Position numbers and translations under genes: made by a program. Source: Nanobdellota archaeon (GTDB taxonomy: Archaea > Nanobdellota > Nanobdellia > SCGC-AAA011-G17 > JACPNG01). Taken from it: 16,536 bases of DNA. The stretch spans positions 1 to 16,536 of the forward strand of contig JBBSWJ010000008.1 of the NCBI GenBank assembly GCA_038046345.1. The letters run 5' to 3'. The notes under the pieces are model-generated. The model was not told where the DNA came from. It searched no databases and saw nothing but the letters and a program-made list of their open reading frames with translations. Shown piece by piece: positions 1 to 16,536 of the stretch (the stretch's first letter is position 1; every line of letters begins with the position of its first letter).

Positions 1-1242
1 CAGCGGGGATATAGTGTCAAGTTTTTCAATGGTGATATCCAATGGTAGTGAGCCTGTTATTAAAACTGTTTGTAGCTGTTGCATTTCTTGTTCAGCATCG
101 GCTTCAGCAGCTTGTCTTGATTCACCGAAGCCAGGGCCTGAGATTGATATGTCCTGTGTTGTTGACCCCTTCAAGCTTTTATCAATGTTTAAACTGCTAA
201 CAAGACGGTTGTCTAGGTAAAAATCAATTTGTTTAGATAAAATTTCAGAACCAGCATCAGTAACTTCAGTTTCAAGTTTTGATGTGATAACAGAATGACG
301 TTGAGCGGCGTCTTGCCCGATTCTTATGCTAAACTGGAAAATGCATTGATTTCCTGTATTGGTTGTGGTGCAAGAATGAACTCCTGAACAGCTGCCATCA
401 TCTCTGCATACGTATTGGATGTCTGGTTTTCCTCCGGTAAAAACTAGCTCTTCACCAATTTTAGCTTCAAATTTACCTTGGGCTTCAAGAATGTCTTGAA
501 TATCACGTTTTGAAAGTCCAGCTATTTCGATGAGTATAAAGTCTGTTCCTTCTAAGTCTCTTGCTTGTCTGATAGTTAGGTCGGACAGGCCGTACAAGTC
601 TAAGCGGTTTCTTAAAACTGCAATAAGGTCTTTTATGGAAGAATCTTCAATGTTATCACCTGACACTTTGATAAGAACTCTGGTGCCGCCTTCAAGATCT
701 AGACCTTTTTTTATGTTGCTGGTCTGTTCTTTTTTAACAGTAAAGTCTGGTTGACCTCGGGCTAGGTAAGCAATTGTTGCTCCATCGGTTTTTATGTTTA
801 GGCTTTTTGTTGGTAATAATTTATTAATCTCAGCATCAAACTCTTCTTTTGATGATACTGTTGTTCCTTCAACGCCAGTAATTTTAATGCCACTGCGTAA
901 TTCTGGGTGGCCGCTATCAAGAACGGTTAGATCAAAATCAAGTAATAAGTCTATGTCAGTTATAACAGTGATAGTTACGTCATCTACTTCTGTATTAATC
1001 TTAATTTCAGTTGGTTGGTGTTCAAGGTAAGATAAACTGCCTGTAACATCATTAACAGTTTTGATTTCAATGTCATTTATAGACAATAGTTTTTGGTTGT
1101 TTCTCATTCCAAGATTATATGTTTGGCTATTGGGGTCAACTTGATGGATTATTACTCCATCAGCATTTGGGTTTGGGGCAATTGATATTACTGAAAAAAC
1201 AAGTGCAGCAATTAATATCCATACTCTGAATGGAATTTTCAT
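1..1242 (-). CDS. secD: Protein translocase subunit SecD, N-terminal part (runs off the left edge; absent from the ORF track)
   Basis: Manual translation from ATG at 1242 (ATGA overlap with the secF stop; GGAGAGGAG SD-like upstream): MKIPFRVWILIAALVFSVISIAP...KKGLDLEGGTRVL...LRNRLDLYGLSD...QGKFEAKIG...LITGSLPLDITIEKLDTISPL. GLDLxGG and GSLP...ISP are SecD hallmarks, and the gene is adjacent to secF. Confidence 0.93.
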   Translation of the reverse strand, partial: MKIPFRVWILIAALVFSVISIAPNPNADGVIIHQVDPNSQTYNLGMRNNQKLLSINDIEIKTVNDVTGSLSYLEHQPTEIKINTEVDDVTITVITDIDLLLDFDLTVLDSGHPELRSGIKITGVEGTTVSSKEEFDAEINKLLPTKSLNIKTDGATIAYLARGQPDFTVKKEQTSNIKKGLDLEGGTRVLIKVSGDNIEDSSIKDLIAVLRNRLDLYGLSDLTIRQARDLEGTDFILIEIAGLSKRDIQDILEAQGKFEAKIGEELVFTGGKPDIQYVCRDDGSCSGVHSCTTTNTGNQCIFQFSIRIGQDAAQRHSVITSKLETEVTDAGSEILSKQIDFYLDNRLVSSLNIDKSLKGSTTQDISISGPGFGESRQAAEADAEQEMQQLQTVLITGSLPLDITIEKLDTISPL

Positions 1243-2105
1243 TCTCTCCTCTCCACGTATTTTTTAATGATGTACACATTAACAATCCATGTGCTTATCA
1301 TATCAAATAATAGTCCGATTATGATAATAATGAACATCTGTCTTATTATTTCGGCATTAGAAGCGATTGCACCTACAGTCAATGCTGCTAATGTGGTAAA
1401 GGTCATAGTCATGCCGGTTTTTATACTTGAGAATATTTTGCTTTTTAATTCTCCTTGTCGTTTAAGAACACGTGTTGTAAGTAAAACATCAGTATCAATG
1501 GAGTAACCAATTAATAATAGCAGTGCAGCTATTCCGGCAGTTGAGATTTTAATTTCTAGGATATCAAGTGTTGCGATAGTTGTTATCAAATCAAAAAAAG
1601 CAGCTCCGACTACTGCTATGGCCGGGATGAAAGAGCGGAAAGCTATAAGGACAGTGATAGCCATTAAAAGGAAAGCAAACAAAACTGCTTTAATCATTTG
1701 TTTGTAAAAGCTTTTTCCTAAACTGGAGCCTGTTTGTTCTGCAGAGTAGTTTTTATCATTTAGTTCTATCTTTAGCTCTTCTTCAATTGCAGCTTCTAGT
1801 AAGGATATTTCAATCTCTGATGTTTCAATAATTATCCCAGTTGCCTCTTCTGAACCAAAATTAGAAATTTTTTTTACTAGTACTTCTTGATTGAGTTTTT
1901 CTGATAGTGATTTTGCAAGTTTTTCTGTGTCAGCGTTTACTTCTATTCTTGCTGTAACCCCTCCAGTTAATGAAACATCTTTAATAACTATATCTCCGTG
2001 GGTTTTGTATGTATTTACGACTATAATAACGCTGATTAGTAGCAGTATTACAGGAATAACCATTAATTTGCTGAGGTTATTATAATAAAGGTCGCTGATT
2101 GCCAT
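1239..2105 (-). CDS. secF: Protein translocase subunit SecF
   Basis: 288 aa with DVSLTGG, GSSLGKSF, GYSIDTDVLLTTRVLKR and about six hydrophobic segments; coupled to secD by a 4-nt overlap. Confidence 0.95.
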   Translation of the reverse strand: MAISDLYYNNLSKLMVIPVILLLISVIIVVNTYKTHGDIVIKDVSLTGGVTARIEVNADTEKLAKSLSEKLNQEVLVKKISNFGSEEATGIIIETSEIEISLLEAAIEEELKIELNDKNYSAEQTGSSLGKSFYKQMIKAVLFAFLLMAITVLIAFRSFIPAIAVVGAAFFDLITTIATLDILEIKISTAGIAALLLLIGYSIDTDVLLTTRVLKRQGELKSKIFSSIKTGMTMTFTTLAALTVGAIASNAEIIRQMFIIIIIGLLFDMISTWIVNVYIIKKYVERRE

Positions 2106-2126
2106 TCAAGTGTTTTAAACTATTGG

Positions 2127-2134
2127 TTTATAAG
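2127..2134 (-). promoter_or_regulatory. TATA box of secF-secD (probably a leaderless mRNA)
   Basis: CTTATAAA on the minus strand, with 21 nt between it and the secF ATG (2105). Confidence 0.55.
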
Positions 2135-2188
2135 AGTTTAGAAATGTGGTATGTTACTACTTTTAGATAAATTAATGTACATTAAAGG

Positions 2189-2196
2189 TTTATATA
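2189..2196 (+). promoter_or_regulatory. TATA box of the membrane/surface protein gene
   Basis: AAAGG-TTTATATA (BRE-like plus TATA) 20 nt before ATG 2217; argues that 2217, not 2151, is the real start. Confidence 0.6.
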
Positions 2197-2216
2197 ATAT
2201 TTCATCCTATATAATC

Positions 2217-3434
2217 ATGGTACAAATGAGCGGCATTCAAAATAAACTGGTGATGATATCATTGATTTTTTTAGTAATCTTGTTTATTAGACTAATCAAT
2301 GAACCGACAATTACTGCATTAGCTTCTTTAGAAGAAGTCAAACCAGATTTAGTTAGTTTACAAAACCAATATCCAGAGTTGTTTACTGTGATGGGTTGGG
2401 AGGTTAGCAATTTAAATTCCATTGATGAAACAAAAACTTTACCGAGTGATATCCTGGTTGAAACAAAGTACACTGATAATTACATTCCAGAGCCTGATGA
2501 TTTATCCAAGTTTGGCTATGATAAAACTAAAGGATATCTGTTCCAGCAAAAAATTGATATAACAACAACAATAACTGTTTATAAAATAAAATATTATTCT
2601 GGTGAAGAGCAGGTTGTTAGTCTAGTAACTAAACAAATTAGTCCAGAAAGTCAATTAACCAATGTTAATATCTATGAGACCATTCCTGATTATTTGGCAT
2701 CAAAGTTTAAAACAAATACAAAATACACTTTGGAAAGCGGGGCGTATAAGTATAGCTTTACAAGCATAACTAACCAGCTTAACTTAAATTACGCAATTGT
2801 TGATACAGCTGTAGCCTTAGATGATTTGTTTGAGTTTAAGACTATAATCCTGCCAAAAGATGATGCCAGCCTTGATGATCCAGTAGCAAATGATGTGTTT
2901 GAATGTGGTGATGGATACTGTGATGTACCTTTTGAAACTAAGATTGTGTGTCCTAATGATTGTTTGGTTAAAAGAGAATTTCCATGGGATTACGCTATTA
3001 TATTAGCTGCTGTGTTATTTATAGGTTTGATTTATTTTAATGCTTACAAAGGTAATTGGGATTTAAGAAGGCTAACACGTGGAAGATCACCTTTCAGATC
3101 AGAGAGCGAGTTTAATACAGTAAAGACATACATAAAACAAGCAATAGACGGCGGTCAAAAGAAAAGTATTACCAAGAAAAAACTTGAAGAAAAGGGATGG
3201 AAGGGTAAGCAAATAGATTATGCTTATCAAGAGGCAAGGTGGGAGTTAAGGAAAGTAATATTTGACATTACTCCAAAACCGCATAAAGGTGATTTAAGAT
3301 TGTTAGTAATTTATGTAAAGAAATGTATGCTTTTGAATGCTGATCCTTTGTTAGTTAAGAAAAAGCTTAATGAAAAAGGATGGATGCCAGAGCAAATTGA
3401 AGAATCATTTAAACAGGCAAAGAAAGAGTTATAA
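2217..3434 (+). CDS. Uncharacterised membrane-anchored surface protein (signal/anchor, ectodomain, CGDGxC..CPxDC motif, TM helix, two cytoplasmic GW repeats)
   Basis: N-terminal hydrophobic stretch LVMISLIFLVILFI; CGDGYCDVPFETKIVCPNDC at 2904-2963; TM WDYAIILAAVLFIGLIYF; two Y[IV]K...L.EKGW...QI repeats. Confidence 0.75.
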   Translation: MVQMSGIQNKLVMISLIFLVILFIRLINEPTITALASLEEVKPDLVSLQNQYPELFTVMGWEVSNLNSIDETKTLPSDILVETKYTDNYIPEPDDLSKFGYDKTKGYLFQQKIDITTTITVYKIKYYSGEEQVVSLVTKQISPESQLTNVNIYETIPDYLASKFKTNTKYTLESGAYKYSFTSITNQLNLNYAIVDTAVALDDLFEFKTIILPKDDASLDDPVANDVFECGDGYCDVPFETKIVCPNDCLVKREFPWDYAIILAAVLFIGLIYFNAYKGNWDLRRLTRGRSPFRSESEFNTVKTYIKQAIDGGQKKSITKKKLEEKGWKGKQIDYAYQEARWELRKVIFDITPKPHKGDLRLLVIYVKKCMLLNADPLLVKKKLNEKGWMPEQIEESFKQAKKEL

Positions 3435-3456
3435 GTTTTTGGTTTAACTGTTTATC

Positions 3457-3759
3457 ATGGAAGAGTTAATCACTCCGTTTTTGATGCGTATACCAGTAGA
3501 TAGAGATACTCAAGATATTCTTGATAGGCTATTTAATATTTACGGTGATATAAACATAAACACATTAGTGGGTACGCTGAGGAAAAGGTTCAAGTTTAAT
3601 CCTACAGCTATTTTGTCAAGGGAAGGATTTCAAGATATTGTGTTAGCTCGTGGTCGTTATAGATCAAGGTTAGTCTCCGAGGATGTGCATTATTATCCAA
3701 TTCATGGTGTATATATAAAAAAGGATGACAGGTTTATTTACACATCCAAGCCAGATTAA
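3457..3759 (+). CDS. Hypothetical protein (100 aa)
   Basis: ATG-started ORF 22 nt after the previous stop, filling the gap before the tRNA promoter; no motif recognised. Confidence 0.6.
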   Translation: MEELITPFLMRIPVDRDTQDILDRLFNIYGDININTLVGTLRKRFKFNPTAILSREGFQDIVLARGRYRSRLVSEDVHYYPIHGVYIKKDDRFIYTSKPD

Positions 3760-3772
3760 TTTCATGGAAAAG

Positions 3773-3780
3773 TTTATAAT
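3773..3780 (+). promoter_or_regulatory. BRE-TATA of tRNA-Gly
   Basis: GGAAAAG-TTTATAAT; predicted TSS about 3801-3802, giving a ~12-nt leader before G1 at 3814. Confidence 0.6.
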
Positions 3781-3813
3781 CAATAATAAGCGGTTGTTAT
3801 GAAAATAACATAT

Positions 3814-3945
3814 GCACCGGTAGTCTAATGGCCAGGAGTGCAGTTGGTGAACAACCGTACTGGCAAATAGAGGCCTTCCAAGCCTTTGATCTGGGAAATG
3901 CTTAGTGCTACTGAGCGTTCAGAAATTCGAATCCCGGCCGGTGCA
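3814..3945 (+). tRNA. tRNA-Gly(TCC) with two introns (3837-3866 at 23/24; 3896-3925 at 53/54)
   Basis: Removing both introns gives a 72-nt cloverleaf: GCACCGG TA GTCT AATGGCCA GGAT A GAGGC CTTCCAA GCCTT TGAT CTGGG TTCGAAT CCCGG CCGGTGC A. Each intron forms a bulge-helix-bulge (GCCA/TGGC; TCTG/CAGA). No encoded CCA. Confidence 0.92.
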
Positions 3946-3992
3946 CTTATTATCAAGGTAATGAGGTGAACCAGCGTCAAGTTGTGCTAATA

Positions 3993-4000
3993 TTTATATA
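3993..4000 (+). promoter_or_regulatory. TATA box of the deacetylase-glycosyltransferase operon (leaderless)
   Basis: TTTATATA 21 nt before ATG 4022. Confidence 0.6.
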
Positions 4001-4021
4001 TTCTACAAATTTATTATAAAC

Positions 4022-4636
4022 ATGAAAACAATAGTTGTATTCTCCCCTCATAATGATGATTTAGAAGTTGGTTTGGGCGGTACAGTTATGAAACATTTGC
4101 TTGATGGGTATAAAGTTGTAAAATTGGTTTTTTCAGCCGGCCAGATGTCTAACCCCCATCTTAAGGAGGATGTAATCACAAAAAGAAGGGAGAGAGAAGC
4201 GCAGGCAGTTGGTAGAAAGTTTGGGTATAATGAAACAATTTTTTACAGATTAACTGATCAAAATTTAAAAAATGAAATAAGCTCTGTGGCACATGATGTT
4301 AAATCATTACTTAAAAATGAAAAACCAGAAAAGATATATGTCCCTGCATCAAATGATACTCACCCGGATCATAAGGCGGTGCATAATTTTGCAAAAAAGA
4401 TGTTTAGCAGCTCAGAAGTTTATACTTATGAAGTATGGAGTTTAACTGATGAACAGCATCCAGCTGTTTATGTGGATATAACTCCTTTTTTTAAACAAAA
4501 ATTGCAGATGATGAAGATGTTTACTTCAGAAAAAGCTTCGATGCTAATGCAGATTATCCCTGTTTATTTTAGGGCGAGAAAGTATGGTAGAAAAATAAAT
4601 GTAAAATATGCTGAAAAGTTTTACAAGATAAAATGA
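4022..4636 (+). CDS. PIG-L/LmbE-family N-acetylglucosaminyl deacetylase
   Basis: VFSPHNDDLEVGLGG (PHxDD metal motif), R..EA..VG..FG, HPDH and YEVW motifs. Confidence 0.88.
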   Translation: MKTIVVFSPHNDDLEVGLGGTVMKHLLDGYKVVKLVFSAGQMSNPHLKEDVITKRREREAQAVGRKFGYNETIFYRLTDQNLKNEISSVAHDVKSLLKNEKPEKIYVPASNDTHPDHKAVHNFAKKMFSSSEVYTYEVWSLTDEQHPAVYVDITPFFKQKLQMMKMFTSEKASMLMQIIPVYFRARKYGRKINVKYAEKFYKIK

Positions 4637-5685
4637 GAATATTATTTGTAATATCAGGATTTGGATATGGGGATACTATTAGAATGAAGGCTATAATAAG
4701 TGAATTAAGAAAAAGGGTAAGTGATTTGCGGATAATGATTGTAGGATATGGTAATAGTTACAATTATTTTCATAAAAAATATTTAACTTTGAAAATAGGC
4801 AAATTTTATTTTTCAGACCGCGGAAATGTATTTGGATTATCTTTTGTTGTAAGAAACCTTTTTTATCCTATAAGGATGTTTTTTGATTGGAGAAAGCATA
4901 GCAAATCTATAATAAAATTTTCTCCGGATATTATCATCTCAGATGTGCAACCATTTTCTGTGTATGTTGCAGAACGAATAAACAAACCACTCATTAGAGT
5001 ATTCGCATATGATCAAGAACTTTATTCAGTCTTCCCTAAAAAGAATAGCTTATTTAATATTCAGGCTAAAGTTCTTAGTCTTCTTGGAAAGCGTACAACC
5101 CATTTGTTTGTGCCTTCTTTCTTTAAATCTAAAACTAAAGGGAATACACATTATCTCCCGGCTATTATAAAAACAACTTCTGCAAGTTTAGATGATGAAA
5201 CAAGTTTAATGAAAAAACTAAATCTAAAAAGAAAGCCAGTGATAGTTTCTTTAGGCGGGTCTAATTTTGGTTTTGGATTGGCAGAGATTATAAGAAAGAA
5301 TATTTCTAAGTTTGATGATGATTTTATCTTTTTTGGAACGGAAAAAACAATAGCAGCGTATCATTACAACTTTAGAGATAATTATTTAGAGTATCTTAAA
5401 GTTGCTAAGGCAGTTATTTCTTTGGGGGGCAGTATGTCTTTTGCAGAAGCAATTGCATTCAAAAAACCAGTGTTAGCATTCCCGCTTAAAGGGCATTTAG
5501 AGCAAAATCTTAATGCGTATGCCTTGAGAGGGGTTATATGCCAGGGAGATGTAAGTAATCCAGTAAAAGCAGTTAGCATGTTTCTTAAAAAATTACCAGT
5601 ATATCAGAAAAAGATTAATGGACTTCATGCAAACTACAATGGAGCACAAGTGTTTGTTGATTTTTTATTGAAAAATTATGGATAA
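4633..5685 (+). CDS. GT-B glycosyltransferase (MurG/GT28-like, MJ1255-type)
   Basis: N-terminal MRILFVISGFGYGD..R; PDIIISD; C-terminal VSLGGS, GG.MSFAEAIAFKKPVLAFP and GHLEQNLNA; ATGA overlap with the deacetylase. Confidence 0.82.
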   Translation: MRILFVISGFGYGDTIRMKAIISELRKRVSDLRIMIVGYGNSYNYFHKKYLTLKIGKFYFSDRGNVFGLSFVVRNLFYPIRMFFDWRKHSKSIIKFSPDIIISDVQPFSVYVAERINKPLIRVFAYDQELYSVFPKKNSLFNIQAKVLSLLGKRTTHLFVPSFFKSKTKGNTHYLPAIIKTTSASLDDETSLMKKLNLKRKPVIVSLGGSNFGFGLAEIIRKNISKFDDDFIFFGTEKTIAAYHYNFRDNYLEYLKVAKAVISLGGSMSFAEAIAFKKPVLAFPLKGHLEQNLNAYALRGVICQGDVSNPVKAVSMFLKKLPVYQKKINGLHANYNGAQVFVDFLLKNYG

Positions 5686-6420
5686 CCACTCTTTAGCATC
5701 CGGTTTGTTTAATATACCTTCAATAGAGTAAATAACTATTTTTTTTATACCAATACTTTTTGAGGTTTGAATATCATCTTGAAAATCTTTGATAGAGTTA
5801 TATTGTGGTTCGTTTTGGAATATGCCATGATTTGCCAACCCGATAGCAAAATAATCATGTTTGTGATACCTAAAAAATAATTTGTAATACAACCACAAGC
5901 ATGGAAAAAATGTTGTGTAAAAAATAAAATTTCTTTTACAGGTAATATCTTCTGGATACCCGTAGAGTTTTCTTACTGATTTAGGAAACGCAAAACTAGA
6001 TATGATGACATCACCCTTTTTGCATAGCTTTATGATTGTTTCCTGCAAAAGTTTTTTGTTTATTTGTTTTTTAAAGAATGTATATTTAATAAGCCAAAAT
6101 ACCCCCGAGACTAGACCATACTTTTTGTTAGGGAACGGTGGCTCAATATCTATCTTCATTGGAATACCAGCAAATTGGTTAAGCTGTTTAATGTCTTTTT
6201 TTGATGCAAAAGATGAGAACCAGTATCCGTCCTTTAGCTTTAGTATGGGCCATACTCCAACAGTAATATTAATTTTGATTTTGTTTTTATAGTGCAAAAA
6301 CTCTTTTTTTGAAGAGGCGGCAATAAAAATTGAGCATTTTCTGTTATTCAGTAATGAATTTAATTTTGCCCAGTCTACTTCTTCAGGGAACTCGCACCAG
6401 AATAGTATTTCTTGAAACAT
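5665..6420 (-). CDS. Hypothetical protein, possibly a glycoside-hydrolase-like TIM barrel
   Basis: 251-aa ORF with aromatic-rich beta/alpha alternation (FWCEFP, VGVWP, GYWFS, MKIDIEPP, IVIYSIEG); 21-bp convergent overlap with the glycosyltransferase. The fold call is inference. Confidence 0.65.
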   Translation of the reverse strand: MFQEILFWCEFPEEVDWAKLNSLLNNRKCSIFIAASSKKEFLHYKNKIKINITVGVWPILKLKDGYWFSSFASKKDIKQLNQFAGIPMKIDIEPPFPNKKYGLVSGVFWLIKYTFFKKQINKKLLQETIIKLCKKGDVIISSFAFPKSVRKLYGYPEDITCKRNFIFYTTFFPCLWLYYKLFFRYHKHDYFAIGLANHGIFQNEPQYNSIKDFQDDIQTSKSIGIKKIVIYSIEGILNKPDAKEWLSIIFQ

Positions 6421-6466
6421 GTTATTAGTTTATTACACCTAAATAAATAATTTTCTGTGGATAATT

Positions 6467-7294
6467 TTACTTAAACTTATTAGCAATAATGATATGGCAT
6501 AATTGTGCTGCTCCGAATTCTGTTAATGAGTTATTTTCTTGAGGTGCAACTTCAGTTATGTCTGCGCCGATTACTTCTTTATTCTTAAAAATTTCTTGAA
6601 TTAACTCAATGGTGTAGTACCACTCAAGACCGCCTTGTACTGGCGTTCCAGTTCCTGGCATGTGGCAAGGGTCTATGCCATCAACGTCAATTGTTAGATA
6701 AACCTTTTTTGTTAGTATTGAAGAAATTATTTCGTGTATTTTTGGTGTGATTCTATTCCATTCAAATATTTTTATGTTATTCTTTTTAGCGTAATCAAGC
6801 TCTGATTCAGAGTATAGTCTGATGCCTATTGGTACCAAATTAAATCCTAGCTCATGAGCTCTTCTCATTACAGTAGAATGGTGGTATTTCCCAAATGGTA
6901 TTGGATTAAAATCTTCGTCTGTATCTCTTAGATCTAAATGAGCATCAATTTGAACAATTGTAATGTCGTTTGATTTAAATTTTTTTGATATGGCTATTAA
7001 TGGCCCCAAAGAAACGGTATGTTCCCCCCCAATTAGTATAGTGAATTCTTTGTTTTTTTCGTATTCATTTTTAACTGCCTCAATCATTTCTTTAGGATCA
7101 AGATCTTTAATGTTTTCAATTTGTTTGCTCCTTATCTCAACAAAATTTAATAAATTAGACTTACTGAATCTGTCATAGGATTCTACTTGTTCATTAAAGC
7201 ATTCAATAACTTTTTTTGGGCCGTTTGATGCGCCTTTACCAAAAGAGCATGTTTTTTCATAACCTGCTCCTAAAATAATTACTTTGTGTTTCAT
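6467..7294 (-). CDS. speB: Agmatinase (arginase/ureohydrolase family)
   Basis: GASNGP, GGEHTVS, QIDAHLDLRD, TIDVDGIDP..PGTGTPVQGG and GADITEVAP; the metal-ligand set is complete. Confidence 0.9.
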   Translation of the reverse strand: MKHKVIILGAGYEKTCSFGKGASNGPKKVIECFNEQVESYDRFSKSNLLNFVEIRSKQIENIKDLDPKEMIEAVKNEYEKNKEFTILIGGEHTVSLGPLIAISKKFKSNDITIVQIDAHLDLRDTDEDFNPIPFGKYHHSTVMRRAHELGFNLVPIGIRLYSESELDYAKKNNIKIFEWNRITPKIHEIISSILTKKVYLTIDVDGIDPCHMPGTGTPVQGGLEWYYTIELIQEIFKNKEVIGADITEVAPQENNSLTEFGAAQLCHIIIANKFK

Positions 7295-7345
7295 GCTTTT
7301 TTCAAATCAAAAAGTATTATAAATTATACTATTAAGCCAGAGGTT

Positions 7346-7966
7346 ATGAGCATTAAAGTAACTGAAAGTGCTGAATGGTTAAGGCTTCATCCAGTTCAAA
7401 GAATAGAACTAATAAGTGTTTTGATGGATCTTAGGCCGGGATGCCAGATAGAATATGAGCCTGGAAGTAACATAACTAATCTTAGGAATGTTTTTGAGGT
7501 AGCTGGTCTTGAATTTGCTATTGATGGCCTTTTATCTGCTTATTATGCTTCAAATGAAAAAGGATTAATACATTCTTTAGGGCTTGGTGATGTAAGTAAC
7601 TATAACAAGATTTATCCGTGCCCTTGTTGTGCTGACCCTAGGATTATTACTAATTTAGGAAGGTTTTTGTTGTATCCTGTATGCTGTGTTACTGAATTTA
7701 TTCAAGTAGTCAGTAATGATACACAGCATGAAGATTTTTTTAAAAAGTGGTTAGGCCTAGTAGACTCTAGTGATGCTGGTTTATCACTACTGTATTGCTT
7801 TCATATTCCATGTAGCACAGAATGTAAGGACAGCTTAGAATTTGGTTCTCAAGTAAAAGGTCTTTTGGATACAGATTACCCAGAACTTTCAGAATATTTT
7901 TTGCAACATAAGAAAAAATATTTAGCTCATGAATCTGGTATCACTCTCTCAGGGGGAGGGGGTTGA
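7346..7966 (+). CDS. Cys-rich hypothetical protein, DUF483-like
   Basis: Likely start ATG 7346 after GAGGT (the track start 7286 overlaps the speB start). LGRFLLYPVCCVTEF and HIPCSTEC resemble the G..LGYP.CC..F / PC..C pattern I recall for DUF483 (recognition from memory). Confidence 0.6.
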   Translation: MSIKVTESAEWLRLHPVQRIELISVLMDLRPGCQIEYEPGSNITNLRNVFEVAGLEFAIDGLLSAYYASNEKGLIHSLGLGDVSNYNKIYPCPCCADPRIITNLGRFLLYPVCCVTEFIQVVSNDTQHEDFFKKWLGLVDSSDAGLSLLYCFHIPCSTECKDSLEFGSQVKGLLDTDYPELSEYFLQHKKKYLAHESGITLSGGGG

Positions 7967-7968
7967 CT

Positions 7969-7973
7969 AAAAA
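7969..7973 (-). terminator. Oligo-T terminator after the tRNA
   Basis: TTTTT on the minus strand 1 nt after the discriminator base. Confidence 0.4.
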
Positions 7974-7974
7974 C

Positions 7975-8061
7975 TGGGTCTGCGAGGATTTGAACCCCGG
8001 TTTACTCCTTTCACCATTACCAATAGGGGGGAGTTGTTCTATCCAGCTATACTACAGACCC
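7975..8061 (-). tRNA. Intron-containing tRNA, most likely tRNA-Arg(CCT); 14-nt intron 8010-8023 at 37/38
   Basis: GGGTCTG TA GTAT AGCTGGATA GAAC A ACTCC CC CCT A[TTGGTAATGGTGAA]A GGAGT AAAC CGGGG TTCAAAT CCTCG CAGACCC A. A20 in the D-loop fits Arg. tRNA status is near certain; the isotype is less so because position 33 is C. Confidence 0.75.
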
Positions 8062-9855
8062 TTATGCTGTTCTCAGTTCAATCTTCTTTTTTTCAGTTAA
8101 AGCTTCAAGTAAAGCATAACCAAGTTTAGATTTTTTATTGATTCTAATTTCGCCTCGTTTACTAGAGGCAGCAGTGAACAAGAACTGGTCATTTACAAAA
8201 ATATCAAGTTGTGCGTTTGGTCTGACAAAAATAGTTATGTTAGCGCCGCGTTCTTGAATATCAAAAGTCGTGTTATATCCATCTGATTCTTTTTTTAGTT
8301 CTTGAACATCAATACGTATTCCAAGTTCTTTCTCAATCTTATCAACTGTAACACCTTGCTTGCCAATAACACGCGGGATATCACGTTCAGGGACATAAAC
8401 AACAGCCTTATTATCGTCAATAATTTCAACTCTAACTTTATCAACGTATCTTGACATTACAGTTTCAATTTGTTGGGTAGCAAGATTTATTGTAGACGAA
8501 ACCTTTTTTGTTTGAGAAACAGGGATGACTACAGTTTGTTCCCCGTAGCTGTAGATTTCAAACTCACATTTGCCAGAGAAAAAATCAGATACTTCAACAA
8601 CTGGTCTTCCTAGATCTGATTCTGTCATTCCTGACGGAACTTTAACAGTCATTCTAACAGTTAAAACTTTGCTAATGTCTCCTTTATCAATAAAGATGAT
8701 AGTGTCAAGAACGCTTGGGATTAATCCAACATCAAGTCTTTCAATAAATCTGTTTACTGCATCAATTGGTGTAGCTGCGTGTAAAACCCCTAAACAGTTG
8801 CTGCCTGACAAACGCAGGTCTGTAAATAATTTAAAATCAGGGGTGTCACGAACTTCATCAAATATTATGTAATCTGGCCTTGATAGCAGCAGAATATCAT
8901 GTATCTCTTCAGATGATGTGAAGCTTTTGCTGTATTGAGTGATGTTATCTGGTAAAACTAAATCTCTTGGTGACTCAACTGTCTTAACAATTCTTCCGCT
9001 TTTTGAATAAACAACTGCAAGTGCGCTGGAGAATGTGGACTTTCCAGATCCGGTTTCACCAGCTACTATTATGCCTCGTGCTTGTTTTTTTATTCTTGCC
9101 ATTAGCTCTTCTTGTAGGTTATACTCTTCAAGAGACAATTGTTTTAATGGTTTTACTGCAGTGATCTCCCATCCATCAGCTACAGGTGGTTTTACGATAA
9201 CAATTCTGTAATTTTGGTATTGAACTACTGTGCTGCTTTCACGTGATATTTCGATAAATGCTTCAGGATCAATTCTGGATAATTCAATAACTTGTTTTGC
9301 TATGTCCTCAACTTCTGTTGAAGATAAAGGTTTTTTATCAACTTCTACAAGCTGCCATTCACCAGGCTTACCTTTTTTTGCTAATGGTGGGACATTAGCT
9401 TTTAAGTGAAGTGACATTGTTGTGTTGTCAAAATAAGATGCAAGCTTGAACTCTTTAGAAGGTTTCAATGTTATGAACTCAACTTGGATGCCTGATGCTT
9501 TAGCGGCATTAGCCTGAATTTTGTCAGCAGTTATTAGTATGGCTGAATTATCATATGCAAGATCATGTATCAAAGCGTCAATTTCTCCGCCTTGCTTAGC
9601 GTTGTGTATCTGGTATAGATTAGGTCTTGTTCCTATTATTGCAAGGTCTATTTTTCCTGCTTCTTTTAAGTTTTGTAAATCTTGAAGTTCTTCAAGTCCT
9701 ATAATTCCTGTTTGTTTGCCTGAATTAGCTTGATGTTCTAATTCTGCAATAACTGCTTTTGGGATAAGTATTTCTCCAGATATTTTTTTATCTTTAAGCA
9801 GTTTGGTAATTGCGCGTTCTATCACTACCGATGTGTCTATTATAAATTTGTCCAT
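8062..9855 (-). CDS. pina: PIN-domain/ATPase/KH protein (PINA, MJ1533 family)
   Basis: N-terminal PIN (IDTSVVI, V.AELEHQAN, GEIDA, LITAD); Walker A GETGSGKS; TVESPRDL; DYIIFDEVR; GVLHA; KH IGKQGVTVDKIEKELGIRIDV. Start taken at ATG 9855 (GGGGT SD-like) rather than GTG 9876. Confidence 0.9.
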   Translation of the reverse strand: MDKFIIDTSVVIERAITKLLKDKKISGEILIPKAVIAELEHQANSGKQTGIIGLEELQDLQNLKEAGKIDLAIIGTRPNLYQIHNAKQGGEIDALIHDLAYDNSAILITADKIQANAAKASGIQVEFITLKPSKEFKLASYFDNTTMSLHLKANVPPLAKKGKPGEWQLVEVDKKPLSSTEVEDIAKQVIELSRIDPEAFIEISRESSTVVQYQNYRIVIVKPPVADGWEITAVKPLKQLSLEEYNLQEELMARIKKQARGIIVAGETGSGKSTFSSALAVVYSKSGRIVKTVESPRDLVLPDNITQYSKSFTSSEEIHDILLLSRPDYIIFDEVRDTPDFKLFTDLRLSGSNCLGVLHAATPIDAVNRFIERLDVGLIPSVLDTIIFIDKGDISKVLTVRMTVKVPSGMTESDLGRPVVEVSDFFSGKCEFEIYSYGEQTVVIPVSQTKKVSSTINLATQQIETVMSRYVDKVRVEIIDDNKAVVYVPERDIPRVIGKQGVTVDKIEKELGIRIDVQELKKESDGYNTTFDIQERGANITIFVRPNAQLDIFVNDQFLFTAASSKRGEIRINKKSKLGYALLEALTEKKKIELRTA

Positions 9856-9879
9856 GAGATAACCCCGATAAGACACTTT

Positions 9880-10599
9880 TTATAGCTTTCGTACAAAGGC
9901 TAAAAATGCAGTATGAAGAATTCCTGGTGATTTTGGGCGCATCTTTTTGTCTTCTATCAGCCATTCCCTTTCAATTGTTTCAATAATTTTGTCTATGATT
10001 AATGAGTCTGAAGATCTTATAAAAGAATCAACTTGGTTGATGTTAGGTAAATAAGCAACAATATAGCCGCCATTTTTAACTGATAAAGAAATATTTTTTA
10101 ATGCTCTATCAGCGTTAGGAATATCTATTATTATTAGATCAACATCTGTTTCATTAAAATGCTCAAATATATCTGAGTGTTTTATGCTTACATTTTTTAT
10201 GTTGAACATTTTTAGATTTTTTTCTGCTATGATGATATTCTCTTTGTTTTTTTCATAAGTTATAATTTCTGCTTTTGGAAATAAGTGTGCAAGAAAACAA
10301 GTAAGCTTGCCTGATCCTGTGCCTATCTCAACAATTTTAGATTCATTGTTTGGGGCAGTATAAGCAATGATGGAAGCGATATCCTTTTCTATTATTGCTT
10401 GCGGGCCTCTGGAAATTTTTTGTAATTTGTCATAAAATGAAGCATTTAAAACTAAAAATTCTTTTCCAGTGTGGCTTAAAACTTTATTTTCAGCGTTTTT
10501 AAGGTCATCTTCTTTTATAACCCCGAATTGAGTGTGTAAATCTTTGCTTTCCCAAAAGAATTTTTTGCCATTTCTTAATAATATTTTGTTTGGTATCAT
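9880..10599 (-). CDS. trmI: tRNA (adenine-57/58-N1)-methyltransferase
   Basis: RGPQAIIEKD, EIGTGSGKL (SAM motif I), DLIIIDIP, AYLP...QV and HTAFLAFVRK. Confidence 0.9.
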   Translation of the reverse strand: MIPNKILLRNGKKFFWESKDLHTQFGVIKEDDLKNAENKVLSHTGKEFLVLNASFYDKLQKISRGPQAIIEKDIASIIAYTAPNNESKIVEIGTGSGKLTCFLAHLFPKAEIITYEKNKENIIIAEKNLKMFNIKNVSIKHSDIFEHFNETDVDLIIIDIPNADRALKNISLSVKNGGYIVAYLPNINQVDSFIRSSDSLIIDKIIETIEREWLIEDKKMRPKSPGILHTAFLAFVRKL

Positions 10600-10699
10600 T
10601 ATTATGCTTTGTTAGTATCATTTTAAATCAGTTTTGGTAAGTAATTTTGAGCTTAGAGTTGAGTTTTAACACAAGCTTCATATTTCATGAATTATATTA

Positions 10700-11149
10700 T
10701 TAGCATTTTGTCGCTTTTTCATTGTATCTTTGATGATATCCTTCTGCATCATAAAAAGTGTCTGCTTTAACAATCTCTGTTATGATTTCTTTTCTTATTT
10801 TTTTCTGTTGTTTTTCTTTTGATTTTTCTGCTGTTTCTTTTTGTTCTTTTGAATGATAGAATATTGCTGATCTATATTGTGTCCCAAAATCAAATCCTTG
10901 TCTGTTTAAGGTTGTTGGATTATGACATCTCCAAAATACTTCTAATAATTCTTCATAACTTATTTTTTCTAGATCGAACTCTATTTGTACTGCTTCTGCA
11001 TGTCCTGTTTTTCCGGTGCATACTTGTTTGTATGTTGGATTTTTAGTTTCTCCACCAGTATATCCTACTTTTGTTGATATAACTCCTTTTACTTTAGAAA
11101 AAGTACTTTCTACACCCCAAAAACATCCAGCCGCAAATGTTGCTTTCAT
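10700..11149 (-). CDS. msrA: Peptide-methionine (S)-S-oxide reductase MsrA
   Basis: FAAGCFWG active site, [28 protein letters not shown] and FYDAEGYHQ. Confidence 0.97.
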
Positions 11150-11276
11150 AATAATACTAAAATTTAATCTTATATATTTATTGTGCTTTTAGATAATCAT
11201 TTATTGCTTTCAAAGAATTAAATGGTTTTTAACTAGAGTCATTTATTATAGAATCTCACACATTCAAGTAATAAAA

Positions 11277-11360
11277 TGCGGGGAACAGGGTTTGAACCTG
11301 CGTAGGCACTAAGCCAGCGGATTTTGAGTCCGCCCCGTTTGGCCGCTCCGGCATCCCCGC
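11277..11360 (-). tRNA. tRNA-Leu(CAA)
   Basis: 84-nt class II cloverleaf: GCGGGGA...GCGGA CT CAA AA TCCGC, long variable arm, GCAGG TTCAAAC CCTGT, TCCCCGC A; no intron, no encoded CCA. Confidence 0.96.
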
Positions 11361-11381
11361 ATAGTCAAAGGATGTTTAAAT

Positions 11382-11412
11382 TGTTTAAGAAATTTGTGGT
11401 AAAGTTTAAAAG
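11382..11412. promoter_or_regulatory. Back-to-back promoters of tRNA-Leu (minus) and SRP RNA (plus)
   Basis: CTTAAACA (minus, 11389-11382) and AAAG-TTTAAAAG (plus, 11405-11412), each about 20-21 nt from the respective RNA 5' end. Confidence 0.55.
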
Positions 11413-11431
11413 GTTCATTTATCGTGTAAGG

Positions 11432-11703
11432 AATGGACTAGGTTGGGAATTTGGCCTTATTCCTGTCACCGCAAACAGGCCTCATGGCGGGACTGAAGCT
11501 TGGGAGGCGAGGTTAGTATTGATCATCAGTCCTTTGCTGGACGTAGAAGTCTTGTCCTCTTCGGCTGTGATGTCTGTGAACCGAGTCAGGGCAGGAATGC
11601 AGCAGCTCTTAGCAGACATGATAGCGCTTAGGGGGGCGCAGGATGGAGAAAGGCAATGGGTAGCTGATGGTTAAGCTATCTTCCACTTTCAGGCGTGTCC
11701 ATT
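11432..11703 (+). ncRNA. ffs: Archaeal SRP (7S) RNA
   Basis: Helix 8 with SRP54-binding motif TCAGG-GCA-GGAA-TGC-AGCAG (11586-11605); helix 1 AATGGAC/GTCCATT; Alu helix GGAAT/ATTCC with loop-loop complement GGCCT/AGGCC; long helix-5 pairings; T-run at the 3' end. Confidence 0.92.
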
Positions 11704-12419
11704 TTTTCTAAGTCCCATTCAATAAGTCTGACAAATTCTTCAAGAGCTTTACAAAAATGTTTACGATAATCTAAACTTTGGTCACCATTAGCAAACTTCA
11801 TTGCATGATAATCCTTGTTGTCTTCGGTTTTTTCTAGTTGAGCTGCTCTATGTACAGCATAACCATGTATTACATGTCTTTGAAGTATAAAACTATCAAG
11901 TTTACAAATTTGTTGATGCAAATCACTCTGAAATGCTGGTACGCTTAGGTGATCAAGTTGGTCTGATAGTTGATCATCTTCATGATGTGATTCAATTTCA
12001 TCTTCAAGGGCCTTATAGGCTAGGTATATCAACTCATCAATATCTGGGTCTTCGTGTTTAGCTCTGTTTGTATAGGTATCATTCATATCCCAGTAGACTA
12101 GTTTTGCAATCAGTTCAACAAGTTCGTAAGCATCTTCAAATTGGTCTTCTAATCCTTCATGGGGAATATCTGCTCCTGCGATTACCCTTCTTTTGATCAC
12201 TGGTTTTATTCTTTCTAAAACTGGTTTGTATCCAGCTTCATGAACACCAAGGCTATCAAAATAAGCTCTTAGCTTTTGCGAGATGTGCTCTTTTTTCTCG
12301 CATTTAGTTATATTACTGAAGATAGCATAGCATATCCCATCTATTTGGCTGCCAGAATGAGTCCAAGTATCATGAGTCAATCGTGGTCCAATTTCTTGTT
12401 GTATATGTTCGGTAAGCAT
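11676..12419 (-). CDS. Hypothetical protein (247 aa, acidic, His-rich, predicted helical)
   Basis: Long ATG-started ORF with no recognised motif. Confidence 0.7.
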   Translation of the reverse strand: MLTEHIQQEIGPRLTHDTWTHSGSQIDGICYAIFSNITKCEKKEHISQKLRAYFDSLGVHEAGYKPVLERIKPVIKRRVIAGADIPHEGLEDQFEDAYELVELIAKLVYWDMNDTYTNRAKHEDPDIDELIYLAYKALEDEIESHHEDDQLSDQLDHLSVPAFQSDLHQQICKLDSFILQRHVIHGYAVHRAAQLEKTEDNKDYHAMKFANGDQSLDYRKHFCKALEEFVRLIEWDLEKMDTPESGR

Positions 12420-12472
12420 TTTTCTTAGTTACTATTTAAATGGTAGTAACTAGCTGTTATTAAACATTCCTG

Positions 12473-12991
12473 TTACAAATCAGCGTTCAATGCTTCTGTA
12501 TTTATGTTTGCTATTATAGTCCCAAGATTTTGTACTATTAAAGTATACATTTTGTCTAAAAGGACTTCGTAAAGCCCTTCTTTTAAATCCCCAGAACAAT
12601 AGCTTATCAGGTTTTGCATTTCAGTAATTGGCTCTTTTTTTAGTAAATTTTTAGGTACATTACAAATCATTGATCGTCCTTCAAGTTTTTCTACTGTCTC
12701 TTGGGATATTCCATTAGCTACGGATAGCATGGTGCTCCTTATAACACACCTGTCACCTGATGGTCCGAATATAACAAACTTGTATAAGTTATTATTAATG
12801 GCTGTTTTTACTGCTGCTGCTTTGCAGGAATAAGCTTTGCTGTTAAAGCAGTTTATATCATCACCGCAGTTTTTCTTTATTAAACCAGATAAGAATATTA
12901 AATAGAGTAATGACAATAAAATCACAGTTATCAAGACATAGTTTCTTATTGTTAGAAATGATGTTCTTTTTATTATGTTCCTCTTTTTCAT
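12473..12991 (-). CDS. Membrane-anchored hypothetical protein with a six-Cys ectodomain
   Basis: Basic N-terminus plus hydrophobic helix YVLITVILLSLLYLIFL, then CGDDINCF..A..C..C..C..C. Confidence 0.72.
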   Translation of the reverse strand: MKKRNIIKRTSFLTIRNYVLITVILLSLLYLIFLSGLIKKNCGDDINCFNSKAYSCKAAAVKTAINNNLYKFVIFGPSGDRCVIRSTMLSVANGISQETVEKLEGRSMICNVPKNLLKKEPITEMQNLISYCSGDLKEGLYEVLLDKMYTLIVQNLGTIIANINTEALNADL

Positions 12992-13049
12992 CTTGAGTGG
13001 TGATTAGTTTCTAGTATTTATTAATGTTTTTGAAAATAAAAAAAGCGCT

Positions 13050-14255
13050 TTATAACTCAGCGCTGATTAATGTTTCAACTCGTTTCTTTCCATGTATTTC
13101 CGAGCTCATTCCAACAAGGTATTTTACATCTGTTTTTTCTGCAATATAGCTAATGTCATCAGTTATAATTCCGTCAAATACAACTGCAAAAACATTTTTT
13201 AAATTTTTTAATGTTGATGCTAGTTCTAAAGTTGGTACTTTACCCAAAATATCAAGTTTTTCGTCAAGTATGTATGCTCCGCGTGTTCCAACAAGGTCAT
13301 CAAGCATTTGTTTAAAGGTTTCTTTTTGATGGTTTGTTAATGGCTGTTTTATTGGTGCGGAATACCTTCTTTGAAATGGTCTTTCCTGCCGCATTTGGTG
13401 TCTTGGTATTTGTGTTCTATATGGTTGGTATTCTTTTCTGTGGTTTAGCTGTTCGGGCTGGGATCTCAGAGATTTGTGAATCTCTTTTTTTGTTAGTTCT
13501 TCAACTTCCTTTCCATCAGGTGCTTTGATTATGCTATTTACATGGATTATTCCTGTTACTTCTTTGATTATCAAATCACCGCCACGATCCCCGTCTACAA
13601 ATAGTATTACTTGTTTGTTTTTACATAATGGGATTATGCTGCGTGGTAGGTTTGTGCCATTCATTGATATGGCATTCTTAAAACCATTTTTAAGTAAAGT
13701 AATAACATCTGCTCTTCCTTCTACTAGAATAACCTCATTACTTGATTCAATGTCTGGGCCGGCTGGTAATCTTTCCGGTCCATACTCTATGATCCCCATT
13801 ACTTTAACATCGTTTGAAACTTCTTCTGTTATTTCCTGAGAATCTGGTAAGACATTTTCTGTGAGGTCGTGTAATAACTGTTTTGCGCGGTCAACTACAA
13901 ATCCTCTTTTAGAAATTCTTACGTCTTCTATTTGTTTTATTTTTACTGATGCATTGCATGGACCTATTCTTTGAATAGTTTCTAGGCTTGCTGCAATTAT
14001 TGCTGTTTCTGCTTTGTCAAGACTTGAAGGCACTATTATCTCTCCTTCAGTTTTGCTGTTTTTTGTTTCAGTATTTACTTCTATTCTGCCTACTCTTCCT
14101 GATCTTTGTAGTTCCCTTAATTCAAGGTCTGATCCAAGAAGGCCCTCTGTTTGCCCAAATATTGCCCCTATAACGTCTGGCCGGTCCACTACACCCTCGA
14201 TTGTGATGAATGCATGAACAATATATTTCGCACTGACTAAACTGATTTTTCCCAT
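13050..14255 (-). CDS. dnaG: Archaeal DnaG-type primase (exosome-associated)
   Basis: GVVDRPDVIGAIFGQTEGLLG, LDKAETAIIAASLETI.RIGPC, TOPRIM VEGRADV and DGDRGG, RAP/KAPDGKEVEEL; GAGGAG SD upstream. Confidence 0.96.
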   Translation of the reverse strand: MGKISLVSAKYIVHAFITIEGVVDRPDVIGAIFGQTEGLLGSDLELRELQRSGRVGRIEVNTETKNSKTEGEIIVPSSLDKAETAIIAASLETIQRIGPCNASVKIKQIEDVRISKRGFVVDRAKQLLHDLTENVLPDSQEITEEVSNDVKVMGIIEYGPERLPAGPDIESSNEVILVEGRADVITLLKNGFKNAISMNGTNLPRSIIPLCKNKQVILFVDGDRGGDLIIKEVTGIIHVNSIIKAPDGKEVEELTKKEIHKSLRSQPEQLNHRKEYQPYRTQIPRHQMRQERPFQRRYSAPIKQPLTNHQKETFKQMLDDLVGTRGAYILDEKLDILGKVPTLELASTLKNLKNVFAVVFDGIITDDISYIAEKTDVKYLVGMSSEIHGKKRVETLISAEL

Positions 14256-14408
14256 GTGATAACTCTCCTCGGTGTTTATTCATTTGTAATTCCCTATAGA
14301 ACAAGATAAACTTTCATGATCTCCCCATTTAAGTATTACTTATTGCCGATCTTTGACTGGTAATAGTGAATATGATATTTTTTCTCTTGTTCTATGAATT
14401 GTAATATT

Positions 14409-14480
14409 GCCCTACAGCAACTCCCAAGCTCATAGTTTGGCTATTGCCGTTACTTCCTTGGGTAATTCTCCCTGTTGGGC
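14409..14480 (-). ncRNA. Candidate structured RNA (dnaG leader or standalone ncRNA)
   Basis: 72-nt nested helices GCCC.ACAG/CTGT.GGGC, AATT/AGTT, CCCAAG/CTTGGG, AGT/ACT and GGC-AATA-GCC; the first G lies 20 nt after a BRE-TATA. Confidence 0.4.
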
Positions 14481-14500
14481 TAAATCTTAATAGTGCTCAT

Positions 14501-14516
14501 AGTATAAAAAGCTTTT
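14501..14516 (-). promoter_or_regulatory. BRE-TATA pointing toward dnaG
   Basis: AAAAGCTTTTTATACT on the minus strand; predicted TSS at G14480. Confidence 0.5.
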
Positions 14517-14751
14517 GCCTTTGTCTTTTTAGAGTGGTTAATGACTGGGCTGATTTTATATCAATAAGTATAAGCAATAAACAGTGTTGTTGCAACTCAC
14601 TAAAAATAGGCGCAGAGCCTTGGTTTTCTACTTGAATTCTATCGGCGTTTTTCCTGATCAAGAGACTATTTCACAATTTAGGTGTGGGCTTTGCCGTTTT
14701 ACCCGTGGATTGATGAGCTACATTTTTGAGTTTCGCATCAATCCTAACTCC

Positions 14752-14768
14752 GTCGATAGCCTTAAGTA
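14752..14768 (+). promoter_or_regulatory. BRE-TATA of the AbrB-like/AAA operon
   Basis: GTCGATAGC-CTTAAGTA; predicted TSS about 14789, just at the AGGTGGT SD preceding ATG 14799. Confidence 0.45.
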
Positions 14769-14798
14769 TTACTATAAAGTAGCTATTAGGTGGTAAAT

Positions 14799-14957
14799 AT
14801 GGGTAGATCATACACTTATATATTGACTAAAAGAATAGCAAAACATGGAAAGCAGTCTATTATAGTCATTCCTAGCTTTTTGAGTGAGTTAAAATCTAAA
14901 ACACTTGCTGAAGTAAAGATTAGTATTCTAAAGGGGGTAGAAGATGGGGGTTTATAG
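14799..14957 (+). CDS. Small AbrB/MazE/SpoVT-like (swapped-hairpin) DNA-binding protein, 52 aa (below the ORF-track cutoff)
   Basis: MGRSYTYILTKRIAKHGKQSIIVIPSFLSELKSKTLAEVKISILKGVEDGGL; K.I.K.G....I.IP..L pattern; AGGTGG SD; overlaps the ATPase start by 14 nt. Confidence 0.68.
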   Translation: MGRSYTYILTKRIAKHGKQSIIVIPSFLSELKSKTLAEVKISILKGVEDGGL

Positions 14958-16428
14958 AAATTCAACTGAAGTGGTATCTGTGCATGGTATTCCAATGTAC
15001 ATGAATGATATTGCTAAAGCATGCTTACGTAGCCGGCTCAACTTATTCTTGCAAGGAGATACAGGAAGTGGAAAGACTCAATTAGCACACGATATGATGG
15101 GGCAGTTTGGTTTTAGTATGGGGGATGGTAAATTAATTCAAACTATTGCAGATAATTACCAAGATCGTGTAGACCAAAAAATTACTGTTGCCATGGATAC
15201 ATGTAAACTAGTTCCTACGGATCGAACATTGTTTGTGTTGGGGAGAAATGACATGGAGACCCGTGATCTTTTTCAACGATTTAATTTACATCGATTGCAG
15301 CAAAAAAGAACGTATGATCTGGAACCATTAGTAGATCCTTTAACTGGAGAAATTAATTGGTATTATCCATTGCTAAATAACCAAGATGTGTTTGTCTACA
15401 GAAAAATCTCTAATGATCAAGCAGCTGTTGTGAGATCACGATTAGAATCCTTAGCTGGAACGTCAGACGATATTCGTGAGTTAACGTCTAAGATTGATAC
15501 AAATTTGATTGTGGTAGATGAAATAACAAATTGTGTTCCTGCAGTTCGAGCACAGTTGTTTAATTTGTTTGATGGATTTATTGAAATTGGCGGAAACCCA
15601 TATCCTATCGGTGGCGGATATTCAGTGGGTATTGCTACCGGAAACATTGGTCCACAGTTTACAGAGTCATCTAATGAGCTAGGTCGTGCATTGTTAGATA
15701 GAATGCATGTGATCATTGATGTGGATCATTTCTTCCCACAGCCATCTGATACACTAGAAATTCTTGCAGGCAATACAGACCCAAGAGTGGTATTTGATGA
15801 TGCACAGTCTGGTAATAATACTGATGTACATTCTGGTGATCATATTATTAAACAATATCATGCTTCTATGAGAGTTCAGCCTAGCTTACAAAAATTATTG
15901 GTGGCAAATTATCTTCTTCATGGGCTTAGCGTTTGTATAGTGGGCGGTATGGAAGTTGATAAAAGAGAAATGAAAGACGCATGGCCGAATAAAGTGGATA
16001 ATCATGAGAAAGGCTCTGACGAAGCATTGATTTTTCCTGTATCACTGCGTGCAGCAAAAAGTATTCTTCGACTATCGAATGCATTAGATGGGATTGCATT
16101 GGAAAAAGGAGCAGAGAGCGAGGTAGTTGATGAAGGGTATCTTGATTCAATGATGCAAGCATTCAAATTAGTTGGAGCATATTCTGGAATTTTGAATGAA
16201 GGAATTGTACGCAATACATTTTTGGGAGATCGGTATGCAGCGATGGATGCAGTAATTCAAGCTACACATAGCCAATTTGAAATTATGAAAGCTCTAATTT
16301 ATTCCGGATTGAAGATGGTGCATGGAGGAAGAAGTGATGGTTCTATTCTTGATAAGTTTACTGGACGATGGAAATTTATGAGAAGTACTCTAGAAGGATT
16401 ATCAAATGCTAACCGGGAGTTATCATGA
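14944..16428 (+). CDS. MoxR/AAA_5-like AAA+ ATPase with insertions
   Basis: Walker A GDTGSGKT, Walker B LIVVDE, QLFNLFDG, sensor-1-like IATGN and Arg-finger ALLDRM; AAGGGGGT SD. Confidence 0.85.
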   Translation: MGVYRNSTEVVSVHGIPMYMNDIAKACLRSRLNLFLQGDTGSGKTQLAHDMMGQFGFSMGDGKLIQTIADNYQDRVDQKITVAMDTCKLVPTDRTLFVLGRNDMETRDLFQRFNLHRLQQKRTYDLEPLVDPLTGEINWYYPLLNNQDVFVYRKISNDQAAVVRSRLESLAGTSDDIRELTSKIDTNLIVVDEITNCVPAVRAQLFNLFDGFIEIGGNPYPIGGGYSVGIATGNIGPQFTESSNELGRALLDRMHVIIDVDHFFPQPSDTLEILAGNTDPRVVFDDAQSGNNTDVHSGDHIIKQYHASMRVQPSLQKLLVANYLLHGLSVCIVGGMEVDKREMKDAWPNKVDNHEKGSDEALIFPVSLRAAKSILRLSNALDGIALEKGAESEVVDEGYLDSMMQAFKLVGAYSGILNEGIVRNTFLGDRYAAMDAVIQATHSQFEIMKALIYSGLKMVHGGRSDGSILDKFTGRWKFMRSTLEGLSNANRELS

Positions 16429-16536
16429 CTCGTTTTAGGATCCCTAATAGTTTTTTAGGAGTGAATGATGCGAATTTGGAACAAGAGTTACAAAGGGTAG
16501 TAATTCCTATTGCTAAAACTGAACTTTCTGGAAGTG
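16425..16536 (+). CDS. 5' fragment of a translationally coupled partner gene (truncated by the window edge)
   Basis: ATGA overlap with the ATPase stop, GGGAG SD; MTRFRIPNSFLGVNDANLEQELQRVVIPIAKTELSGS, open to the edge. Confidence 0.65.
   Translation, partial: MTRFRIPNSFLGVNDANLEQELQRVVIPIAKTELSGS

Follow-up and report, generated by a model that had tools for sequence, protein, structure and literature searches.

Two BHB introns, in the D-arm and the T-arm, interrupt the only tRNA-Gly(UCC) gene found in a DPANN archaeon with a single alpha-type EndA

Introduction

Multi-intron tRNA genes are established in the Thermoproteales, where one tRNA can carry up to three introns and where intron transposition has also been described (Sugahara et al. 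2007/2008; PMC4033280). A second system is that of ARMAN-2, whose tRNA-Pro(GGG) is interrupted at 53/54 and at 59/60, with strict BHBs (PMC3239211). In the same source, alpha4-type EndAs are described as requiring the strict hBHBh' motif (PMC3239211). The third is the DPANN set of Kaneta et al. 2018 (PMC5829648), a survey that includes Woesearchaeota and Pacearchaeota. That paper ties the alpha4 EndAs of several DPANN lineages to increased tRNA gene disruption (its Fig. 7), finds tRNA sets incomplete with standard tools, and attributes the disruption trend to an 'L3' loop. Multi-intron tRNAs and alpha4 EndAs in DPANN archaea are thus already published. A first-pass annotation of the DNA studied here had placed multi-intron tRNAs mainly in Thermoproteales and ARMAN, and, given what Kaneta et al. 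2018 (PMC5829648) found on DPANN alpha4 EndAs, that view is out of date.

The window, by which we mean the whole stretch of 16,536 nt that was analysed, is contig 8 of an archaeal genome of 821 kb (34% G+C, 97% complete). We conclude, with a probability of about 0.9, that positions 3814-3945 (+) are the single functional tRNA-Gly(UCC) gene of this ~0.82-Mb, putatively Woesearchaeota-type DPANN archaeon and that its two BHB introns would be cut out by the archaeon's own EndA. The gene resembles those of the Thermoproteales in having several BHB introns per tRNA (two to three in theirs) at non-canonical sites, in being found only by BHB removal, and in being needed for the decoding set. The Thermoproteales differ in their (alpha-beta)2 EndA with a Crenarchaea-specific loop, their many relaxed motifs and their evidence of transposition, whereas the present genome encodes one alpha-type EndA, and its Gly gene has 3-4-3 geometry in both motifs and shows nothing that points to transposition. 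With ARMAN-2 the gene shares a DPANN host, a tRNA with a pair of introns, of which one is at 53/54, and a strict hBHBh' motif. Unlike the present case, the EndA of ARMAN-2 is a three-unit epsilon2 form with an ASL loop, the other intron of its tRNA lies in the T-loop and not in the D-arm, and the isoacceptor is a different one. The likeness to the DPANN set of Kaneta et al. 2018 extends to the superphylum, the single alpha-type EndA and the raised share of non-canonical and multiple introns. In contrast to the L3 account of that survey, the EndA here has the M. jannaschii length between Tyr and His, and is six residues shorter than that of N. equitans before the catalytic His. The two-intron architecture of tRNA-Gly(UCC) is not described in the part of the paper that could be read (PMC5829648).

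Results and Discussion

The gene at 3814-3945 (+) is made of three exons (23, 29 and 20 nt) and two introns of 30 nt each, all on the forward strand. Exon 1 (3814-3836) contains the 5' strand of the acceptor stem, the 5' strand of the D-stem, the D-loop and G22 G23. Intron 1 (3837-3866) follows at site 23/24 in the D-arm. Exon 2 (3867-3895) consists of the 3' end of the D-stem, the anticodon arm with the anticodon TCC at 3877-3879, a 4-nt variable loop and the 5' strand of the T-stem. Intron 2 (3896-3925) is located at site 53/54 in the T-arm. Exon 3 (3926-3945) supplies the T-loop TTCGAAT, the 3' strands of the T-stem and the acceptor stem, and the discriminator A73; CCA is absent from its gene-encoded 3' end. 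When the exons were joined in silico, ARAGORN called the spliced 72-mer as tRNA-Gly(tcc), with a clean cloverleaf. All stems of the 72-mer are intact: the acceptor stem has seven perfect base pairs, the D-stem is GTCT/GGAT, the variable loop has 4 nt, and the T-arm reads CTGGG-TTCGAAT-CCCGG. The conserved bases T8, A14, G18 G19 and T54 T55 C56 are present. The discriminator is A, and A73 is the archaeal-type Gly discriminator. The anticodon sits in the 7-nt loop CTTCCAA, which is unchanged in more than 100 orthologs across the order. The first-pass annotation had given the same coordinates, the same exon and intron lengths and the same tRNA-Gly(TCC) identity, and these were confirmed to the base, the identity by the ARAGORN call on the 72-mer.

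On the precursor, ARAGORN calls no tRNA at 3814-3945, and Rfam at the gathering threshold misses the gene when the window alone is searched. The expectation that standard pipelines would miss it is borne out by these two results. In the whole-genome search, RF00005 returned exactly 3814-3945 of contig 8, with a score of 29.2 bits for the unspliced locus against a cut-off of 29. A score only just above the cut-off is expected, because 60 bases are inserted.

We also ran a blind, SPLITS-like census in which every BHB candidate was removed, singly and in pairs. The census re-found Gly(UCC) with the same two junctions, so a check of the SPLITS type, which had been suggested at the first pass, arrives at the same gene. 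It also recovered the intron-containing Ile(UAU) and Ala(UGC) genes of the same genome and revealed introns at many other non-canonical sites. It failed to recover Phe, Val(UAC), initiator Met, Ser(GCU/GGA) and others; the genome therefore probably conceals further tRNA genes that are disrupted, split or permuted. A second Gly(UCC) gene was not found in the 97%-complete genome by ARAGORN, the covariance model or the BHB-removal census, which, because the census is incomplete, amounts to none by three methods and not to proven absence. The proposal that this gene is the only GGA decoder is upheld at that level. GGA is the commonest Gly codon (39.7% of Gly codons), and GGG accounts for 15.3%. 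Standard annotation would leave the archaeon seemingly unable to decode its commonest Gly codon. Once the gene is recognised, the decoding set is complete, and tRNA loss or host dependence in DPANN archaea is less likely to be inferred in error.

The BHB layout that we scored runs from a 4-nt exon strand H through a 3-nt bulge, in which the cut follows the second base, to an inner helix, a 4-nt intron strand H' and a second 3-nt bulge. Both introns have the 3-4-3 geometry, with a 4-bp central helix and two 3-nt bulges on opposite strands (all coordinates +). In intron 1, the central helix GCCA/TGGC is formed by 3831-3834 and 3861-3864, and the bulges GG|A and AA|A occupy 3835-3837 and 3865-3867. 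The inner helix GTGC/GTAC (3838-3841/3857-3860) is followed, after a 1x1 mismatch, by GTTG/CAAC (3843-3846/3852-3855). The outer helix of intron 1 consists of only two base pairs (T-A and G.T), so the 3' bulge is weakly defined, and as an hBHBh' motif it is borderline strict. Intron 2 forms a strict hBHBh' motif. It has a 5-bp outer helix (3885-3889/3927-3931), the central helix TCTG/CAGA (3890-3893/3920-3923), the bulges GG|A and AA|T (3894-3896 and 3924-3926) and a 10-bp inner helix (3897-3906/3910-3919). Its central helix and bulges are those originally assigned; the inner and outer helices had been given as 9 and 4 bp and measure 10 and 5 bp, which is a trivial correction. Each intron module adopts its BHB when folded alone, the intron 1 module at −13.7 kcal/mol. 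In the full-length fold, the T-stem competes with the central helix of intron 2, and the conformer with all BHBs has an energy of −41.9 kcal/mol versus −50.8 kcal/mol for the minimum free energy structure.

BHB-shaped candidates as such are frequent: across 120 intron lengths, about 19167 were counted per 339 kb of positions left unmasked, which is a fifth of the genome. From this frequency, the chance that a fixed pair of junctions is BHB-shaped is ~5e-4. We estimate the probability that both inserts, with their ends fixed, are BHB-shaped by chance to be of the order of 1e-7 to 1e-6. Such a double coincidence is very unlikely because the intron ends are fixed independently, by colinear intron-less orthologs. 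Two other placements of intron 1 came out of the census, one of 28 nt at 24/25 and one of 38 nt at position 13. Both were rejected, as they have a poorer BHB with an outer helix of 0 and break the colinearity with the intron-less orthologs.

The orthologs come from an order-wide comparison in which 240 genomes were searched for Gly(UCC); the genome holding the window is called G000 here. Three genomes of the same family (G002, G016 and G013) have an uninterrupted Gly(UCC) gene that is colinear with exon 1, exon 2 and exon 3 at the exact predicted junctions, with compensatory changes in the stems. Exon 1 is colinear with the uninterrupted ortholog loci L004, L007 and L012. An uninterrupted 3' half was found in 112 of the 240 genomes, including 11 of the 16 in the family of G000. 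The colinearity of intron-less orthologs at both junctions upholds the assignment of the two introns to the non-canonical sites 23/24 and 53/54. Inserts at 23/24 were found in two other genomes, G035 (31 nt) and G037 (30 nt), and inserts at 22/23 in G023, G010, G065 and G216. With four genomes having the D-arm intron at 22/23 and three having it at 23/24, the junction seems to have slid by one base. Inserts at ~37/38 are present in G023, G005, G010, G015 and G030, and inserts at 53/54 in 10 credible genomes from 8 families. Orthologous introns are 16-31 nt long. Many of the 53/54 introns share a 5' AAAT(G), which hints that they descend from one ancestor. Two further matches to the order-wide pattern, in G197 and G236, were discarded as spurious; they are not tRNA-like, and both genomes carry an uninterrupted gene.

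A D-arm intron and a 53/54 intron occur together in G035, G065, G216 and G000. The ortholog in G023 (L003 1425-1563) has three introns, at 22/23, ~37/38 and 53/54, and that in G010 (L009 1401-1520), which belongs to the same family as G000, has two, at 22/23 and ~37/38. Within one genus, G013 has no intron and G015 has an intron in the anticodon loop. The same isoacceptor with 0, 1, 2 or 3 introns (22/23, 23/24, ~37/38, 53/54) in one order is a natural series. It includes presence and absence within a single genus and is suited to studying how archaeal tRNA introns are gained and lost and how they slide.

The central helix at 53/54 co-varies among the orthologs as TCTG/CAGA, TCCG/CGGA and CCTG/CAGG; 42 of 44 cells are paired, with P=0.00045 by partner shuffling, a value that is not a clean probability because the genomes are related. 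Over the whole 53/54 BHB in 11 genomes, 92.9% of the cells are paired, seven pairs (25 cells) are double-changed, and none of 500 shuffles reached as high a value, to which the same caution about relatedness applies. In slid-partner controls, which retain the relatedness, the pairing falls to 12-51%. The central helix at 23/24 is GCCA/TGGC in G000 versus GCTA/TAGC in G035 and GCTA/TAGT in G037; with three genomes only, a compensatory change at this intron is suggestive. The outer helix is 2 bp at all three 23/24 introns. The recurrence of a Gly(UCC) gene with both a D-arm and a 53/54 intron across at least five of the order's families, with strong covariation, is modestly new.

A single EndA locus is present in the genome, on contig C32 (L021 1246-1788); it is an ORF of 180 aa, of the alpha type, with PF02778 and PF01974. 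The protein aligns end to end with the alpha4 EndA of M. jannaschii (1a79; E=1e-37) with a single one-residue gap, and the catalytic triad Tyr/His/Lys is intact. Nine residues lie between the catalytic Tyr and His, the same number as in M. jannaschii. Because this spacing is only nine residues, the enzyme has neither the ARMAN-2 insertion nor the Lys/Arg-rich stretch of six residues by which the N. equitans enzyme is extended. The specificity loops CSL/L1, ASL/L2 and N. equitans-type L3 are absent from the EndA alignments, CSL being judged solely by colinearity with 1a79. A search of all ORFs of at least 50 aa by phmmer (E<=50) found no second EndA-like protein, either as a beta subunit or as a fusion/tandem form. 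Typing of the EndA, which had been proposed as a check, thus gave no beta, three-unit or loop-insertion form but a single alpha-type enzyme colinear with M. jannaschii alpha4. The enzyme presumably works as a homotetramer. Also modestly new is that the only EndA is, as judged from the alignments, of the insertion-less, M. jannaschii-like alpha type.

The first-pass annotation had held that a gene of this kind needs a broad-specificity endonuclease. This is not supported by what we find, as both introns have the 3-4-3 core on which strict enzymes act and the sole EndA is a 180-aa alpha-type protein without specificity insertions. The only room for doubt is the 2-bp outer helix of intron 1. It could mean that the gene is real and that intron 1 is removed by a relaxed-specificity activity, owing to an unrecognised accessory subunit or to a new specificity determinant of EndA. 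The recurrence of the 2-bp outer helix at all three 23/24 introns would fit this alternative, as would the many other non-canonical intron sites in the genome and an EndA in which neither the known L1/L2 loops nor an L3 extension of the N. equitans type is present. However, the 3-4-3 core and the inner helix of intron 1 are intact, 2 bp may suffice, and no second EndA-like ORF was found. The EndA subunit type has also been argued to contribute little to substrate range (Kaneta 2018, PMC5829648). We consider a relaxed activity unlikely and favour removal of both introns by the alpha-type EndA.

A broader proposal, which we put forward tentatively as possible but doubtful, is that the insertion-less alpha4 EndA would be the sole enzyme for the many non-canonical BHB introns of this genome, including D-arm introns with a 2-bp outer helix, and that at least five families would have retained the double-intron Gly(UCC) gene or evolved it anew. 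If a plain alpha4 EndA does suffice, intron proliferation in Woesearchaeota-type archaea would be independent of the EndA loop innovations that the tRNA/EndA co-evolution model invokes. The gene provides a strict substrate and a second one whose outer helix is minimal, both well defined, with which the range of an insertion-less alpha4 EndA can be tested.

The two introns have the same length of 30 nt and the same GG|A...AA| junctions, and a common origin or mobility had been suggested from these features. The gene would then be real, with copies of one mobile intron that had moved between the D-arm and T-arm sites. Transposition of introns from tRNA to tRNA has been published for the Thermoproteales (Fujishima 2010, as cited in PMC4033280). 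In the present gene, however, a local alignment of intron 1 with intron 2 is no better than shuffles (P=0.68), and the ungapped identity is 8/30. A comparison of the intron sequences with the rest of the genome found no further copy of either, the best matches being <=13 nt at E>=0.3. The signature is mostly made of exon bases: GG and the last bulge base belong to the exons (G22 G23, G52 G53, A24 and T54). Its intron part, the first A and the last AA, recurs in the majority of the genome's credible introns, including those of the Ile, Leu and Lys tRNAs and one other. The match in length (30/30) is a coincidence, as orthologous introns at the same sites vary from 16 to 31 nt and equal length is not conserved. 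A single mobile intron is thus highly unlikely, and we regard the two introns as separate BHB introns of a functional gene.

The gene, with its introns, is also present in contigs that two other studies assembled, and two of these contigs (X4 and X7) are 100% identical. A third contig (X9) is ~96% identical over 3757-3951. It has one change within the gene, 3859 A>G, versus four changes in the 57 nt upstream; the in-gene change turns a U-A pair of the intron 1 inner helix into U.G, so the pairing is kept. These copies bear on whether the locus could be a decaying tRNA pseudogene with two insertions, GGA and GGG being read by another tRNA. The marginal RF00005 score would be consistent with decay. 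Against it, the ~4% diverged strain preserves the pairing at its only in-gene change, all stems are intact, and the inserts have exact BHB geometry and co-vary in relatives. There is also no other UCC gene found in the 97%-complete genome in which GGA is the commonest Gly codon. Taken together, these observations make a pseudogene extremely improbable, and a functional, intron-containing gene remains our reading of the locus. In the same groundwater sample, a second contig (record 2 of run X3) agrees with the window only over 3812-3831 and 3926-3945, and 88 other letters separate these two blocks. It is probably the Gly tRNA gene of a co-occurring relative, with different introns.

The gene sits in a 262-nt gap flanked by two ORFs on the same strand. 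A putative archaeal TATA box, TTTATAA, is located at 3773-3779 (+), 35-41 nt upstream of the mature 5' end, and is preceded by the purine-rich GGAAAAG. The orthologous genes at L005, L013, L015 and L017 are preceded, at a distance of 33-40 nt, by a similar box, RTTTATAA. We infer that TTTATAA is the promoter of the Gly(UCC) gene. A precursor of ~132 nt plus leader and trailer would be transcribed from this box. The 3' part of each intron would then pair with the exon bases just 5' of its 5' splice site, giving a 4-bp helix, and the intron hairpin would close. The BHB would use G19-A21 and G22 G23 A24 at site 1, and positions 48-53 and T54 at site 2. Because G22, G23 and A24 are in bulges and positions 48-51 are in an intron helix, the D-stem and T-stem would form only after splicing. 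EndA would cut after the second bulge base, at 3836|3837, 3866|3867, 3895|3896 and 3925|3926. RtcB is present in the genome and would ligate the three exons. After trimming of the ends, the CCA-adding enzyme, for which an archaeal-type gene is present at C21:29489-29830, would complete the 3' end. Transcription, cleavage, ligation and the order of these steps are predicted here from the gene structure and the enzymes encoded.

Other interrupted tRNA genes were observed along with tRNA-Gly(UCC). The tRNA-Gln(UUG) gene of the same genome (C7:28-129, −) is interrupted in the D-arm, at linear position 23, by an intron of 27 nt with H GGCC/GGCT and an inner helix of 8 bp. Intron 1 of the Gly gene lies in the same arm and almost at this site, so the D-arm may be a hot spot for introns in this genome. 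In another genome of the comparison, G021 (L018 ~1000-1160, −), a tRNA with the anticodon loop CTTTTCGAG, probably Glu-UUC, has a D-arm insert and lies directly 3' of the end of another tRNA. A second intron-containing tRNA is present in the window at 7975-8061 (−). ARAGORN calls it Gly(ccc) without the intron mode and Ser(tga) with it, and Rfam scores it at 44.9 bits, with ~14 extra bases placed in the anticodon loop. When 11-17 nt were removed exhaustively, many different anticodons resulted, among them Arg-CCU, Phe-GAA and Gly-CCC, and a clean 3-4-3 BHB was not obtained; this tRNA may carry a relaxed motif. The window also contains an archaeal SRP RNA at 11431-11704 (+; 132.5 bits), which is divergent from a tRNA-Leu(CAA) gene at 11276-11361 (−), 70 nt apart.

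Follow-up and report, generated by a model that had tools for sequence, protein, structure and literature searches.

The window, by which we mean the whole 16,536-nt stretch of DNA analysed here, contains a genuine archaeal SRP RNA gene whose product lacks helix 6. We consider it very likely that this is the single functional SRP RNA of a member of the Woesearchaeota (DPANN; Nanoarchaeota/Nanobdellota in GTDB), that its helix-6-less form is shared across the lineage, and that it operates in a particle whose only protein is SRP54. A phylum of archaea apparently without both SRP19 and helix 6 runs against the claims of universality made in reviews: a 2010 review places SRP19 genes in all archaeal subgroups, coexisting with helix 6, and a clamp between helices 6 and 8 probably in all archaeal and eukaryotic SRP RNAs (PMC2905702). 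As there is no helix 6, this 'adenosine clamp', described for all archaea, cannot form in the window RNA. No report of such a loss was found in the literature on SRP19, helix 6 or SRP RNA in DPANN archaea, Woesearchaeota or Nanoarchaeum, in which PMC7203096 was covered in part, its passages on SRP19 excepted; nor is SRP19 among the entries in the supplements of PMC7414124.

Identity and architecture of the SRP RNA

The best Rfam match of the window RNA is RF01857, the archaeal SRP RNA family, with a full-length match well above the gathering score (cmscan; 132.5 bits against 96.5, E = 1.4e-30, covering model positions 1–317, i.e. the complete model). The ends given by this match, 11431–11704 (274 nt), bear out the 11432–11703 of the original prediction, and a single copy of the gene was found in the source genome. 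Its features and flanking signals are listed in Table 1. An element of the form (A)AA-N-(C/G)TTTAAAA lies at an equal distance 5' of the SRP RNA in essentially all of 29 related loci; most of these have T-rich stretches 3' of the gene, and the six-T run at the 3' end of the window RNA is, from its sequence, likely to be an archaeal terminator. Folded alone, the RNA forms an unbranched rod of -106.2 kcal/mol (z = -3.08), a stability reached by none of 200 shuffled sequences. Its SRP54-binding tip, GUCAGG-GCA-GGAA-UGC-AGCAGC (11585–11606), carries the universal GUCAGG...GGAA...AGCAGC motif.

Table 1. Features of the SRP RNA, its gene and associated genes (window positions unless a contig is named; a slash separates paired or opposing strands)
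Feature	Position	Strand	Basis or remark
SRP (7S) RNA gene, 274 nt	11431–11704	+	RF01857 covariance-model match
TATA box, TTTAAAA	11405–11411	+	about 23–27 nt 5' of the RNA start; A-rich, BRE-like stretch before the box
Run of six T at the RNA 3' end	11702–11707	+	read from the sequence
Helix 1, 5' strand	11433–11437	+	pairs with 11698–11702; closes both RNA ends
Alu domain	11441–11494	+	helices 2, 3 and 4 and the UGUNR motif
Helix 2	11441–11444/11491–11494	+	Alu domain
Helix 3	11445–11449/11460–11464	+	Alu domain
UGUNR motif, as UGUCA	11464–11468	+	Alu domain; read from sequence and alignment
Helix 4	11469–11472/11487–11490	+	Alu domain
Helix 5, 5' strand	11498–11568	+	partner 11621–11694
Helix 5 internal loop, 5' strand, UGGACGUAGAA	11538–11548	+	conserved in relatives
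Helix 5 internal loop, 3' strand, GGAGAAAG	11645–11652	+	conserved in relatives
5e motif, 5' strand, GUCC	11554–11557	+	pairs with GG 11633–11634 and GC 11638–11639
5e motif, 3-nt bulge	11635–11637	+	between 11633–11634 and 11638–11639
Expected branch point of helix 6	11569–11571	+	helix 5 and helix 8 form a continuous stack
Helix 8, SRP54 M-domain site	11570–11619	+	universal motif match
Helix 8 asymmetric loop	11578–11582/11609–11611	+	
Helix 8 symmetric loop, CAGG/AGCA	11587–11590/11601–11604	+	
Helix 8 tetraloop, GGAA	11594–11597	+	
tRNA-Leu(CAA)	11276–11361	divergent to SRP RNA	cmscan
tRNA-Gly(CCC), 20-nt insertion in the anticodon-loop region	7975–8061	-	cmscan
SRP54 gene	contig C7, L034:1033–2382	-	

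The structure was examined by comparison with 27 further SRP RNAs from the same order (alignment A1, 28 sequences of 265–279 nt each). RNAalifold returned a single unbranched rod running from helix 5 into helix 8, together with helix 1 and the Alu helices, with 82 pairs in all, 68 of which show compensatory changes. Cells were paired in 93.9% of cases (73.6% in shuffled alignments), 521 cells had changed on both sides (151 in shuffles) and the covariation score was 0.715 (0.305 in shuffles); none of 500 shuffles matched the observed values, and when partners were slid by one to three columns as a control, pairing fell to 35–47%. A further alignment (A3), which spans distant families of the phylum with 21 sequences, yields the identical rod, with 14 consecutive pairs running into helix 8. 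The rod drawn in the original prediction is therefore supported by covariation both in the order and phylum-wide, and the five arm pairings from which it had been assembled, ATGTCTG/CAGACAT (the base of helix 8), GCTGT/ATAGC, TCCTCTT/AGGGGGG, GTCTTG/CAGGAT and CCTTTGCT/GGCAATGG, are all part of the covariation-supported structure.

Helix 1 and Alu helices 2–4 with the UGUNR motif are present as expected for RF01857, with compensatory changes in 16 of their 18 pairs. Five of these are the pairs of helix 1, all compensated, where 98.5% of cells in the same-order alignment are paired; helices 2, 3 and 4 are 98–100% paired, with compensatory changes in 11 of 13 pairs. The segments of helix 5 are 86–98% paired and most of their pairs show compensatory changes. 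At the far end of the rod, the helix 8 features of RF01857 (GRRA tetraloop, symmetric and asymmetric M-domain loops) are all present, and the tip stem and inner stem are 99–100% paired, again with compensatory changes. The 5e motif as described in PMC2905702, four base pairs around a 3-nt loop with two symmetric G-C pairs, fits the window RNA, and its bulge is flanked by invariant G-C and C-G pairs in the same-order alignment.

Between these parts, the alignment to RF01857 skips 40 consecutive model positions, those of helix 6, leaving two nucleotides (GA, about 11570–11571) in their place, and then enters helix 8 directly (UGUCUGU-GAACCGAGUCAGGGCAGGAAUGCAGCAGCUC...). No helix 6 hairpin with a GNAR tetraloop stands beside helix 8 in the window RNA, and helix 6 is likewise missing in 48 other sequences. 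The stack that spans its site (11564–11577/11612–11625) consists of 11 pairs, nine of them compensatory, with 93.8% of cells paired. Judged from sequence comparison, the window RNA is without helix 6, and helix 5 stacks straight onto helix 8. The claim that the Alu domain had been kept and helix 6 was missing is thus upheld, the covarying pairs crossing the very junction at which the model positions are skipped, but the branch had been sought in the wrong place. The 10 × 7-nt loop (11539–11548/11645–11651) assigned to it exists, to within one base; however, it is an internal loop of helix 5, and helix 6 would leave at about 11569–11571, between the last helix 5 pair and helix 8.

The helix 5 loop has the consensus AC-NNN-GA opposite GAGRAA, with six positions, C, G and A in the 5' strand and A, G and A in the 3' strand, invariant in the 28 sequences. 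In the window RNA it aligns with the conserved 'uGA' of RF01857, and the equivalent loop in relatives of genus g26 aligns with 'GUuGA' of RF01854. By analogy with the 'distal site' of bacterial 4.5S RNA, it may be a candidate docking site for the SRP54–FtsY GTPase pair. The GTAG within it, once suggested as a remnant of a GNAR tetraloop, differs in its first three letters among relatives (GTTG, TATG, GCTG and others), and since it varies so freely it is no relic of GNAR.

A helix 6 could have been missed if it were a short hairpin springing from this loop, GGAC 11539–11542 pairing with GUCC 11554–11557 and GTAG serving as a degenerate GNAR. Four pairs are indeed possible in the window, and 77.7% of cells are pairable in relatives; however, shuffled alignments average the same percentage, covariation is absent from these pairs, and only 13 of the 28 sequences have the first G of the GAC arm. 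The GUCC arm is moreover already used by the 5e motif, whose flanking pairs covary, and the hairpin would lie about 25 nt away from the helix 6 branch site of every known SRP RNA. We regard this hairpin, which the original prediction named (at 11539–11557) as an example of a helix 6 that would count against it, as scarcely credible.

Canonical archaeal SRP RNA (RF01857; e.g. Methanocaldococcus jannaschii; 1LNG, 2V3C, PMC2905702) and the window RNA have helix 1, the Alu domain with UGUNR, helix 5 with 5e, and helix 8 in common, and both systems combine the GGAA tip and CAGG/AGCA loop of helix 8 with an archaeal-type SRP54. The canonical particle also has a helix 6 of about 40 nt capped by a GNAR tetraloop, and SRP19, whereas the window RNA has no helix 6 at all and SRP19 did not turn up in the source genome. 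The absence of helix 6 next to an Alu domain, helix 5 and helix 8 is instead a likeness to the large bacterial SRP RNA (RF01854, Bacteria_large_SRP; Bacillus subtilis scRNA type), as is the predicted composition of RNA plus one SRP54/Ffh protein. In Bacillus, HBsu additionally sits on the Alu domain. The window RNA is archaeal in sequence and partner, while its architecture equals that of the bacterial large SRP RNA.

This likeness raises the question of whether the RNA itself came from a bacterium, because the bin is contaminated or because a Bacillus-type SRP RNA was transferred horizontally. RF01854 aligns with the window RNA end to end (model positions 1–256), and the SRP RNAs of genus g26 pass the bacterial gathering score, reaching 74 bits and beating their score with the archaeal model. 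For the window RNA, however, RF01854 gives 55.1 bits, short of its gathering score of 60 and 77 bits behind the archaeal model. The gene has an archaeal TATA promoter and lies in an archaeal genome, the SRP54 is of archaeal type, and the same contig carries an apparently intron-bearing tRNA about 3.4 kb upstream as well as Toprim-domain and PIN-ATPase-KH genes. Nor does a bacterial host with an Ffh-type protein emerge, as the relatives are Woesearchaeota or Nanoarchaeota and the SRP54 is nearest to archaeal structures. The trait is also common to 142 genomes of the phylum, which argues against a bacterial origin, and the chance of one appears to us very small.

SRP19, SRP54 and the predicted particle

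The SRP19 profile PF01922 had no match in the source genome or in 41 genomes of the same order, and none above cut-off in 301 genomes of the phylum. Because it missed Sulfolobus acidocaldarius, one of four control archaea, the search was repeated with NF001973 (the NCBIfam SRP19 model, PRK00754), which at the threshold applied across the 301 genomes (E ≤ 0.01) detects all four control archaea and no control bacterium. NF001973 gave no match in the source genome even at E ≤ 1, and a single chance match (E = 0.0026) in the 301 genomes at E ≤ 0.01. Three weak matches, counting both models, proved to be a peptidyl-tRNA hydrolase (PTH2), a stop-filled frame and part of an MCM helicase. Both profile HMMs were run on six-frame translations behind a prefilter, and the source assembly (821 kb, 35 contigs) is estimated to be 97% complete. 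By these searches SRP19 was not found in the genomes covered (the source and 300 others), with the positive control working. The original prediction of an SRP19-independent, Bacillus-like architecture is in keeping with this result from both models and with the end-to-end alignment to RF01854. Estimates of DPANN genome completeness should accordingly not count SRP19 among the markers expected in every archaeon.

An SRP19 or functional analogue might nevertheless be present in unrecognisable form, either very divergent or non-homologous, and bind helix 8 or the helix 5 loop. Evolution is fast in DPANN proteins, PF01922 failed on one control archaeon in four, and these genomes contain many small unannotated ORFs, two of which lie beside the SRP RNA gene and have no Pfam match. 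Against this, NF001973 recognised every control archaeon and found nothing real in 301 genomes, and without the binding hairpin there is nothing to hold a true SRP19. The conserved neighbouring ORF (12473–12991) is unlike a cytosolic RNA binder, since it combines a membrane anchor with a Cys-containing domain. We think a hidden SRP19 improbable, with only a slight chance of being correct.

The source genome encodes both SRP54 (449 aa) and FtsY (337 aa). The two genes adjoin on one strand of contig C7, 71 nt apart (L034:1033–3467, reverse strand). The N, G and M domains of SRP54 are all present (PF02881, PF00448 and PF02978), and the match to PF02978 covers profile positions 1–89 of 91. Its closest solved structures are archaeal, those of P. 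furiosus (3DM5, 416 bits) and M. jannaschii (about 392 bits), compared with 294 bits for B. subtilis and about 270 for E. coli, and the records of its relatives are named Candidatus Woesearchaeota, Nanoarchaeota or Nanobdellota, all DPANN archaea. On the RNA side, all known elements for the SRP54 M domain are kept: the symmetric loop CAGG/AGCA, the asymmetric loop and the GGAA tip.

We propose a particle composed of the helix-6-less RNA and archaeal SRP54, in which the M domain would sit on the loops of helix 8, and which would work with FtsY as a two-part SRP in the manner of Bacillus and other bacteria. SRP19 would take no part in it, because its docking hairpin is missing and its gene was not found. 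Archaeal SRP54 can bind SRP RNA without SRP19, as in Archaeoglobus and Haloferax, and deletion of SRP19 in Haloferax volcanii left protein translocation and membrane insertion unaffected (PMC2905702; PMC6098224); archaeal SRP can thus assemble and work without SRP19, which makes a two-part particle plausible. Haloferax and Archaeoglobus still encode SRP19 and helix 6, however, whereas in the lineage of the window helix 6 is missing and SRP19 was not found, phylum-wide. We expect the two-part particle to be active, and it would offer a natural two-component archaeal SRP in which the contributions of SRP19 and helix 6 can be tested.

Distribution in the phylum and evolutionary origin

An SRP RNA match was obtained in 35 of 41 genomes of the same order and, among 151 genomes sampled across the phylum, each at least 90% complete, in 142, almost all of them 263–279 nt long. 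Five of the nine genomes of the phylum without a match still gave none in a small, laxer search, and BLAST with the window RNA against the genomes without a match returned nothing. A search for the helix 8 motif recovered divergent, 260-nt, helix-6-less SRP RNAs in two of three genomes of g26, a genus of the window's order. These RNAs (L142:1355–1614, forward strand; L145:1407–1666, reverse strand) are missing the UGUNR stretch. They were missed by the archaeal model, and automatic annotation would label them bacterial. The architecture described here would explain SRP RNA genes that are under-scored or labelled bacterial in standard annotation. In genome G138 a contig begins with the helix 8 motif (L144:1–20), so that the SRP RNA gene was probably cut by the assembly, while G094 (about 0.5 Mb in one contig, 98% complete) yielded no SRP RNA by the archaeal model, BLAST or the helix 8 motif.

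The tip of helix 8 varies within the group. Among 43 related SRP RNAs of alignments A1, A2 and A3 with a readable tip, the tetraloop is GGAA in 27, UGAC in 11 and GGGA in three; UGAU and a 6-nt loop are the rarest, each found once. The 2010 review lists archaeal helix 8 tips as GRRA only (PMC2905702).

We infer that the state without helix 6 and SRP19 arose by loss. The opposite polarity would make the absence ancestral: helix 6 and SRP19 would have arisen only after DPANN branched, the phylum would preserve the original, Bacillus-like archaeal SRP, and the SRP19/helix 6 module would be a later invention in the stem of the remaining archaea, inherited by eukaryotes. The uniformity of the trait across the phylum fits such a history, as does the lack of any hairpin vestige at the junction, and the architecture equals the large bacterial form. 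However, genome reduction in DPANN makes loss the simpler reading, and SRP19, being dispensable in Haloferax (PMC2905702), would be easy to lose; DPANN monophyly and the archaeal root are disputed, and the present data do not polarise the helix 6 character. We judge ancestral absence unlikely, and a later invention of the module equally so, though both retain some weight. If the absence were ancestral, it would be a structural character of a rare kind, with a bearing on where the archaeal tree is rooted. The presence or absence of the helix 6/SRP19 module is in any case a discrete character for the disputed phylogeny of DPANN and archaea.

Surroundings of the gene and intron-like insertions

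The genes around the SRP RNA gene are of a housekeeping type and include MsrA, a GCD14/Trm61-like methyltransferase, a PIN-ATPase-KH protein, a Toprim-domain gene and an arginase-family protein. A 116-aa ORF that overlaps the SRP RNA (11324–11674, forward strand) was taken to be spurious. On the reverse strand, the SRP RNA is separated from its usual neighbour by a 247-aa acidic ORF (11676–12419) that has neither a Pfam match nor a homologue in 29 related loci; about nine codons at the end of this ORF run antisense to the 3' end of the RNA. The usual neighbour is a 172-aa ORF (12473–12991, reverse strand) that matches no Pfam family, has a membrane anchor at its N terminus and includes a Cys-containing domain, features that make it unlikely to be an SRP protein. 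Homologues of this ORF lie near the SRP RNA gene in 20 of the 29 related loci, and where they abut it they are located just 3' on the opposite strand, in convergent orientation, often with a Toprim-domain gene next.

Six of the seven longer SRP RNA genes encountered among the relatives were inspected. None has a helix 6, and they were rejected as carriers of one because their insertions all map inside helix 8. Three such genes, 301–307 nt long, belong to the window's order and have 0–2 nt at the helix 6 site (L012:1501–1801, reverse strand; L020:725–1027, forward strand; L118:51–357, reverse strand; genomes G008, G006 and G022, from two families). Their insertions of 29–35 nt lie between the helix 8 tip (CUG-GGAA-CAG) and the AGCA loop and have a geometry like that of a bulge–helix–bulge, with a 4-bp GAAC/GUUC helix and 3-nt bulges on opposite strands (AGA/AGU and AAA). 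The inner helix differs among the genomes by compensatory changes, and excision of the insertion restores the canonical GGCUGGGAACAGAGCAGCC. From these features the insertions in the three same-order genes are probably tRNA-type introns.

Another three long genes, of 309–320 nt, were found in genus g77, which belongs to another family (L119:51–359, reverse strand; L120:51–370, reverse strand; L121:51–364, forward strand). Here cmscan placed an insertion of 35–37 nt at the helix 6 site; this is a misplacement, as alignment with six intron-less congeners of 272–274 nt (alignment A2) puts the insertion in the 5' strand of the helix 8 symmetric loop, where CUGGUC precedes it and AGGCC follows. It measures 37–46 nt and contains a CUGG/CCAG helix, UCA and AGA bulges, and an inner helix of 7 bp that shows compensatory changes. 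The circularly permuted SRP RNA of Thermoproteus (Plagens et al. 2015, PMC4731332) is another archaeal departure from the textbook gene, and is relevant to the intron-like insertions of these relatives because bulge–helix–bulge processing is used there. Thermoproteus, however, keeps helix 6 and SRP19, whereas the window gene is neither permuted nor interrupted.

In the window itself, the 20-nt insertion of tRNA-Gly(CCC) is, from its position in the anticodon-loop region, probably a tRNA intron, which would mean that the source genome makes use of the splicing machinery.
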